Virus record (IMG/VR): IMGVR_UViG_3300037189_013517
Coordinates: 2,391-66,390 of that record
DNA length: 64,000 bases
Source: a virus
Reading direction: 5' to 3' (one strand)
In this document: piece by piece, positions 1 to 64,000 of the stretch
Numbering within the stretch: the first letter of the stretch is position 1
How the letters are laid out: each line of letters opens with the position of its first letter
Notes under the pieces: model-generated
What the model was told of the DNA's origin: nothing
Databases searched by the model: none
Seen by the model: the letters and a program-made list of their open reading frames with translations, nothing else
Translations under genes and position numbers: made by a program

Positions 1-2
1 AA

Positions 3-254
3 GTTGCACAGGCTAAATATAGAAAAGAAAAAGGGTTACCTAATCCTAGTCAGTATAAAACAATGGCAGCACAGAAACAAAAAGAAATTGATGACATGAA
101 AAGTGAAGCTGCAAAACCTGGATTATACGCAAATATTCATGCTAAAAGAAAACGAATTGCTCAAGGTTCAGGTGAGCGTATGAGAAAACCTGGTACGAAA
201 GGTTCTCCTACTGCACAGTCATTTAAAGATGCAGCAAAGACAGCTAAAAAATAA
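3..254 (+). CDS. C-terminal part of a basic phage protein (head-assembly region), probably truncated by the window edge
   Basis: Frame is open from base 3 to the TAA at 252-254; contains the KPGLYANIHAKRKRI...GERMRKPG motif common in phage proteins. Confidence 0.55.
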   Translation, partial: VAQAKYRKEKGLPNPSQYKTMAAQKQKEIDDMKSEAAKPGLYANIHAKRKRIAQGSGERMRKPGTKGSPTAQSFKDAAKTAKK

Positions 255-263
255 GAGGATTAA

Positions 264-653
264 ATGCCAGTTATAAAAACAATACTTAAAAAAGTTAGAC
301 AACAAGCATCTGTAAAGCTTATTGGTGATGGGCAAGCGAATATTACCTCTTTCGATTTGAAGTTGTCAGACGACACATTGGATCAAGCTAACGTTCGAAT
401 GAACATTACCGGCATGATGTGGACTACACCTGGTCCTAATCCTATTGTTGTATCTAGAGACGGCACAGTTGTAATGTATTTAAACGGTAATGATAACTGG
501 TCTATGACTCAGATGTTTGGTATTAGTGATACTGCAAACAATAATGCAAATATTGCTGTAGCTATGCCGGCAAACTCACTGATATATTTAACTATATCTA
601 AACCTGCAGGATTTATTGAACCGAATCAGCAAAATAATTATACTAACGAATAA
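264..653 (+). CDS. hypothetical protein, prohead core region
   Basis: 129-aa ORF with SD GAGGA, directly upstream of the prohead protease. Confidence 0.6.
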   Translation: MPVIKTILKKVRQQASVKLIGDGQANITSFDLKLSDDTLDQANVRMNITGMMWTTPGPNPIVVSRDGTVVMYLNGNDNWSMTQMFGISDTANNNANIAVAMPANSLIYLTISKPAGFIEPNQQNNYTNE

Positions 654-669
654 GTATACAGGATTTAAA

Positions 670-1320
670 ATGAAACTAATTAAAGAAGTCGCACAAGAGG
701 TAAAATATCTTTCCGAAGATAAGCAAGGCGGAGGAAAGAATATTTACATCGAAGGTGTATTTGCTCAAGCTAATACTAAGAATAAAAATAATAGAAGCTA
801 TGGCAAATCTATTATGGAACGCGAAGTTCAAAAATATAGAGAATTAATTGAAGCCAAAAGATCTTTAGGTGAGTTAGGTCATCCGGACAATCCTTCAATT
901 AATTTACATCAAGTTTCGCATCTAATTATGAAATTAGAAATGTACGGAAATGATGTAATAGGTAAAGCAAAAATTTTAGAAACACCCATGGGCATTATTG
1001 CTAAGAACTTAATTGAAAATGAAGTTCAGTTAGGGGTTTCAACAAGAGGTCTAGGATCTCTAAAAATGAATTCGGAAGGCGTAAATGAAGTGCAGGATGA
1101 CTTCCATTTAGCCACCGTAGATATTGTTGCTGATCCATCCGCCCCTGATGCCTTTGTACAAGGTATTATGGAATCCGCAGATTGGATTCTAGATAATGGC
1201 ATTTGGAAAGCAGTGCACGTTGAAAATGCACAAAAACAAATCAGAAGGGCTTCTGGTAAAAATCTAGAAGAAACCAAGTTAAAAATATTTGAACAATTTT
1301 TATCACACTTGTCTAGATAA
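670..1320 (+). CDS. gp21: prohead core protease (T4 gp21-like)
   Basis: MKLIKE start; IEGVFAQA, LGELGHP, GVSTRGLGS and DIVADPSAPDAFV motifs. Confidence 0.95.
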   Translation: MKLIKEVAQEVKYLSEDKQGGGKNIYIEGVFAQANTKNKNNRSYGKSIMEREVQKYRELIEAKRSLGELGHPDNPSINLHQVSHLIMKLEMYGNDVIGKAKILETPMGIIAKNLIENEVQLGVSTRGLGSLKMNSEGVNEVQDDFHLATVDIVADPSAPDAFVQGIMESADWILDNGIWKAVHVENAQKQIRRASGKNLEETKLKIFEQFLSHLSR

Positions 1321-1327
1321 CTAGAAT

Positions 1328-1335
1328 TATAAATA
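1328..1335 (+). promoter_or_regulatory. T4-type late promoter (gp55 box)
   Basis: TATAAATA 36 nt upstream of gp22. Confidence 0.8.
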
Positions 1336-1370
1336 ATGATTGAGTATATTCATACAGTTAGGAGACTCTA

Positions 1371-2579
1371 ATGTCAGTAGAAAGCAAAATACAGGAATTG
1401 CTAGAACGTGTAAACGTTAAAGCTTCTCTAGATGAGGCTTCCGCAGCGCCAATGCAGGGTGATTCAAAATCATCCACACATGCTGGCCCAATGGGAGCAT
1501 CGACATCTAAAGATACCACTCTAAGAGCTAAAAACAGTGGTGATTCCTCTTCGCCTAAACAAGGTGATTCTGAAGACGCATCTTACGAATCTAGAGGTGA
1601 AATGGACGCTAACCAAGGCGCAATTACAGCTAAGGGCATTAGTAAAAATTCCCTAACTGCTAAAGGCCCAGGCGAGGCTCCTTATTTCACCACAGTCAAA
1701 GATATGTCCTCAATTCCCCAAAATACAGGTATCCATGAGGAAGACGAAACTGCCGAGGACGAAGAAGTAGTATCCGAGGAAGAATACGAATACGAAGACG
1801 AAGATAACACAGTAACCGAAGAAGAAGTTGTCGCTGAACAAGAAAAACTTGATATCGACATTTCAACAATCTTTGGTGACGACTTATCGGAAGAATTCAA
1901 AAATAAAGCCTCATCCATTTTTGAAGCAGCAGTCATTGCTAAAGTCAATGACGAAATGGAAAGAGTTACTGAGGCTTTAGAAGAAAGATATGCAGCAGAG
2001 TTTGAAGATTATAAAGAAGGCATTGTCGAAAGAGTAGATGCTTATTTAAACTATGTAGTTGAGAACTACATGGAAGAAAACAAACTTGCAGTAGAGAATG
2101 GTCTACGTACAGAAATCGCTGAAGATTTTATGACAGGACTTAAGGCGCTCTTCAAGGAGCATTATATTGAAGTGCCTGAAGAAAAATATGATGTTATAGG
2201 TGAATTGCAAGATAAGGTATCAGAGTTAGAAGAAAGTTTGAATCAACAATTTGAAAACAATGTTGATTTAAATTCAGAAGTTGCTGTTCTAAAGAAATCG
2301 TTAATCATCAAAGAAATGAGCGACGATTTAGCGGACACAGAAGTTAATAAATTAACAAAACTTCTAGAAGGTGTCGAGTTTGAAAACGAAGAAATCTATA
2401 TGGAGAAGGTCGCCGTTATTAAGGAAAATTATTTCCCAAATAATGCTAATAAAGAATCAGTAACTATTAGCCAGACTCAACCTCTTATGGAAGACACTAG
2501 TATTCAAGAACACTTCGATTCTAACGATGTAGTATCTTCGTATGCTAAAGCCTTAACAAGAACAATCAAAAGAGTATAA
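1371..2579 (+). CDS. gp22: prohead core scaffolding protein (gp22-like)
   Basis: Acidic coiled-coil; LSEEFKNKASSIFEAAV and YLNYVVE..EENKLAVE.GLRTE motifs; lies between gp21 and gp23. Confidence 0.92.
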   Translation: MSVESKIQELLERVNVKASLDEASAAPMQGDSKSSTHAGPMGASTSKDTTLRAKNSGDSSSPKQGDSEDASYESRGEMDANQGAITAKGISKNSLTAKGPGEAPYFTTVKDMSSIPQNTGIHEEDETAEDEEVVSEEEYEYEDEDNTVTEEEVVAEQEKLDIDISTIFGDDLSEEFKNKASSIFEAAVIAKVNDEMERVTEALEERYAAEFEDYKEGIVERVDAYLNYVVENYMEENKLAVENGLRTEIAEDFMTGLKALFKEHYIEVPEEKYDVIGELQDKVSELEESLNQQFENNVDLNSEVAVLKKSLIIKEMSDDLADTEVNKLTKLLEGVEFENEEIYMEKVAVIKENYFPNNANKESVTISQTQPLMEDTSIQEHFDSNDVVSSYAKALTRTIKRV

Positions 2580-2615
2580 CTTATAAACTATAAGTTGTAA
2601 ATAAAGGAGAATTAA

Positions 2616-3899
2616 ATGTTTTTATCCGAGAATTATCAAAAGAAATGGGGTGCGATTCTTGATCATCCAGAACTCCCACAGATCAAAGATTCGTACAAGC
2701 GTGCCGTTACTGCAGTATTGTTAGAAAACCAGGAGAAGTCTTTACGTGAAGAGCGTCAAGCATTGTTTGAAACTCCTGCAAATAACATTAGTGCAACTGA
2801 TGGTATCCAAAAGTATGACCCAATTTTAATTGGTCTCGTACGTCGTGCAATGCCTAACCTAATGGCTTATGACATTTGCGGCGTTCAGCCAATGACAGGT
2901 CCTACAGGACTAATCTTCGCAATGCGTTCAATGTACGGTTCGGAGCGTAACAACACTTCGACACGTAAAGAGGCATTGTTCAACGAAGCCAACACTGGAT
3001 TTTCAGGTGGTTTCACTGACGGTACAGGCAATAATCCAGTATTTGGTACTTATAATACTGGTAACGCTATTCCAACAGCTTCGATGGAAGCTAAGGAAAA
3101 CTATGCAGAAATGTCTTTCTCGATCGATAAGACAACCGTTACTGCAAAGTCACGTGCGTTAAAAGCTGAGTACACAGTTGAATTGGCACAAGACTTAAAA
3201 GCAATTCATGGTCTTGATGCTGAGGCAGAATTGTCTAACATCTTATCGCAAGAGTTCATGTTTGAGATCAACCGTGAAATCGTCCGTACATTGTACAAAG
3301 TTGCAAAAGCAGGTTCTCCTGCAACAGCAACAGCAGGCGTATTTGACTTAGACGTTGATTCGAACGGTCGTTGGTCTGTAGAGCGTTTCAAGGGTCTATT
3401 GTTCAATATTGAACGTGACGCTAATCACATTGCTCAAGACACTCGTAGAGGAAAAGGTAACTTCATCGTTTGTTCAGCAGACGTTGCAAGTGCTTTAGCT
3501 ATGTCAGGTGTTTTAGATTATACACCTGCTCTATCGACAAACTTAAATGTTGATGACACAGGCAATACTTTTGCAGGCGTGTTGAATGGTAGATATCGTG
3601 TTTATATCGATCCATATTCAGCTAACCTCGGCGCATCTAACCAGTTCTACATGGTCGGCTACAAAGGCACAAGCCCATACGATGCAGGTATGTTCTATTG
3701 CCCATACGTTCCATTACAAATGGTTCGTGCAATCGATCCTAACAGCTTCCAGCCAAAGATCGGCTTCAAGACACGTTATGGTTTAATTGCTAACCCATAT
3801 GTAACATCAAGTGATTCTGTATCGGATTCAGATGCAGACGCATTTACAGCAGGACGTAACCAGTACTATCGTAAGACTAGAGTTATCAACCTAATGTAA
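2616..3899 (+). CDS. gp23: major capsid protein
   Basis: LVRRAMPNL.AYDICGVQPMTGPTGLIFAMR, SRALKAEYT.ELAQDLKAIHGLDAE, FQPKIGFKTRYG. Confidence 0.98.
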   Translation: MFLSENYQKKWGAILDHPELPQIKDSYKRAVTAVLLENQEKSLREERQALFETPANNISATDGIQKYDPILIGLVRRAMPNLMAYDICGVQPMTGPTGLIFAMRSMYGSERNNTSTRKEALFNEANTGFSGGFTDGTGNNPVFGTYNTGNAIPTASMEAKENYAEMSFSIDKTTVTAKSRALKAEYTVELAQDLKAIHGLDAEAELSNILSQEFMFEINREIVRTLYKVAKAGSPATATAGVFDLDVDSNGRWSVERFKGLLFNIERDANHIAQDTRRGKGNFIVCSADVASALAMSGVLDYTPALSTNLNVDDTGNTFAGVLNGRYRVYIDPYSANLGASNQFYMVGYKGTSPYDAGMFYCPYVPLQMVRAIDPNSFQPKIGFKTRYGLIANPYVTSSDSVSDSDADAFTAGRNQYYRKTRVINLM

Positions 3900-3924
3900 T
3901 ACAACCGACGCTAAGATCGGACTT

Positions 3925-3951
3925 AAAGGGGGAAGAAATTCCCCCTTTTTT
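3925..3951 (+). terminator. rho-independent terminator after gp23
   Basis: AAAGGGGGAA-GAAA-TTCCCCCTTT stem followed by a T run. Confidence 0.85.
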
Positions 3952-3966
3952 AATCTTTGTATGCCT

Positions 3967-3974
3967 TATAAATA
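3967..3974 (+). promoter_or_regulatory. T4-type late promoter
   Basis: TATAAATA upstream of the gp3-like gene. Confidence 0.8.
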
Positions 3975-3994
3975 TAAGATAGTAAAGGAGTTTT

Positions 3995-4582
3995 ATGGCA
4001 TATACCGCAAATATAAATGTAATTAAAGATACGTTGACTACGTCAACTGCTGTAACTTATGATTATCTAAGACCTAATGCGTTTAGGTTTAGTATTAAAG
4101 ACTTACCAAAAACTTCTTTTACTTGCCAATCTGCAAATATTCCCGATTTACAATTGGGCTATGCGGTTCAACCTACTCCTTTTGTTGATATTCCCACAAT
4201 TGGGGATAAAATAAATTTTGGAGATTTTACTATTAGATTTATTGTATCTGAGGATATGACCAATTATTTGGAATTGTATCGTTGGTTAATTGCATTAGGA
4301 TTTCCTAAAGATTATAATCAATTTAAAAATTTTGCGAGTGTAAGACCAAGTTCTTTTCCGTTTGTTACGAAAACAGATGGTACTTCTGAAGTTTTGGCAT
4401 ACTCGGATGGCACTTTAACTATTCTCGACTCGACAAACAACGCAAAAGTAAATATAATATTTAAAAATCTGTTCCCTATATCATTGCAAGCTCTGGACTT
4501 TGACATAGCATCACAAACCGTAGAATATTTTACAGCAATTGCAACCTTTAAATATACTATATTCGAAGTAGAACCATTATAA
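3995..4582 (+). CDS. gp3: tail completion / tail tube terminator protein (gp3-like)
   Basis: YLRPNAFRF..KDLPK.SF.CQ.ANIP and LFPISL..LDF pattern; gp23-gp3-uvsY-uvsW synteny. Confidence 0.85.
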   Translation: MAYTANINVIKDTLTTSTAVTYDYLRPNAFRFSIKDLPKTSFTCQSANIPDLQLGYAVQPTPFVDIPTIGDKINFGDFTIRFIVSEDMTNYLELYRWLIALGFPKDYNQFKNFASVRPSSFPFVTKTDGTSEVLAYSDGTLTILDSTNNAKVNIIFKNLFPISLQALDFDIASQTVEYFTAIATFKYTIFEVEPL

Positions 4583-4600
4583 TTATAACTTGGAGTTATT

Positions 4601-5500
4601 ATGAATACAAAAGTAAAAACAAAAGTAAAACCGATGCCTCTGCCTTCTATTCCGCAATTGCCGAAGGCAGGCGGGGCAAATCAACCAACACCTAATGTTG
4701 GCGAAAGAAAAATGGAAGTTAAAATTGACGATCTTCGTAAGGAAAGAATCTTTATTGCTACTCCTTGTTATGGTGGACAATTAACTGAGGCATATTTTAG
4801 ATCAGTAATTCGTTTATTAACATTCTGTAACCAGCATCAAATTCCAATCGCATTTGGAACAATTGCAAATGAATCTTTAGTAACACGAGCACGTAACGTT
4901 CTTGTTGCATATTTTCTGCAAAGCGACTTTACCCGTTTAATGTTTATTGATGCAGACATCGAATTCCAAGTTGAAGATGTAATTAAATTAATTGCACACA
5001 ATAAAGATGTAGCAGTCGGCGCCTATCCTAAGAAAGGTGTTAATTGGCAGCGCATTCGTGATAGCGTTAAGCAAACGGATCAACCTTATGATGATAGAGC
5101 AATCGCATCGTTTGGTAGTGATTATGCTATCAACTTTAAATTTATTAATCGCGAGGCTAAGCAGATTGCAATTGAAGATGGTCTAATTCGTTTGCATGAT
5201 GGTGCAACAGGCTTTATGATGATTAAACGTGAAGTAATTAATAAAATGATTGAGGCATATCCTGATCTAAAATATAACAATGATCTAAATACTCCACCTG
5301 AATTGAATCCGCATTTCTATGCATTCTTTGACACAATGATTGATCCTAAGGATAAGCGTTACTTATCTGAAGATTATACCTTTAGTCGCAGATGGCAAGA
5401 CATCGGTGGTGAGATTTGGCTTGATCCTTCGATCTCCTTAAACCACTATGGTTCGTTTAATTTCCAAGGTAATCCTGCGCAAATTATCCAAGTAGGTTAA
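4601..5500 (+). CDS. GT-A fold (GT2-like) glycosyltransferase-domain protein
   Basis: IFIATPCYGG, SLVTRARN, LMFIDAD (DxD), YLSEDYTF motifs. Confidence 0.7.
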   Translation: MNTKVKTKVKPMPLPSIPQLPKAGGANQPTPNVGERKMEVKIDDLRKERIFIATPCYGGQLTEAYFRSVIRLLTFCNQHQIPIAFGTIANESLVTRARNVLVAYFLQSDFTRLMFIDADIEFQVEDVIKLIAHNKDVAVGAYPKKGVNWQRIRDSVKQTDQPYDDRAIASFGSDYAINFKFINREAKQIAIEDGLIRLHDGATGFMMIKREVINKMIEAYPDLKYNNDLNTPPELNPHFYAFFDTMIDPKDKRYLSEDYTFSRRWQDIGGEIWLDPSISLNHYGSFNFQGNPAQIIQVG

Positions 5501-5501
5501 T

Positions 5502-5942
5502 ATGAAACTTTCCGATCTTCAAGATTCTTGGTCAGAGGATTGTAAGATTAATGAAATGGAATTAGGCAAGGAGTCTGCAAGGACTCCTAATTTGCATGCC
5601 AAATATCTTAACTATCTATCCTCTACTAGAATCAATCTTCGTAAAGCAGAATCCGATTACTACAATATTAGACGTCTAAAGTATAGATACTATAGGGGTG
5701 AACTTACTCAAGCAGAACTTGAGGAAAACAACTGGGAACAGTATCAAGGAAATAAACCCCTCAAAAATGAAATGGATGAATTTTTAATTTGTGATGCAGA
5801 ATTGCTTAAATTGCAAGATAAGGTAGAATATTTTAAAACAGTATCGTATCAATTAGAACAAATTATTCGTTCTTTAAATAGCAGAACATGGGATATTAAA
5901 AACTGTATAGAATGGAATAAATTTACTAACGGTATGATGTAA
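5502..5942 (+). CDS. uvsY: recombination mediator UvsY
   Basis: LHAKYL, RYYRGE and RTWDIKNCIEW.KF motifs; upstream of uvsW. Confidence 0.9.
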   Translation: MKLSDLQDSWSEDCKINEMELGKESARTPNLHAKYLNYLSSTRINLRKAESDYYNIRRLKYRYYRGELTQAELEENNWEQYQGNKPLKNEMDEFLICDAELLKLQDKVEYFKTVSYQLEQIIRSLNSRTWDIKNCIEWNKFTNGMM

Positions 5943-7426
5943 TGGCTGCAGACATAACACTAATTAAAAAGGATGAAGTTCACTTAAAAGTAATATGTGA
6001 ACCTTCGATTGCCCAAGAACTAAGCGACCATTTTTGCTTTGAAGTTCCTGGAGCAAAGTTTCATCCTTTGTATAGATCACGTATGTGGGATGGTAAGGTT
6101 AGATTGTTTTCCATGTTTACTAAAGAAATATACATGGGACTCAAAGAATACGTTGAGGCGTTTGCGAAGGAGCGAGATTACTCAGTAAAAGATGCTGCAA
6201 CACCTGTTTTTAAAGACCCAGTAACATATGAACAAGTGGAGGAGTTCTGCAAAGGATTAAAACTGCATTCAAAAGGCACTCCTATTGAGATACGAGATTA
6301 TCAATTAGAAGCAGTATATAGAGCAATTTTGGATGGTAGAAAATTACTACTCTCACCTACCGGTTCAGGTAAATCACTTATCATATATTGTTTATTACGT
6401 TGGCATGCTAAATTTAGTAGACGACAACTAATATTAGTTCCTACTACTTCACTTGTAGAACAAATGTATTCTGATTTTCAAGATTATTCTTCAGAGAATA
6501 ATTGGAAAACTTCGGAGCATTGCCATCGAATATATGGTGGTCATGAAAAATCAAATGAATATGATGTGATAATTAGTACATGGCAATCTCTTTATAAATT
6601 ACCAAAAACATTCTTTACAGATTTTCAAGTAATATATGGAGACGAAGCGCATCTATTTAAGGCAAAATCTCTAACAACTATTCTAAATAAATGTGATAAG
6701 TCTCCTTTTAGAATTGGTACCACAGGAACACTGGATGGTCTTAAAACACATAGATTAGTTCTTGAAGGTATATTTGGTCCTGTACTAAAAGTAACAACTA
6801 CGAAAAAATTAATAACCGATAAGACATTAGCAGATCTAAAAATATTTACCATTATTTTGGAATATGCTGACGAGATAAGAAAATCAGTTAAGGGAAATTC
6901 ATATCAAGAAGAAATGGATTTTTTAGTTCAACATGAACCTCGTAACAATTTCATTCGTAATTTAGCTTTGAAACAAACAACCAATACTTTAGTTCTTTTT
7001 CAATATGTAGAAAAACATGGTAAAATACTTTATGACATGATTCAAAAGAAAGAACCAAATCGAAAAGTCTTTTTTGTGTATGGGGGTACTGATACAGAAC
7101 AAAGAGAGGAAATTCGACGCTTGACAGAACAGCAAAAGGATGCTATAATAGTGGCTTCGTATGGCACTTTTTCAACAGGAATAAATATTAAAAACCTACA
7201 TAATATTATTTTCGCATCTCCTTCGAAATCTCGCATACGGAATTTGCAATCAATTGGTAGGGGTCTTAGAACGAATGAAGATAAAGAAATCTGTACTTTA
7301 TACGATATCGGTGACGATCTTTCTTGGAAAACTAAAAAGAATTATACATTATTACATATGATAGAACGAATAAAAATTTATAATGATGAACATTTTAACT
7401 ATAAACTAGTAAAGGTATCATTATAA
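5942..7426 (+). CDS. uvsW: DNA/RNA helicase UvsW (SF2)
   Basis: PTGSGKS, DEAH, TGT and QSIGRGLR helicase motifs. Confidence 0.95.
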   Translation: MAADITLIKKDEVHLKVICEPSIAQELSDHFCFEVPGAKFHPLYRSRMWDGKVRLFSMFTKEIYMGLKEYVEAFAKERDYSVKDAATPVFKDPVTYEQVEEFCKGLKLHSKGTPIEIRDYQLEAVYRAILDGRKLLLSPTGSGKSLIIYCLLRWHAKFSRRQLILVPTTSLVEQMYSDFQDYSSENNWKTSEHCHRIYGGHEKSNEYDVIISTWQSLYKLPKTFFTDFQVIYGDEAHLFKAKSLTTILNKCDKSPFRIGTTGTLDGLKTHRLVLEGIFGPVLKVTTTKKLITDKTLADLKIFTIILEYADEIRKSVKGNSYQEEMDFLVQHEPRNNFIRNLALKQTTNTLVLFQYVEKHGKILYDMIQKKEPNRKVFFVYGGTDTEQREEIRRLTEQQKDAIIVASYGTFSTGINIKNLHNIIFASPSKSRIRNLQSIGRGLRTNEDKEICTLYDIGDDLSWKTKKNYTLLHMIERIKIYNDEHFNYKLVKVSL

Positions 7427-7923
7427 TGGAAAACACTATATACTATAAGTTATTAAAATTGTCTTCGGGAGAAAATGTTATCTGCAGTACAGAAGATAAT
7501 TGTGAAAATTTTGTAGATAGGGGTATGTTAAGCATAACAAATCCTGTTGTTTTAAATGTACTTAGAATGCCTAAAGGGAGAAACTTAGTTGAATCTTATG
7601 TACTTATACCTTGGTTCAGTTTTGCTAGCAACGATGTATATGAAATTTCTACAGATCAAGTTATCACCGCAATTGATATTAAAGAAACTTTAGTAAAAAA
7701 TTATCTTGATTATTTAGAGCAAAGAAGTAAAGAAGACGAGGAAGAAGAAAAAGCGGCGCAGGAGGAAGAACAAAAACTTTCGGAGTCCGACGCAGAAGGT
7801 ATACAAGAAATTATTGATAATATGATTGAGCACATAGGAGAACAATTTGAAGAAGAAGAATCCGACGGAAGAGACGATTCCCATTTTGGAAGAAGTCGAA
7901 GAGGTACTAGAACCATCCACTAA
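7426..7923 (+). CDS. conserved T4-like hypothetical protein (Sm-like N-terminus, acidic tail)
   Basis: LLKLSSGENVI...PW pattern; usual position between uvsW and gp55. Confidence 0.6.
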   Translation: MENTIYYKLLKLSSGENVICSTEDNCENFVDRGMLSITNPVVLNVLRMPKGRNLVESYVLIPWFSFASNDVYEISTDQVITAIDIKETLVKNYLDYLEQRSKEDEEEEKAAQEEEQKLSESDAEGIQEIIDNMIEHIGEQFEEEESDGRDDSHFGRSRRGTRTIH

Positions 7924-8479
7924 AAAATCTAAAATGGATGCTGCTCATTATGTTGATAATAAAAAATTCTTAGCAGCTCTAATAGATTATAGAAAAGACA
8001 TAGATATTTCAACTTCTGCAGGAGAGGAGATTCCTCGAGTGCCTGATTATATAGGTGAATGCTTTATTAAGATTGCCACACACTTATCGTATAAATCAAA
8101 TTTTATTAATTATACTTTTAGAGATGATATGATTTCTGACGGTATTGAGAACTGTTTAACCGCAGCTACAAAATTTGATCCTTCCAAATCATCTAATCCT
8201 TTTGCATATTATACGCAGATCATTTATTTTGCATTTATTCGTCGAATACAAAAAGAGAAAAAACATCAGGCTACTAAATACAAAATAATTGAGAATTTAG
8301 ATTTAGATTCCATTATTCAACAAAATGATGAAAGTGAATCAGGTAGGCAACTGATAGAATTCTTGAAGAAGCAATTGGATACGATAGATCCCGAAAAACG
8401 GGAAACGCCTGCTCAAACAAAAGCTCGGAAGAAAAAAGAATCAGAAACGGACATTCCTACTATAGACTTACTCGATTAA
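7847..8479 (+). CDS. gp55: late transcription sigma factor gp55
   Basis: HYVDNKKF, NFINYTFRDDMISDGIENC, NPFAYYTQIIYFAFIRRIQKEK; start uncertain (TTG with AGGAG). Confidence 0.93.
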   Translation: MKKKNPTEETIPILEEVEEVLEPSTKKSKMDAAHYVDNKKFLAALIDYRKDIDISTSAGEEIPRVPDYIGECFIKIATHLSYKSNFINYTFRDDMISDGIENCLTAATKFDPSKSSNPFAYYTQIIYFAFIRRIQKEKKHQATKYKIIENLDLDSIIQQNDESESGRQLIEFLKKQLDTIDPEKRETPAQTKARKKKESETDIPTIDLLD

Positions 8480-8491
8480 ACACTATATAAT
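8463..8491 (+). promoter_or_regulatory. sigma70-type early/middle promoter for the que cluster
   Basis: TAGACT-N17-TATAAT. Confidence 0.65.
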
Positions 8492-8516
8492 ATATCATAA
8501 CTTAAGTGAGGTAACT

Positions 8517-9380
8517 ATGAGTAAGATAAAGATAGCAGAATTGTTTTATTCGATTCAGGGAGAAGGACGCTATATGGGCGTACCTTCAGTATTCTTAAGA
8601 ACATTTGGTTGCAATTTTAAATGTGCAGGTTTCGGTATGCCTGCGGGGCAACTAAGTACCGAAGCAGATGAAGTAGCACATACACATAAAGAAATAGAAT
8701 CATTCTTTAAATACGAAGAACTTCCATTAGTTAAAACAGGATGCGATAGTTACGCTAGTTGGCATCCCGCATTTAAAGATCTAAGTCCAATGCTTACTAA
8801 TGATGCTATTGCGAATCGCATCATGGAAATACTTCCGCATAAAGAATGGAAAGAGGAACATCTTGTTATAACAGGCGGTGAACCTTTATTAGGCTGGCAA
8901 AAAGCATATCCTGATTTATTAGAACATTCGCTTATGCAAAGATTAGATGAATTAACTTTTGAGACAAATGGTACTCAAGAATTAACAGAAGATTTTAGAG
9001 ATTATCTTTTTGAAGAATGGACTCGTTTTGGTCGAGACTATGATAAATTAACTTTTTCAGTTTCGCCTAAACTATCAGTATCAGGTGAAACATGGAGCGA
9101 GGCAATTAAACCTGAGATTATTAAAAGTTATCAAGAATTAGGTTATACTTATTTAAAATTTGTTGTTGCAACAGAACAAGATGTTGAAGAAGCGAATGAA
9201 GCTGTGCATGAATACAGACATGCAGGTTTTGGTGGTCCTGTTTATCTTATGCCGGTTGGCGGGGTAGAATCAGTGTATCATTTAAATAATCGCAAGGTTG
9301 CAGAAATGGCAATGGCGAAAGGCTGGAGGTATTCTGATAGATTACAGGTACCTTTGTTTAAAAATGAATGGGGTACTTGA
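8517..9380 (+). CDS. queE: 7-carboxy-7-deazaguanine synthase (radical SAM)
   Basis: ELFYSIQGEG, FLRTFGCNFKC...CDS, ITGGEPL, ETNGT, SVSPK, RLQV. Confidence 0.92.
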   Translation: MSKIKIAELFYSIQGEGRYMGVPSVFLRTFGCNFKCAGFGMPAGQLSTEADEVAHTHKEIESFFKYEELPLVKTGCDSYASWHPAFKDLSPMLTNDAIANRIMEILPHKEWKEEHLVITGGEPLLGWQKAYPDLLEHSLMQRLDELTFETNGTQELTEDFRDYLFEEWTRFGRDYDKLTFSVSPKLSVSGETWSEAIKPEIIKSYQELGYTYLKFVVATEQDVEEANEAVHEYRHAGFGGPVYLMPVGGVESVYHLNNRKVAEMAMAKGWRYSDRLQVPLFKNEWGT

Positions 9381-9805
9381 TGCAGTATACGTTTAAAGAA
9401 TTTGATGAAGATATACATTATTTGGTTAAGCAAGTAGAACAATCTAATATTACATATGACTATATAATTGGTATCAAGCGAGGTGGTCTTATACCTGCAG
9501 TTTGTTTATCCCATGCTTTAAATATTCCATTACATGTTTTAGAATGGTCTAATCGAGATTCTATAAAATGGGATTTCGATAATCCTGCAATGAAAATAGG
9601 AAAACGAATTTTATTGATTGATGATATTTGCGATAGTGGCGAAACATTAATAAAGATTAAAGAACATTATAGCCATTGTATAATTGATACTGCGGTATTA
9701 TTGTTTAATGAAGATCAAATACATATACCAACATATTATGCGCAAGCATTTAGTAGAAAAGAACAACCTGAATTTTATGATTTCTGGTGGGAACTATATA
9801 AATAA
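9380..9805 (+). CDS. type I purine phosphoribosyltransferase (Gpt-like)
   Basis: IGIKRGGLIPA and the PRPP-binding loop LLIDDICDSGET. Confidence 0.85.
   Translation: MQYTFKEFDEDIHYLVKQVEQSNITYDYIIGIKRGGLIPAVCLSHALNIPLHVLEWSNRDSIKWDFDNPAMKIGKRILLIDDICDSGETLIKIKEHYSHCIIDTAVLLFNEDQIHIPTYYAQAFSRKEQPEFYDFWWELYK
9797..9804 (+). promoter_or_regulatory. T4-type late promoter upstream of folE
   Basis: TATAAATA overlapping the PRTase stop codon. Confidence 0.6.
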
Positions 9806-9864
9806 AAGTGCCACACAACGGTGGCAAATTCAAAACTCATATCCGCGTAAGGAAGGATTCAAAA

Positions 9865-10548
9865 ATGTCATACAATAAAACTAAAACTGATTCTGAACTT
9901 GGTCGTAACGTTCATGCTTATCTAGTTCATAAGGGAGTAGAAACTCCCACAATTGATACATCTAAATTAGATCGTAAAGATAAAATTGACGAGATCGAAA
10001 AACATTTCGCAGCCATTATGCATGTTCTTGGACTTGATCTAACAGATGATAGCCTAAATGAAACACCTAAACGTGTTGCCAAAATGTATGTTAATGAAAT
10101 ATTTTGGGGTTTAGATTATGACGCATTCCCTAAATGTACAACTGTTGATAATAAAATGGGTTACAATGAAATGGTCGTTGAACGTAATGTCAATGTACAA
10201 AGTAATTGTGAACATCATTTTGTAGTTATTGATGGCGTTGCTACAGTAGCTTATGTACCAAAGAATAAAGTTCTAGGTCTAAGTAAAATTAATCGTATAG
10301 TGGAATATTTTAGTAAGCGTCCTCAGATTCAAGAACGATTAACGGAGCAAATTTTTCATGCATTATGTTTTATACTTGAAACAGATGATGTTGCTGTTTT
10401 AATTGATGCGCAGCATTACTGTGTTAAATCCAGAGGTGTTGAGGACACCGGTAGTTCTACAGTAACAGTTCGTTTAGGTGGCGGATTTAAAAATGATCCT
10501 GCAGCAAGAAATGAATTTTTAAGTATTGCAAGAATGGGTAAATGTTAA
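9865..10548 (+). CDS. folE: GTP cyclohydrolase I
   Basis: ETPKRVAKM, SNCEHHF, GLSKINR, RPQIQERLT, HYCVKSRG; start chosen after AAGGAAGG. Confidence 0.97.
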   Translation: MSYNKTKTDSELGRNVHAYLVHKGVETPTIDTSKLDRKDKIDEIEKHFAAIMHVLGLDLTDDSLNETPKRVAKMYVNEIFWGLDYDAFPKCTTVDNKMGYNEMVVERNVNVQSNCEHHFVVIDGVATVAYVPKNKVLGLSKINRIVEYFSKRPQIQERLTEQIFHALCFILETDDVAVLIDAQHYCVKSRGVEDTGSSTVTVRLGGGFKNDPAARNEFLSIARMGKC

Positions 10549-10549
10549 A

Positions 10550-11074
10550 ATGACTGTAAATGTTATGATTGATCTTGAGACAATGTCCACAAGGTCGAAT
10601 GCCGCAATTTGTTCTATTGGCGCAGTAAAGTTTGCGGGTACTAGAATCTTAGATACCTTTTACTGCACTATTGACATTAAGACTTGTAAAGATGCAGGAT
10701 TCCATATTTCAAAAGATACCGTTAAATGGTGGTCGGAACAAAATAAAGAAGCTCTACGAGAATTAACTAAAAATAATATTCCATTAGATGACGCATTAAC
10801 AAATTTTGAAGCCTGGTTCGGTCCTAAAAGTTTGCCCGTATGGGGAAACGGCGCAGTATTTGATAATACAATTCTTGCTAATGCGTACTTTAATACTGAT
10901 AGAGAACCACCCTGGAAATGTTGGGATGATAGATGTTATAGAACAGTTAAAGCATTGTTCAAATGGATTCCTGCAGATGAAAGAGTAGGAGTTTATCATA
11001 ATGCTTTAGATGATGCGATGCACCAAACTAAACACTTGATTAAAATACTAGGTGATGGGAATGAAAACGTATAA
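10550..11074 (+). CDS. DEDDh 3'-5' exonuclease-family protein
   Basis: MIDLET, WGNGAVFD, HNALDDA motifs. Confidence 0.85.
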   Translation: MTVNVMIDLETMSTRSNAAICSIGAVKFAGTRILDTFYCTIDIKTCKDAGFHISKDTVKWWSEQNKEALRELTKNNIPLDDALTNFEAWFGPKSLPVWGNGAVFDNTILANAYFNTDREPPWKCWDDRCYRTVKALFKWIPADERVGVYHNALDDAMHQTKHLIKILGDGNENV

Positions 11075-12422
11075 ACGAAGAATAGCATTTTGTATTAGTG
11101 ATCAACATCTTGTACCGCATGGCGGCATAGGACAATTTGCTAAAGGTTTTACTGAAATGGCAGTAAAGCTAGGTTGGAAGGTTGATATTATTATGGATAA
11201 ACCTTCAACCAGTCCTATGTCAAAAGTAGTTGAGGACATGGGAGCTAATATTCTCCCTTGTCAAAATCCTATTAGTTATAGTGGGCACACTGGCACATTT
11301 GCTTTTTCAGATTCAATTAATTTTGAAAAGATAATTAATTTTAGAAACGCAATTATGCAAGCATTTCATAATAACATATATGACATGATTGTTTGTAATT
11401 CTAAAGAAGATATGCCTGCAGTATTAGCATTGGATCTAAATAATTATATTCCAGTTGTATTCTATACACACGAAGAAAGTATGGTGTTTAGAGATAGTAG
11501 GAATTTTAAAGGTGTATTTTTAGAATCATGCAATGAATTCTTTAATGAATTGATGACATTGGAAAGTATAAATGTAGGCACACAATCTCAGCGCAATGTA
11601 GATGAGATTAAAAAGAATGGCGGCATCAATGTTAATTTACTTCCTATGCCAATGTCCGAAAGAGATTTACTTGTAGAAAATTATGAAGAACGAAGCGGTG
11701 TTCTTTATATTGGTCGATGGGAACCAAGAAAGAATCCCGAAGCATTTTTAAAAGTAATTGCTGAAACTAAATTACCTGCAAAAATTATTACGAATAGTAA
11801 TGGCGAAAAGAAATTTAAGGCTAGGCTTGAAGAACTAGGCATTACTGATTATGAAATGAAGGTCGGTGTCGTAGGTAAAGAAAAAACGGATTTTATTAAA
11901 TCTGCAAGGGTTCACTATAACCCATCATTTAGAGAAAATTACCCATTTACCTTTTTTGAATGCCTTGGTCACATGCCATGCGTAGTTTTGGATGAGCAAG
12001 ATTGGAGTACAAATTTTGATAGTAAATATTACTTTACTACACCTTCCAGATTAGCATATGATGTGGTTAGAAAAGCATATGATATTTCAGGCAAAGAATG
12101 GTATGAACGAGGCGCACTACAATATATCAAAGGATTGGATTTTAAAACCTCCGACTATTGGAGTAAGTTTTTAAATTCATATAAACCGACTGCACAATCA
12201 AAATCGGATTCGGCAAAAATTAATCAATACGATACTGTTCAATATGCTAAATATATTATAGAACTAAAAAGGACACAACTAGCAATAGATGATGTCAAAT
12301 CTGTATTGACAAATCGACACAAATATAATATACTATATACAGATAAAGATACATACTTATCTAAAGATCCAAACTATATACCGCAAGAAGAAGATAATTC
12401 ATTAGAAAGTTTATTCGCATGA
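11061..12422 (+). CDS. GT-B (GT4-like) glycosyltransferase
   Basis: HGGIGQF, LYIGRWEPRKNP, PSFRENYPFTFFE (ExFxxxxE-like). Confidence 0.8.
   Translation: MKTYKRRIAFCISDQHLVPHGGIGQFAKGFTEMAVKLGWKVDIIMDKPSTSPMSKVVEDMGANILPCQNPISYSGHTGTFAFSDSINFEKIINFRNAIMQAFHNNIYDMIVCNSKEDMPAVLALDLNNYIPVVFYTHEESMVFRDSRNFKGVFLESCNEFFNELMTLESINVGTQSQRNVDEIKKNGGINVNLLPMPMSERDLLVENYEERSGVLYIGRWEPRKNPEAFLKVIAETKLPAKIITNSNGEKKFKARLEELGITDYEMKVGVVGKEKTDFIKSARVHYNPSFRENYPFTFFECLGHMPCVVLDEQDWSTNFDSKYYFTTPSRLAYDVVRKAYDISGKEWYERGALQYIKGLDFKTSDYWSKFLNSYKPTAQSKSDSAKINQYDTVQYAKYIIELKRTQLAIDDVKSVLTNRHKYNILYTDKDTYLSKDPNYIPQEEDNSLESLFA
12306..12334 (+). promoter_or_regulatory. internal sigma70-type promoter upstream of the TGT/DpdA-like gene
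   Basis: TTGACA-N17-TATACT. Confidence 0.55.
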
Positions 12423-13699
12423 GCAGACAATTAGAATATGTTATTTCAGGACCTGCGTATTTACGATTAGGTGCAGAACAATGTAATGATCCTGAGACAT
12501 TACAAATGATTAATAATTTGATTGAGAGTACCGTTCATAATAAAAACAATCATCAGTTTTCTCTTTTGTATAATGGTTTTACTGAAAAGAACTTTGGGCA
12601 CAAACTTCAAAAGTATAGATCGGTAATCAAAAATATTCATGCAGACTCAGGTGGTCTTCAGATTATTACTCGCGGTCTACAAAATACCCCTGAGACAAGA
12701 AATAAGGTATATGAGAATCAGGCTACCTATGCGGATATAGGAATGGCATTTGATGAAATTCCGGTTATAACAACTGGTTCTTCTTCTAAGATTGATACAA
12801 GACGTAGATATGTAGATACTCAAAATTTTGAGAACTATGCTAGACAAACAGGTAAAAATGTAAAAGATCAGATTGAAAAATTTGATACATTAAATAGTAA
12901 GTGTCGCCCATTTGCGATTTTACAGGGTTCAGGATATGACTCCTATAATAAATGGGCAGAATGTATGCTTGAAGAAATACCTAGCAATTTACATCATCGT
13001 ATAGGTGGTGTTGCTATGGGTTCAGCTGCGCTAGGTATGGGACCACTTGAAGATGTTAAACGAGCATTTTATGTTAATGCTGTTCCATTCGAAAGACCTT
13101 TTCATTTACACGTTCTAGGTGTAGGTGCATTGAAACGTATTTTGCCTTATCTATTGTTTAGTCAAACAGGATTATATGAAGGTGTAGATATATCATATGA
13201 TTCAACTACACATTCTATGTCATTAGATAATGGTTTATTTTATTTTTCATTTAGTAAGAAAAATAGTCCAAGTGATTATGGTGGATCTTCAGTAAAGATG
13301 GGAAGACCATATTCCAATATCTATAGAACAGTATCTGAAGAAATTAATAATGTTTGTGGTACAAGCTATGAGCCAGAAGAATTTCATAAACTAATGAATG
13401 TTAGTGTAGGTCAATATATGGAAAACGGTGGCAAGTTTAAAGATGTAATGCAGGCAAGATTAGGATTTATTCTTACTAATGTGCATAATTTTACATATGA
13501 TGTTTCTAATCTTATGAATTCTAAAGACGCATTTTTAAAATTTTGTGCAGCCAAAGGTTGTGAGAATGAGTATTCTACTTTATTTGATGTGAAAACAAAT
13601 GACGATTTTATTCATTGGGAAAAACACGTAGGTAAATATATGGATTCGGAACCTGTGAATACAGTAGCACCTACAACACTTGAGGATTTATTTGCATGA
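12419..13699 (+). CDS. TGT-fold transglycosylase (DpdA-like 7-deazaguanine insertase)
   Basis: ADSGGLQ, MAFDEIP, ILQG, GGVAMG, HLHVLGVG, ISYDSTTH map in order onto TGT catalytic motifs; no obvious CxCxxC zinc site. Confidence 0.78.
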   Translation: MSRQLEYVISGPAYLRLGAEQCNDPETLQMINNLIESTVHNKNNHQFSLLYNGFTEKNFGHKLQKYRSVIKNIHADSGGLQIITRGLQNTPETRNKVYENQATYADIGMAFDEIPVITTGSSSKIDTRRRYVDTQNFENYARQTGKNVKDQIEKFDTLNSKCRPFAILQGSGYDSYNKWAECMLEEIPSNLHHRIGGVAMGSAALGMGPLEDVKRAFYVNAVPFERPFHLHVLGVGALKRILPYLLFSQTGLYEGVDISYDSTTHSMSLDNGLFYFSFSKKNSPSDYGGSSVKMGRPYSNIYRTVSEEINNVCGTSYEPEEFHKLMNVSVGQYMENGGKFKDVMQARLGFILTNVHNFTYDVSNLMNSKDAFLKFCAAKGCENEYSTLFDVKTNDDFIHWEKHVGKYMDSEPVNTVAPTTLEDLFA

Positions 13700-14085
13700 T
13701 TATTAAACAAGACATTCGACCAAACAAAATGATATGGGTAACCTTCCGCAAAGAAGGTATTCATTGTTATCCTGCAGCAGCAACAGATCCTAATCTAGCG
13801 TCAGGTGACGCATATGATGTATCGTTTCTTGCTAATCCTCATAGGCATATCTTTCATTTCAGGGTTTGGATCTCTGTGCAACACAATGATAGGGATATCG
13901 AGTTCATCCAATTCAAAAGATGGTTGGAAAGCATGTATAATAATTCAACACTCAGTTTAGATTATAAGTCATGTGAAATGATGTCGGATGACCTATATGA
14001 AAAAATTGTAGAAAGATATTCAGATAGAGAAATTTGGATTGAAGTATCAGAAGATGGTGAAAATGGTTCGTTCATTAAATATTGA
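13696..14085 (+). CDS. QueD-paralogous T-fold protein, DpdL-like (putative CDG decarboxylase)
   Basis: LANPHRHIF (LxxxHRHxF) in place of the QueD CxxxHGH; SCEMM and EVSEDGENG T-fold ends. Confidence 0.7.
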   Translation: MIIKQDIRPNKMIWVTFRKEGIHCYPAAATDPNLASGDAYDVSFLANPHRHIFHFRVWISVQHNDRDIEFIQFKRWLESMYNNSTLSLDYKSCEMMSDDLYEKIVERYSDREIWIEVSEDGENGSFIKY

Positions 14086-14093
14086 GGATTAAA

Positions 14094-15266
14094 ATGAGAA
14101 AATTATATTACATGGGGTTGGAACCGTATGAAGGTAGATATACTTTACAGTTGCAACAATGGAGCGAAGCTGCATTTAAACGACGTAATATTAACTATGA
14201 AGTTATTCATGGTGATATCTTGGATGACTCGAAAGCTATTGTTACCGGACAAGTATTAGATGCACATGGACGTAGTTATTATTCTTTGACACAAATGGCA
14301 AAGCTTGTAGCAAAGATGAAAGCAGGTGAAGTTCAGCATGACGATGTTGTATTCTTTGAGGATATGTTCACGCCTGGTATGGAAGCATTACCTTATATCA
14401 TGGATCAGATAGATCATGAACATAGACCAAGAGTCTATGTAAGATGCTTGGCACAAACAATTGATCCTGATGACTTTCTGCATGTATGGGGAATGAATGA
14501 TTGGATGGCGGATTATGAGCGTATGGTTAATCATTGGGTATCAGGAGTTCTTGCATCTAATGAAGAAATGGTAGCTCATATGAAAATTGCAGGTTGGAAA
14601 GTTCCTATCTATAATATTTCAGGTCTTGCTTTTGATCAAAATGAAGTTAGAAGTCGTGTAAAGAATATTAAACCATTTGATGAAAGAAAGAATCGAGTAG
14701 TATTCGCTGCAAGATTTGATCAAGAAAAACAACCTGGTTTTTTTATGGAAATGGTAACACATTTTGGAAGAAAATCTAATATTGAATTTGCGGTATTATC
14801 AGGTGGCCCTTTGCGTAGTAATGCTCCCGGTTATATTGATGCGGCAAGAGCTATGCAAGAAGAATATCCTAACTTTAAAATTTATGAGAATTTGAAGAAG
14901 GATGAGTATTATGAAATCTTAGCAGATTCAAAAGTATTATTCAATTGTGCTTTGCAGGATTGGGTAAGTAACACAGCATCAGAAGCAGATGCACTTGGAA
15001 CAAATTGTTTATTCCCCGCATATAGATCATTTCCGGAAACATTTGCTAACGACCCAGAATGCTTATATATTCCTTGGTCATTAGAAGATGCTACAAATAA
15101 ACTAGAATGTTTATTGGAAACACCTAGAGCAGGAATAGGTCAATTGGCAAATTGGACATCTAAAACTATTGACAGATGTTTGGATGTAATGCTTGGCCCA
15201 GATACATTGCAATGGTATAGGGGTACAAATGATTATCGAATGTATGCAGCAGAAACTAAATATTGA
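14094..15266 (+). CDS. GT-B (GT4-like) glycosyltransferase
   Basis: VVFAARFDQEKQP, NCALQDWVSNTASEA, YRSFPE. Confidence 0.78.
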   Translation: MRKLYYMGLEPYEGRYTLQLQQWSEAAFKRRNINYEVIHGDILDDSKAIVTGQVLDAHGRSYYSLTQMAKLVAKMKAGEVQHDDVVFFEDMFTPGMEALPYIMDQIDHEHRPRVYVRCLAQTIDPDDFLHVWGMNDWMADYERMVNHWVSGVLASNEEMVAHMKIAGWKVPIYNISGLAFDQNEVRSRVKNIKPFDERKNRVVFAARFDQEKQPGFFMEMVTHFGRKSNIEFAVLSGGPLRSNAPGYIDAARAMQEEYPNFKIYENLKKDEYYEILADSKVLFNCALQDWVSNTASEADALGTNCLFPAYRSFPETFANDPECLYIPWSLEDATNKLECLLETPRAGIGQLANWTSKTIDRCLDVMLGPDTLQWYRGTNDYRMYAAETKY

Positions 15267-15277
15267 AAGGCAATAAA

Positions 15278-15469
15278 ATGAAAATTTCAGATAAATTAAA
15301 AACAGTAAATAATGAAGTTAGTATCGCAAAATGTGACAATGGATTTATCTTCGAAGTACGAGGAGAAACTCCTGAAGAAAATTGGTCGCATGTTAAAATT
15401 GTCTGCAATAGTTTAGACCAAGTATTTGAACTATTGACAGAGTATTCTAATACGAAATCGAATGATTAA
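15278..15469 (+). CDS. small hypothetical protein
   Basis: ORF bridging the glycosyltransferase and galE; DNGFIFEV motif. Confidence 0.6.
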   Translation: MKISDKLKTVNNEVSIAKCDNGFIFEVRGETPEENWSHVKIVCNSLDQVFELLTEYSNTKSND

Positions 15470-16454
15470 CAGAACAGTTATTGTTACAGGTGCCGCCGGT
15501 TATATCGGCGGTGCCATTTCCATAGAATTGCATAGGCAAGGTTACTATGTGATTGGTGTAGATAGAAGACCTTTACCTGAGCATTTAACAAAATATTTTG
15601 TAAACTTTGTTCAAGATGAATTTAATAGCCCCAAATCTAAATTAGAATTATTAACATTGCCCGCAGCAATTGTGCATTGCGCAGGTACAAGTTTGGTTGA
15701 ACCTAGTGTCAAAAACCCCGAGGAGTACTATGATAATAATGTTTCCAAAACACTTAGTTATATAACAAATGTTAGAAAATATTCTCCTACCACTAAGTTT
15801 ATTTTTAGTAGCAGCGCATCTGTGTATGGCGATCCTGAAACTAATATTTCTATAACTGAGAAAACTCAAACTAAACCAATTTCGCCATATGGCGAATCTA
15901 AACTAATGACGGAGATGATGCTTAAATCTTTTAGAGAAGCGTATGGATTTAAGTCAGTATCATTTAGATATTTTAATGCATGTGGCGCCGTTGCAAATGG
16001 ATCGCATGGACAAGAACCTGAGGCTACTCATATATTCGCAAGGCTATTTGAATCCATCAAAAATAATACTCCCTTTTATTTGTATGGAACAGATTATAAT
16101 ACTGCAGATGGTACTTGTGTCAGAGATTATATTCACGTAACAGATATTGCCAAAGCACATATTTCTGCTATAGAACATAATATAGAAGGAATATATAATA
16201 TAGGATCCTTAACAGGCTATTCTAATTTAGAAATAATTAAAGCAGTTGGAAAGTATTTTGCAAAAAATCTTTCCATAGAAGTAGTAAATAAACGTGAAGG
16301 CGATCCTGCATACTTAATTGCAGATTCAACTAAACTTAAAAATGATGTAAACTGGCAACCTGAAAATACTATAAGTAATATTATTAAAGATTTAGATGAT
16401 TGGTATAACTCAGATAATTATGCTAAGAGGACTAAGGCATTCACCCCTCTATAA
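15462..16454 (+). CDS. galE: UDP-glucose 4-epimerase
   Basis: TGAAGYIG, FSSSASVYG, PYGESK, RYFNACGA, DGTCVRDYIHV. Confidence 0.9.
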   Translation: MINRTVIVTGAAGYIGGAISIELHRQGYYVIGVDRRPLPEHLTKYFVNFVQDEFNSPKSKLELLTLPAAIVHCAGTSLVEPSVKNPEEYYDNNVSKTLSYITNVRKYSPTTKFIFSSSASVYGDPETNISITEKTQTKPISPYGESKLMTEMMLKSFREAYGFKSVSFRYFNACGAVANGSHGQEPEATHIFARLFESIKNNTPFYLYGTDYNTADGTCVRDYIHVTDIAKAHISAIEHNIEGIYNIGSLTGYSNLEIIKAVGKYFAKNLSIEVVNKREGDPAYLIADSTKLKNDVNWQPENTISNIIKDLDDWYNSDNYAKRTKAFTPL

Positions 16455-16470
16455 AAATTCTGCATGTCTT
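16426..16470 (+). promoter_or_regulatory. candidate riboswitch-like H-type pseudoknot upstream of queD
   Basis: AGAGG/CCTCT stem followed by ATAAAAA; loop AAGGCAT pairs with ATGTCTT just before the SD. Confidence 0.5.
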
Positions 16471-16490
16471 GCTTACAAAGGAGACAAAAA

Positions 16491-17009
16491 ATGAAGGTAA
16501 CAGTAACTAGTAAAATTCCAAGAACTTATAAATTTACAAGTACAAAAGAATATCATGACGCATTTCCGTGCGCATATAGACAATGGCGCGCTGATAGTCA
16601 TTGTAATTTAATTCATGGCTATTCATTTAGTATGAAATTTTATTTTGGCACAGACAATTTAGATGTTCGTAATTGGGCTGCTGATTATGGCGGTCTAAAA
16701 GAATTAAAGAAAATTCTTGAAGATCAATTTGATCATACATTACTTGTAGCACAAGATGATCCAGAACTAGAAACATTTAAACTACTACAAGAAAAGAAAA
16801 TGGCTAAACTAACTATACTACCTCGTTTAGGTTGTGAGGGTTTGGCTGATATGCTTTACAAATATGTCAATGGAGTTTATATTCCAGATATGTGGGGTCC
16901 TGGAGAAGCGGAACGGCTATGGTGTTATCGTGTGGAAGTACGCGAAACGCAAAGTAATATGGCATTCCGAGAAGGTCATCGAGAGTGGAATGAGGATTTA
17001 TTTGCTTGA
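16491..17009 (+). CDS. queD: 6-carboxy-5,6,7,8-tetrahydropterin synthase
   Basis: HCNLIHGYS, FDHT, GCEGLA, VEVRET; SD AAGGAG. Confidence 0.9.
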   Translation: MKVTVTSKIPRTYKFTSTKEYHDAFPCAYRQWRADSHCNLIHGYSFSMKFYFGTDNLDVRNWAADYGGLKELKKILEDQFDHTLLVAQDDPELETFKLLQEKKMAKLTILPRLGCEGLADMLYKYVNGVYIPDMWGPGEAERLWCYRVEVRETQSNMAFREGHREWNEDLFA

Positions 17010-17506
17010 AAAATAATATAGCAAAGGGCGTCAATAGTAAAGATGAGCAAATTGGCGAACTAACTGTAGCCTTTATAAATCAAAGTTCTACAGAATATCC
17101 TGTAACGGTAGGCGGGCCTAAGTTTGATCTTGTGCCCGTCACTAAGCAAAAAGATATTATGCTTAACGTTGGCAGAATGTATGCACAACAAGAGTATGAT
17201 AGAATACTGGAACTTGTTAAAGTTTTACAAAAACAAGCAAATCAAATAAAACGAAGATTAGAAATAACAGATGCAGTACATGCTGCAGAATATCAGTTTC
17301 AAGTTTATCATAATCAAATATATTGGTTAGTCTTTGATAGCAAAATAAATAATACTAGATTAACACCAATGGGTCCAAATAGTTGGTCTACAGGTGCCCC
17401 AGAAAATTATGAATATATCGCACGAGTAAAATGGTTAGGCGACTATACTTGGATTGAGGTTGACGAAGAAGGAAATCCTACAGATGAAGCTAGCATTAAT
17501 AACTGA
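17006..17506 (+). CDS. DUF2452-like hypothetical protein
   Basis: YPVTVGGPKF..coiled coil..AEYQFQ...D.TW pattern. Confidence 0.55.
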   Translation: MKNNIAKGVNSKDEQIGELTVAFINQSSTEYPVTVGGPKFDLVPVTKQKDIMLNVGRMYAQQEYDRILELVKVLQKQANQIKRRLEITDAVHAAEYQFQVYHNQIYWLVFDSKINNTRLTPMGPNSWSTGAPENYEYIARVKWLGDYTWIEVDEEGNPTDEASINN

Positions 17507-18542
17507 TACGCACTTCGGAGCAAGATCAGATTCGCAACAATTTGACGCATATTTCAAAAAATTCTATGAGGAAATATTTTTTCCTGAATTAGATAAAAGA
17601 AAAATATCCAACATAATTCATTTAGGTGATTGTTTTGATCGTAGAAAATATGTCAATTTTAATTCTCTAAAATCTTGTAGAGAATATTTCTTTAATGAAA
17701 TTGAAAAGAGAAATATTTGGATGGAAATGATTGTAGGTAATCATGACACATTCTATAAGAATACCAACGATGTGAATTCCCCAGAACTTTTATTAGGTGA
17801 GTATAGTAATATAAAAACCTATGATCGCGCAGAGGTTTCAAAATATACTAATATATTATTTTTGCCTTGGCTTTGTTCTGATAATTTTGCTGAAGCGATT
17901 GAGCTTGTTAGAGATACTAAAGCAAAAATATGTTTTGGGCACTTAGAAATTTCAGGGTTTGTTATGTTCAAAGGACAAACAACGCAGGAATCGCATGATG
18001 GTCTTGACCCTGAGATGTTTAAAAAGTTTGATCTTGTTTGCTCTGGTCATTATCATCATAAGCACAGTAAGGGTAATATACATTATCTAGGTAATCCGTA
18101 TCAAATGTTTTGGAATGATTATGAAGATGAACGAGGATTTCATATTTTTGATACTGAGACATTAGAAATGGAATTTATTAAAAATCCATTTTCTATCTTT
18201 GAAAAATATTATTATGATGAGGACAAAGAAGATCCAAATTCCGTAGATACTGAAATTTTTAGAAATAAGCTGATTAAATTAATTGTGGTCAATAAAAAAG
18301 ACTTTGTTAAGTTTGATAAATTCATAGAAAAAATTTATGCAAAAGAACCAATTGAACTTAAAATTATTGAGGACTTTTCCGAATTTGAGGCAGAAGCAAT
18401 TGACGAATCTATTGACTTAGAAGACACTATGACATTATTATCTAATTATGTTGATAGTGTAGAAACCGATGCAGATAAAGATAGATTAAAAACTCTTCTA
18501 AGAACATTATATGTTGAGGCACAGCATTTTGAGGAAGCATGA
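17484..18542 (+). CDS. gp47: recombination endonuclease subunit (Mre11/SbcD-like)
   Basis: ITDTHFG, HLGDCFDRR, VGNHD, SGHYH. Confidence 0.95.
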   Translation: MKLALITDTHFGARSDSQQFDAYFKKFYEEIFFPELDKRKISNIIHLGDCFDRRKYVNFNSLKSCREYFFNEIEKRNIWMEMIVGNHDTFYKNTNDVNSPELLLGEYSNIKTYDRAEVSKYTNILFLPWLCSDNFAEAIELVRDTKAKICFGHLEISGFVMFKGQTTQESHDGLDPEMFKKFDLVCSGHYHHKHSKGNIHYLGNPYQMFWNDYEDERGFHIFDTETLEMEFIKNPFSIFEKYYYDEDKEDPNSVDTEIFRNKLIKLIVVNKKDFVKFDKFIEKIYAKEPIELKIIEDFSEFEAEAIDESIDLEDTMTLLSNYVDSVETDADKDRLKTLLRTLYVEAQHFEEA

Positions 18543-20257
18543 TAAAATTTAAAACAATTCGTTGGAAAAATTTCTTATCAACTGGGGCAAAATTTACAGA
18601 AGTTAAATTTGATAGATCAACAACTACCCTTATCGTCGGTGAAAACGGTGCGGGCAAAAGTACTATTCTCGATGCTCTTTGCTTTGTCTTGTTTAATAAA
18701 CCATTTAGGAATATTAACAAGCCACAGCTTATGAATAGTATAAATGCAAAAGGTTTACAAGTTGAGGTTGAATTTAGCATCGGCCCAAAAGAATATAAGA
18801 TAGTTCGTGGCATTAAACCTGGACTATTTGAAATACATCTAAATGGTGAGCTATTAAATCAGGATGCTGCATCTAGGGATTATCAAAAGTATTTAGAAGA
18901 CAGCGTACTAAAATTAAACTATAAATCATTTACGCAAATTGTAATTTTAGGTAGTGCATCATTCACTCCTTTTATGCAATTACCGGTTGGTCATAGAAGA
19001 GAAATTATTGAGGATATTTTAGATATACAAATATTCACAGTAATGAATTCTGTACTAAAGGAAAAACAGAATGAAGTTAAAACTAAAATAATAGATATAG
19101 AATCGCAAATAGAGTTAGGTAAAAGTAAAGTAAAGCTTCAGCAAAGTTATATTAAGACCTTAGAAGAAGATAAACAAAAGAAAGTGGACGATGTTAAGAA
19201 TAGAATCAACGAAATCAATGAAGAGATTTCACAGCTTACTGGTCTCGTACAACAGGAATCGAGCGCGGCATCGACACTTGAGAAGTCTATCGAAGATGCG
19301 TCTACTAAACGTACAAAACGTAGCGAGATGGTACAACTCTCTAAAAAGCTATCACAAAAAATACAAGCGCAACAGGAGAGTATTCGGTTCTACTCTGAAC
19401 ACGATGTATGCCCGACATGCAGCCAAGGGCTCGATGATACGTTCAAGACAACTGCAGTACATACACACGAACACTCGATTGTCGAAATTGAAAATGCTAT
19501 TGAAATCCTGTCCGCCCAGCTCTCAGAGTTGGAAACCAACATTGACACTATTATTTCAATCGAAACTGCGATTGCAGAGCATAAAGAAAAGATTATAGAA
19601 CTTAATACTAGTATAATTGGCAATCAAAATTATATTAAGAAATTGCAAGAAGAGATACAAAATGAATCAAGTAATACTTCTAATTTAGAAGATGAAAAAA
19701 CTAATTTAAAGACATTAGCAAAAGAAGTTGTTGTACTTGCTGAAGAAAAAGGTAAGTTAACTGAGGATAAACATTATCATGAAATTGCAGGTATATTGTT
19801 AAGAGATACTGGTATTAAAACTAAGATCATTAAACAGTATCTTCCTGTAATTAATAAATTGGTTAATAAATATCTAACAGCAATGGATTTCTTTTGCCAT
19901 TTTGAGTTAGATGAAACCTTCAACGAAACAATCAAATCAAGACATAGAGACGATTTTTCATACGCGTCGTTTAGCGAGGGTGAGAAGCAGCGTATTGATC
20001 TTGCTCTGCTTTTTACTTGGCGTACTATTGCTAAAATGAAAAATTGTGCTAGCACAAATCTTTTATTATTAGATGAAGTTTTTGATTCTTCTTTAGATGC
20101 AAACGGTACAGATTACGTAATGAACCTGATAAATACTTTAGGAGATGAGACTAATGTATTTGTTATTAGTCATAAAGGCGATCTCTTATTTGATAAATTC
20201 CGAAGTGTGATCAAATTTGAGAAAATACAAAATTTTTCGAGAATACAAGGAAGTTAA
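18539..20257 (+). CDS. gp46: recombination ATPase subunit (Rad50/SbcC-like)
   Basis: GENGAGKS, CPTC zinc hook, FSEGEKQR, LLDEVFD. Confidence 0.96.
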   Translation: MIKFKTIRWKNFLSTGAKFTEVKFDRSTTTLIVGENGAGKSTILDALCFVLFNKPFRNINKPQLMNSINAKGLQVEVEFSIGPKEYKIVRGIKPGLFEIHLNGELLNQDAASRDYQKYLEDSVLKLNYKSFTQIVILGSASFTPFMQLPVGHRREIIEDILDIQIFTVMNSVLKEKQNEVKTKIIDIESQIELGKSKVKLQQSYIKTLEEDKQKKVDDVKNRINEINEEISQLTGLVQQESSAASTLEKSIEDASTKRTKRSEMVQLSKKLSQKIQAQQESIRFYSEHDVCPTCSQGLDDTFKTTAVHTHEHSIVEIENAIEILSAQLSELETNIDTIISIETAIAEHKEKIIELNTSIIGNQNYIKKLQEEIQNESSNTSNLEDEKTNLKTLAKEVVVLAEEKGKLTEDKHYHEIAGILLRDTGIKTKIIKQYLPVINKLVNKYLTAMDFFCHFELDETFNETIKSRHRDDFSYASFSEGEKQRIDLALLFTWRTIAKMKNCASTNLLLLDEVFDSSLDANGTDYVMNLINTLGDETNVFVISHKGDLLFDKFRSVIKFEKIQNFSRIQGS

Positions 20258-20258
20258 A

Positions 20259-20855
20259 ATGGCAGATGTGTGGATGTTAGATATGAATACCGTCAATGCG
20301 TTTTGTTGGTATAAAGATGTTTTTACTTCAGCAGAATTAAATTTAATGACTGAAATGTCTGATAAACTTTTTATACAGGATGCAAGAGTAGGCGGCAACG
20401 GTAATGATGAAGGTGAAGTAAAGGATGGTATTCGAAAAACCAAAATAGGATGGGTTGGAGTATCGGACCCTTCGAATCAATGGTTATATAGAAAATTAAC
20501 TGATATAACTAATAATGCAAATCAAGCTTGGTTTCAATTTGATCTAAGACATATCGAATCTCTACAATACACTATGTATGAACCAGATATGTATTATGAT
20601 AAACACATTGATACTATGTTTCAAAGTATTGGACTTTATCCTAGAAAATTAAGTTTCTCTTTACAACTTAGTGATCCTTCTGAATATGAAGGTGGGGATT
20701 TACTTATACATAATGGAATTGAACCTATTATTGCAAACAAAGAAAAAGGATCAATAACGTTCTTCCCATCATATTCATTACATGAAGTTACCCCCGTTAC
20801 CAAAGGTCTTCGTAAATGTTTGGTTGGTTGGGTTCACGGTCCTAAATGGAAATAA
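20259..20855 (+). CDS. 2OG-Fe(II) oxygenase (prolyl-hydroxylase-like)
   Basis: HID, RKLSFSLQL, YEGGDL, HEVTPVTKGLR. Confidence 0.9.
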   Translation: MADVWMLDMNTVNAFCWYKDVFTSAELNLMTEMSDKLFIQDARVGGNGNDEGEVKDGIRKTKIGWVGVSDPSNQWLYRKLTDITNNANQAWFQFDLRHIESLQYTMYEPDMYYDKHIDTMFQSIGLYPRKLSFSLQLSDPSEYEGGDLLIHNGIEPIIANKEKGSITFFPSYSLHEVTPVTKGLRKCLVGWVHGPKWK

Positions 20856-20856
20856 A

Positions 20857-21132
20857 ATGGCTACTAAAATACCTTTAGAATATTTAGATTTAAATAACGA
20901 TTTTGGTTTTACTGCAGTACATGAAACGGATTTAACCGAACCAATATTAACTGAAGTTAAAAGTTCCGCAGATACAGAAATAAAACAAAAGTTGCAAACT
21001 TTGGAAAAGTTAATTATGCCCCTTTTGGTTAATTTGATGAAGAATCCTGAAAAGGATTATATACATTGGCCTAACAGAGTCCCGTTAATCGAAAAACAAA
21101 TCGAACGGATTTTGGCAATCACAAGGGCTTGA
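20857..21132 (+). CDS. conserved T4-like hypothetical protein
   Basis: DFGFTAV...PLL.NL.KNPEKDYI.WPNR. Confidence 0.7.
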   Translation: MATKIPLEYLDLNNDFGFTAVHETDLTEPILTEVKSSADTEIKQKLQTLEKLIMPLLVNLMKNPEKDYIHWPNRVPLIEKQIERILAITRA

Positions 21133-21157
21133 CAGCTACTCCAAAAGGTGTTATAAT
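21129..21157 (+). promoter_or_regulatory. sigma70 consensus early promoter
   Basis: TTGACA-N17-TATAAT. Confidence 0.85.
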
Positions 21158-21181
21158 AAGAAAACACTGAAGGAGGAAAAG

Positions 21182-23371
21182 ATGCAACCCCAATCAATTC
21201 AATCTAAAGCAATAACTGCAAAATTGCTCGCAACTGAGAATATTTCGGTTGAGCACAAAAAAGTTTCCACCGCTTATTTTGATGTTAAAAATCGAGTTAT
21301 GGTTCTTCCAATTTGGAAAGACATGACTCCTGAACTATATGACTTACTACAATGTCATGAGATTGGTCATGCGTTGGAGACACCCGCAGATGGTTGGCAT
21401 AATAGCGTAACCGATGAATCCAAAAAAGGATTTAAGACATATTTAAATGTAGTTGAGGATGCTCGTATTGAGAAATTAGTTGTAAGACGTTATCCGGGTG
21501 TTAAGACATCCTTTAAAAAGGGTTATACAACTTTATACGAAAGAGACTTTTTTGGTATCCACAAAAATAATTGGGATATTAATGAGCTGCCTTTAATTGA
21601 CCGTATTAATGTCCATTATAAAATTGGTGCATTTTTGAATGTGCAATTTTCAGATAATGAGTTACACTTCTTAGCTAAAATTGATAGCTTAGAAACTTGG
21701 GATGATACAGTAAAAGTTGCACAAGAATTATATGAATATGGTAAGCAAGAAGCTAAGCTAAAAGATTTTCAAGATATAGATTATCAAGATGATTTAGAAT
21801 ATGGTGATGATGATTCGGAATGGGAAGAAGGTGAAGACAGCGACCTAAAAGAAAAATCTCAGAAAGGTCGCCAAACAACTTCAGGAATAGAAAATGATCC
21901 TGAATCAATGACGGATAAATTTTTCCGTAGTATGGAAAAGAATCTTGTAGATGATTCCGTTAAACCGTATATCTACGTAAATTGTCCTACACCAAATTTA
22001 AGTAAAATCATTATTCCTTATAAGAATGTTGCGAAGTTTTATAATGACTTTAAATATATCGATTATCAATTAACAGATGAGCAGTTAGCTTATAAAAAGT
22101 CTATCGCAATACCTAAAGCTAAAGAATATGTATATAAGAAATTCCAAGATAACAATAAAAAATATATTGGATACTTAGTAAAAGAATTTGAATTGCGTCG
22201 TAATGCTAAACAATTTGCCCGAGCATCAACTGCAAAGACAGGTAAATTGGATATGAAAAAAATATTCCAATATAAATTAAATGATGATCTATTCAAACGT
22301 ATGACAGTTGTACCGCACGGTAAATCGCACGGTTTAACTATGTATGTGGATTATTCTGGTTCTATGGGTGATAGCATAGGTGCTACAATTGAACAAACAA
22401 TTGTATTGGCATCGTTCTGCAGAAAAGTTAATATTCCGTTTCGAGTATATGCCTTTACTGATACTTCAATCGGATTCGATTTGCATCATAAAGAAACAGG
22501 TATTCAATACGAAAATGAATCCGAATATTATAAAGATCTTGATTCAAAAAATAAATTCTCTAGAAATCCAAATGAATTAGGTATGGATGGTATGTTTAGA
22601 TTGCGAGAATATCTTTCAAGCGAAATGACATCTACCGAATTTAAAGAAGCTGTGAAATATTGGTTGTTGGTAGGCGCGCTATATCAAAAGAGAGGGTTGC
22701 GTAGATCTGATCTTTCAGATAATATTGCATACGAATTAAACTTGTCTCAGTTTGAGAATTTGAATGGTACACCATTAAATGAAGCAGTAATTTCGGCAAT
22801 CGAAATTACTAAAGAATTTAAAGAAAAGTATAGATTAGATGTCGTGAATACTGTATTTTTAACAGACGGCGAATCTAATGAGAGAGGCACAATCTACGGA
22901 GAAACGGGTCATGATAAATATTACGATAAGTATAACAATGATTGTAATGTCATTGTTAGGCATACTAAGACTATGGCTGAGGGCAAAAAAGTACCTGGGG
23001 CAGCATTAACTACAGCGTTACTTGAATTATTAAAAAGTGTAGCTAATACAAATGCGATTGGATTTTTTATCTCTCCATATTATAGTCGAGGTAGTGTGAT
23101 GCATCAAATTCGTAAATCTGGTAAACTTGTTGAGGATTTTGATAACAAATTTAAACAAGCCAAACGGGATAAATTCTTCATGCTAAATGATTGTGGATAT
23201 GATGATTATTATATTATCCCAGGTGGCAAATCTTTAGAAATTGAAGAAGATAAAATGGACGTAGAAGCAGGTGCCAAAAAATCAGATTTAAAGAACGCAT
23301 TTATGAAAATGCAAACAAATAAAACAGTAAATCGGGTACTTTTGAATAGGTTTATTAGTAAAATTGCTTGA
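21182..23371 (+). CDS. metallopeptidase-motif + VWA domain protein (CobT-like MoxR partner)
   Basis: HEIGHAL, NVVEDARIE, MIDAS DYSGSM, GTPL, FLTDGE. Confidence 0.8.
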   Translation: MQPQSIQSKAITAKLLATENISVEHKKVSTAYFDVKNRVMVLPIWKDMTPELYDLLQCHEIGHALETPADGWHNSVTDESKKGFKTYLNVVEDARIEKLVVRRYPGVKTSFKKGYTTLYERDFFGIHKNNWDINELPLIDRINVHYKIGAFLNVQFSDNELHFLAKIDSLETWDDTVKVAQELYEYGKQEAKLKDFQDIDYQDDLEYGDDDSEWEEGEDSDLKEKSQKGRQTTSGIENDPESMTDKFFRSMEKNLVDDSVKPYIYVNCPTPNLSKIIIPYKNVAKFYNDFKYIDYQLTDEQLAYKKSIAIPKAKEYVYKKFQDNNKKYIGYLVKEFELRRNAKQFARASTAKTGKLDMKKIFQYKLNDDLFKRMTVVPHGKSHGLTMYVDYSGSMGDSIGATIEQTIVLASFCRKVNIPFRVYAFTDTSIGFDLHHKETGIQYENESEYYKDLDSKNKFSRNPNELGMDGMFRLREYLSSEMTSTEFKEAVKYWLLVGALYQKRGLRRSDLSDNIAYELNLSQFENLNGTPLNEAVISAIEITKEFKEKYRLDVVNTVFLTDGESNERGTIYGETGHDKYYDKYNNDCNVIVRHTKTMAEGKKVPGAALTTALLELLKSVANTNAIGFFISPYYSRGSVMHQIRKSGKLVEDFDNKFKQAKRDKFFMLNDCGYDDYYIIPGGKSLEIEEDKMDVEAGAKKSDLKNAFMKMQTNKTVNRVLLNRFISKIA

Positions 23372-23396
23372 CAATCGTTTGATTCGGTGTTATAAT
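23368..23396 (+). promoter_or_regulatory. sigma70 consensus early promoter
   Basis: TTGACA-N17-TATAAT. Confidence 0.85.
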
Positions 23397-23430
23397 AATG
23401 ATGTAGTGATTAACTCTGAGGAATTATATT

Positions 23431-24621
23431 ATGTCTAAATCGCATTATAGTGAGCAGCAACGCACAGAATTGATTTCTAAGCTTACAGAAAAGTTTGGAA
23501 CAAAAGTTAGTAAGGCAACTATTTTAGAATATTGTGAAATTTTTAATCTTCCAAATCCGCATTTTTTGATCTCTAGAAAAGATATCAAAGAAGGTTCTTT
23601 TTATAATTTGAAATTATTTTCAAACTTAAACAATGTTAGTGAAACTAATAAAGAAGAACTGCAACCTGCAATGACAGCACAAGTGTTATCTATTAAACCT
23701 AAACGGATGACTACTGAAATGGACAATTCGGTTCCGGTAAAAGATAATACTTATGTTCCGTTCGGATTCTTCAAGCAGTTAGAACAAATTTTAAAGTCAA
23801 AGACTTTTTATCCCGTATTCATTACTGGTCTATCAGGTAACGGTAAGACTACTATGGTAGAACAAGTTGCTGCTAAGCTTAATCGGGAATTAATTCGTGT
23901 TAATATTAGCATCGAAACAGATGAAGAAGATCTAATTGGTGGTAATACTTTGTTGGACGGTAATGTCGTTTACCGTGAAGGTCCTGTTATTATGGCAATG
24001 CGTCGTGGTGCTATTTTGTTGATTGACGAAATTGATCGTGGTTCAAATAAGCTAATGTGTATGCAAAGTATTCTTGAGGGCAAACCATTGTTCAACAAGA
24101 AAACTGGCGAAATGATTTATCCGACTCAGGGTTTCACAGTTGTAGCAACAGCAAATACTAAAGGTCGCGGCACAGATGATGGTCGTTTTATCGCGGCGCA
24201 GATTTTAGATGAAGCATTCCTTGAGCGTTTTCCTATTACTGTAGAACAAGAGTATCCGTCAACTACAGTTGAAAAAAAGATTCTACACAATAAAATGAAA
24301 TTCTTCGGTAAAGAAGACGAAGAATTTGCGGATAAGCTTATTAATTGGGCAGACATTATCCGTAAGACATTTATGGAGGGCGGTGTAGACGAGATTATTA
24401 GTACTCGTCGACTTGTGAATATCGCACAAGCATATTCAATATTTAATAATCAGAATGATGCTATTCGTTATTGTATAAATAGATTTGATGAAGACACAAA
24501 AACTTCATTCATGGCGTTATATGAGAAACTAAGTAGACCTTTGCCAGAACCAGATGCGGCATATATTGATTCAGCAATTGGACAAACAACACAAAATCCA
24601 CCAAATGATGTTCCTTTTTAA
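23431..24621 (+). CDS. MoxR/CobS-like AAA+ ATPase
   Basis: GLSGNGKT, LLIDEID, ATANTKG, AFLERF, ISTRRL. Confidence 0.9.
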   Translation: MSKSHYSEQQRTELISKLTEKFGTKVSKATILEYCEIFNLPNPHFLISRKDIKEGSFYNLKLFSNLNNVSETNKEELQPAMTAQVLSIKPKRMTTEMDNSVPVKDNTYVPFGFFKQLEQILKSKTFYPVFITGLSGNGKTTMVEQVAAKLNRELIRVNISIETDEEDLIGGNTLLDGNVVYREGPVIMAMRRGAILLIDEIDRGSNKLMCMQSILEGKPLFNKKTGEMIYPTQGFTVVATANTKGRGTDDGRFIAAQILDEAFLERFPITVEQEYPSTTVEKKILHNKMKFFGKEDEEFADKLINWADIIRKTFMEGGVDEIISTRRLVNIAQAYSIFNNQNDAIRYCINRFDEDTKTSFMALYEKLSRPLPEPDAAYIDSAIGQTTQNPPNDVPF

Positions 24622-24637
24622 TTATTTTTAAATTGAA

Positions 24638-24659
24638 ATAGCGCACTTCGGTGCGCTAT
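24638..24659 (+). terminator. cUUCGg hairpin (terminator or stabiliser)
   Basis: ATAGCGCAC-TTCG-GTGCGCTAT. Confidence 0.7.
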
Positions 24660-24669
24660 ACCTACGTAT

Positions 24670-25518
24670 ATGCATACAAATGAAATAGTACATGATACAT
24701 TTTTGCCTAGATGGTATGGAAGATTAGGCAATAATATTCAGCAAATATCTAATGGGATTTATTTTTGCCGACAAAATAAAATCCATTTTACATCGCCAGA
24801 TCAACCTATGATTAAGGCGATTGATTTAAATTTCGGGGACACCCAATATAAAATACGAGACAATAGTGATAATTGGTTTTATCACTTTGATAAACCTTGG
24901 ACAGATTTTGAAGTAGATGTTGCAGACTTAAATCTTCAGCGAAAAAGTATTTGTGAAGAATATATTTTACCTAAGTTAAAAGTAAATCATACACCTAATA
25001 CTATTGATAATACAACCGATCCATTACCCGATGATGTGCTAGTAATGCATATTAGGAGCGGAGATTTATATACACTTTGGCCAGGGTCGCATACACAAAA
25101 TCCTTTAAAGTATTACATTGAATTATATAACATGCATCAGGGTAAGGTTATTATCGTAGCAGAAGATGATAATAATCCTATTGTAAAAGAATTTGAAAAG
25201 CTAAATGCAACGATTTATATATGGGGTATTCGTGATGCATATGAAATGCTTTTGCGTGCTAGCAATTTAGCATCATCTGGTTCAGGTTCTTTTGTTATGG
25301 GCGCAGCATTATGTTCTAAAAATCTTAAAAGATTTTATTGTACAAATCTTTGGTTACCGAATAGCATCAATCCTACAATGCTAAAAGATCACCTCGAGGT
25401 AAATTGCGCGGATATCGACCTTAATAAATATATTAAAGTTGGTGAATGGAATCACTCCCGTGACACCATTGATAAAATATTAAATTATAACGAAACTATA
25501 TCATTTAGGAGACTATAG
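24670..25518 (+). CDS. GT11-like (alpha-1,2-fucosyltransferase-like) protein
   Basis: [20 protein letters not shown] motifs. Confidence 0.65.
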
Positions 25519-25519
25519 T

Positions 25520-26533
25520 ATGGATAAAAAAGTTGCCTTAATCACAGGCATAACTGGGCAAGACGGTTCTTATCTTGCAGAATTACTCTTAGAAAAAGGT
25601 TACGAAGTTCACGGTATTATTCGTCGTAGTTCGTCTCGCAATACTGGTCGTATAGATCACATCTACGAAAATCTAAACCTACATTTACATTACGGTGATA
25701 TTACTGATTCATTGACGTTGATGAATGTTCTTAAGAAACACAATCCTTCAGAGATTTATAATTTGGCTGCACAAAGTCATGTTAAAGTTTCTTTTGATAC
25801 GCCTGAATATACTGCGCATGTGGATGCTCTTGGAACATTAAAGTTACTTGAATCAGTTCGTCTTTTGAATATGGAAAAGACAACTAAAATATATCAAGCA
25901 TCAACATCTGAACTATATGGTTTAGTGCAAGAAACTCCTCAGAAAGAAACTACTCCATTCTATCCTCGTTCGCCGTATGGCGTTGCTAAGTTATATGCTT
26001 ATTGGATTGTAAAGAACTATCGTGAGTCATATAATATGTTTGCTTGTTCAGGTATCCTTTTTAATCATGAATCTCCGAGACGTGGATTTAATTTTGTTAC
26101 TAAAAAGATTGTTAATGGTTTAGAAGCAGTTAGCTCTGGTCGTGAAAAGTGTTTGACTTTAGGCAATTTAACAGCATTGCGAGATTGGGGTCATGCTAAA
26201 GATTATGTTGAAGCAATGTGGTTAATGTTGCAACAGGATAAGCCAGAAGATTTTGTTATTGCTACAGGCGAGCAATACACAGTTAAACAGTTTGTTGAAC
26301 TTTGTGCTCCATATTTTGCTTTAAAGATTCGTTGGGAAGGTGAAGGTTTAGATGAGGTTGGTATTGATGAATATACTAATCGAGTAATTGTTAAAGTTGA
26401 TCCTAAATATTTCCGTCCTGCGGAAGTACAAACATTATTAGGTGATTCCACAAAAGCTAGAAGTGTACTTGGTTGGAAACCTAAGCATTCGATATATGAG
26501 TTGGTTGAAGATATGTGTATGAATTTTGAGTGA
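25520..26533 (+). CDS. gmd: GDP-mannose 4,6-dehydratase
   Basis: [39 protein letters not shown]. Confidence 0.97.
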
Positions 26534-27176
26534 TATGAATATGTTCCCACCATCATATCAAGATGTAAATAAAATAGTTACGGAAAAATACTTAAATTAT
26601 GATTCCGGATTTTTCATTGAAGTCGGCGGTGCTGACGGATACACACAAAGTAATACCTGGTATCTTGAAAAATATAAAAATTGGAAAGGGGTTTTAGTTG
26701 AACCTAATCCAGATTCTGCAGAGCAGTGTCGAAATAATAGACCAAATTCTACAGTATTTAATTATGCATTAGTTGATCGAGATTATGAAGATTCAGAAAT
26801 AAAAATGCTACGTAGAGTAGTGTATCAGGGCGACCCTGGTCTTATGACTGCTGCGAAGGACTCGCCTTTAAGAAATAATTCTGAATGGATGCAACCTGCA
26901 ACAAGTATGGATACAACTGAAGAATTCACAATAAGTACAGCTACATTGGATGAAATATTAGAATCTTTAGATGTTACTAACGTTGATTTCTTTTCTTTAG
27001 ATGTTGAAGGTTACGAAGTACAAGTATTAAAAGGATTAACTTTGGAAAAATATTTGCCAAAGGTTATGCTAATAGAATGGCATGATGATATACAAACTAT
27101 TTTAGATGTTGTATCTAATACTCACAAGATGACGGAACAACTATCTAAACATGATTATGTCTTTACTTTAAGATAG
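26526..27176 (+). CDS. FkbM-family methyltransferase
   Basis: [21 protein letters not shown]. Confidence 0.85.
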
Positions 27177-27185
27177 GATAGTAAA

Positions 27186-28142
27186 ATGGAGATGCAAAAG
27201 AACAGTAAAATTTTTGTAGCTGGCCATAAAGGATTGGTTGGGTCTGCAATAGTAAGAAAATTAAAGAGTGAGGGATTTACTAATTTAATTTTACGAGATC
27301 ACTCAGAATTAGATCTTCGTAGTCAAGATGCGGTTAGAGATTTCTTTAATATTTTTAGTCCAGAATTTGTTTTTCTAGCTGCAGCCAAGGTTGGGGGTAT
27401 TGCATATAATGCCAGAGAACCTGCAGATTTTATATATGATAACTTAATGATACAATCAAATGTTATTGATACTGCATATAGAAGCGGTGTTAAGAAATTA
27501 TTGTTCTTAGGTTCTGCTTGCATTTATCCGAAAGTAACTCCGCAACCAATTAAAGAAGAATATTTATTGACTGCACCGTTAGAGCCAACCAATGAAGGCT
27601 ACGCTTTAGCTAAAATTGCTGGTCTAAGAATGTGTGAATACTATAGAAAACAGTATGGCTTTAACGCTATTAGTTTGATGCCTGCGAATTTATATGGTCC
27701 CAATGATAATTTTAATCCTGAAAAATGTCATGTTATTCCGGGCATGATTACAAAATTTCAGAATGCTAAATTAAATGGACATGATGTTACATTCTGGGGA
27801 GACGGTACCCCTACTCGAGAATTTTTACATTCAGATGATTTAGCAGATGCTTGTTTATTTTTGATGCAAAATTATAATGAACCAGAATTTATTAATGTTG
27901 GCTCAGATGTAGAAATTCAAATTAAAGATCTCTGTGAAATCATTAAAGATAAAATTGGTTTTGAGGGACAAATATTCTGGGACACAACTTTGCCAAATGG
28001 TACACCTAGACGTAAAATGGATAATACTAAATTATTTAATTTAGGATGGAGACCTAAAATTTCTTTTGAGGAAGGTTTGGCAAATACAATTAATTGGTAC
28101 CATGCGGAAAATGATCGCAAAAAATTGATGGAGACCCTATAA
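27186..28142 (+). CDS. fcl: GDP-fucose/GDP-colitose synthase (epimerase-reductase)
   Basis: GHKGLVGS, AAKVGGI, LGSACIYP, YALAK, NLYGPND. Confidence 0.93.
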   Translation: MEMQKNSKIFVAGHKGLVGSAIVRKLKSEGFTNLILRDHSELDLRSQDAVRDFFNIFSPEFVFLAAAKVGGIAYNAREPADFIYDNLMIQSNVIDTAYRSGVKKLLFLGSACIYPKVTPQPIKEEYLLTAPLEPTNEGYALAKIAGLRMCEYYRKQYGFNAISLMPANLYGPNDNFNPEKCHVIPGMITKFQNAKLNGHDVTFWGDGTPTREFLHSDDLADACLFLMQNYNEPEFINVGSDVEIQIKDLCEIIKDKIGFEGQIFWDTTLPNGTPRRKMDNTKLFNLGWRPKISFEEGLANTINWYHAENDRKKLMETL

Positions 28143-29308
28143 TGAGATGGCCTTTGATGGGTGAAACTATCACCTATGCGGATAGATTAAAGATGGCATA
28201 TTTTGCTCTAACCGCAGATAAATTTACCAATGGCGAGAAGGTAAAAGAGTTTGAGAGAGAATGGAGTATGTGGTTAGGAGCCAAACATTCTTTATATGTT
28301 TCCTCTGGAAGCACAGCAAACTTTTTACTTGTTGCTGCAATAAAAGAATTATATGGTCTTAAGAATGGTGACAAAGTATTATTACCTGCATGCACATGGA
28401 TGACAAATGTTGCTCCTATTATACAGTTAGGACTTGAACCTGTTTTCTGTGATGTTAATTTACAGAACTTTTCTTTTGATTTAAATGATGCAAGATTAAT
28501 ATCTAAGGATCATGATATTAAATTAATCTTCATTACACATCTATTAGGATTTTCTGCAGATAATGAACAGCTACAAAAGATATTTCCACATGCTATAATT
28601 ATAGATGACGTTTGCGAATCGCATGGTTGCAGTGCACCTAACGGAGTTAAACGTGGAGCAAATAGTTTAGGTGCCACATTTAGTTTCTATTTTGGACATC
28701 ATATGTCTACAATTGAAGGTGGTATGGTTTCTACAGATAACGATGATCTTTACGATCTAATGAAAATGAAGCGCTCTCATGGCTTCGCAAGAGAATCTAC
28801 AAGATTTTTAGAATATTCTACAGCGTATCCTGAAATAGATAAACAGTTTTTATTTATGACCGATGGATATAATTTTAGAAATCACGAAATCTGCGCAGTA
28901 TTAGGTTCATCGCAATTAAAACGTTTGGACAAAATGATTCAGATTCGTAATAGAAATCATGAAATGTTCATACATACAATAGACAAATATCCTAAGTTGT
29001 TTTATAATATTAGAAATTCCTGGAACAATAGTAGTTTCTGTTTACCTTTTATTTGCAGATCCAGGGATATTATGCGAGCAATGAAACTTGCATTTAATAA
29101 AAATGGTATTGAATATAGACCAGTTGTTGCAGGTAATCTATTAGCTCAACCATTTTTATCTAAGTATAAAATTGAGACAAAAAAAGAAGTAATAAACGCA
29201 GATATAATTCAGAAACAAGGTGTGTATATTGGAAACAATCATTTTGTAACTGAATCAGATATGCTTTTCTTAGCCAAGGTAGTGGAGGAAGTTGCAAATG
29301 GTTTATAA
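28142..29308 (+). CDS. PLP-dependent DegT-family enzyme, ColD-type 3-dehydratase
   Basis: SSGSTAN, DVCESHG, FSFYFGHHMSTIEGG with His in place of the catalytic Lys. Confidence 0.8.
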   Translation: MRWPLMGETITYADRLKMAYFALTADKFTNGEKVKEFEREWSMWLGAKHSLYVSSGSTANFLLVAAIKELYGLKNGDKVLLPACTWMTNVAPIIQLGLEPVFCDVNLQNFSFDLNDARLISKDHDIKLIFITHLLGFSADNEQLQKIFPHAIIIDDVCESHGCSAPNGVKRGANSLGATFSFYFGHHMSTIEGGMVSTDNDDLYDLMKMKRSHGFARESTRFLEYSTAYPEIDKQFLFMTDGYNFRNHEICAVLGSSQLKRLDKMIQIRNRNHEMFIHTIDKYPKLFYNIRNSWNNSSFCLPFICRSRDIMRAMKLAFNKNGIEYRPVVAGNLLAQPFLSKYKIETKKEVINADIIQKQGVYIGNNHFVTESDMLFLAKVVEEVANGL

Positions 29309-29312
29309 TAAA

Positions 29313-29717
29313 ATGTATATAGATGGGGATACTCAAAATGAGCTTACTCCTGCAGCATTAAACGAAGTCCCGTCATTAGGCGAGCTAGTAGAACAAGTTA
29401 TTCAAGATACAGTTCATCGAGTATTGTATCAAGATCAAATACCCGATTCAGAATATATTGCTACAGATAATCTAGGTGAAATTATTGAGAAGTTAGCAAT
29501 TATTCATATTCGTATGTGGATGTTAGAAGATGCAATGCAAGTGGCAAAAACAGATGAAGAACTCGCAGATTTAAAACGCAAAGTAGATATATGCTTTAAG
29601 GTTAAAAGACCTAAGTACGTTCAAGCAATTAATTTGCTAGTAGATGAGGCCATTAGAACAAAAAAATCCTTACGTGAGGATTCTGTAAAATTATATAAAG
29701 GTGTAGAAAATGGCTAA
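29313..29717 (+). CDS. small helical hypothetical protein (DUF4254-like)
   Basis: NLGEIIEKLAIIHIRMW pattern; start uncertain. Confidence 0.5.
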   Translation: MYIDGDTQNELTPAALNEVPSLGELVEQVIQDTVHRVLYQDQIPDSEYIATDNLGEIIEKLAIIHIRMWMLEDAMQVAKTDEELADLKRKVDICFKVKRPKYVQAINLLVDEAIRTKKSLREDSVKLYKGVENG

Positions 29718-30714
29718 AATAATATTCTTTAATCACTATCATCGTGGCGATCTTTTAACACATAAAGAATATGTTCGTCAGATAAAAGAAGAACTACCTG
29801 AAGTAGAATTTGGTTATATGCATTTTAATCATGCTAAATTAACCAGGGACTTAGATATACCTAAAGTAGGAGAACCTACAGATTTAGATCCTAAAGTACC
29901 TTATTATCAAGATGGAGATGTTCTTTATATCAATACTTGGATTGGTTCTACCTGGGATATATTTTGTAACTATGGCGGAATTAATATGAATTCATTGTGG
30001 TGGCAATGGGAAAGAATTCTTCCGACAATTAATATGGCAATGGGATTACAACCTGAAGATCATATTAAATTACGTGCTGAAAAAGAATCATACTTGCCAA
30101 CAATTGATTTTACTAAATTTAATGTTGCAAGCATCGATGAATACTTAGAACAATCTAAAGATAAAAAGAAAATTTTAATTTGCAATGGCGCTCCTAAATC
30201 AGGACAATCATTTGCTTATAACATGGAAAGCTTTGTTCATACTGTTGCTAATAAGTTTCCTAATATAGATTTTATTTGCACTGAGAAATTCCCAGTTACA
30301 TTATCTAATATTGTATTTACTGATGATATAATTAAAGATTCTGAAATAGAAGAAAAGAGAGCACCATGGGAAGATAGGCCAATTAATAATTGTGATGTAC
30401 AGGAGATCTCATATTTAAGTGAGAACTGTAATGCGATTGTAGGTAAGAACTCAGGGCCCTTCGTTTTCTGCGAAACTAAAAACAACTACATGAATCCGAA
30501 TCAAAAGTTCTTATCGTTTAATACTAGTTGGGGCGAAGCATTCCATACAGGTCAGAAACGTCCAACAGAAACTATGTCACATGATTTGCAGTTTAACTGC
30601 GAATATAATATTGTTGCAGTTGAAGGCCCATATGGTGGCGATTTAAATAAACTAACTGATGATGATAGAATTAATATTGATATCGCATTGAAAGAATTAG
30701 CGGAAAGTCTATGA
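29710..30714 (+). CDS. putative glycosyltransferase-like protein
   Basis: NHYHRGD N-terminus and IVGKNSGP; lies in the glycan island. Confidence 0.5.
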   Translation: MAKIIFFNHYHRGDLLTHKEYVRQIKEELPEVEFGYMHFNHAKLTRDLDIPKVGEPTDLDPKVPYYQDGDVLYINTWIGSTWDIFCNYGGINMNSLWWQWERILPTINMAMGLQPEDHIKLRAEKESYLPTIDFTKFNVASIDEYLEQSKDKKKILICNGAPKSGQSFAYNMESFVHTVANKFPNIDFICTEKFPVTLSNIVFTDDIIKDSEIEEKRAPWEDRPINNCDVQEISYLSENCNAIVGKNSGPFVFCETKNNYMNPNQKFLSFNTSWGEAFHTGQKRPTETMSHDLQFNCEYNIVAVEGPYGGDLNKLTDDDRINIDIALKELAESL

Positions 30715-31589
30715 AAAAATTAAAACTTGGTTTTACTGATACCCATGAACATTTAAGTATGTTCTTTTCTTCTCTATTGGCAAATAGATTTGATGTAGAA
30801 ATTGATAATGAAAATCCTGATTATTTAATATTTGGTGATGACAATTTTGGAACCAATAACACCAAGTTTAATAAAAAAGATGTAGTTAAGATTTTCTATA
30901 CAGGTGAGAATAGAAGACCTGAAGATTATGATTGCCATTATGCTATAAGCTTCGATCACAACTATAGCAATTGGCATTACAGATTGCCATTGTTTGTTAT
31001 CTATATGTGGGCACTAGATCAAATACATAATACAGGATATGACTATTATCACATTCTACAGGATAACGAGCCTGCACCGAAAACAGATTTTTGCTCGTTT
31101 GTTGTAGGTAATCCTAAATGTGAAATTAGAAATGATTTTTTTAATCGTTTAGGTAAGTATAAAAAGATAGATAGTGGCGGCTCATATCTGAATAATATTA
31201 ATACTAAACTTGAAGGCGAAAAAGCAAAGATTGATTTCTTATCCTCAAGAAAGTTTAACATTTGCTTTGAATCAAGTTCATATCCTGGATATGTTACAGA
31301 AAAGATTCTTCATGCATTCTATGCAAAGACTGTTCCTATATACTGGGGTAGTCCTACTGTAACTGCAGATTTTAATCCGCATTCATTTATTAATGTTAAT
31401 GATTTTAGGAATTTAGATGAAGTTGTAGAGTTTGTAAAAGTATTGGATAATGATGATATGCTTTATAACAATATTCTTTCAGCTAGTCCTTTTGCAGGGA
31501 ATGTTCCTAGGGACTATATGTTATTAAATAATTTCTTAAATTGGTTTGAATCTACTGTATATAATAAAATTGATGCGAGAGAAGAATGA
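30711..31589 (+). CDS. GT10 alpha-1,3/4-fucosyltransferase-like
   Basis: YTGEN and KFNICFESSSYPGYVTEKI..AF...VPIYWG. Confidence 0.88.
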   Translation: MKKLKLGFTDTHEHLSMFFSSLLANRFDVEIDNENPDYLIFGDDNFGTNNTKFNKKDVVKIFYTGENRRPEDYDCHYAISFDHNYSNWHYRLPLFVIYMWALDQIHNTGYDYYHILQDNEPAPKTDFCSFVVGNPKCEIRNDFFNRLGKYKKIDSGGSYLNNINTKLEGEKAKIDFLSSRKFNICFESSSYPGYVTEKILHAFYAKTVPIYWGSPTVTADFNPHSFINVNDFRNLDEVVEFVKVLDNDDMLYNNILSASPFAGNVPRDYMLLNNFLNWFESTVYNKIDAREE

Positions 31590-32323
31590 ATATAAAGACC
31601 TATATCTTTAACTGGACGGGGCAATGGACTAACACCATAAACAAGGAAATTCATCTTGAAGAATTAGGAAGATCTCCAATCATAATCAATAGCGATGATA
31701 CCAAGATTAAAGGTTCAACTAATAATTGGGTGCATATAGGTGAAGATGCATATTTTGGTAAACAGTTTGCTACTGCGGTTGATTTATTTTTAGAAACAGA
31801 TGGGGATGTATTATTCCATATTCAAGGCGACGCATCATATGATTACTGGGGAAAGTTATATGGGGATGCCGAAAAATATTTTGAGCAAACCGATTGGGGT
31901 ATCTATGCTCCGAATGTAGATTATACTTGGTATGATTCTTCAAGAACAGATATAGATACTTTAGATTTTCCTATTGATAAACTAAAAATTGTTGCTAATA
32001 CAGATTGTACTTGTTGGTTTATCCATAGAGATATATTAGAAGCATATAAAGAAAGAAATTTAAAATTAGAACAATATAAAATGGGATGGTCTTGGGATAT
32101 AGTATTACCTGCATTATCTTTTCTAATGAGACGTCCTGTCATACGAGATTATAATCATACTATTGAACATCCAAAAGGAACTAATTATGATGTTCAACGA
32201 GCAGAAAAAGAAATGCAAGATTTATATAATTCTTTACCGAATGATTTAAAACAAGCATTCTCTTATATTAAAGGTGATAGAAATAGATTGGCAGAGTACT
32301 ATGCAGAAGATTATATCGTTTAG
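31586..32323 (+). CDS. putative GT-A glycosyltransferase-like protein
   Basis: FHIQGDA, TDCTCWFI, GWSWD; island context. Confidence 0.5.
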   Translation: MNIKTYIFNWTGQWTNTINKEIHLEELGRSPIIINSDDTKIKGSTNNWVHIGEDAYFGKQFATAVDLFLETDGDVLFHIQGDASYDYWGKLYGDAEKYFEQTDWGIYAPNVDYTWYDSSRTDIDTLDFPIDKLKIVANTDCTCWFIHRDILEAYKERNLKLEQYKMGWSWDIVLPALSFLMRRPVIRDYNHTIEHPKGTNYDVQRAEKEMQDLYNSLPNDLKQAFSYIKGDRNRLAEYYAEDYIV

Positions 32324-32939
32324 TATATGGGGAAATAATCCTAAATATTGTGCAGGGGCAATTATCAATGCACAGTTAGCACAAAAGTATTTTCCTGATT
32401 GGAAGTGCACATTTTTTTATGATAATACTGTACCTAAAATTTACATTAGGTCTCTTAATGAATTTTCAAATGTAGAAACAATTTGCGTAACGGATGGATC
32501 ATTCGGAGCATTTTGGAGATTTTTCGCAATGCAAGAAAATACTATAGTTTTATCTAGAGATTGTGATTCGAGATTATCTTCTAGAGAAAAATTAATAGTT
32601 GATGATTGGTTAAATAGTAAAGAAAAATTATGCGTAATTCGAGATCATCTTAATCATTATGAATTCCCAATACTTGCAGGAATGTGGGGAATAAAAAATG
32701 GATTGTGTCCTAATCTACAAGAAAGAATGAAACTATATTCAGGGACACATCGTTACTTAGTTGATCAATATTATTTACGAGATGAAGTTTGGCCTCAACT
32801 AAAACTTAATACAAAAGAATATGGTATAAAAGAAACTGCATGGATGAGAGAATCCTATATAGATATAGGTAGAAATTTCATAGGACAAACTTATGATGAG
32901 AATGATATTCCAGTATATGAAGGAAAATTGAATGACTAA
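32301..32939 (+). CDS. putative glycosyltransferase-like protein
   Basis: IISFSIWG..PKY, SRDCDSR (DxD), IRDH..H..PILAGMWG. Confidence 0.55.
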   Translation: MQKIISFSIWGNNPKYCAGAIINAQLAQKYFPDWKCTFFYDNTVPKIYIRSLNEFSNVETICVTDGSFGAFWRFFAMQENTIVLSRDCDSRLSSREKLIVDDWLNSKEKLCVIRDHLNHYEFPILAGMWGIKNGLCPNLQERMKLYSGTHRYLVDQYYLRDEVWPQLKLNTKEYGIKETAWMRESYIDIGRNFIGQTYDENDIPVYEGKLND

Positions 32940-33669
32940 AACAGTTACTATAGTTACATCTACCACAGGGACTAAATACTTAGATCAATGTTTAAGCTCT
33001 GTATCTAAACAAACTTATCCGGTAAATCATTTTGTAGTAATAGATGGTCCTCAATTTAAGGAAAAAGCACAGAACGTTTTAAATTATTATAAAGATAAAA
33101 CGGTGTTGTGCTTACCCGAAAATACAGGGGCAGGTGGATATAATGGGCATAGAGTTTACGGAGGCATTCCATATCTTCTTAATACTGACTATGTAATGTT
33201 TTTGGATGAGGACAATTGGCTTGCACCTAACCATGTTGAGAGTTTAGTTAAGACAATTGAAGAAGGTAATGATTGGGCATTTTCACTAAGGAAGATTTAT
33301 GACGGCGATGGTAATTTTCTTTGTCTTGATGATTGCGAGAATCTCGGACTCTGGCCGACGTGCATTAGCGAGCAAGAACTCTTTGTAGACGTAGGAGCAT
33401 ACTTCTTACCTACAGCAATTGCGATTCAAATTTCCCCTTTGTGGTATAGACGTGCAAGACATCCCGACGAACAACCTGAAGTAGACCGCATTATCATGCA
33501 GGTGTTATTACAATATGGATTTAAATATGATACCAATGGTGCTTATTCATTGAATTACAGAGTAGGCAATAGAACAGATTCAGTACAGAAAGATTTCTTT
33601 TTATGGGGTAATAGTATGATGGAAAAGAAATACCCCAATGGATATCCTTGGAGGAAAGAGCAGAAATGA
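32932..33669 (+). CDS. GT2-family glycosyltransferase
   Basis: SVSKQTY, VVIDG, FLDEDNW. Confidence 0.8.
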   Translation: MTKTVTIVTSTTGTKYLDQCLSSVSKQTYPVNHFVVIDGPQFKEKAQNVLNYYKDKTVLCLPENTGAGGYNGHRVYGGIPYLLNTDYVMFLDEDNWLAPNHVESLVKTIEEGNDWAFSLRKIYDGDGNFLCLDDCENLGLWPTCISEQELFVDVGAYFLPTAIAIQISPLWYRRARHPDEQPEVDRIIMQVLLQYGFKYDTNGAYSLNYRVGNRTDSVQKDFFLWGNSMMEKKYPNGYPWRKEQK

Positions 33670-34403
33670 GCAAGGCATTTATTCATACACACTCAGGTTT
33701 AGGTGACCATATATGTTGCTATGGTTTTATTAAACACTTAGCAGATACTAAGTATGAAGAAGTATTTACAATATGTAAAGATATTAATGCGGAATCTTTA
33801 AACCATATGTATAAAGATACTGACAATATTACTATCTTTACTATGCCCGATCCCGGTAACAATATACCCGAAGAAATTACATACGTTAATAATTATGCCC
33901 AACACGAAAATATGGATTTAGTTCGTATTGGTTTTGACAATATAAAAAATCCATTTCATTATAGTCATTTTTATGAACAGGCGGGAGTGCCTTATTCCTA
34001 TAGCTGGGATAAATTCCCAGACTTTGAATCTACAGAAGAATCTAAAGAATTATATAAGTCATATGAACTTGAAGGTAAAGATTATGTTTTAGTTATAAAT
34101 CAAAATTCATATGGTACAAGTGATTTAAAAATTGAAACTGCACTGCCATTAATCTATATGGCTAAAACATCTTTAGGTACAGGGCTTTTTGATTGGTTGG
34201 ATATTATTAAAAATGCTAATGTAATACATAGTGTAGGAACAGGCCCCTTTCATCTTGTAGATCGTATAAGAGATTTCAATAAACCTTGTGAATTTTATTT
34301 CCATGATGTTCGAGATGATTTTAAAACTATTGATACAAAATTAAATTGGAATTACGTAGAATATGAGCAAACACCATACGGTTATTGGAGATCTAATCCT
34401 TGA
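33666..34403 (+). CDS. putative GT-B/GT9-like protein
   Basis: HSGLGDHI N-terminus; FDWLDII.NA..IH. Confidence 0.5.
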   Translation: MSKAFIHTHSGLGDHICCYGFIKHLADTKYEEVFTICKDINAESLNHMYKDTDNITIFTMPDPGNNIPEEITYVNNYAQHENMDLVRIGFDNIKNPFHYSHFYEQAGVPYSYSWDKFPDFESTEESKELYKSYELEGKDYVLVINQNSYGTSDLKIETALPLIYMAKTSLGTGLFDWLDIIKNANVIHSVGTGPFHLVDRIRDFNKPCEFYFHDVRDDFKTIDTKLNWNYVEYEQTPYGYWRSNP

Positions 34404-35304
34404 TAGATTTGTCTATGGTTCAGCCAATAGAGTCTCTGCAGAAGCACCTACACTAGTTTTAGATGTTGAAGATGAAATAGATATGCTAGGTGGCGCATAT
34501 AATGTTGCCGCACATATCTGCAATCTAGAACATACCTGCGATTTTATCTCAGTATCAGGAAACAATTTTGGATTAGTGATGAGTTCCTTTACTGATTCCT
34601 TTCATCCGAATTGCAAAGAAACTTTATATTTTGAAACTGCGAGAACAACCACAGTTAAAACTAGATTAATATCTAAGTATAAAGGTACGCATCTTCTTCG
34701 TGTTGATCGAGAAACAATTCAACCAATTAGAACTAAAAATGAGGACAATATTATAAGGTCATCATCAGATAGTTTAAAGAATAAGACAAACGATATAATT
34801 TTGGTAGATTATAAAAAGGGCGTAGTTACTGATAACTTAGCAGAAACAATAATAACCAATGCTAACCGAGAAAATATTCCAGTATATGTAGATACAAAAA
34901 GGGATAATTTAGATTGTTTTGAGGGAGCAACAATTGTTAAGCCTAATAAATATGAGTTTGAAAAGATAAAATTAAGATACGCACCTCATTCTGATATGGA
35001 AGACGCATGTTATACTATTTGTTCTTCCCTGTCTATTCAAAAATTAGTTATTACTGCCGGCAACGAAGGTATATATGCTTTCGATTTAGATGCCGGATTG
35101 GTCCATTGCACAGCAGAAAAAGTTGAAGTAAAAGAATTAAGTGGCGCAGGAGACTCAGTTCTTGCGGTATTGAGTTATTGTCTTTCTGAAGGATATGATT
35201 TTAAGCAAAGCGTAATATATGCAAATAAATTAGCAGGCAAATTTATATCGTCCGGAATACAATATAGGGCAAAAAAAGAAGATTTATTTTGTGAGGGAAT
35301 ATGA
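34363..35304 (+). CDS. PfkB-family sugar kinase (HldE/RfaE kinase domain)
   Basis: VIGDLILD.FVYG...RVSAEAP, GGAYNVA, DYKKGV, KPN..E, SGAGD. Confidence 0.85.
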   Translation: MSKHHTVIGDLILDRFVYGSANRVSAEAPTLVLDVEDEIDMLGGAYNVAAHICNLEHTCDFISVSGNNFGLVMSSFTDSFHPNCKETLYFETARTTTVKTRLISKYKGTHLLRVDRETIQPIRTKNEDNIIRSSSDSLKNKTNDIILVDYKKGVVTDNLAETIITNANRENIPVYVDTKRDNLDCFEGATIVKPNKYEFEKIKLRYAPHSDMEDACYTICSSLSIQKLVITAGNEGIYAFDLDAGLVHCTAEKVEVKELSGAGDSVLAVLSYCLSEGYDFKQSVIYANKLAGKFISSGIQYRAKKEDLFCEGI

Positions 35305-36320
35305 AAGAGCAATTTACCGCAGCAGTCTTACGAGAACATTATGCACCGTTATCTATTGAAACATTAAAATCTGAAGCACCAGGCAAAGGGCAGGTTTTAG
35401 TTAAGATGGTAACATCTGGTCTTTGTGGTGCACAAATTAATGAAATGGATGCTGTTAAAGGCGAGGACAAATACAGACCTCACCTAATGGGTCACGAAGG
35501 ATACGGTCAGGTAATTAATATTGGCGAGGGTGTTACTAAAGTTAAAGTAGGTGACCATGTAGTTTTACATTGGCGCAAAGGCGAAGGGTGTGATTGCTTT
35601 GGCGGTAAGTATCATGGCGATCATGATGTTGTTGGCTCAGGCCCTGTAACCACATTTGCAGAACAAACAATTGTTGCTGAAAATAGAGTAACTCCTGTAG
35701 AACATCTGGAAGAAATTAAAGAACTTTATCCATTAATGGGTTGCGCTTTATCTACTGCGTATGGTATAGTTAATCATAATATAAAGAAAACTGGTACTGT
35801 ATTAATAACAGGCGCAGGTGGATTAGGATTATCTATTGCATTCTGGCTAAGAGTATTATATAATATTACACCTACATTATTAGACAAGCATGAAAATAAA
35901 CGAGAATATGTAGAAAATCTTGGCGGTGTTTTTGTGTCAACCTTTGAATCGGTAAAGGATAAACGGTTCAATTATGTTATAGATACTTCTGGTAATACTG
36001 ATGTAATCGGCGAAGGTTTTACTAAAGTAGATAAACAAGGTTCATTAATATTAGTAGGTCAGCCCAGGATAGGGACAAGTTTAACTCTACCTAATGCATT
36101 ATCCATATTTGATGGTATTAAAATTTATAGTTCAGATGGCGGAGATTTTGTACCTGAATTAGATTTAAAAAATATTGTTTTCCATGTACGGGCAAATATG
36201 CATTTGGCAAAAAAATTAGTTACACATATTATTAAACTAGAAGAAATTAACAATGGCTTCTCAATGATGAGAAATGGAGAGGCTGGTAGAATTATTATTA
36301 ACTTTGAAGAAGGTGCATAA
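35301..36320 (+). CDS. Zn-dependent alcohol dehydrogenase (MDR family)
   Basis: GLCG, GHEG.G, VGDHV, GAGGLG. Confidence 0.85.
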   Translation: MKEQFTAAVLREHYAPLSIETLKSEAPGKGQVLVKMVTSGLCGAQINEMDAVKGEDKYRPHLMGHEGYGQVINIGEGVTKVKVGDHVVLHWRKGEGCDCFGGKYHGDHDVVGSGPVTTFAEQTIVAENRVTPVEHLEEIKELYPLMGCALSTAYGIVNHNIKKTGTVLITGAGGLGLSIAFWLRVLYNITPTLLDKHENKREYVENLGGVFVSTFESVKDKRFNYVIDTSGNTDVIGEGFTKVDKQGSLILVGQPRIGTSLTLPNALSIFDGIKIYSSDGGDFVPELDLKNIVFHVRANMHLAKKLVTHIIKLEEINNGFSMMRNGEAGRIIINFEEGA

Positions 36321-37522
36321 TGAGAAAGACCTGGACCCCTGAAGAACTAGTTGCCTTTGAGGATAGAATCGGTGATTTATATATGGATAATAAATTGCCT
36401 TTCCTGTTTCATTTATCAGGCGGCAATGAAAAACAACTTATAGATATCTTCAAAGATATCAAAGAAGGCGACTATGTTATTTCAAATCATAGAAGTCACT
36501 ACCATGCTTTATTACATGGTATTCCTCCGGAAGTAGTTGAGGATAGAATTCTAAATGGTCGTAGTATGTTTATCTATGATCGTGAAAGAAACTTTTTCTG
36601 TTCTGCAATTATCGGCGGTACACCTGCCATTGCTGCAGGTATAGCATGGGCATTAAAACGTAAAGGTTCAGACCAAAAAGTCTGGTGCTTTATTGGTGAT
36701 GGCACAGAAGATAACGGTCATACGTACGAAGCAATCCGATATGTAGATGGTTGGGATTTGCCTTGCAAGTTTGTTATTGAGAACAATAATAGATCAGTTG
36801 AGGCAAGTAATGAAGAACGTTGGGGCAAGGCTGCAGATTACCAATGGGATTCTCCTTCAGTAATAAAGTATTATTATGATATCACATATCCTCATGCAAG
36901 AAAACCTGGCATGATTGATTTATCTAAAGCTGTTAAGAAAACAGATGATGATTATTTTCCTAAACTACCTGAAGTAACATATCCTAATTTTGAGTTATCT
37001 AATCTAAGTTATAAAGAAACAGCAACAAAGGTTATGACAGAATTAGGAGAAGAGGGAACAATCTTTGTTGGCTACAATGTCAACAAAGCGCCAGGTGGCA
37101 ATGCAATGGGGACCTTAAAAAATGTCCCCGATGATCAAAAGCTAGAAACGCCTGTTGCTGAGAATCTTATGGCTGGTCTTTGTATTGGTATGAGCTTCGA
37201 AGGATTTAAACCTGTTCTATATATTGAACGACATGATTTCATTTTAGTTGCGATGGATGCGATTGTAAATCATATTGATAAGATTGAAAGAATTTCTCAC
37301 GGTGAATATAAGGTTCCGGTAATTGTTCGAGCAGTTACTGCAGATGCAGGTCCTTTCTATTCAGGCATTACACATACACAAGACTTTACTAATATGTTTA
37401 GAGCTGCTGTTAGTATTCCAGTATATGATCCTGTAACAGGAAATGATTTTGAGGAAGCATATAAGAAGGCAAGATACAGCGGAAGACCTGCAATTATTGT
37501 TGAAAGAAAATCTAGATATTAA
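36320..37522 (+). CDS. fused TPP-dependent enzyme (PDH E1-alpha-like + transketolase pyrimidine-binding domain)
   Basis: HLSGGNE, NHRSH, GDG..N TPP motif; ETPVAEN.MAG..IGM, HTQD. Confidence 0.85.
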   Translation: MRKTWTPEELVAFEDRIGDLYMDNKLPFLFHLSGGNEKQLIDIFKDIKEGDYVISNHRSHYHALLHGIPPEVVEDRILNGRSMFIYDRERNFFCSAIIGGTPAIAAGIAWALKRKGSDQKVWCFIGDGTEDNGHTYEAIRYVDGWDLPCKFVIENNNRSVEASNEERWGKAADYQWDSPSVIKYYYDITYPHARKPGMIDLSKAVKKTDDDYFPKLPEVTYPNFELSNLSYKETATKVMTELGEEGTIFVGYNVNKAPGGNAMGTLKNVPDDQKLETPVAENLMAGLCIGMSFEGFKPVLYIERHDFILVAMDAIVNHIDKIERISHGEYKVPVIVRAVTADAGPFYSGITHTQDFTNMFRAAVSIPVYDPVTGNDFEEAYKKARYSGRPAIIVERKSRY

Positions 37523-37523
37523 T

Positions 37524-38366
37524 ATGGAAAAATATTATTTAGAAGATAAAGAGTTTAACTACGTTAGGTATAATAGCCTTCCTGGGTTAGCTGATTATAT
37601 TTTAGATCATCCAAAAGAATATTATGATGGATGGGGAGTCACTGTTACTCATAAAAAACCAACTGGTATAATTGTAAAAGATGTTAAACCTTATGAGAAA
37701 ATTTTCTTAAATGCTGATCTTATAATTCAGTATTTGACGCCCCTAACTGATATTAAAGTACCATTTCATTTAATAACAGGTAATGCAGATGTACAGATAC
37801 ATCCCGATGTCATAGAGTTTATATTAACACAAACTAAAATGGCAACATGGACTGGGCATAATTTCCCAAAGGTTGATGATCGCTTTTTACAGTTACCTAT
37901 GGGATTTACTGAACTAGGAAATCAAAGACCTAATTCATTTACTGAATATGTTGATTTACCTGAAGTAAAAATTATACCTTTGGTAGTAACTCCTTTTTCA
38001 GTTACACATGGAAGTAGAACTGATCTTTATGATTTATCAGGTAAAGGCATTTTAAATCTAGCTGATAAAATTTCATATCAAGACTTTTTAACTGTTTTAG
38101 CAGTATCAAAGTATTCAGCATGCCCAAGAGGTAATGCTTTAGATTCCCATAGATTTGTAGAATCAATTTTGATGGGTAGTGTGCCTATTGTTTTAACTTC
38201 GGATTTGGATCCATTGTATGAAGAAATGGGCGGCATTATAATTGAGGATTGGGAAGAATGTAAAGAAATAATTAAAGAAGTACCGAAACAATTGAATCGT
38301 GATGTAGTGACTTTAGAGTATTGGAATAATAGAATGATGGAGCATCATAAAAATTATGAAAAATGA
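37524..38366 (+). CDS. exostosin/GT47-like protein
   Basis: SKYSACPRGNALDSHRFVESI.MGSVPI. Confidence 0.65.
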   Translation: MEKYYLEDKEFNYVRYNSLPGLADYILDHPKEYYDGWGVTVTHKKPTGIIVKDVKPYEKIFLNADLIIQYLTPLTDIKVPFHLITGNADVQIHPDVIEFILTQTKMATWTGHNFPKVDDRFLQLPMGFTELGNQRPNSFTEYVDLPEVKIIPLVVTPFSVTHGSRTDLYDLSGKGILNLADKISYQDFLTVLAVSKYSACPRGNALDSHRFVESILMGSVPIVLTSDLDPLYEEMGGIIIEDWEECKEIIKEVPKQLNRDVVTLEYWNNRMMEHHKNYEK

Positions 38367-38646
38367 AACAATTGAATACAAATATAATGAAGGAAAACTT
38401 TTAGAAGAGTTTAAAGAATACATTGATGCCACCTATGGTCAACACTATTCTATGAACAAATATCAAGCAACAGAGTTTATTGTTGATAATGGTCATGGGA
38501 TAGGATTTACTGCAGGCAATGTAATGAAATATGTCCAAAGGTATGGAAAGAAAGCCGGAAGGAATAGACAAGACTTACTAAAGGTGTTACACTATGCATT
38601 AATGCTGTTGTATGTGCATGATATTGAAACCAAGGAGACTAAATAA
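38356..38646 (+). CDS. DUF3310-like protein
   Basis: HY...GF..GNVMKY.QRYGKK.G...DL.K. Confidence 0.75.
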   Translation: MKNETIEYKYNEGKLLEEFKEYIDATYGQHYSMNKYQATEFIVDNGHGIGFTAGNVMKYVQRYGKKAGRNRQDLLKVLHYALMLLYVHDIETKETK

Positions 38647-39302
38647 TGAAAATTAGTAATGAAACAATCCAAGTTCTAAAGAATTTTGCTTCAATCAATT
38701 CTAATCTTATGATTAGAAAAGGCAAAACATTATCCACAATTAGTACTGCTAAAAACATTTTTGCGAAAGCAGAGGTGAAAGAAGACTTTCCGCAAGAGGT
38801 TGCTATCTATGATTTGAACTCTTTGCTAGCATTGTTGACTATGATGGAAAATCAAGAAATTGAATTCGGTGAAAACAGTTTAACAATTTCTAAAGGTGCG
38901 GGTAAGTTTGAATACTTTTATGCCGCAGCAAACGTGATTGTAGCAGCGCCTGAAAAGAATATAGAACTTGACAATTATTATCAGTTTAAATTAACTACAG
39001 AAGACGTGAATACTTTTATGAAAGCTGCAGCAGTTACCGGTGCGCCTGCAATTTATTTGTCAGCTAAAAACGGCAAGGTTGTTCTTTCGGTTGGAGACAT
39101 CAAGAATGATACTGCTAATAGCTATCGCAAAACTATTGGAGATTCAGATTTAGAATTCCAATGTGTTATGGCTGTAGAAAATTTTAAAGTTGTACCTGAT
39201 GATTATACTGTCACAGTATCAAAGAAGAAAGCATTCCTCTTTAAAAATGATACTAAACCTATTGAGTATTTTATTGCCATGGAACCTGTTTCCACAATTT
39301 AA
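38646..39302 (+). CDS. gp45: sliding clamp
   Basis: MKISNETIQVLKNFASIN, IYDLN, YFIAME. Confidence 0.93.
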   Translation: MKISNETIQVLKNFASINSNLMIRKGKTLSTISTAKNIFAKAEVKEDFPQEVAIYDLNSLLALLTMMENQEIEFGENSLTISKGAGKFEYFYAAANVIVAAPEKNIELDNYYQFKLTTEDVNTFMKAAAVTGAPAIYLSAKNGKVVLSVGDIKNDTANSYRKTIGDSDLEFQCVMAVENFKVVPDDYTVTVSKKKAFLFKNDTKPIEYFIAMEPVSTI

Positions 39303-39317
39303 TAAAATGGATATATT

Positions 39318-40259
39318 ATGGATTATCGTGAAAATGAATTTCTTTGGGTTGAGAAGTATCGCCCAAGGAAATTAGAAGATTGTATTCTTCCTGCAAATCA
39401 GAAAAAGATTTTTCAGGAAATGCTCACCAAAGGTGAGATTCAAAATATGTTATTATGCGGTGGTGCAGGGATGGGCAAGACAACAGTTGCCCGTGCCTTG
39501 TGTGAAGAACTTGAAACTGATTACATTATAATTAATGGATCAGAAGAATCGGGCATTGATGTACTTCGTACAAAAATTAAACAATTTGCGTCATCCGTTT
39601 CCTTTACAGGAAAAGTCAAAGTAGTTATATTGGATGAGGCAGACTATCTAAATCCAAATTCTACACAACCGGCACTTAGAGCATTCATAGAAGAATTTTC
39701 ATCTAATTGTAGGTTTATTCTTACTTGTAACTTTAAGAACAGAGTTATCCCGCCGCTTCATTCAAGAACTGCCGTGATTGAATTTAAATTACCTAAAGCA
39801 GATAAACCTAAAATTGCTGCAGCTTTCTTTAAGCGTGTTACTGAAATTTTAGCTATAGAGAAAATTGAAGCAGATAGCAAGGTTGTTGCTAAGGTAATTG
39901 AAAAGCATTTTCCCGATTATCGAAGAGTTTTAAATGAACTTCAAAGATATAGTTCTGCGGGAAAAATAGATGAAGGCATCTTTGTTAATTTAACTGAGAT
40001 TAGTTTCAATGAACTCGTTTCATCTTTAAAAGATAAAGATTGGAAGAAGATGAGAACTTGGGTTGTCAATAATATTGATAATGATCCTCATACAATCTTT
40101 AGAAAATTATATGATAGTCTTTGTGATGATGTAGTACAAGTTCCTCAACTAGTTCTATTGCTTGCAGATTATCAATATAAGTCAGCATTTTGCGCAGATC
40201 AAGAAATTAATCTTGTAGCATGTCTAACTGAAATTATGGCTGCTGTTGAATTTAAGTGA
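39318..40259 (+). CDS. gp44: clamp loader large subunit
   Basis: LWVEKYRP, GGAGMGKT, ILDEAD, PLHSR. Confidence 0.96.
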   Translation: MDYRENEFLWVEKYRPRKLEDCILPANQKKIFQEMLTKGEIQNMLLCGGAGMGKTTVARALCEELETDYIIINGSEESGIDVLRTKIKQFASSVSFTGKVKVVILDEADYLNPNSTQPALRAFIEEFSSNCRFILTCNFKNRVIPPLHSRTAVIEFKLPKADKPKIAAAFFKRVTEILAIEKIEADSKVVAKVIEKHFPDYRRVLNELQRYSSAGKIDEGIFVNLTEISFNELVSSLKDKDWKKMRTWVVNNIDNDPHTIFRKLYDSLCDDVVQVPQLVLLLADYQYKSAFCADQEINLVACLTEIMAAVEFK

Positions 40260-40265
40260 GGTATT

Positions 40266-40451
40266 ATGTCTATTTCTAAAATGGTTAGTGAATATAAATC
40301 TATAGATGGTCAAAAAACAGTAATGATTCTAGAAAGAGGAACAGGCTATCGCGTCACTATGTTTGATTCATATTTTGAAACATCTAAAGAAGTATTTGCA
40401 GATACTCTGTCCAATGCAGAATATATTGCTATGCAGTGGGTTGGGCAATGA
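40266..40451 (+). CDS. small hypothetical protein
   Basis: 61-aa ORF with SD GAGG. Confidence 0.55.
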   Translation: MSISKMVSEYKSIDGQKTVMILERGTGYRVTMFDSYFETSKEVFADTLSNAEYIAMQWVGQ

Positions 40452-40897
40452 GTTCTAATTTATTTGGTACTCCCGTTGAAAAGGTAATTGAGGAACCGTA
40501 TAAGGCCCCCGCTATCTCGCCCTTCGATTTTATAAATGCTATACAATATACAAAAGACAAGCTTATTGTCGACGAATGGTCTGAAAAGCAGTATAATCCT
40601 TTTTTAATAAACAAGGGTCTTTCTTACGGGCATGATACAGTAATTCCTGCGAACGAAATGAATTCCCGTCCTCATTTGGACAAAATTCTTCAGTTTCACT
40701 TTCTCATAAATATTATTAGGCCTAGAAAAAGATTCAATAAATGGATTAAGGCTGAGAAGGTCGATGATTTGGAAGCAATAAAAGAATACTATGGCTATAG
40801 CACAGAGAAAGCCAAACAAATTCTGCCGCTTCTATCTGAGTCGAATATTGACGAAATAAGAAGAAGAATAAAAAAGGGCGGCAAGAATGAGTACTGA
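40448..40897 (+). CDS. gp62: clamp loader small subunit
   Basis: Y.PFLINKGLS, ANEMN, RKRFNKW.K, EYYGYS.EKA. Confidence 0.92.
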   Translation: MSSNLFGTPVEKVIEEPYKAPAISPFDFINAIQYTKDKLIVDEWSEKQYNPFLINKGLSYGHDTVIPANEMNSRPHLDKILQFHFLINIIRPRKRFNKWIKAEKVDDLEAIKEYYGYSTEKAKQILPLLSESNIDEIRRRIKKGGKNEY

Positions 40898-41321
40898 TAT
40901 TATTTCAATTGACTTCCCGGGATATAACCCACTGGAAGTAATCTTATCTGAACCCGATGATTTTTTAAAGGTTAGAGAAACTTTGACACGTATAGGTGTC
41001 GCTTCAAGAAAAGATAAAACACTATATCAGTCCTGCCATATTTTACATAAGCAGGGACGATATTTTATTGTTCATTTTAAAGAACTATTTGCATTAGATG
41101 GAAAAACTGCAGATCTTTCTGATAATGATTTACAAAGAAGAAATACGATTGCTAAATTACTAGTAGATTGGGGATTAGTTAAAATTAATGATCCTCATTT
41201 CTTTACTAATTATGCTCCTCTGTCTCAAATTAAAGTTATCTCTCATAAAGAGAAAGATGAATGGAAACTTGAAACAAAGTATAATATAGGCAAAAAGAAA
41301 ATGGGCAATTCGTATAAATAA
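40887..41321 (+). CDS. regA: translational repressor RegA
   Basis: DDFLKVRETLTRIGVAS, CHILHKQGRYFIVHFKELF. Confidence 0.97.
   Translation: MSTDIISIDFPGYNPLEVILSEPDDFLKVRETLTRIGVASRKDKTLYQSCHILHKQGRYFIVHFKELFALDGKTADLSDNDLQRRNTIAKLLVDWGLVKINDPHFFTNYAPLSQIKVISHKEKDEWKLETKYNIGKKKMGNSYK
41313..41320 (+). promoter_or_regulatory. T4-type late promoter upstream of pqqA
   Basis: TATAAATA overlapping the regA stop codon. Confidence 0.7.
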
Positions 41322-41408
41322 GTATATAGACCAGTAGTGATCTCAAGTTGAACCTGCAATTGCTCTTCAACGAACTGATCGTTTTTAGTAACCTCAAAGG
41401 AGACCATT

Positions 41409-41480
41409 ATGTGGACAAAACCAGAAGCAACTGACATGCGTTTCGGATTCGAAATCACCATGTACGTAGCAAACCGCTAA
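41409..41480 (+). CDS. pqqA: pyrroloquinoline quinone precursor peptide PqqA
   Basis: Translates to [23 protein letters not shown] (23 aa) with W-x-x-P and G-F-E-x-x-x-Y; SD AAGGAG 6 nt upstream; not in the ORF track. Confidence 0.92.
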
Positions 41481-41634
41481 TCCCAATCGGGATGGGAACT
41501 GGTTGGTAGGCCCAGTTAAAACTACCACTTCATAAGAAAGGCTATGCCTTATGGATAGTTGTTTCTTAGACCTCGAGGGGTATTTCGAGGAACGTAATCG
41601 TAATTTTTTAAACTCGCTTAATCAAGGAGCATAT

Positions 41635-41859
41635 ATGTTAGCATACGCAAACATGGCTATAGATGCCATTCAAAATTCTAAAAAAGCTTTTCTCACTACC
41701 TTTGTTAAAGAAGATTCTGTAAGAAAACCACTCGAACAATTTGTAGAATCACAGGGTTCTTTTGCAAGACAAATCGCAAAAACAAACTGGGATTTTGCTG
41801 AGGCGGTTATCAATACTTCCCACAAAGCATTCCTTAGTTCTAAAACTGATACTAAATAA
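41635..41859 (+). CDS. small amphipathic helical protein, phasin-like
   Basis: MLAYANMAIDAIQNSKKAFLTTFV...QFVESQ..FARQ; SD AAGGAG. Confidence 0.5.
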   Translation: MLAYANMAIDAIQNSKKAFLTTFVKEDSVRKPLEQFVESQGSFARQIAKTNWDFAEAVINTSHKAFLSSKTDTK

Positions 41860-41869
41860 GGAGAGAGAA

Positions 41870-42364
41870 ATGACTTTTGTACCTACTTTTTTCGGAAAAG
41901 ATTTTGACAAATTTTTTGTAGGATTTGACGATCAATTTAATCGTCTATCCAAAATACATGATGACATCACAAAAAATATTCCAAATTATCCCCCATATAA
42001 TATTAAGAAAACTGGCGACAATAACTATACAATTGAATTGGCAGTTGCAGGTTTTGCAAAACAGGATATTGAGATTGAATTTGCTGACGATAAGTTAATC
42101 GTTAAGGGCAGTACATCTGACGATGCAGATTCAGATTATTTGTTTAAAGGAATCGCTGGTCGTAACTTTACTCGTACCTTTGCATTGAACGATCAAATTG
42201 AAATTAAAGGTGCAGAACTATTTAATGGTATGCTTCAAATTGCTTTAGAAAGAATTATTCCTGAGCATAAGAAGCCGAAAAAAATTGAAGTAAAAGATAC
42301 AAGTGAAGTAACTCCAAAGAATTCTAAGAAAGAACTTTTGTTGGAGGATGTAAATGATAAATGA
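41870..42364 (+). CDS. small heat shock protein (Hsp20/IbpA family)
   Basis: NYPPYNIKK, IELAVAGF, GIAGRNF.RTF.L, NGMLQI.LE. Confidence 0.95.
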   Translation: MTFVPTFFGKDFDKFFVGFDDQFNRLSKIHDDITKNIPNYPPYNIKKTGDNNYTIELAVAGFAKQDIEIEFADDKLIVKGSTSDDADSDYLFKGIAGRNFTRTFALNDQIEIKGAELFNGMLQIALERIIPEHKKPKKIEVKDTSEVTPKNSKKELLLEDVNDK

Positions 42365-42518
42365 TCTCTTCGGCTGGGTTAAAGGGATCTTTGAACATAG
42401 TTATGCAACTGAATTAGAAAATTATATTATTCTGCATAATCCAAAAGACGGCGCAGATGTGGAAAGATTGACCGTGCAATATAATCAACGCATGGCAAGA
42501 GAAAACTTTAGCAATTAA
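42354..42518 (+). CDS. small protein, DUF3563-like
   Basis: 54-aa ORF MINDLFGWVKGIFE...ELENYI...PKDGADVERL; SD GGAGG; not in the ORF track. Confidence 0.55.
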   Translation: MINDLFGWVKGIFEHSYATELENYIILHNPKDGADVERLTVQYNQRMARENFSN

Positions 42519-42521
42519 AAA

Positions 42522-42541
42522 GAGTGGGCTTCGGCCCACTC
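42522..42541 (+). terminator. cUUCGg hairpin
   Basis: GAGTGGGC-TTCG-GCCCACTC. Confidence 0.7.
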
Positions 42542-42560
42542 AAATACTTGAGAGGAAATT

Positions 42561-42869
42561 ATGGTTAAGATTTTAAAATTTATGTCGGGTGAAGAAGTTG
42601 TAGGTCAAATTACTAAGAGCCCAGAAGATTCTCTTATTACTATGAGAAAACCCTGCGCAATTATGTTGATAGGATCTAAGTCATCCCCGGATCAACATTC
42701 AATGGCATTAATCCCCTATGCAGCATATACTAAAGATCACGAAATTAAAATTGATGCGCGGCACGTAATGTGGGAGGCGGAACTAGCAGATGACGTTCTG
42801 AATCAATATAATGCGTTATTTGGTTCGGGTATTCAGATTGTAACTGGTCAGAATTCTTCCCAGTTTTAA
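42561..42869 (+). CDS. conserved T4-like hypothetical protein (Sm-like)
   Basis: KILKFMSGEEVV...PY...YN..FGSGI. Confidence 0.7.
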   Translation: MVKILKFMSGEEVVGQITKSPEDSLITMRKPCAIMLIGSKSSPDQHSMALIPYAAYTKDHEIKIDARHVMWEAELADDVLNQYNALFGSGIQIVTGQNSSQF

Positions 42870-43641
42870 TTTCGCAATCAATCCATTTTAAATTGTTATA
42901 CCAAACATACCCAGGGTAACCCTTGGGTATTAAGCATCGACCAAGTTCAGGTTTTGCATCAATGCGAATTTGTACTACAGCCCAAATTAACCAACAAATA
43001 TAAAGTATAGCTACAAATGACATGCTCCAACAATATGCTTTGTATTTAAGTTTTTTTATTTGTTTTCTTTTTATAATTGCAAGTTGAGAATTTCTTCTCA
43101 TCTCTGCTGAAATTGCAATTGCCTGTTCTTTACCTACTACTTCCATCATTGCTTGCACTTCTGTCCAAAGAGCACCTAACTCAGGCGGACTTTGATATAC
43201 CATAATTTCACGCAACTCTGTACCCATTGCATCCAATTGCTTTTTAAGTAGAACGCGTTGCAATGCACGTTTGCCTATACTATCTTCACCGTGATAAACC
43301 TCAGTTTTACTACGACGTTCTTCTTCTTCAAATATTGCATAGCATTTATGTAGATTGTCAAAATATACACCCAACTGCTCACCAATCTGCGTGTAGATAT
43401 TAGACGTCTCGCCATCTTGCTTGTTTAGACGTATGATGCGATTTTTTTCTTCTATAAGCTGATTTTGCTCAGCTACAGTCGGAGGACGATCTTTATGTGC
43501 AGTATGAAACTGATCATCAAGATCCTTCAGAACATCTTTAATGTCCCCCGCTGCGCCTTTTATATCCTTGTAAAGTTTACAACCTTCTTTAACAAGTTTT
43601 ACTGCCCCATTCGCAAGAGCGAATAGTGTTAATGGATCCAT
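42745..43641 (-). CDS. coiled-coil protein with a C-terminal TM helix
   Basis: MDPLTLFALANGAV start; coiled coil; hydrophobic YCWSMSFVAILYICWLIWAVV. Confidence 0.7.
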   Translation of the reverse strand: MDPLTLFALANGAVKLVKEGCKLYKDIKGAAGDIKDVLKDLDDQFHTAHKDRPPTVAEQNQLIEEKNRIIRLNKQDGETSNIYTQIGEQLGVYFDNLHKCYAIFEEEERRSKTEVYHGEDSIGKRALQRVLLKKQLDAMGTELREIMVYQSPPELGALWTEVQAMMEVVGKEQAIAISAEMRRNSQLAIIKRKQIKKLKYKAYCWSMSFVAILYICWLIWAVVQIRIDAKPELGRCLIPKGYPGYVWYNNLKWIDCEIKTGKNSDQLQSEYPNQITHYIDSERHLLVPPPTLRAAHQF

Positions 43642-43651
43642 CTTCCGTTAA

Positions 43652-43828
43652 TTACTTCTTTTCAGGTAATTTGGTGCCTTCTAACTTCTTATGGACCTTA
43701 ATAGTTTTACAGACTTCTTTTTCTTTTTTAGTCTTGTTATCAAATTCTTTGACACAAACTTTTTTTGTTTCTGCAGCAAAAACCGAAGTGGTTAATGCCA
43801 ACAAAGTTAATACTAGTAATTTTTTCAT
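43652..43828 (-). CDS. small secreted basic protein with one Cys pair
   Basis: MKKLLVLTLLALTTSVFA-AETKKVC...C (58 aa), read manually. Confidence 0.7.
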   Translation of the reverse strand: MKKLLVLTLLALTTSVFAAETKKVCVKEFDNKTKKEKEVCKTIKVHKKLEGTKLPEKK

Positions 43829-44049
43829 TTCTTTTCCTTGGTAACAAATTTTTCGGATGCGGTGAATCCTAGTCCACCTATAACAATATACATCATTGTA
43901 TCAAAAGTCTGGGGATTAACCTTCTTTTCAAAAAACATTTCTGCAATGAATCCTGTAGCAAGTAGAATGAATGCCAAAAAAGTAATCATTCTTTTGCTAC
44001 TAGGATTATTCTCACCCTCTCCTGATAACATTTTCGAGAGGAAGTTCAT
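43825..44049 (-). CDS. 2-TM holin-like membrane protein
   Basis: SSKR.ITF followed by two hydrophobic helices and a basic C-terminus. Confidence 0.6.
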   Translation of the reverse strand: MNFLSKMLSGEGENNPSSKRMITFLAFILLATGFIAEMFFEKKVNPQTFDTMMYIVIGGLGFTASEKFVTKEKK

Positions 44050-44517
44050 TTAGACCTCAGGGTGGGGAGGTTGAGCTGGAGCAGGTTTACCACCGAACCC
44101 TTGAGATACTACACCGTTTTCCATATAAACCCATTCGCCAGATTTTGCTGAAGGTGCAGCTGATACTGTAGGGGTTACTTGCACAATAGGCTCTGCCTTT
44201 GCAACTGATGGTGGTTCTGGTGGCGGAGTGTAAGGTTTGTTCGCAGCATCAATCGCTTTACCACGCAAATCTTTGTCATCGCCTGCAAGCATAATGCCTG
44301 ATAATGTACCAGTTAAGAATGTTGCTACAGGAATAATAAGTTCAAAAAACTTATTGTCCACGGGACTCATGCCATTCATTGGTTGTGTGACAAAGATTAA
44401 ACTATATAGAACAACGAATACAATTCCAAAAAGCGTTAATCCTAGAATTATACCAATAAAAAATTTTAATCTTGCATTTAGTTCTTCGGTTGTATATTTT
44501 TCTTGTGCGAATATCAT
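44050..44517 (-). CDS. 2-TM membrane protein with Pro-rich tail
   Basis: FFIGIILGLTLFGIVFVVLYSLIF and LIIPVATFLTGTLSGIML. Confidence 0.7.
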   Translation of the reverse strand: MIFAQEKYTTEELNARLKFFIGIILGLTLFGIVFVVLYSLIFVTQPMNGMSPVDNKFFELIIPVATFLTGTLSGIMLAGDDKDLRGKAIDAANKPYTPPPEPPSVAKAEPIVQVTPTVSAAPSAKSGEWVYMENGVVSQGFGGKPAPAQPPHPEV

Positions 44518-44702
44518 TTATTTCCTCCAGTTTTATCTTTTACATAGTGTTTTAAATCTTCAGGGCATGTACCATTTGCGGTGCAGTATGGTTTCTGACA
44601 CATCTTTTCACCCCAATTTTCAGGGTCTTGGCAAGGATATCGATAACCTTCCTTACATGCAAAGAGAGTAAGTGGTAATAATAGAAGTAGTAAATATTTC
44701 AT
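44514..44702 (-). CDS. small lipoprotein
   Basis: MKYLLLLLLPLTLFA-C lipobox; Cys-rich RYPCQDP..W...C..P.C...GTC. Confidence 0.7.
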   Translation of the reverse strand: MKYLLLLLLPLTLFACKEGYRYPCQDPENWGEKMCQKPYCTANGTCPEDLKHYVKDKTGGNK

Positions 44703-45319
44703 TAATGTACTCCCAACACGTGAAGTGCGTGAGCATAATGTTTCTTACGATCTTCAAGTCCTATGGTGCCACCGTTAATGATCTTAGTCATCTTTTCGAT
44801 GTCGCCTTTATCCGCCCACTGATTAAGTTTATTGGTTTCCCAAAACCAGCAAGCGGATTGTGCGGCACCTTCGAACGTTGCCATATATTCTGCAGCTTCT
44901 TCTGGAGAAATTTCAAGTGATGCTGCAAACCAAGTGTAATTTGTTTTACCAGTCAATTGAATTAGTCCACGACCACGATATTTGAATCCATCGCCAGATG
45001 CTTCATTCCCATTACCCATGCGGTCGGCATAGATTTTGTTTGCAATCTTTTGAGGGTTCTTTTCGTATGCTTTAGCAGTTCCAATGTCTTTGAAGTATTT
45101 TCCAAATATCTTCATTAGACTTTCTGCTTTGTAGTTCAGATTCTCAGAGAGGAAGATAAACCCGCCGGATTCATGAGCACATTGTGCAATGAATGCTGCG
45201 ATTCTCTGAGGGGTATTGATTTCATAATCCGGAAGCAATTGACTGAGTGCATGATGCCATTGGTCAATGTATGGATTTTTTGGAAGTAGTTGTTTTAGCT
45301 GTTCTTTTGTCAGTTCCAT
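44702..45319 (-). CDS. GH19-family endolysin
   Basis: AAFIAQCAHESGG, ENLNY, YRGRGLIQLTG, INGG..GL.DR. Confidence 0.9.
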   Translation of the reverse strand: MELTKEQLKQLLPKNPYIDQWHHALSQLLPDYEINTPQRIAAFIAQCAHESGGFIFLSENLNYKAESLMKIFGKYFKDIGTAKAYEKNPQKIANKIYADRMGNGNEASGDGFKYRGRGLIQLTGKTNYTWFAASLEISPEEAAEYMATFEGAAQSACWFWETNKLNQWADKGDIEKMTKIINGGTIGLEDRKKHYAHALHVLGVH

Positions 45320-45439
45320 TTTAGAATCCTTAATGTTTACGAAGTGTGCCGGTCCCAGATATGGGGTCAACTCAGGAAAACGTAATAAAGAATTCTATAA
45401 AAAGCACTGATAAATGGATTACTTTAAGTAATCCCACAA

Positions 45440-45447
45440 TATTTATA
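45440..45447 (-). promoter_or_regulatory. late promoter for the inverted lysis cassette
   Basis: TATTTATA on + equals TATAAATA on -. Confidence 0.7.
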
Positions 45448-45476
45448 TTGACAGGGTTATATAGATATATTATAAT
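45448..45476 (+). promoter_or_regulatory. sigma70 consensus promoter for gp43
   Basis: TTGACA-N17-TATAAT. Confidence 0.85.
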
Positions 45477-45506
45477 TAGCATAGAAATATAAAGTTAAGG
45501 AGTTCT

Positions 45507-47996
45507 ATGAAGTTCTACACTAGTGTGAATCAGTATGGTAACAGTATCCTAGTTCGTGGGGTAAATAACGGGAAAAAGGTGCAAGACCGAGTACCCTTTA
45601 AACCAAGTATTTTTGTAAAATCTCAGAACCCAAGTAAATATAAATCTTTATATGGTCAGGACTTAGAATCTATTCGGTTCGAAAGTATTAATGAGGCCAA
45701 AGAATATGTTAATCGTTATAAGGATGTGGATAACTTTCCTATCTTTGGTAACACAAATTTTGCATATCAATATATTACAGAAACATTTCCAAATGATATT
45801 GAATTTGATATCTCTGAGATTAAAACTTGGTCTTTGGATATTGAGACTTCTGCAGACTTAGGATTCCCCGATGTTGCAACAGCACAGGAAAAAGTATTAC
45901 TTATAACTATACAGGACTATGCCACAAAGGACTTAGTTACCTTTGGGCTTAATGAGTATGAACCTAAAAGCGAAAGACATAAGTATATCGCATGTAAAGA
46001 CGAATTTACCCTACTTAAAAAATTTGTAGAATATATTTCCAATGATCATCCTCATATTATCACGGGTTGGAATGTAGAGTTTTTTGATATACCTTATCTT
46101 TGTAATCGTATTAATAGAATACTAGGAGAAGATTATCTTCTTCAACTTTCGCCGTGGAAAATAGTTAAAGAAAAGAATATCATCAAATTAAAGAAAGAAA
46201 ATATTTCATTTGATCTTATTGGTATTGCTATTCTAGATTATCTTGATCTATATAAGAAGTTTACTTATACTAATCAGGAATCATATAAATTAGATCATAT
46301 CGCAAAGGTAGAATTGGGAAAAGAAAAATTATCATATGAAGGAACCTTCACAGAGTTTTATCGAAATGATTGGAATAGATTTGTAGACTATAACGTTCGA
46401 GATGTAGAACTTGTAGATGAACTTGAAGAACGTATGAAGTTAATTGAACTTATTCTTACAATGGCGTATGACGCAAAGAGCAATTATATTGATATCTTCT
46501 CTGCAGTACGAACTTGGGATTGTATTCTTTATAATGAGCTATGGAAAAAGAATATCGTCGTACATCAACGAGAAGAGAAAATGGGCAGGGCGATCGCAGG
46601 GGCGTATGTTAAAGAACCTATCCCCGGTAAGTATAATTGGGTAGTATCTTTTGATGCAACAAGTCTGTATCCTAGTATCATTATGCAATATAATATGTCT
46701 CCCGAGACAATTATGAATCAGTATTTTGAATACTTCGATATTGAGATGAGGCATCTTTTAGACGGTAGTCAAAATCTTGAAGAATTAGATAAGCGCAATT
46801 TTTGTATGACATCTAATGGTAGATGTTTTAAACGAGATAAGCAGGGAGTATTTCCTGCCATTGTACAAAAACTATTTGATGATAGAACAAAATATAAGAA
46901 GTTAATGCTTGAAGCACAATCTCAGTATGAGGAAACAAAAAATAAGCATTGGCAAAAAGAAATATCCAAATATAATAATTTTCAGATGGCTCGAAAGATT
47001 CAGATGAATTCGTTATTTGGTGCAATGGCTAATGAATATTTTAGATTTTATGATGACCATATTGCAGAAGGTATCACACTTACAGGTCAGTATATAATCC
47101 AAAAGATAGGTAGAGCATTAGATGATTATCTAAATAAGATATGTGGAACTAAAGATCATAGTTATTCTTTTTATTCTGATACTGATTCTTGCTATGTCAC
47201 ACTTGATCCGTTGGTGAAGAAATTTTACAAAGATCAACCTCCAGAAAAAGTTGTAGAAATACTTGATAAAATCTGCGAGGATAAAATTCAGGAAATACTA
47301 AATAAAACTTGTGATCAGATTGCAGATTATACTAATGCGTTTGATAAAAAGATTACGTTTAAGAGAGAAGCAATTGCGGAAACAGGTGTTTGGGTAGCAA
47401 AGAAACGATATGCGTTGAATGTATATAACAATGAGGGTGTCCAATATAAGGAACCTAAGTTGAAGGTTATGGGACTTGAGATTGTTAGATCTTCTACACC
47501 CGAGCCTGTACGAGATGCTCTGAGAGAAGCGGTTAAATTGATCTTAACCAAAGATGAAGATACTCTGCAGCGATTTATTATGGACTTCGAAACAAAGTAT
47601 AAAAAATTAGAACCAGAACTTATATCTTTTCCCAGAGGAGTTAACGGATTAGATAAATATACTGATAGAGCAAATATATATAAGCAAGCAACCCCGATGC
47701 ATGTTAGGGGCGCGCTTCTTTATAATTTTTATTTGGATAAGTATGATCTAGGTAAAAAATATGAGAGAATTAAAGAGGGAGATAAAATTAAATTTATTTA
47801 CCTCAAAGAACCCAATACTATTGGTGAAAATTGTATAGCTTTTAATTCTGTTATTCCTCCGGAAATGGATCTGAAGAAGTACTCAGATTATGATACGATG
47901 TTTTCTAAATCCTTTCTAGAACCATTGACTACAATATTAAATGGTATTGGTTGGTCGGCGAAGCCGCAAGCAACCCTAGAAGGATTATTTGGATGA
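45507..47996 (+). CDS. gp43: family B DNA polymerase
   Basis: DIET exonuclease, SFDATSLYPS, KIQMNSLFG, YSDTDS, KKRYAL. Confidence 0.98.
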   Translation: MKFYTSVNQYGNSILVRGVNNGKKVQDRVPFKPSIFVKSQNPSKYKSLYGQDLESIRFESINEAKEYVNRYKDVDNFPIFGNTNFAYQYITETFPNDIEFDISEIKTWSLDIETSADLGFPDVATAQEKVLLITIQDYATKDLVTFGLNEYEPKSERHKYIACKDEFTLLKKFVEYISNDHPHIITGWNVEFFDIPYLCNRINRILGEDYLLQLSPWKIVKEKNIIKLKKENISFDLIGIAILDYLDLYKKFTYTNQESYKLDHIAKVELGKEKLSYEGTFTEFYRNDWNRFVDYNVRDVELVDELEERMKLIELILTMAYDAKSNYIDIFSAVRTWDCILYNELWKKNIVVHQREEKMGRAIAGAYVKEPIPGKYNWVVSFDATSLYPSIIMQYNMSPETIMNQYFEYFDIEMRHLLDGSQNLEELDKRNFCMTSNGRCFKRDKQGVFPAIVQKLFDDRTKYKKLMLEAQSQYEETKNKHWQKEISKYNNFQMARKIQMNSLFGAMANEYFRFYDDHIAEGITLTGQYIIQKIGRALDDYLNKICGTKDHSYSFYSDTDSCYVTLDPLVKKFYKDQPPEKVVEILDKICEDKIQEILNKTCDQIADYTNAFDKKITFKREAIAETGVWVAKKRYALNVYNNEGVQYKEPKLKVMGLEIVRSSTPEPVRDALREAVKLILTKDEDTLQRFIMDFETKYKKLEPELISFPRGVNGLDKYTDRANIYKQATPMHVRGALLYNFYLDKYDLGKKYERIKEGDKIKFIYLKEPNTIGENCIAFNSVIPPEMDLKKYSDYDTMFSKSFLEPLTTILNGIGWSAKPQATLEGLFG

Positions 47997-48751
47997 AAAA
48001 ACTATTAGCACTTTTATTACTACCCTTAACAGTATTAGCAAATCCTATTGATGATAAATGTCCCCAGTTTGTTTATAATGGAGCACCCGTCAGTAAATTA
48101 ACAGAAACACAATACATATGTAAAAAGAATTATGCCATTAACTATCGGTATAATACTAAGACAGCAGAATATGTTGTTCAGCATATCACATTAGAATCAA
48201 TTACTGGTCCTGCAAAACGCAAAGATGATTTTAGACCAGACCCAGCAATACCAGAACAACACAGAAGTTTATTATCCGATTACGCAGGCCAACCATATGA
48301 CAGAGGTCATTTGGCACCCGGTGCAGATAATAATGCGAATGATGAAATCATGAGTGAAAGTTTCTTCTTAAGCAATATGGTTCCCCAAGTACCTAATCAT
48401 AATAGAGGTATTTGGAAACAACTAGAAACCGCAGTGCGTGGTTGGGTTAAAGAAGGTAAAGACATATACGTAGTTAGTGGAACAGTATATGAAACTCAAT
48501 ATTCAAAGATTGGTAAAAGCGAAGTAGGTGTGCCAAATGGTATGTGGAAGGTTATTCTTGATGCCAAAACAAATAAAGCAATTGCTTTTATGTTTCCTAA
48601 CGCTCCATTACCAGTAAAAGATTTACCTAAGTATGCAACAACCGTAAGAGAAGTTGAACAGAAAACGGGTTTGAATTTTCATCCAAAAATGAAAGATGAC
48701 TCTACGGAAACAACCTTGCCAAATTTAAAAGAATGGTCAGGCTTGCAGTAG
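47993..48751 (+). CDS. secreted DNA/RNA non-specific endonuclease (NucA/EndA family)
   Basis: Signal peptide MKKLLALLLLPLTVLA; YDRGHLAP, SNMVPQ...NRG.W..LE. Confidence 0.9.
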   Translation: MKKLLALLLLPLTVLANPIDDKCPQFVYNGAPVSKLTETQYICKKNYAINYRYNTKTAEYVVQHITLESITGPAKRKDDFRPDPAIPEQHRSLLSDYAGQPYDRGHLAPGADNNANDEIMSESFFLSNMVPQVPNHNRGIWKQLETAVRGWVKEGKDIYVVSGTVYETQYSKIGKSEVGVPNGMWKVILDAKTNKAIAFMFPNAPLPVKDLPKYATTVREVEQKTGLNFHPKMKDDSTETTLPNLKEWSGLQ

Positions 48752-48777
48752 ACAAAAACTATGTTTTATATTATAAT
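48749..48777 (+). promoter_or_regulatory. sigma70-type promoter for uvsX
   Basis: TAGACA-N17-TATAAT. Confidence 0.7.
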
Positions 48778-48801
48778 TAGATTATTACTTAAGGAGATAT
48801 A

Positions 48802-49863
48802 ATGTCTTTACTTGAAAAATTGAAAAAGAATTCGACAATCAAAGAAACAGAGACTTTGAATAAATCCAAATTTTTTAATAAAAAGGATATGATTCAAACC
48901 TCTGTTCCTATGATGAATGTCGCATTATCAGGAAGCTTGGAAGGCGGGCTAACCCCGGGATTGACAGTATTTGCAGGACCTTCCAAGCATTTTAAAACTG
49001 CCTTTTCTTTATTATTGGCTAAGTCTTATTTGGATAAGTATGAAGATGCTATTGTATTATTTTATGACTCTGAGTTTGGTAGTCCTCAGTCTTATTTTGA
49101 TTCTTTCGGAATTGACACGGGACGCGTATTACATACTCCGATAACTGACATTGAACAACTTAAGTTTGATGTAATGTCTCAGATCAATAATATTGAGCGA
49201 GGCGATCATGTTATCATCATTGTTGATTCAGTCGGCAATCTTGCATCAAAGAAAGAAGTGGATGATGCACTTGAAGGTAAATCTGTAGCGGATATGACCA
49301 GAGCTAAACAGATGAAATCTTTATTCCGAATGATTACACCTCATCTAACCATTAAAGATATTCCTATGGCGGTGGTTAATCATACCTATTCGGAAATTGG
49401 TTTGTATCCTAAACAGATTGTTTCTGGCGGTACAGGCATTTATTATTCTGCAGATAATATCTTCATTATTGGTCGCCAACAAGAAAAAGATGGCACTGAT
49501 GTAGTAGGATATAATTTTATTATTAATGTTGAGAAATCAAGATTCGTAAAAGAAAAATCTAAGATTCCAATTGAAGTATCGTTTGATGGTGGTATTAGTA
49601 AATGGTCTGGTCTTTTAGACATAGCAATTGATGGGGGTTTCGTATTTAAACCATCTAATGGTTGGTACTCGCTTAAAGGCGAAGAGAAAAAATACAGACA
49701 AAAGGATACCTATACTAAAGAATTTTGGTTGCCGGTATTGACGAATAAAGACTTTAGAAGTTATATTGAGACTAGATATATGATGGCGTCAGGCGATCTT
49801 ATGTCCGCAGCTTTTAATGATACTGACTTAGAAGAGGAGTTCGAAAATGCAAGTGAAGTATGA
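48802..49863 (+). CDS. uvsX: RecA-like recombinase UvsX
   Basis: AGPSKHFKT, FYDSEFG, DSVGNLAS, ADMTRAK. Confidence 0.96.
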   Translation: MSLLEKLKKNSTIKETETLNKSKFFNKKDMIQTSVPMMNVALSGSLEGGLTPGLTVFAGPSKHFKTAFSLLLAKSYLDKYEDAIVLFYDSEFGSPQSYFDSFGIDTGRVLHTPITDIEQLKFDVMSQINNIERGDHVIIIVDSVGNLASKKEVDDALEGKSVADMTRAKQMKSLFRMITPHLTIKDIPMAVVNHTYSEIGLYPKQIVSGGTGIYYSADNIFIIGRQQEKDGTDVVGYNFIINVEKSRFVKEKSKIPIEVSFDGGISKWSGLLDIAIDGGFVFKPSNGWYSLKGEEKKYRQKDTYTKEFWLPVLTNKDFRSYIETRYMMASGDLMSAAFNDTDLEEEFENASEV

Positions 49864-50143
49864 ACCTTGGAGAGTAGAAAAAGAAGATAAAGAATATTGG
49901 GGAGTACGAATACTTGAAGGTAAGTTTGACCAACTTGCTCTTACAATCAATGATGTAAAAATGGAAGAAGATAGTACAGTATCTGTAGATTATGATATTA
50001 TATATTCTCTTCTTCCCACAGAAGAAGTAACGGCAAGTGATGAATTCAATCAAGTTTTATCTTATGTTATCCAAGACATTCTAGTAAAGGCAATGAATGA
50101 GTACGAAAATAGAAACCGTAATTCTACAGAACCTGATAAATGA
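49847..50143 (+). CDS. hypothetical protein at the gp40 (head vertex chaperone) position
   Basis: Small acidic ORF between uvsX and gp41, as in T4. Confidence 0.5.
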   Translation: MQVKYEPWRVEKEDKEYWGVRILEGKFDQLALTINDVKMEEDSTVSVDYDIIYSLLPTEEVTASDEFNQVLSYVIQDILVKAMNEYENRNRNSTEPDK

Positions 50144-51563
50144 TGATGAGTATATGAGAAAAGTAATCCCGTTCTTAAAGCGGGATTATTTTTTAGATAC
50201 TAATGAAAGAATCATTTATGATAAAATAAATTCCTTCATAGGGGAATATAATTCTACTCCATCAAAAGATGCGTTAACTATCGCAATACAAAATGATAAA
50301 GGGTTGAATGAAGAACAGTACAAAGAAGTTTTTAGTATCATACAAGAATTAGATCCAACAGAACATAATAAAGATTGGTTGTATAAAGAGACCGAAAAGT
50401 TCTGCAAGGACAAAGCAGTTTATAATGCTATTTTATCTTCAGTTGCAATCATTGACGGTAGAGATAAAAGCAAATCCGAAGATGGTATTCCTTCATTACT
50501 GCAAGACGCACTAGGTATTTGCTTTGACAATAATGTAGGACATGATTATATTTTGAATGCAGATAAACGATATGAATTTTATCATCGTGTGGAATCTCGC
50601 ATACCATTTGATCTTGAGTATTTTAATAAAATTACAAATGGTGGTATGCCAAATAAGACATTGAATGTTGTCTTGGCGGGCACAGGTGTAGGTAAATCGT
50701 TATTCATGTGCCATGTTGCAGCAGCAGCGTTAGCTCAAGGTAGAAACGTTCTATACATTACTCTTGAGATGGCGGAAGAGAGAATTGCAGAACGTATTGA
50801 TGCAAATTTGATGAACATTACCATGGATCAGTTAAAAGATCTTCCTAAACAGTTATTTGATACCAGAATAGAAAAGATCAGAACTAAAACTGAAGGTGCC
50901 TTAATTATTAAAGAATATCCTACAACCGGAGCACACGTAGGGCATTTTAAATCTTTGTTAAACGAATTGCAATTGAAACGTCAATTTAAGCCTGATATTA
51001 TTATAATTGACTATTTGAATATATGCGCAAGTTCAAGACTTAAAGCAAGTGCAGGAGTAAATTCATATACATTAGTTAAGTCTATTGCTGAAGAACTTAG
51101 AGGATTGGCAGTTGAAGAAAATGTTCCTATACTAAGTGCGACACAAACTACAAGGACTGGATATGGAAATACAGATGTTGAACTTACTGATACTTCTGAA
51201 TCTTTTGGGTTGCCTGCCACTGTTGATTTTATGTTCGCTCTAATATCAACAGAAGATCTTGAGAAGATGAATCAGTTGATGGTTAAGCAACTAAAGAATA
51301 GATATAATGATCCTACAGTAAATAAAAGATTTGTTATTGGTGTTGATCGAGCAAAGATGAAGCTATATGATCTTGAAGAATCAGCACAAAAGAATATTGC
51401 AGATTCTGGAAATAGAGGAGCAATGGGTGGACCTGGGGGCGGACCTGGAAGTGCGCATGGCAGTAAAACTAGAACAGTAACAGCAGGAAAATATGGTGAC
51501 GTAATGGCATGGGGTGGCGGCGGCACCGGTTCTTCGAAAGATTTTTCTAAGATTAAGATATGA
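50097..51563 (+). CDS. gp41: replicative DnaB-like helicase
   Basis: AGTGVGKS, YITLEMAEE, IDYLNIC, SATQTTR, SESFGLP. Confidence 0.96.
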   Translation: MSTKIETVILQNLINDDEYMRKVIPFLKRDYFLDTNERIIYDKINSFIGEYNSTPSKDALTIAIQNDKGLNEEQYKEVFSIIQELDPTEHNKDWLYKETEKFCKDKAVYNAILSSVAIIDGRDKSKSEDGIPSLLQDALGICFDNNVGHDYILNADKRYEFYHRVESRIPFDLEYFNKITNGGMPNKTLNVVLAGTGVGKSLFMCHVAAAALAQGRNVLYITLEMAEERIAERIDANLMNITMDQLKDLPKQLFDTRIEKIRTKTEGALIIKEYPTTGAHVGHFKSLLNELQLKRQFKPDIIIIDYLNICASSRLKASAGVNSYTLVKSIAEELRGLAVEENVPILSATQTTRTGYGNTDVELTDTSESFGLPATVDFMFALISTEDLEKMNQLMVKQLKNRYNDPTVNKRFVIGVDRAKMKLYDLEESAQKNIADSGNRGAMGGPGGGPGSAHGSKTRTVTAGKYGDVMAWGGGGTGSSKDFSKIKI

Positions 51564-51778
51564 GAAGCTTAGGCAAAACTAAGTTGTCTGATACTAGATT
51601 GCAGACTAGTGAGCAAGGTGAATTAATGAATATGGATTCTCACATACCATTAAGTATAGAAGATATTATTCCGCAAGGTAGTAAGACAACTAAAATAGAA
51701 ACAAGCGAATTGAGGACCCCAGAAGAGATTAAAAATGATATATTTTGGAAAAAGATACTAGAATTTCAAAATAAATAA
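51560..51778 (+). CDS. hypothetical protein
   Basis: 72-aa ORF coupled to the gp41 stop. Confidence 0.45.
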   Translation: MRSLGKTKLSDTRLQTSEQGELMNMDSHIPLSIEDIIPQGSKTTKIETSELRTPEEIKNDIFWKKILEFQNK

Positions 51779-51793
51779 TCCGAGAGGTGTAGT

Positions 51794-52297
51794 ATGGATG
51801 TTACTATAAGTGGAGCTAAGGATAGAGAGTTAACCAAAATGCTAAGGTTAGCTACATATTCTTTTAGCAAAAATTTATTTTCACCTCGATTAGCCAGTAA
51901 TCTTAAACTTAATATTAGAATAAAAGATAAGTTAGATGCTGGCGGATATTGTAATTATGTGGGTGACAGTAACCCTCCGAGAACTTTTATGATAGAAATC
52001 TTTAGAGCCAGAAAAAAGATACATATGTTTTCTGCACTTGCACATGAAATGGTTCATGTCAAACAAATGGCTAAAGGTGAGATTAAAGATAAGAAACTCA
52101 AATTTAAATCTGATACTTATAAGTATGTCACAGTTTGGAGAGGTAAAACGTACGCAAATGATTTATTGTATTGGGATCATCCATGGGAAATTGAAGCGTA
52201 TGGTTTACAGGAAAGCTTAGTTGCTAAATTTTTAATAGAACATGATCAATTCAAAAATTTAAGACAGAAACGAGCAAACTGGTTCGTATATGATTAG
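51794..52297 (+). CDS. zincin-like metallopeptidase-motif protein
   Basis: LAHEMVHVKQ and PWEIEAY. Confidence 0.75.
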   Translation: MDVTISGAKDRELTKMLRLATYSFSKNLFSPRLASNLKLNIRIKDKLDAGGYCNYVGDSNPPRTFMIEIFRARKKIHMFSALAHEMVHVKQMAKGEIKDKKLKFKSDTYKYVTVWRGKTYANDLLYWDHPWEIEAYGLQESLVAKFLIEHDQFKNLRQKRANWFVYD

Positions 52298-52335
52298 TGG
52301 AGATAATAAATGTAGTTAACTAAAAAGGAGTAATC

Positions 52336-52518
52336 ATGGGAGAAGCAATGTTTTCTGTATATGACCTAATACAATTAGGCCTAATGTTACTAGCGTGTTA
52401 TTGTTGCAAAGCATATGGATATCAAAAGGGTATGGTAGAAACGCTAGAATTTTTTGAGGAACAAGGAGTTATCGAAATCCCAACCAAGCAACCAATGGAG
52501 AAAGAAGAAGAACATTAA
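52336..52518 (+). CDS. small membrane protein
   Basis: SD AGGAG; single hydrophobic segment. Confidence 0.55.
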   Translation: MGEAMFSVYDLIQLGLMLLACYCCKAYGYQKGMVETLEFFEEQGVIEIPTKQPMEKEEEH

Positions 52519-52541
52519 CATTCTGTTAATATTATAATTTT

Positions 52542-52576
52542 AATAATACCCTGGCCCTTTGCTGGGGTATTATTTT
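52542..52576 (+). terminator. intrinsic terminator-like hairpin
   Basis: AATAATACCCTGGC / GCTGGGGTATTATT followed by TT. Confidence 0.6.
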
Positions 52577-52593
52577 GGCTGGTTAAAAAGTGC

Positions 52594-52622
52594 TTGACAA
52601 GAACACCGAAATGTGCTATAAT
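52594..52622 (+). promoter_or_regulatory. sigma70 consensus early promoter
   Basis: TTGACA-N17-TATAAT with TG at -15/-14. Confidence 0.85.
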
Positions 52623-52645
52623 ATGGTTATAGTGAAGGAGACGAT

Positions 52646-52888
52646 ATGATCGACGAAAATGAAAAAGTAGTATATTTAGGCGTAGAATATGACAGATCGC
52701 ACGGAAGCCCCTTTGATCGTGGGTCTGCGGATAGTTGGTACGGTCGCCCCCGTGCTGCGCATTGGTGGCCAGACGGCACCTATAATGGAGAACAGATAAC
52801 CGCAGAAAATATGACCGCTGAAGAACGGGAAGCATATTACGCAGGATATGATTATAATGAGGAATCGGGCGGTAAAAAAGAATGGTGA
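52646..52888 (+). CDS. early hypothetical protein
   Basis: HGSPFDRGSADSWYGR motif; SD AAGGAG. Confidence 0.75.
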   Translation: MIDENEKVVYLGVEYDRSHGSPFDRGSADSWYGRPRAAHWWPDGTYNGEQITAENMTAEEREAYYAGYDYNEESGGKKEW

Positions 52889-52896
52889 GAAAATGC

Positions 52897-52925
52897 TTGA
52901 CAACTGAACCATTTTATTATATAAT
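52897..52925 (+). promoter_or_regulatory. sigma70 consensus early promoter (likely leaderless mRNA)
   Basis: TTGACA-N17-TATAAT; ATG 6 nt after the -10 box. Confidence 0.8.
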
Positions 52926-52931
52926 AATGAT

Positions 52932-53321
52932 ATGAACTTAGGAATCGGACAAAACGTAGAGATCCAAACCAAGATGCGGTCAATGTATTTGGGCGAGGAT
53001 TTTAAATTTGTAACCTTTAAAGGTAAGGTAGTACCTAATCCAAAATGGTTAGATACCGATTATGTTTCAGTTCATACTGGAGAACCGAATTATCCGATAT
53101 CATACATTCATAAGCGTTTGATTGTTGGTTATGAGTTTTCAAAAGAAAGAACGGATGAAAGAATCTTCGAAGTAAAATCGAAGTCGAAGGGTAAAGCCTA
53201 CACGGTTGTGTCCTCGAAAGGAATTGTATCTTGTAATTGTACTGGTTATCAATTCCGTAGAAAATGTAGTCATTCTGATAAAGTTAAAGATATTATCCAA
53301 AAAGATGTATCAAATGCTTGA
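52932..53321 (+). CDS. SWIM zinc-finger protein
   Basis: CNC.GYQFRRKCSH. Confidence 0.75.
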   Translation: MNLGIGQNVEIQTKMRSMYLGEDFKFVTFKGKVVPNPKWLDTDYVSVHTGEPNYPISYIHKRLIVGYEFSKERTDERIFEVKSKSKGKAYTVVSSKGIVSCNCTGYQFRRKCSHSDKVKDIIQKDVSNA

Positions 53322-53346
53322 CTTCTTGTCCGAAAGATTATATAAT
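53318..53346 (+). promoter_or_regulatory. sigma70-type early promoter
   Basis: TTGACT-N17-TATAAT. Confidence 0.8.
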
Positions 53347-53400
53347 ATGATTGTAGTATAATTTTGAGATGTTATTTAATTATTAATTGAAAGGTATTAT

Positions 53401-53778
53401 ATGTCTAAATTTACAGTTGCAGGTGTATCTACACAGAACGGTATCACTAAAGTTCGTTTTGCGAATGACATCGTTTCTCGTACTAAGCTTCTTGCTAAAG
53501 GTGGTCACTCTCCGTTGGAGTTAGTTGAGCTTCCTTCAGCAATGACTAAGGCTGAAGCTTGTCAGTATTTGCTAGAAGTAGGTGGAGTATTCTTAGCGTA
53601 TTCTGATCTTATTACTGATACAATGAATAAGAAAGAAGGTATTGTATCCATCAAAGCTTCAAAAGCAAAACCGACTAAAGCAGTTCAAGCTAAGACTAAA
53701 GCAGCAAAAGTTATTAAGTCTAAGCCACAAGTTGAAGAAGATCTCGAAGTTAAAGAGATTCAAGCACTTGCGGCATAA
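53401..53778 (+). CDS. early hypothetical protein with Lys/Ala-rich tail
   Basis: FTVAGVS...KVRFAND...ELP.AMTK. Confidence 0.75.
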   Translation: MSKFTVAGVSTQNGITKVRFANDIVSRTKLLAKGGHSPLELVELPSAMTKAEACQYLLEVGGVFLAYSDLITDTMNKKEGIVSIKASKAKPTKAVQAKTKAAKVIKSKPQVEEDLEVKEIQALAA

Positions 53779-53785
53779 AGACAAG

Positions 53786-54153
53786 AGTGCCCTTCGGGGC
53801 ACTATATTAAAACACATTACGGTTGAGGTCTAGAGATAACTTCATACTAAGCCGTGATAGGATATAGAAGCAGACCTAAACCTATCGTATAGTGTGTTTT
53901 AATATGGTGCTTTAGTGAAGTACATTATGTGTCAGACAGCCATTGGCGACTTGATAAACATTAAGTTGAGATAGTGTACTTCACTATGGTACTTGAGTTG
54001 TGGCAAGTATAGTCCACAAACAGGAGTGTAACCTGATGGATATAGAACATAAATATCCAACGTGAATGAGCCATGGTTGACCGGGGCGTTTAGGCAGGAA
54101 ACACATAACGAAACGGCAGGCGTAAAACGTAACTACAATCGCCTAGGTAGTTC
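53786..54153 (+). ncRNA. structured non-coding tract (candidate ncRNAs)
   Basis: cUUCGg hairpin, two 16-17 bp enclosing stems and several internal hairpins; no plausible ORF. Confidence 0.5.
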
Positions 54154-54157
54154 TGAT

Positions 54158-54235
54158 GCAACGGTGGCAGAGAGGCCCAATGCAAGGGACTGCAAATCCC
54201 TAAAACCGTCAGTTCGAATCTGACCCGTTGCTCCA
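54158..54235 (+). tRNA. tRNA-Cys(GCA)
   Basis: GCAACGG/CCGTTGC acceptor, AGGGA-CTGCAAA-TCCCT, GTTCGAATC, CCA. Confidence 0.93.
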
Positions 54236-54254
54236 AATATATAAGTGAGAATGT

Positions 54255-54764
54255 GTGGAATTATTACAAGTACCTTTGCCCATAGTATGGATGAAATTAG
54301 AAGCGCATGCTGCGATAAAAGATAAATTATTAGATGCGATTGCAAAAGAAGACGCAACACGAGGTGAAGGTAATATTTCTAGAACAGATTGGTTTTTAAA
54401 TGGCGATAAAAGTTATTATTCTATATTGGAACCGCATCTACTTCCTATATTAGATAATCTTTTGTTTAAAGATTTTTATTACAATAAGTTTCAAGTTATT
54501 GCTTGTTGGTTTCAGCAATATGACACAAATGATGAACATGCTTGGCATACACATATTCCAAGCACATGGTCAGGAGTGTACTATGTCGAGCTTCCCGAGG
54601 ATGCTCCTAGGACAACATTCATCGGCCCGTTGGAAAAGGATAAATTAATCACACCCGATGTTAGTGAAGGTGATATAATAATATTCCCTTCAATGCTAAG
54701 ACATTGTTCTTTGCCGAATAAAAGTAAAAGTAGAAAAACAGTAATATCGTTTAATATAGAATAA
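54255..54764 (+). CDS. 2OG-Fe(II) oxygenase-like protein
   Basis: HAWHTH, WSGVYYV, EGDIIIFPS.L.H, R.VISFN. Confidence 0.8.
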   Translation: MELLQVPLPIVWMKLEAHAAIKDKLLDAIAKEDATRGEGNISRTDWFLNGDKSYYSILEPHLLPILDNLLFKDFYYNKFQVIACWFQQYDTNDEHAWHTHIPSTWSGVYYVELPEDAPRTTFIGPLEKDKLITPDVSEGDIIIFPSMLRHCSLPNKSKSRKTVISFNIE

Positions 54765-54839
54765 TCCGATGTAGCTCAGCGGTAGAGCAGAAGACTGTTA
54801 ATCTTTTGGTCGGTGGTTCGATCCCACCCGTCGGAGCCA
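54765..54839 (+). tRNA. tRNA-Asn(GTT)
   Basis: TCCGATG/CGTCGGA acceptor, CTGTTAA loop, GGTTCGATCC, CCA. Confidence 0.93.
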
Positions 54840-54845
54840 AATAAA

Positions 54846-54922
54846 CTGCCCGTAGCTCAGTCGGATAGAGCAACAGCCTTCTAAGCTGTGGGTCGGACGT
54901 TCGAATCGTCTCGGGCAGGCCA
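54846..54922 (+). tRNA. tRNA-Arg(TCT)
   Basis: CTGCCCG/CGGGCAG, ACAGC-CTTCTAA-GCTGT, GTTCGAATC, CCA. Confidence 0.94.
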
Positions 54923-54950
54923 TATTATTAAAGTGTTAATAAAATAATGC

Positions 54951-54979
54951 TTGACAAGAACACCAAAATGTGCTATAAT
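54951..54979 (+). promoter_or_regulatory. sigma70 consensus early promoter (near-duplicate of 52594)
   Basis: TTGACA-N17-TATAAT. Confidence 0.85.
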
Positions 54980-55005
54980 AATGATATAGTAAATAAGGAA
55001 AGCAC

Positions 55006-55152
55006 ATGAAAATCAAACGAAAGGTAAATGTTAAGCAAAGAAATCCACTGGTAGCTTTAGCATTATTTAGAAAAGCAGGTAAGCACCAGAAAACAAATAA
55101 AGCATTACGTAGAGAATTTAATGTAGGTTTATCTCAATGCAAGACATTTTAA
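55006..55152 (+). CDS. small basic early protein
   Basis: MKIKRKVNVKQRNPLVALALFRKAGKHQKTNKALRR... (48 aa); SD AAGGA; not in the ORF track. Confidence 0.6.
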   Translation: MKIKRKVNVKQRNPLVALALFRKAGKHQKTNKALRREFNVGLSQCKTF

Positions 55153-55772
55153 ACACTGTAGTAATAGATAATGTTCTGCCACAAGAGCTGGCTGACAAAA
55201 TAGAATCTATTTTTCGCGGTAATGAATTTCCATGGTATTATATTCCTGATGTTACGTTCCACGCAACAGAATATAAGGGAAATGATCGTGCAGGAGAAAC
55301 GTTTGGATTCTCGCATGAACTGTACCATTATAAAAAAGGCATCGTTACGAGCGATATAGTATTTGATATAATTAGAGATATCCCAGGACATGCTTTAGTA
55401 AAAAATAATCTTATAGAAGATCAAACAAAAGTAAATATAGACAATTATACTATAGCTACAATAAAATCTTTTTTTCAGCCACCCAACGGTAATACGAGAA
55501 GAGAGTATGACAATAAACACAATGATACAGATGTACCGCACTTAGTTTGTTTATACTATGTATTAGATGCGTCAGGTGATACTTTCTTTTTTGGCAAAGA
55601 AAAAGAAAGTGAGTTAGCATTTACAGTAACGCCAAAAAAGAACAGAGTGCTATTATTTGATGGTAGATATTATCATGCTAGCAGTTCTCCTTATAATGGA
55701 CCTAGAATAGTTATAAATTTTAATTTGTTTCATCACGATATTATGACAGCATTAGAGGAAGGAAGGCTATGA
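55137..55772 (+). CDS. 2OG-Fe(II) oxygenase-like protein
   Basis: HND, LYYV, GDT.FF, PKKNR..LFDG..YHAS, R.VINFN. Confidence 0.8.
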   Translation: MQDILNTVVIDNVLPQELADKIESIFRGNEFPWYYIPDVTFHATEYKGNDRAGETFGFSHELYHYKKGIVTSDIVFDIIRDIPGHALVKNNLIEDQTKVNIDNYTIATIKSFFQPPNGNTRREYDNKHNDTDVPHLVCLYYVLDASGDTFFFGKEKESELAFTVTPKKNRVLLFDGRYYHASSSPYNGPRIVINFNLFHHDIMTALEEGRL

Positions 55773-55963
55773 ATACTAAAATATGGGTTGACCCTCCGGC
55801 GGGTTGGAAATATGGTTTCCCTAAAGTCTGGGATAAAGAAGTCGACGGTGATTGCACAGAATGGATGTTAAAAAACGGGTATCCGCAAAAAGAGATTGAT
55901 GCTTGCGGAAATCATTTTCATGTACGTATGTGGAGTTATACAGATGAAGAATCTAAAGCGTAA
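55769..55963 (+). CDS. small hypothetical protein
   Basis: VDPPAGWKYGFPK...W...GYP motif. Confidence 0.7.
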   Translation: MNTKIWVDPPAGWKYGFPKVWDKEVDGDCTEWMLKNGYPQKEIDACGNHFHVRMWSYTDEESKA

Positions 55964-56192
55964 AGCTGCAGCACGCACTGCAATACAATTGGTATCTATT
56001 ACAGCCATTGCCTTAGCATTAGTTTGGTTTGAAACACTTATAACTGCGGAAATGGCAGGATGGATATTGATGTTTGGATTTCTAGGTTTTGCGATCTGGA
56101 TGGTGTATATGATTAATCTATCTCATTTTGAACATCTGCATCATAAAACAAAAGAACTTGAAGAAACGCAATCTAAGGGCGATTTAAAATAA
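55944..56192 (+). CDS. 2-TM membrane protein
   Basis: Two hydrophobic segments; start inferred at MKNLK. Confidence 0.55.
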   Translation: MKNLKRKAAARTAIQLVSITAIALALVWFETLITAEMAGWILMFGFLGFAIWMVYMINLSHFEHLHHKTKELEETQSKGDLK

Positions 56193-56243
56193 TAGGCAAA
56201 ATAATTGCCATATATAATTTTAAAATGCTCTTAAAGGATATGC

Positions 56244-56402
56244 ATGGACGCAAGAAAAATTTTAATAGAAGATAATACAGGTACAGATAAAAACGAATAT
56301 TGGGATATATTAGAAACTGAAGATGCCTTATTAGAAGCTCTTGAAAAGTTTACCCTTGAAATGCTTCAAAAAATTGAGGGTGAAGAAAATGAATCCCGCT
56401 AG
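56244..56402 (+). CDS. small acidic hypothetical protein
   Basis: MDARKILIEDN...EENESR (52 aa); SD AAGGA; stop codon lies inside tRNA-Trp. Confidence 0.5.
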   Translation: MDARKILIEDNTGTDKNEYWDILETEDALLEALEKFTLEMLQKIEGEENESR

Positions 56403-57300
56403 TGTTAACGGCAGCACGATGGTCTCCAAAACCACAAGACGCGGTTCGAATCCGTGGCGGGGTGCCAAGATTATTCTTGGACTTTTAATGTTTGTATCTA
56501 CCGGTGCATACCCACATAGTGTGCATCATAAACATAAGCATGCGCAGGTAAAAAAAGAAAAAAGAATTAAGGTTGCTAAAGCTGAAAAGACAAGTGTACT
56601 AGTTTTTAACAATACTAAAAGTACACATGAATATTCTAAGATGACTAATGTGGTTCGACCAATTGCAAGTGTTACTAAACTAATGACTGCAATGGTAGCA
56701 TTAAATTATGATAAGAATATGGAAAGGCATTTGAATATTAATTCTCCGGTAGGCGGAAGTTTACCTAAAAATAGATCTTATTCAAGATATGATTTACTAA
56801 ATGCTATGCTGGTTAAAAGTGATAATTCTGCAGCAGAAACTTTCTCTACAGATTATCCCGGAGGTCGAAAAGCTTTTTTAGATGAAATGAACCGACTTGC
56901 GTTTGAATATGGTATGATTAGTACTAACTTTGATGATCCAACTGGACTAAGTATTCAGAATACCTCTAGTGCGATAGATGTAGCGACAATGGTAGGAAAA
57001 GCGTCCGAATATGATTTAATACGAGAAATTAGTACAAAGAAACAAGTAGAAATAGATACAACGCATAAAAAGAAAACTAGAACAATAGTTTTGAATAATA
57101 CTAATAGGCCAGTTCTTTTTGAATTTGATAGTATTATAGTTAGCAAAACTGGATTTACAAATCCTGCAGGATATTGTTTGGCATTAGCAGTAGATAAAAA
57201 TAATCAAAAATATTCTGTAGTAATTTTAGGAGCAAGGAATAAATATGATAGAATACGTAAAGTAGAAGATGTTATGTATAATCATATTAATGCCAATTAG
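56389..57300 (+). CDS. peptidase S11 D-alanyl-D-alanine endo/carboxypeptidase (PBP7/PbpG-like)
   Basis: IASVTKLMTA (SxxK), KSDN (SxN), F.DPTGL, SKTGFT..AG.CL; start uncertain (56389 or 56419). Confidence 0.88.
   Translation: MNPASVNGSTMVSKTTRRGSNPWRGAKIILGLLMFVSTGAYPHSVHHKHKHAQVKKEKRIKVAKAEKTSVLVFNNTKSTHEYSKMTNVVRPIASVTKLMTAMVALNYDKNMERHLNINSPVGGSLPKNRSYSRYDLLNAMLVKSDNSAAETFSTDYPGGRKAFLDEMNRLAFEYGMISTNFDDPTGLSIQNTSSAIDVATMVGKASEYDLIREISTKKQVEIDTTHKKKTRTIVLNNTNRPVLFEFDSIIVSKTGFTNPAGYCLALAVDKNNQKYSVVILGARNKYDRIRKVEDVMYNHINAN
56393..56467 (+). tRNA. tRNA-Trp(CCA)
   Basis: ATCCCGC/GCGGGGT acceptor, TGGT-CTCCAAA-ACCA, CGCGG-TTCGAAT-CCGTG, G+CCA. Confidence 0.8.
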
Positions 57301-57308
57301 GATCTATA

Positions 57309-57779
57309 ATGAAAAAATTGAATGTTCAGGAAGTAAAAAGTTTTATCGAAGCACAGACTCCTGAAACTAAAATTTATTTAGGGGCAGATTCTGCTCGCTA
57401 CAAATATAAAGATAAATGGTATGCGGATTATACAATCGCAGTAGTTATACATATAGATGGATGTCATGGTTGTAAAATATTCGGCGAAGTGCAAACAGAA
57501 TTAGATTACGACGCCAAGAGTAGTAAACCATCTATGAGATTAATGAATGAAGTCTACAAGGTCGCAGAAGTATATCAGAAGCTTATAGATGTAATAGGTG
57601 ATAGACAAGTTGAAATTCATTTGGATATTAATCCAGATGAAAAACATAATAGTAGTATAGTGATTCAACAGGCAGTTGGGTATATCAAAGGTATGTGTAA
57701 TGTTGTACCTATGGTTAAACCAAGGGCATTTGCTGCAAGTTATGCAGCAGATAGATTCAAAGGACTGCTTGCAGCGTAA
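57309..57779 (+). CDS. RNase H-like YkuK/DUF458 family protein
   Basis: IYLGADS, EIHLDIN, KP.AFAASYAAD. Confidence 0.8.
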   Translation: MKKLNVQEVKSFIEAQTPETKIYLGADSARYKYKDKWYADYTIAVVIHIDGCHGCKIFGEVQTELDYDAKSSKPSMRLMNEVYKVAEVYQKLIDVIGDRQVEIHLDINPDEKHNSSIVIQQAVGYIKGMCNVVPMVKPRAFAASYAADRFKGLLAA

Positions 57780-57796
57780 TTTATAGAAAGGTAAAT

Positions 57797-58027
57797 ATGG
57801 ATATTCAAACGGCAGGTAATTTTTTAGGTGCATCCCTTCTATTTGGGGTAGGGATAGCCTTTATTGGAGTAGTTATTGTTTTCCTAAATAACATAATTTC
57901 TAAATATTGGAAACCGCTAAACTGGTTTAAGTTTATGAATTTTGTAGATGAAAAACAATATCCTAGAATGGAAGTAAAAGAGCCAACGTTAGGCGATCCT
58001 CCCGTGGATAAAAAATTAAAGAACTAA
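57797..58027 (+). CDS. small membrane protein
   Basis: Single TM helix, NN....YWKP, EPTL. Confidence 0.65.
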   Translation: MDIQTAGNFLGASLLFGVGIAFIGVVIVFLNNIISKYWKPLNWFKFMNFVDEKQYPRMEVKEPTLGDPPVDKKLKN

Positions 58028-58105
58028 ATGGGTTGATCGTTTCAATCTGATAGTCGGTTAGTCAGGTGTCCGATAACATCTGACACCATTTTTAAAGGAA
58101 AAGAT

Positions 58106-58255
58106 ATGGCAGAAGTACTAACAAATGATGCTAAAAGATGCAGTTGTGGTCGTAGCCCAACTGGATATTGTCTTGGTTGGCATGGTCTATCTGAAGAAGA
58201 ACTAAGAAAGAAACTTGAAGAAAACGCCAAGCAATTATTGCAAGAGGGCGATTAA
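58106..58255 (+). CDS. CDGSH-like iron-sulfur mini-protein
   Basis: CSCGRSPTGYCLGWH (49 aa); SD AAGGA; not in the ORF track. Confidence 0.7.
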   Translation: MAEVLTNDAKRCSCGRSPTGYCLGWHGLSEEELRKKLEENAKQLLQEGD

Positions 58256-58265
58256 TAGTATTAAC

Positions 58266-58339
58266 GCGGGATTAGTTTAATGGTAAAACGAAAGCCTTCC
58301 AAGCTCTAGTTATCAGTTCGATTCTGATATTCCGCTCCA
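58266..58339 (+). tRNA. tRNA-Gly(TCC)
   Basis: GCGGGAT/ATTCCGC, CTTCCAA loop, GTTCGATTC, T+CCA. Confidence 0.9.
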
Positions 58340-58344
58340 AGGTT

Positions 58345-58623
58345 ATGAAAAAAATGGATGATGAGCCATATGAGAAATGGGTTGATAAAGTTCGTCTTTA
58401 TGAATATGGAATAGCATTACAGCAAATCGCAAAAGGTGACAATCCTGAAGTTGTTTTAGATTCAATGTCTAAGCGAATTCAAAATAAACTTTTGCATCCT
58501 ATTATTGACGAAATACGAAAAGCAAATATATCAACGTATGATTCAGTAATCTCAAAGAAACATTACGAAGAAAATTATTTGAATAAAACCAACCGTGCGG
58601 CTGATCATGTTTTGGATGACTAA
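58345..58623 (+). CDS. stand-alone glutamyl-tRNA reductase (HemA) dimerisation-domain-like protein
   Basis: E...AL..IAKGDNPEVVL..MS.RI.NKLLHP resembles the proteobacterial HemA C-terminus. Confidence 0.65.
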   Translation: MKKMDDEPYEKWVDKVRLYEYGIALQQIAKGDNPEVVLDSMSKRIQNKLLHPIIDEIRKANISTYDSVISKKHYEENYLNKTNRAADHVLDD

Positions 58624-58626
58624 TTG

Positions 58627-58655
58627 TTGACAGTAATACTTTATTATTATATAAT
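58627..58655 (+). promoter_or_regulatory. sigma70 consensus promoter for tRNA-Leu
   Basis: TTGACA-N17-TATAAT. Confidence 0.85.
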
Positions 58656-58664
58656 AGTGTTAAT

Positions 58665-58751
58665 GCCCGGATGGTGGAATAGGTAGACACAACAGACTTA
58701 AAATCTGTCGCTCGCAAGAGCGTGCCGGTTCGATTCCGGCTTCGGGTACCA
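58665..58751 (+). tRNA. tRNA-Leu(TAA)
   Basis: GCCCGGA/TTCGGGT, ACAGA-CTTAAAA-TCTGT, long variable arm, CCA. Confidence 0.94.
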
Positions 58752-58769
58752 TTTTATTAAGGAGATGTT

Positions 58770-59204
58770 ATGAGTTTAAAAGGTACTAAAACTGCAGAAT
58801 GTTTAAAAGAAGCCTTTGCGGGTGAATCAATGGCAAATCGCCGTTATCTTTATTTCGCAAACGGTTGTGACATTGCAGGTGAAAATGATTTAGCAGCATT
58901 GTTTCGTTCTACAGCAGAAGGCGAAACAGGTCATGCACATGGTCATATGGAATATTTAATTGAAGGTGGTGCAGGCGAACCCGGTACAGGTCTCCCAGGC
59001 AAAACACCTCGCGAAATGTTGGAAGCAGCTATTCACGGTGAGACACATGAGTACACAGATATGTATCCCGGCATGGCAAAGACAGCACGTGACGAAGGCT
59101 TTGATGAAGTAGCAGATTGGTTTGAAACTTTAGCTAAGGCAGAACGATCACACGCTAATCGTTATCAGAAAGCTTTGGAAAAATACAACGCTGATAATAG
59201 TTAA
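58770..59204 (+). CDS. short rubrerythrin (no rubredoxin domain)
   Basis: [41 protein letters not shown]. Confidence 0.93.
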
Positions 59205-59210
59205 GTATGT

Positions 59211-59287
59211 GGGCCGGAAGCTTAAGTGGTATAAGCGTCCGACTCATAATCGGGTGATAGTGAGTTCGAGTCTCACCCGGCCCACCA
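59211..59287 (+). tRNA. tRNA with CAT anticodon, probably Ile2 (lysidine type)
   Basis: GGGCCGG/CCGGCCC; anticodon arm CGACTCATAATCG as in bacterial ileX; A+CCA. Confidence 0.85.
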
Positions 59288-59300
59288 TTTAAAGATAAGT

Positions 59301-59891
59301 ATGCAAAAACATTTTTTCGATATCGGTGGTAACACTGGTCAAACATTTGATTATTTAGATACATTAGATCGTAGTTATAAAGATCATAAATTCTGGATAT
59401 TTGAACCTTCGCCAAGACATTATTCTAAGCTCTTAGAGAAATGTAATAGTAAAGCGAATGAATATGATATTCATATCTGTCCTTTTGGTATAGGTGGAAA
59501 AACAGGTATTCGTCACTTCAGAGAAAAAGATGATCCAATGGGAGATTCATTTCAACCTTGGTTAGCATCAGACCATGAAGTCTTTGATGTGAATAATGGT
59601 TATATGGTACATGCATCAGTAGTCAGTTTACCTGAGTTTATTATTAACAATACTAATCCAGAAGATAAAATTGTTTTAGATATAGATACTGAAGGTAGCG
59701 AATATGAGATGCTTAGTGCATTGGTTCAAACGCCTGCAGCATATAATCGTATTACAGAAATTATGGTAGAATGGCACCATATCAAACCAGAGAATAAAAC
59801 AATATTGCCTGAAGAATTTGATGCTTTCTGTAAAGAAAATAATATTTATGTGGTGCATCGCGGTGATAGTAAACTGTTAGTTAACCTATAA
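59301..59891 (+). CDS. FkbM-family methyltransferase
   Basis: FDIGGNTG, IFEPSP, LDIDTEGSEY, VEWH. Confidence 0.8.
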   Translation: MQKHFFDIGGNTGQTFDYLDTLDRSYKDHKFWIFEPSPRHYSKLLEKCNSKANEYDIHICPFGIGGKTGIRHFREKDDPMGDSFQPWLASDHEVFDVNNGYMVHASVVSLPEFIINNTNPEDKIVLDIDTEGSEYEMLSALVQTPAAYNRITEIMVEWHHIKPENKTILPEEFDAFCKENNIYVVHRGDSKLLVNL

Positions 59892-59900
59892 GGAGTTAGT

Positions 59901-60161
59901 ATGTTTACATTTGATAGTGCACCTAGAGTAGATAAGGGCAGATATACATCTGAAGCAGCAGCTAAAAAAGTAGGTGGTATCTATGATTTGGTTTTGATTG
60001 CTAGTGCCAGAGCACGTGAATTGAAAAAACACCATTCCAAAGATACTGCAAGAACTTGTATTGTTGCAGCAATTGGAGACGTAGAAGAAGGTAAAGCTGG
60101 GCGCGAATATTTGATACAGCACCAAAAGGATATTGCTAATCAGTATCGCAAACACAAATGA
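59901..60161 (+). CDS. RNA polymerase omega-subunit-like protein (RpoZ family)
   Basis: KVGGIYDLVLIASARAREL...VAAI.DVEEGK matches the RpoZ core pattern. Confidence 0.75.
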   Translation: MFTFDSAPRVDKGRYTSEAAAKKVGGIYDLVLIASARARELKKHHSKDTARTCIVAAIGDVEEGKAGREYLIQHQKDIANQYRKHK

Positions 60162-60172
60162 ACAACTTATAA

Positions 60173-60201
60173 TAGACTTAATTACTTAATTCTGTTATAA
60201 T
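60173..60201 (+). promoter_or_regulatory. sigma70-type promoter
   Basis: TAGACT-N17-TATAAT. Confidence 0.65.
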
Positions 60202-60255
60202 TGTATTGTAGTGAAAAAGTACTACATTTTTATTTTTTATTTTAATGGAGATCAT

Positions 60256-60507
60256 ATGTTAAAAGATCGTATTTTGAGTATGTTAAAATCAGGTCGTCAG
60301 TTGACACCTTCACAACTTGCAACTTCGTTGGCTACTTCCGAAGACAGTATTCGTCCTCGTATTAGCGAATTGCGTGCAGAAGGTTTCGCAATTTACACAA
60401 ACCAAACTAAGACAGGCAAGACTGCTTATCGCTTAGGCACACCAAGCCGCAAAATGGTTGCAGCAGCCTATGCAATGTATGGTAGCGAAGCATTTAGTCG
60501 CGTATAA
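60256..60507 (+). CDS. winged HTH DNA-binding protein
   Basis: RIL.ML.SG..LT..QLA......IR.RISELR..G..IY; SD GGAG. Confidence 0.8.
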   Translation: MLKDRILSMLKSGRQLTPSQLATSLATSEDSIRPRISELRAEGFAIYTNQTKTGKTAYRLGTPSRKMVAAAYAMYGSEAFSRV

Positions 60508-60529
60508 TCAACTAACCTAATATTATATC

Positions 60530-61081
60530 ATGGAACTTGACTTTAATAATGCTGAAGTTAGGAAACAAATGAATAAGCTGGTCGCAGCTAAGAATAGCGG
60601 ACTAGTCAAGTTGACGCAAGAACAACTTGAGAGTATTACCCAATACTCTAAATGGAAATACGAGGATAGAAAAGCTAACCTATCTCCTCAGAAGAAGGCA
60701 GCAATTCGCAAGAAAACTCGTATTGAACGCCGAACGAAAAAGGCTGACCCTTCTCAGTTCGGCAAGTTGGAATACGCAGCACTTAAAGTGAGAGCTAAAG
60801 ATAAAGGATACGAATTTGATTTGAGTCCTGAATTTTTACAAGAACTATTTGATAAGACAGGTGGCGTATGCCAACAAACAGGGATTCCATTCGATATGGC
60901 ATTAGGTACGAAAAAGAATCGTAACCCGTTACGTCCAAGCGTAGATCGTATAGACTCATCTAAAGGTTATACGCAGGACAATGTTCGCTTAGTATTAACC
61001 ATAGTAAACATAGCAAAATCAGATTTTCCTGACGATGTTGTAAATACAGTGGTTGAAGCATGGGCAAACAATTTAAAGTAA
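60530..61081 (+). CDS. His-Me finger (HNH-like) endonuclease-domain protein
   Basis: C..TG.PF, PSVDRIDSSKGY..DNV.LV...VN.AK. Confidence 0.7.
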   Translation: MELDFNNAEVRKQMNKLVAAKNSGLVKLTQEQLESITQYSKWKYEDRKANLSPQKKAAIRKKTRIERRTKKADPSQFGKLEYAALKVRAKDKGYEFDLSPEFLQELFDKTGGVCQQTGIPFDMALGTKKNRNPLRPSVDRIDSSKGYTQDNVRLVLTIVNIAKSDFPDDVVNTVVEAWANNLK

Positions 61082-61101
61082 ACGGATTAAAATTCCCCTT
61101 C

Positions 61102-61127
61102 AGGGCGGCTTCGGTCGCCCTTTTTTT
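61102..61127 (+). terminator. rho-independent terminator
   Basis: AGGGCGGC-TTCG-GTCGCCCT followed by a T run. Confidence 0.85.
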
Positions 61128-61144
61128 ATCTAAATTTTACTGGG

Positions 61145-61152
61145 TATAAATA
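61145..61152 (+). promoter_or_regulatory. T4-type late promoter
   Basis: TATAAATA. Confidence 0.75.
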
Positions 61153-61168
61153 TATGAAAGGGGGATTT

Positions 61169-61585
61169 ATGCAATTTAAACATTTACGTTCAAAATTAAT
61201 AGAAGCCAAAAAGGATGTTGCGGGAAGAATGTCCTTGACGTATGGGTCTCAACGACAGGATAAATTAGCATTAGATCCTGGTGAAAAAGAAATGTCAAGA
61301 CTTAATCCTTTACGAAAAGATTTAAATCCTGCTCCAAAAGATACTTCTAAAGTGCCAGATAATATTAAAACAGATGTGCCGGATTTTATTCAGCAAGATA
61401 GAGACGCTGCAGAAAAATTAAAAATAGATAATGAACGGGCACGTCAAAACTATTCCGCAGGTGTATCTGCCACAGATGCTGCATTTAAAGAAATAGATAG
61501 ACAAGAAAAACAAAAATATAAGCAAGATATTCAAGGACACTCTACTAATAAAGGTAGAGGATGGGAAGGTAAGGTAGGTAAATGA
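61169..61585 (+). CDS. late hypothetical protein (possible internal head protein)
   Basis: MQFKHLRSKLIEA N-terminus; follows a late promoter. Confidence 0.6.
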   Translation: MQFKHLRSKLIEAKKDVAGRMSLTYGSQRQDKLALDPGEKEMSRLNPLRKDLNPAPKDTSKVPDNIKTDVPDFIQQDRDAAEKLKIDNERARQNYSAGVSATDAAFKEIDRQEKQKYKQDIQGHSTNKGRGWEGKVGK

Positions 61586-62085
61586 AATACGACGGATTAC
61601 AAAAGGACATTATAAAAGTCCTAATCGGAGAACAAGGCCTCCCTAATATGCCTAAGGGTATGCGGGAACCCGGTGAAGATGATGCTCCTAAAAAGCCTAA
61701 AGCTTTAGAGCCAGGTTCAGAACCAAAAGCGGAAAAACCTGTTCCTAAAGCAGAACCCGCAAAAGGAGTGCCTGATCCTAAAGCAGAACCTGCAAAAGAT
61801 GAGAAACCTAAGGTAGATATGTCTAAACCTAAGGTGGATAAACCTAGTACACCAAACGATACAACCTATTCAGATAATATTGATACTAAAGTTGATGTTC
61901 CCAAAGAAAGAGGACTTCTTTCTAAGGATGCTCTCCCGAGAGAACCTGGAGAAGTTAGATTTAAAGCTCCAGAAAATATGAAACCGTCACCGAAAGTAAT
62001 AGATATACCGAGTGGCAGTGGTAGTAGAGATGGTACTTTTTACAATAAAAACTTTAATCCGAATAAGTTTAAACGATATATTTAA
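61582..62085 (+). CDS. Pro/Lys-rich low-complexity late protein
   Basis: PKAEPAK repeats. Confidence 0.65.
   Translation: MKYDGLQKDIIKVLIGEQGLPNMPKGMREPGEDDAPKKPKALEPGSEPKAEKPVPKAEPAKGVPDPKAEPAKDEKPKVDMSKPKVDKPSTPNDTTYSDNIDTKVDVPKERGLLSKDALPREPGEVRFKAPENMKPSPKVIDIPSGSGSRDGTFYNKNFNPNKFKRYI
61744..61798 (+). repeat. 22-bp imperfect direct repeat (2 copies) coding PKAEPAK
   Basis: CCTAAAGCAGAACC(C/T)GCAAAAG at 61744 and 61777. Confidence 0.7.
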
Positions 62086-62103
62086 AGAAGTATTTTTGTT
62101 CAA

Positions 62104-63408
62104 ATGGAAAAAATGATATTACAGTTTAGCAACTTCTTATTAGAAGAATATTTAGCAGAAGCTGCATCTAGTTCTGTTTCAAATGACGATAAAGGTAAGT
62201 TACACGAACTACTTTTAGCCAAGCATCTTCATCCTTCCGGTAATCTCCCTGAGCATTTTAGAGCGTCTTCTGAAGAGTCAAAATCTAAAGGACATGCTGG
62301 GTCTCCATCGGAAGTACATGATAGAATTGCGGAAAGAATAGGCGAAGAAGCATATAATGAAATAGATCAGCATGCAAAAACTACAGCAACTGCCGTTAAA
62401 AAGAATCTTAAAGACCGAGGTGTATTAGATAAAGATACGACCATCGGCAATGTTCATTGGACATCTAATCGTGATACTGCAAAAAAGCCAGGTGATCACG
62501 AAACATTGACTGGTGTTAAAGATACAAATTCAAATGCAGACATGATGCTAACATTACATAGACATGGCAAAATTATAGATTATCATGGTGTATCTGCAAA
62601 GTATGGTACTTTAAAGAAACCCAATTATAAAAATCCTGGCGCTGCCACATTAGAAGAAATGGCTGGTCTCCGCAAAGGTCGTATTGAAGAAATAATGCAA
62701 CCACATCATAACCTTATGGAAAAGATTGGGTATTATGGAAGCGCCGAACAAAGAAAACGACAATATAAAGCCGATGCGTTAGTAGCAAAAGAAGGCATAG
62801 ACAAAGTAAAAGAAATTGCAGCAAAGGTTACTAAAATTAAGGCTAAGGTAGATAGTAAAAAGCCTTTGTCTAAAGAAGAAGTAGAATTACATAAAAATCA
62901 TAAAGACGAATTGCCATATATAAAACAATTTATTGATGCACATGAGTCGCATTCGGATAAAGAAAATTTTGTGCAGAGTGCGGTAGACAGAGTTAAAATG
63001 GCGGAAACTTCTAAAAAGCAACATTTAAATATGGTTGCTAAAGAATTACAACATGGTCTAATGGCTAAGGTAGGACAAGAAGGCGATTATGATCCTAAGA
63101 AAGTAGGTAAACAACTGTGGGAAATGATTCGAAATCACGTATCACCTAATACAGTTGTACCGCATACCGTTGCTCATAGTTGGGTTCAAGAAGATGGTAA
63201 ATCTGAACCGATTGTAAAGAATATGAAAAATATTGCTGACGATCATTTATATCATTATCACAGTCTACATGTTGCTAACGATGTTAAATCAGGTATAGTA
63301 ATTCGAGGAACACACAAAGCAACAGGCGAAATTCGGAATGTTGCTCAATATGGATTGAAGACACAATCCGGCCCACATTCCTCAGTTGTTTCTACACTAA
63401 CACTATAA
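62104..63408 (+). CDS. hypothetical protein, possible PD-(D/E)xK nuclease fold with capsid-targeting-like N-terminus
   Basis: FSNFLLEE.LAEA N-terminus; KGKLHE...NADMML...GVSAK. Confidence 0.55.
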   Translation: MEKMILQFSNFLLEEYLAEAASSSVSNDDKGKLHELLLAKHLHPSGNLPEHFRASSEESKSKGHAGSPSEVHDRIAERIGEEAYNEIDQHAKTTATAVKKNLKDRGVLDKDTTIGNVHWTSNRDTAKKPGDHETLTGVKDTNSNADMMLTLHRHGKIIDYHGVSAKYGTLKKPNYKNPGAATLEEMAGLRKGRIEEIMQPHHNLMEKIGYYGSAEQRKRQYKADALVAKEGIDKVKEIAAKVTKIKAKVDSKKPLSKEEVELHKNHKDELPYIKQFIDAHESHSDKENFVQSAVDRVKMAETSKKQHLNMVAKELQHGLMAKVGQEGDYDPKKVGKQLWEMIRNHVSPNTVVPHTVAHSWVQEDGKSEPIVKNMKNIADDHLYHYHSLHVANDVKSGIVIRGTHKATGEIRNVAQYGLKTQSGPHSSVVSTLTL

Positions 63409-64000
63409 TGAAAAATTTTACTCAATTTTTAACAGAAGCAGAACAAGAAAAAAGTAAAGCTGTTAAGCATTTAGCGCACCTTGGCGGCGAAGCTCATTTT
63501 TTTGGTAAGAACGAATCGGATGCAGATTTAACTAGGTTAGGGGATCTGCACAAATACCTTTCAGGTGAAAAATCATCTACAAAAAGTGTAGTTATTAAAG
63601 CAGACGGTTCCCCATCTTTTGAAATGGGTCACGTCATGAATCCTGCTACCGGACAAAAAGAATTTGGTGTAGCATACAAAGGTGCTTCTAAAGGATATGC
63701 CTTTAATCAACAAGACATTGAAGACAAATTTGGACACTCTGAAGGGTTGAAGTCCAAAATGGGTCAGCTATTAGAACATGGCAGGAAGGTAGTTTCTAAG
63801 TTACATGGAGTGTATCAAGGTGACTTCATGGGTAGTGGAAAAGATAAAACAATTAAACAGGAAGGCGATGAGATAACTCATCAAGAAAATTTAATTAAGT
63901 ATCACTATCCTGCAGATTCAGAAGAAGGTAAAAAGCTAAAGAAAGCTAAGATAAGTATGTCTTTACATACTAGAATAGATACTCCGCAACCTGAATATGA
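63408..64000 (+). CDS. 5' part of a conserved T4-like protein (KxDG motif), running off the window
   Basis: MKNFTQFLTEAE, HL.HL, IKADGSPS, GVYQGDFM; open frame to the window end. Confidence 0.65.
   Translation, partial: MKNFTQFLTEAEQEKSKAVKHLAHLGGEAHFFGKNESDADLTRLGDLHKYLSGEKSSTKSVVIKADGSPSFEMGHVMNPATGQKEFGVAYKGASKGYAFNQQDIEDKFGHSEGLKSKMGQLLEHGRKVVSKLHGVYQGDFMGSGKDKTIKQEGDEITHQENLIKYHYPADSEEGKKLKKAKISMSLHTRIDTPQPEY

Follow-up and report, generated by a model that had tools for sequence, protein, structure and literature searches.

A pqqA gene in the replication module of a T4-like phage

The window analysed here is a stretch of 64,000 nt from an uncultured virus (IMG/VR record IMGVR_UViG_3300037189_013517), the source record of which is linear, 66,390 nt in length and ~37% complete according to CheckV. 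Its pqqA gene lies in the replication module of a T4-like phage, with the genes for the gp45 clamp, the gp44/gp62 clamp loader and RegA upstream, and a 74-aa ORF and the gene for Hsp20 downstream, all on the same strand. Finding gp45, gp44, gp62, RegA and Hsp20 around pqqA agrees with the phage context put forward in a preliminary description of the sequence. That this is a genuine phage genome, rather than host contamination, is evident from the T4-like flanks, from the same slot being occupied in ten T4-like loci, and from the occurrence of the gene in complete isolate genomes. Elsewhere in the window, positions 54158-59287 hold seven tRNA genes within 5 kb (Cys, Asn, Arg, Trp, Gly, Leu and Met). 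The features of the locus are as follows.

40887..41321, + strand: regA, translational repressor (PHROG 242 at 2.8e-61; Pfam PF01818, 156 bits); upstream neighbour, outside the cassette
41313..41320, + strand: TATAAATA, T4-late-type promoter-like octamer, recognised from its sequence; overlaps the regA stop codon at 41319-41321
41328..41481, + strand: pqqA cassette (leader RNA, Shine-Dalgarno sequence and ORF), approximate; insertion relative to close pqqA-less relatives
41335..41382, + strand: conserved leader RNA motif (covariance model R1, 55.8 bits; covariation)
41397..41402, + strand: Shine-Dalgarno sequence AAGGAG, recognised from its sequence, 6 nt before the start codon
41409..41480, + strand: pqqA, 23 codons plus stop (PF08042, TIGR02107)
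41482..41634, + strand: structured leader of the phasin-like ORF and hsp20 operon, kept in relatives with and without pqqA; not in the cassette
41635..41859, + strand: 74-aa phasin-like ORF, between pqqA and hsp20

The 72-nt ORF starting at the ATG at 41409 is a genuine PqqA-family gene, the match of its peptide to curated models being far beyond chance. Pfam PF08042 is matched at 41.5 bits (cut-off 21.1; E 1.2e-10; profile positions 1-19 of 19), and the NCBIfam equivalog TIGR02107 at 42.1 bits (cut-off 20; E 5.2e-11; positions 1-21 of 21), meaning both are matched end to end at about twice their curated cut-offs, upholding the identity first proposed for the gene. The Glu and Tyr of PqqA are the residues that become PQQ, and the Glu-x-x-x-Tyr pair described earlier is found in the translation as Glu15 and Tyr19 (E15-I-T-M-Y19), at the expected spacing. 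The strong Shine-Dalgarno sequence of that description is likewise in place, making this a short stand-alone ORF with its own translation signals; purine-rich boxes resembling Shine-Dalgarno sequences precede other phage pqqA copies, as judged by eye and uncounted. The window copy is the only match to the PqqA models in the whole 66,390-nt record. PHROGs contain no family for the 23-aa peptide, and its exact sequence is absent from a collection of 15 billion proteins, in which the commonest phage PqqA peptide is named 'MULTISPECIES PqqA [Methylophilaceae]'.

The gene is separate from the rest of the pathway. None of pqqB, pqqC, pqqD and pqqE was found in the 66-kb record (~37% complete), nor was a PQQ-dependent alcohol dehydrogenase. 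Queries with the NCBIfam-verified PqqB-E proteins of Methylophilus methylotrophus returned no tblastn matches in the window and 120 other viral loci (0.99 Mb), extending the earlier claim that the window lacks pqqB-E, whereas the same search found PqqB adjoining pqqA in 33 of 120 cellular loci. These genes were also absent from all five complete isolate phage genomes searched. The PqqC model was silent in every control genome, making tblastn the better control for this protein. Linkage to pqqBCDE is typical of many bacteria but is not demanded by the models, and most host copies resemble the window pqqA in lying away from these genes; in Methylophilus methylotrophus, the arrangement is aroG-pqqBCDE, with pqqA not upstream. 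Of the genomes searched for PqqE itself, all five from named methylotrophs gave a score above cut-off, as did 36 of the 42 from the genus carrying the leader motif described below. Multiple pqqA genes were reportedly described by Ge et al. in 2015. Host copies were dispersed over 2-9 places per genome in the five genomes inspected, and methylotrophs have been described as having 3-12 pqqA copies with a single pqqBCDE (PMC4109929).

The late-promoter octamer noted in the preliminary description, TATAAATA, is present at 41313-41320. It occurs seven times in the window, against 13.75 copies expected, and is hence not enriched. However, it is found at the same position after regA in four relatives (L289, L292, L294 and L297), with the variant TAAATAAT occupying this position in three more (L288, L290 and L291), and one or the other is kept whether pqqA is present or absent. 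The octamer thus appears to be older than the pqqA insertion. As it predates the insertion, and its position is conserved, the comparison favours a real promoter, despite the lack of enrichment. A promoter and terminator scan of 40800-42500 found sigma-70-like sites to be no commoner than in shuffled sequences, and no intrinsic terminator.

Downstream of pqqA, the leader at 41482-41634 is kept in ten relatives (L290:3440-3632, L297, L294, L292, L288, L291, L034, L025, L055 and L079). This hsp20-operon leader consists of CCCnnGGGAUGGGAA, variable hairpins, the UAUGCCUUCGGGGUA hairpin, a U-run, and AAACUCGCUUAA directly before the Shine-Dalgarno sequence. The last part of the L290 version has a sub-threshold resemblance to the ROSE_3 RNA thermometer (18 bits against a threshold of 43; E 0.17), a likeness that would suit a heat-shock gene. 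The ensuing 74-aa ORF matches neither Pfam nor PHROG families; its nearest ESM-Atlas clusters are all viral, with one automatically named 'Phasin family protein' (score 0.94), and it is not PQQ-related. Probably pqqA and the hsp20-operon leader share a transcript. Contigs of 151 nt from one freshwater metatranscriptome run match exactly over 41489-41639, and with two mismatches over 41867-42017; the sole contig of this run over pqqA has four mismatches, and comes from a relative. Such contigs are weak evidence of transcription, DNA carry-over into the library being possible. Stretches lacking cover in the RNA run, and the habitat labels of runs contributing small shares, were not counted as evidence.

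Phage copies of pqqA and the selection acting on them

Phage pqqA is not confined to this locus. Searching GenBank phages with the peptide (tblastn) returned 12 records, nine of them cultured phages of Methylophilales or Methylophilaceae (MEP401, MEP402, Venkman, MEP301, P19250A and four Melnitz genomes), which span at least four unrelated genome types. One further record is an uncultured podovirus. The other two, both labelled 'Acinetobacter phage MD-2021a', were dropped, the one inspected having its match adjoining ppk and pqqBCDE, and therefore being bacterial DNA. Under this label, CAKLQF020000010.1 (L256) encodes ppk, pqqB, pqqC, pqqD and a radical-SAM (pqqE-like) protein, and resembles a bacterial chromosome.

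The suggestion that gene callers overlook pqqA proved sound, given both the absence of the window peptide from the large protein collection and the state of the GenBank entries. All six phage records inspected (five methylophage isolates and one uncultured phage) lacked an annotation of the gene: four had no feature over it, and two an opposite-strand 'hypothetical protein'. These opposite-strand coding sequences run across pqqA at 3461-3556 in Melnitz-1 (L250; MZ577095.1), and at 2067-2195 in MW202481.1 (L255). Such calls are probably spurious, masking the real pqqA.

The IMG/VR database was scanned with a degenerate DNA pattern for W-x-K-P-x3-[DE]-x-R-x-G-x-E-[IV]-T-x-Y, carrying ~42 bits, for which far fewer than one chance match was expected. 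At least 120 contigs matched, and all 120 listed were ORFs of 23-25 codons, in which the Trp codon immediately follows an ATG and the stop comes four or five codons past the Tyr. This is an undercount, as the pattern misses MEP301 and P19250A, in which Lys4 is replaced by Ser or Thr.

The pattern of variation across 125 phage copies, 115 of them distinct at the nucleotide level, points to purifying selection on pqqA. Variability is three to five times higher at third codon positions (0.33) than at first (0.11) or second (0.07) positions, with pS of 0.66, pN of 0.13, and pN/pS of 0.20. Nine residues being fixed by the search pattern, pN/pS was recounted on the 12 free codons, giving 0.29; this figure was used in preference to that from the three core codons, at which pS exceeded one and was unstable, owing to the few synonymous sites in Phe and Met. 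The ratio is alike in phage (0.198) and host (0.195) copies. Identity is 77% in the gene, compared with 34% and 27% in the 60-nt flanks on either side. The synonymous-biased conservation for which the regA-hsp20 intervals of related phages were to be checked is accordingly seen.

This codon structure bears directly on whether the peptide is made at all. The locus might instead be an untranslated DNA or RNA element that is conserved for another reason, such as an attachment-site copy of host pqqA, or the true gene might be on the opposite strand. Host pqqA is indeed a small, multi-copy and conserved target, and opposite-strand ORFs exist at 41243-41461 and 41394-41528, of the kind annotated in two GenBank records. 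Yet the substitutions follow the codon phase of the plus strand; the best host match agrees with the window gene at just 55 of 66 nt, and none of the 131 host pqqA genes sampled is identical to a phage copy; and the genome is T4-like, presumably lytic, with no integration module seen near pqqA. Such explanations are thus scarcely credible. GC3 is also lower in phage copies (0.34) than in host copies (0.48). Hence the codon-level selection, the lack of host-identical copies, and the lower GC3 together argue for translated genes that have long been resident in phages, rather than fresh contamination or attachment-site copies.

The relationships of the peptide suggest the likely host. Among the matches listed, the nearest peptides to the window PqqA are viral, sharing 21 of 22 residues (L025) and 20 of 22 residues (L114), and the nearest cellular peptides share 19 of 22 residues, in Methylovorus and Methylophilaceae records. 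When prokaryote species, each represented by a single genome, were searched with a narrower pattern for the phage-type peptide, at least 120 matches were obtained, of which those listed were almost all from Methylophilaceae or Methylophaga, plus Burkholderiales and Proteobacteria MAGs; the Methylophilaceae genera among them were Methylophilus, Methylotenera, Methylobacillus, Methylovorus, Novimethylophilus and Ca. Methylopumilus. We infer that the host of the window phage is a methylotroph of the Methylophilaceae type.

The orphan, multi-copy pqqA genes of Methylophilaceae are the closest known counterparts, being of the same family and length as the window copy and, like it, located apart from pqqBCDE; the window peptide matches them at 19 of 22 residues, and those of many other phages are identical. 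The leader motif is common to the phage gene and the hosts' tandem pqqA pair. The host copies nevertheless differ in being chromosomal, with the motif present once per genome and bearing an extra hairpin in the terminal loop of the leader, whereas the phage copy is single rather than tandem, and has synonymous sites that have diverged from those of the host.

A covarying leader RNA upstream of pqqA

The leader at 41335-41382 forms a conserved RNA secondary structure backed by covariation. The preliminary description noted a hairpin-forming GTTGAA/TTCAAC leader, and this is present and conserved as the inner of two covarying helices, pairing 41347-41352 with 41366-41371. The outer helix pairs 41338-41342 with 41377-41381, and the two are separated by an internal loop of UCAA and GAACU. 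Ten phage leaders, including that of the window, share the order CTCAAG, one strand of a 5-6 bp stem, a loop, the other stem strand and GAnCTG, located 63-84 nt before the ATG, with six different stem sequences between them. In a MAFFT alignment of these ten, 59 of 60 cells of the inner helix are paired, and four of its six pairs show compensatory changes; none of 500 shuffles reached this pairing, and sliding one strand reduced it to 27-65%. RNAalifold added the outer helix of 5 bp, which likewise covaries. A natural variant from sequencing run X2 changes 41351 from A to G along with 41367 from T to C, thereby preserving the pair. No Rfam 15 family was found over 41200-41900 at E up to 10, with only chance-level similarities to ceN23-1 (E 3) and U7 (E 7.8).

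A covariance model, R1, was built from the ten phage leaders and used to search 1.95 Mb, comprising the window, 120 viral loci, six isolate loci and 120 cellular loci. It found a single copy in the 64-kb window, and further copies directly upstream of pqqA in three viral loci (L017, L054 and L109), as well as on three MAG contigs. Weak matches at E of at least 0.19 (L112, L121, L186 and L346) were disregarded. Across the 80 closest RegA relatives of the window phage, the motif was found only in L289, the close relative with pqqA.

The MAGs bearing the motif belong to a genus with genomes of 0.7-1.4 Mb, of which 33 of 42 contained exactly one R1 match; this survey was preceded by a run of R1 with known carriers as controls. 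A search of 29 genomes from the family of G003, run without a positive control, found no match. Of 30 host loci examined, 27 have a tandem pqqA-pqqA pair whose first gene is preceded by the motif at a distance of 35-41 nt; contig ends truncate the remaining three. The two genes of these pairs, found in small-genome (0.7-1.4 Mb) methylotrophs (L257-L287; G034-G076), are ~200 nt apart, with Gln or Thr at position 4 of the first peptide (MWTQP or MWTTP), and MWT[KT]PAATEM at the start of the second. The leader motif precedes only the first gene of the pair. Aligning 44 sequences to R1 gave 94.9% of cells paired and nine of 11 pairs compensatory, against 24-54% pairing in slid controls, in an alignment that is fitted to the model and so biased towards its structure.

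In the host loci, the motif is preceded at 7-10 nt by a -10-like box, and hence is probably at the start of the transcript. In minimum-energy folds, the invariant UCUC pairs with the GGAG of the Shine-Dalgarno sequence, or the 3' strand of the outer helix pairs with the start region, the window fold having a z-score of -1.06. In these models, the layout would be that of a translational switch. Most likely, the leader RNA controls how well the message is translated or how stable it is, and it would have come with pqqA from small-genome hosts of the Methylophilaceae type. A more speculative version of this idea, which we regard as distinctly doubtful, is that the ~50-nt leader is a translational ON switch sensing PQQ, a PQQ intermediate, or another signal of the methylotrophic state, with phages having taken gene and sensor together. 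Were this so, phage supply of the precursor would be tied to host demand, and the leader would give the PQQ pathway its first riboswitch, and one borne by phages.

A structured RNA beside pqqA is not itself without parallel, as a c-di-GMP riboswitch is annotated next to the pqqA gene of Methylophaga nitratireducenticrescens (PMC12530212, Table 4). The window leader is nevertheless unlike this element, being only ~50 nt long and having no Rfam match even at E up to 10, the c-di-GMP classes included. As a candidate regulatory element common to hosts and phages, it offers an entry to the poorly understood control of PQQ synthesis, and is the part of the locus with the most unexplored content.

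Insertion of the cassette and its proposed role

Among the pqqA-bearing IMG/VR loci listed, 12 share gp45-gp44-gp62-regA with the window, their gp45 being 35-41% and RegA 64-72% identical. By-hand comparison of these 12 placed pqqA directly downstream of regA in ten, and after hsp20 in two. Because pqqA had itself been the criterion for choosing these loci, the comparison was extended to the 80 closest RegA relatives (68-92% identity). Only two of the 72 having at least 400 nt downstream of regA carry pqqA, as does just one (L289) of the 12 in which RegA is at least 78% identical. A whole-record search of the first 50 RegA relatives found PqqA in two; it was not found in other records of 64 to 181 kb, including those of 150 kb (92% complete) and 181 kb (100% complete). 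Hence the sporadic distribution of pqqA among the closest relatives indicates that it is dispensable for this phage lineage.

Comparison with relatives lacking pqqA suggests how the locus arose. These have, in order, the regA stop with TATAAATA or TAAATAAT, then CCCCGGGATGGGAA, the UAUGCCUUCGGGGUA hairpin, AAACTCGCTTAA and the Shine-Dalgarno sequence of the next gene. In L290, L292, L294 and L297, all pqqA-less, the CCCCGGGATGGGAA element follows within ~7 nt of the promoter-like box. In the window, where this element starts at 41482, and in L289, ~155 nt separate the two, comprising the leader, Shine-Dalgarno sequence and pqqA. With its boundaries judged by eye, the pqqA cassette thus appears as an insertion of ~155 nt relative to close relatives. 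A T4-like contig with 71% identical RegA (L324; G113:C1:32749-32811) has its pqqA ~20 kb from regA. This contig shows a second insertion site in the lineage.

Cassettes that come and go so readily might be passengers of little or no benefit, consisting of a tiny, highly expressed host gene and its leader that are easily gained and lost in hypervariable phage regions. The scarcity of pqqA in the nearest RegA relatives and in whole records, the clean insertion at an otherwise conserved site, and the variable position of the gene between phage types are all as this explanation would have it. There are four points to the contrary. Firstly, purifying selection on the phage copies equals that on the host copies. 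Secondly, GC3 has drifted to phage values. Thirdly, the ten T4-like loci keep pqqA in the same slot, although their gp45 proteins are only 35-41% identical. Fourthly, pqqA is found in all nine cultured methylophage records returned by tblastn. We therefore regard a mere passenger as unlikely. Rather, the comparisons indicate that the window copy is a true phage pqqA, a gene under selection and for the most part left unannotated, which was brought in as a small insertion along with a host-type leader RNA.

Such a gene would probably, though far from surely, work by supplying substrate to the PqqBCDE of the host. It would be transcribed with the hsp20 operon and translated, and the peptide would be bound by host PqqD, cross-linked between Glu15 and Tyr19 by host PqqE, and then matured to PQQ by a host protease, PqqB and PqqC. 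One PqqA is consumed for each PQQ made, while the enzymes are reused; hence a phage would need to carry only pqqA. Having shut off host transcription, it might thereby keep a PQQ-dependent methanol dehydrogenase supplied using just the consumable part of the pathway. Against the need for new PQQ during infection, the cofactor is itself reusable.

That infection has no demonstrated need for new PQQ is also the only point favouring a peptide that is not a PQQ precursor, and that would act instead as a decoy, sequestering PqqD or PqqE and so lowering PQQ synthesis by the host, or as a signal or regulator. Divergence at the reactive residues would then be expected, yet every position scored by the equivalog model is retained, including the Glu and Tyr, and, among the matches listed, the commonest phage peptide is the commonest host peptide, letter for letter. 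A decoy or regulator is hence very unlikely. Substrate supply is, on a reasonable balance, the most economical reading of the gene.

Neither viral pqqA nor the supply idea is new, both having been in print since 2020, as judged from the text of the report concerned (PMC7678222). Coutinho et al. 2020 (Microbiome 8:163, PMC7678222) described PqqA on the representative contig of VP_266, a Lake Baikal viral population. This was predicted to be a methylotroph virus, with PqqA read as an auxiliary metabolic gene supporting methanol dehydrogenase (PMC7678222). Both VP_266 and the window are therefore cases of pqqA on an uncultured virus, with a methylotroph host predicted for VP_266 (PMC7678222). However, VP_266 is represented by a single freshwater contig, discussed together with a viral methanol dehydrogenase, whereas the window is T4-like and has no such dehydrogenase in 66 kb. 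The main text of the VP_266 report contains no mention that we found of a leader RNA or of cultured isolates (PMC7678222). Virus-encoded genes listed for reservoir sediments in a 2026 paper include pqqA, pqqD and pqqE (PMC13188868). In the main text of the Melnitz paper (PMC9004378), PQQ appears only as a medium supplement, and that of the MEP40x paper (PMC10580990) has no pqq term; our literature search of main texts did not find the pqqA of methylophage isolates in print.

An analogy may be drawn with the psbA gene of cyanophages, which encodes the D1 protein; this part of a host energy system is rapidly consumed, whereas the others are long-lived. In both cases the phage would carry only the component that is consumed, with the difference that the product of psbA is a complete functional protein, and that of pqqA a substrate peptide that cofactor synthesis destroys. 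PQQ-dependent methanol dehydrogenases (XoxF/Mxa) drive one-carbon oxidation in abundant planktonic methylotrophs, and a phage gene that topped up the sole consumable of PQQ synthesis would be a compact form of viral control over host energy metabolism. Phage pqqA is also a practical marker, being found almost only in phages of methylotroph hosts, yet so short, at 72 nt, as to evade ordinary gene callers.
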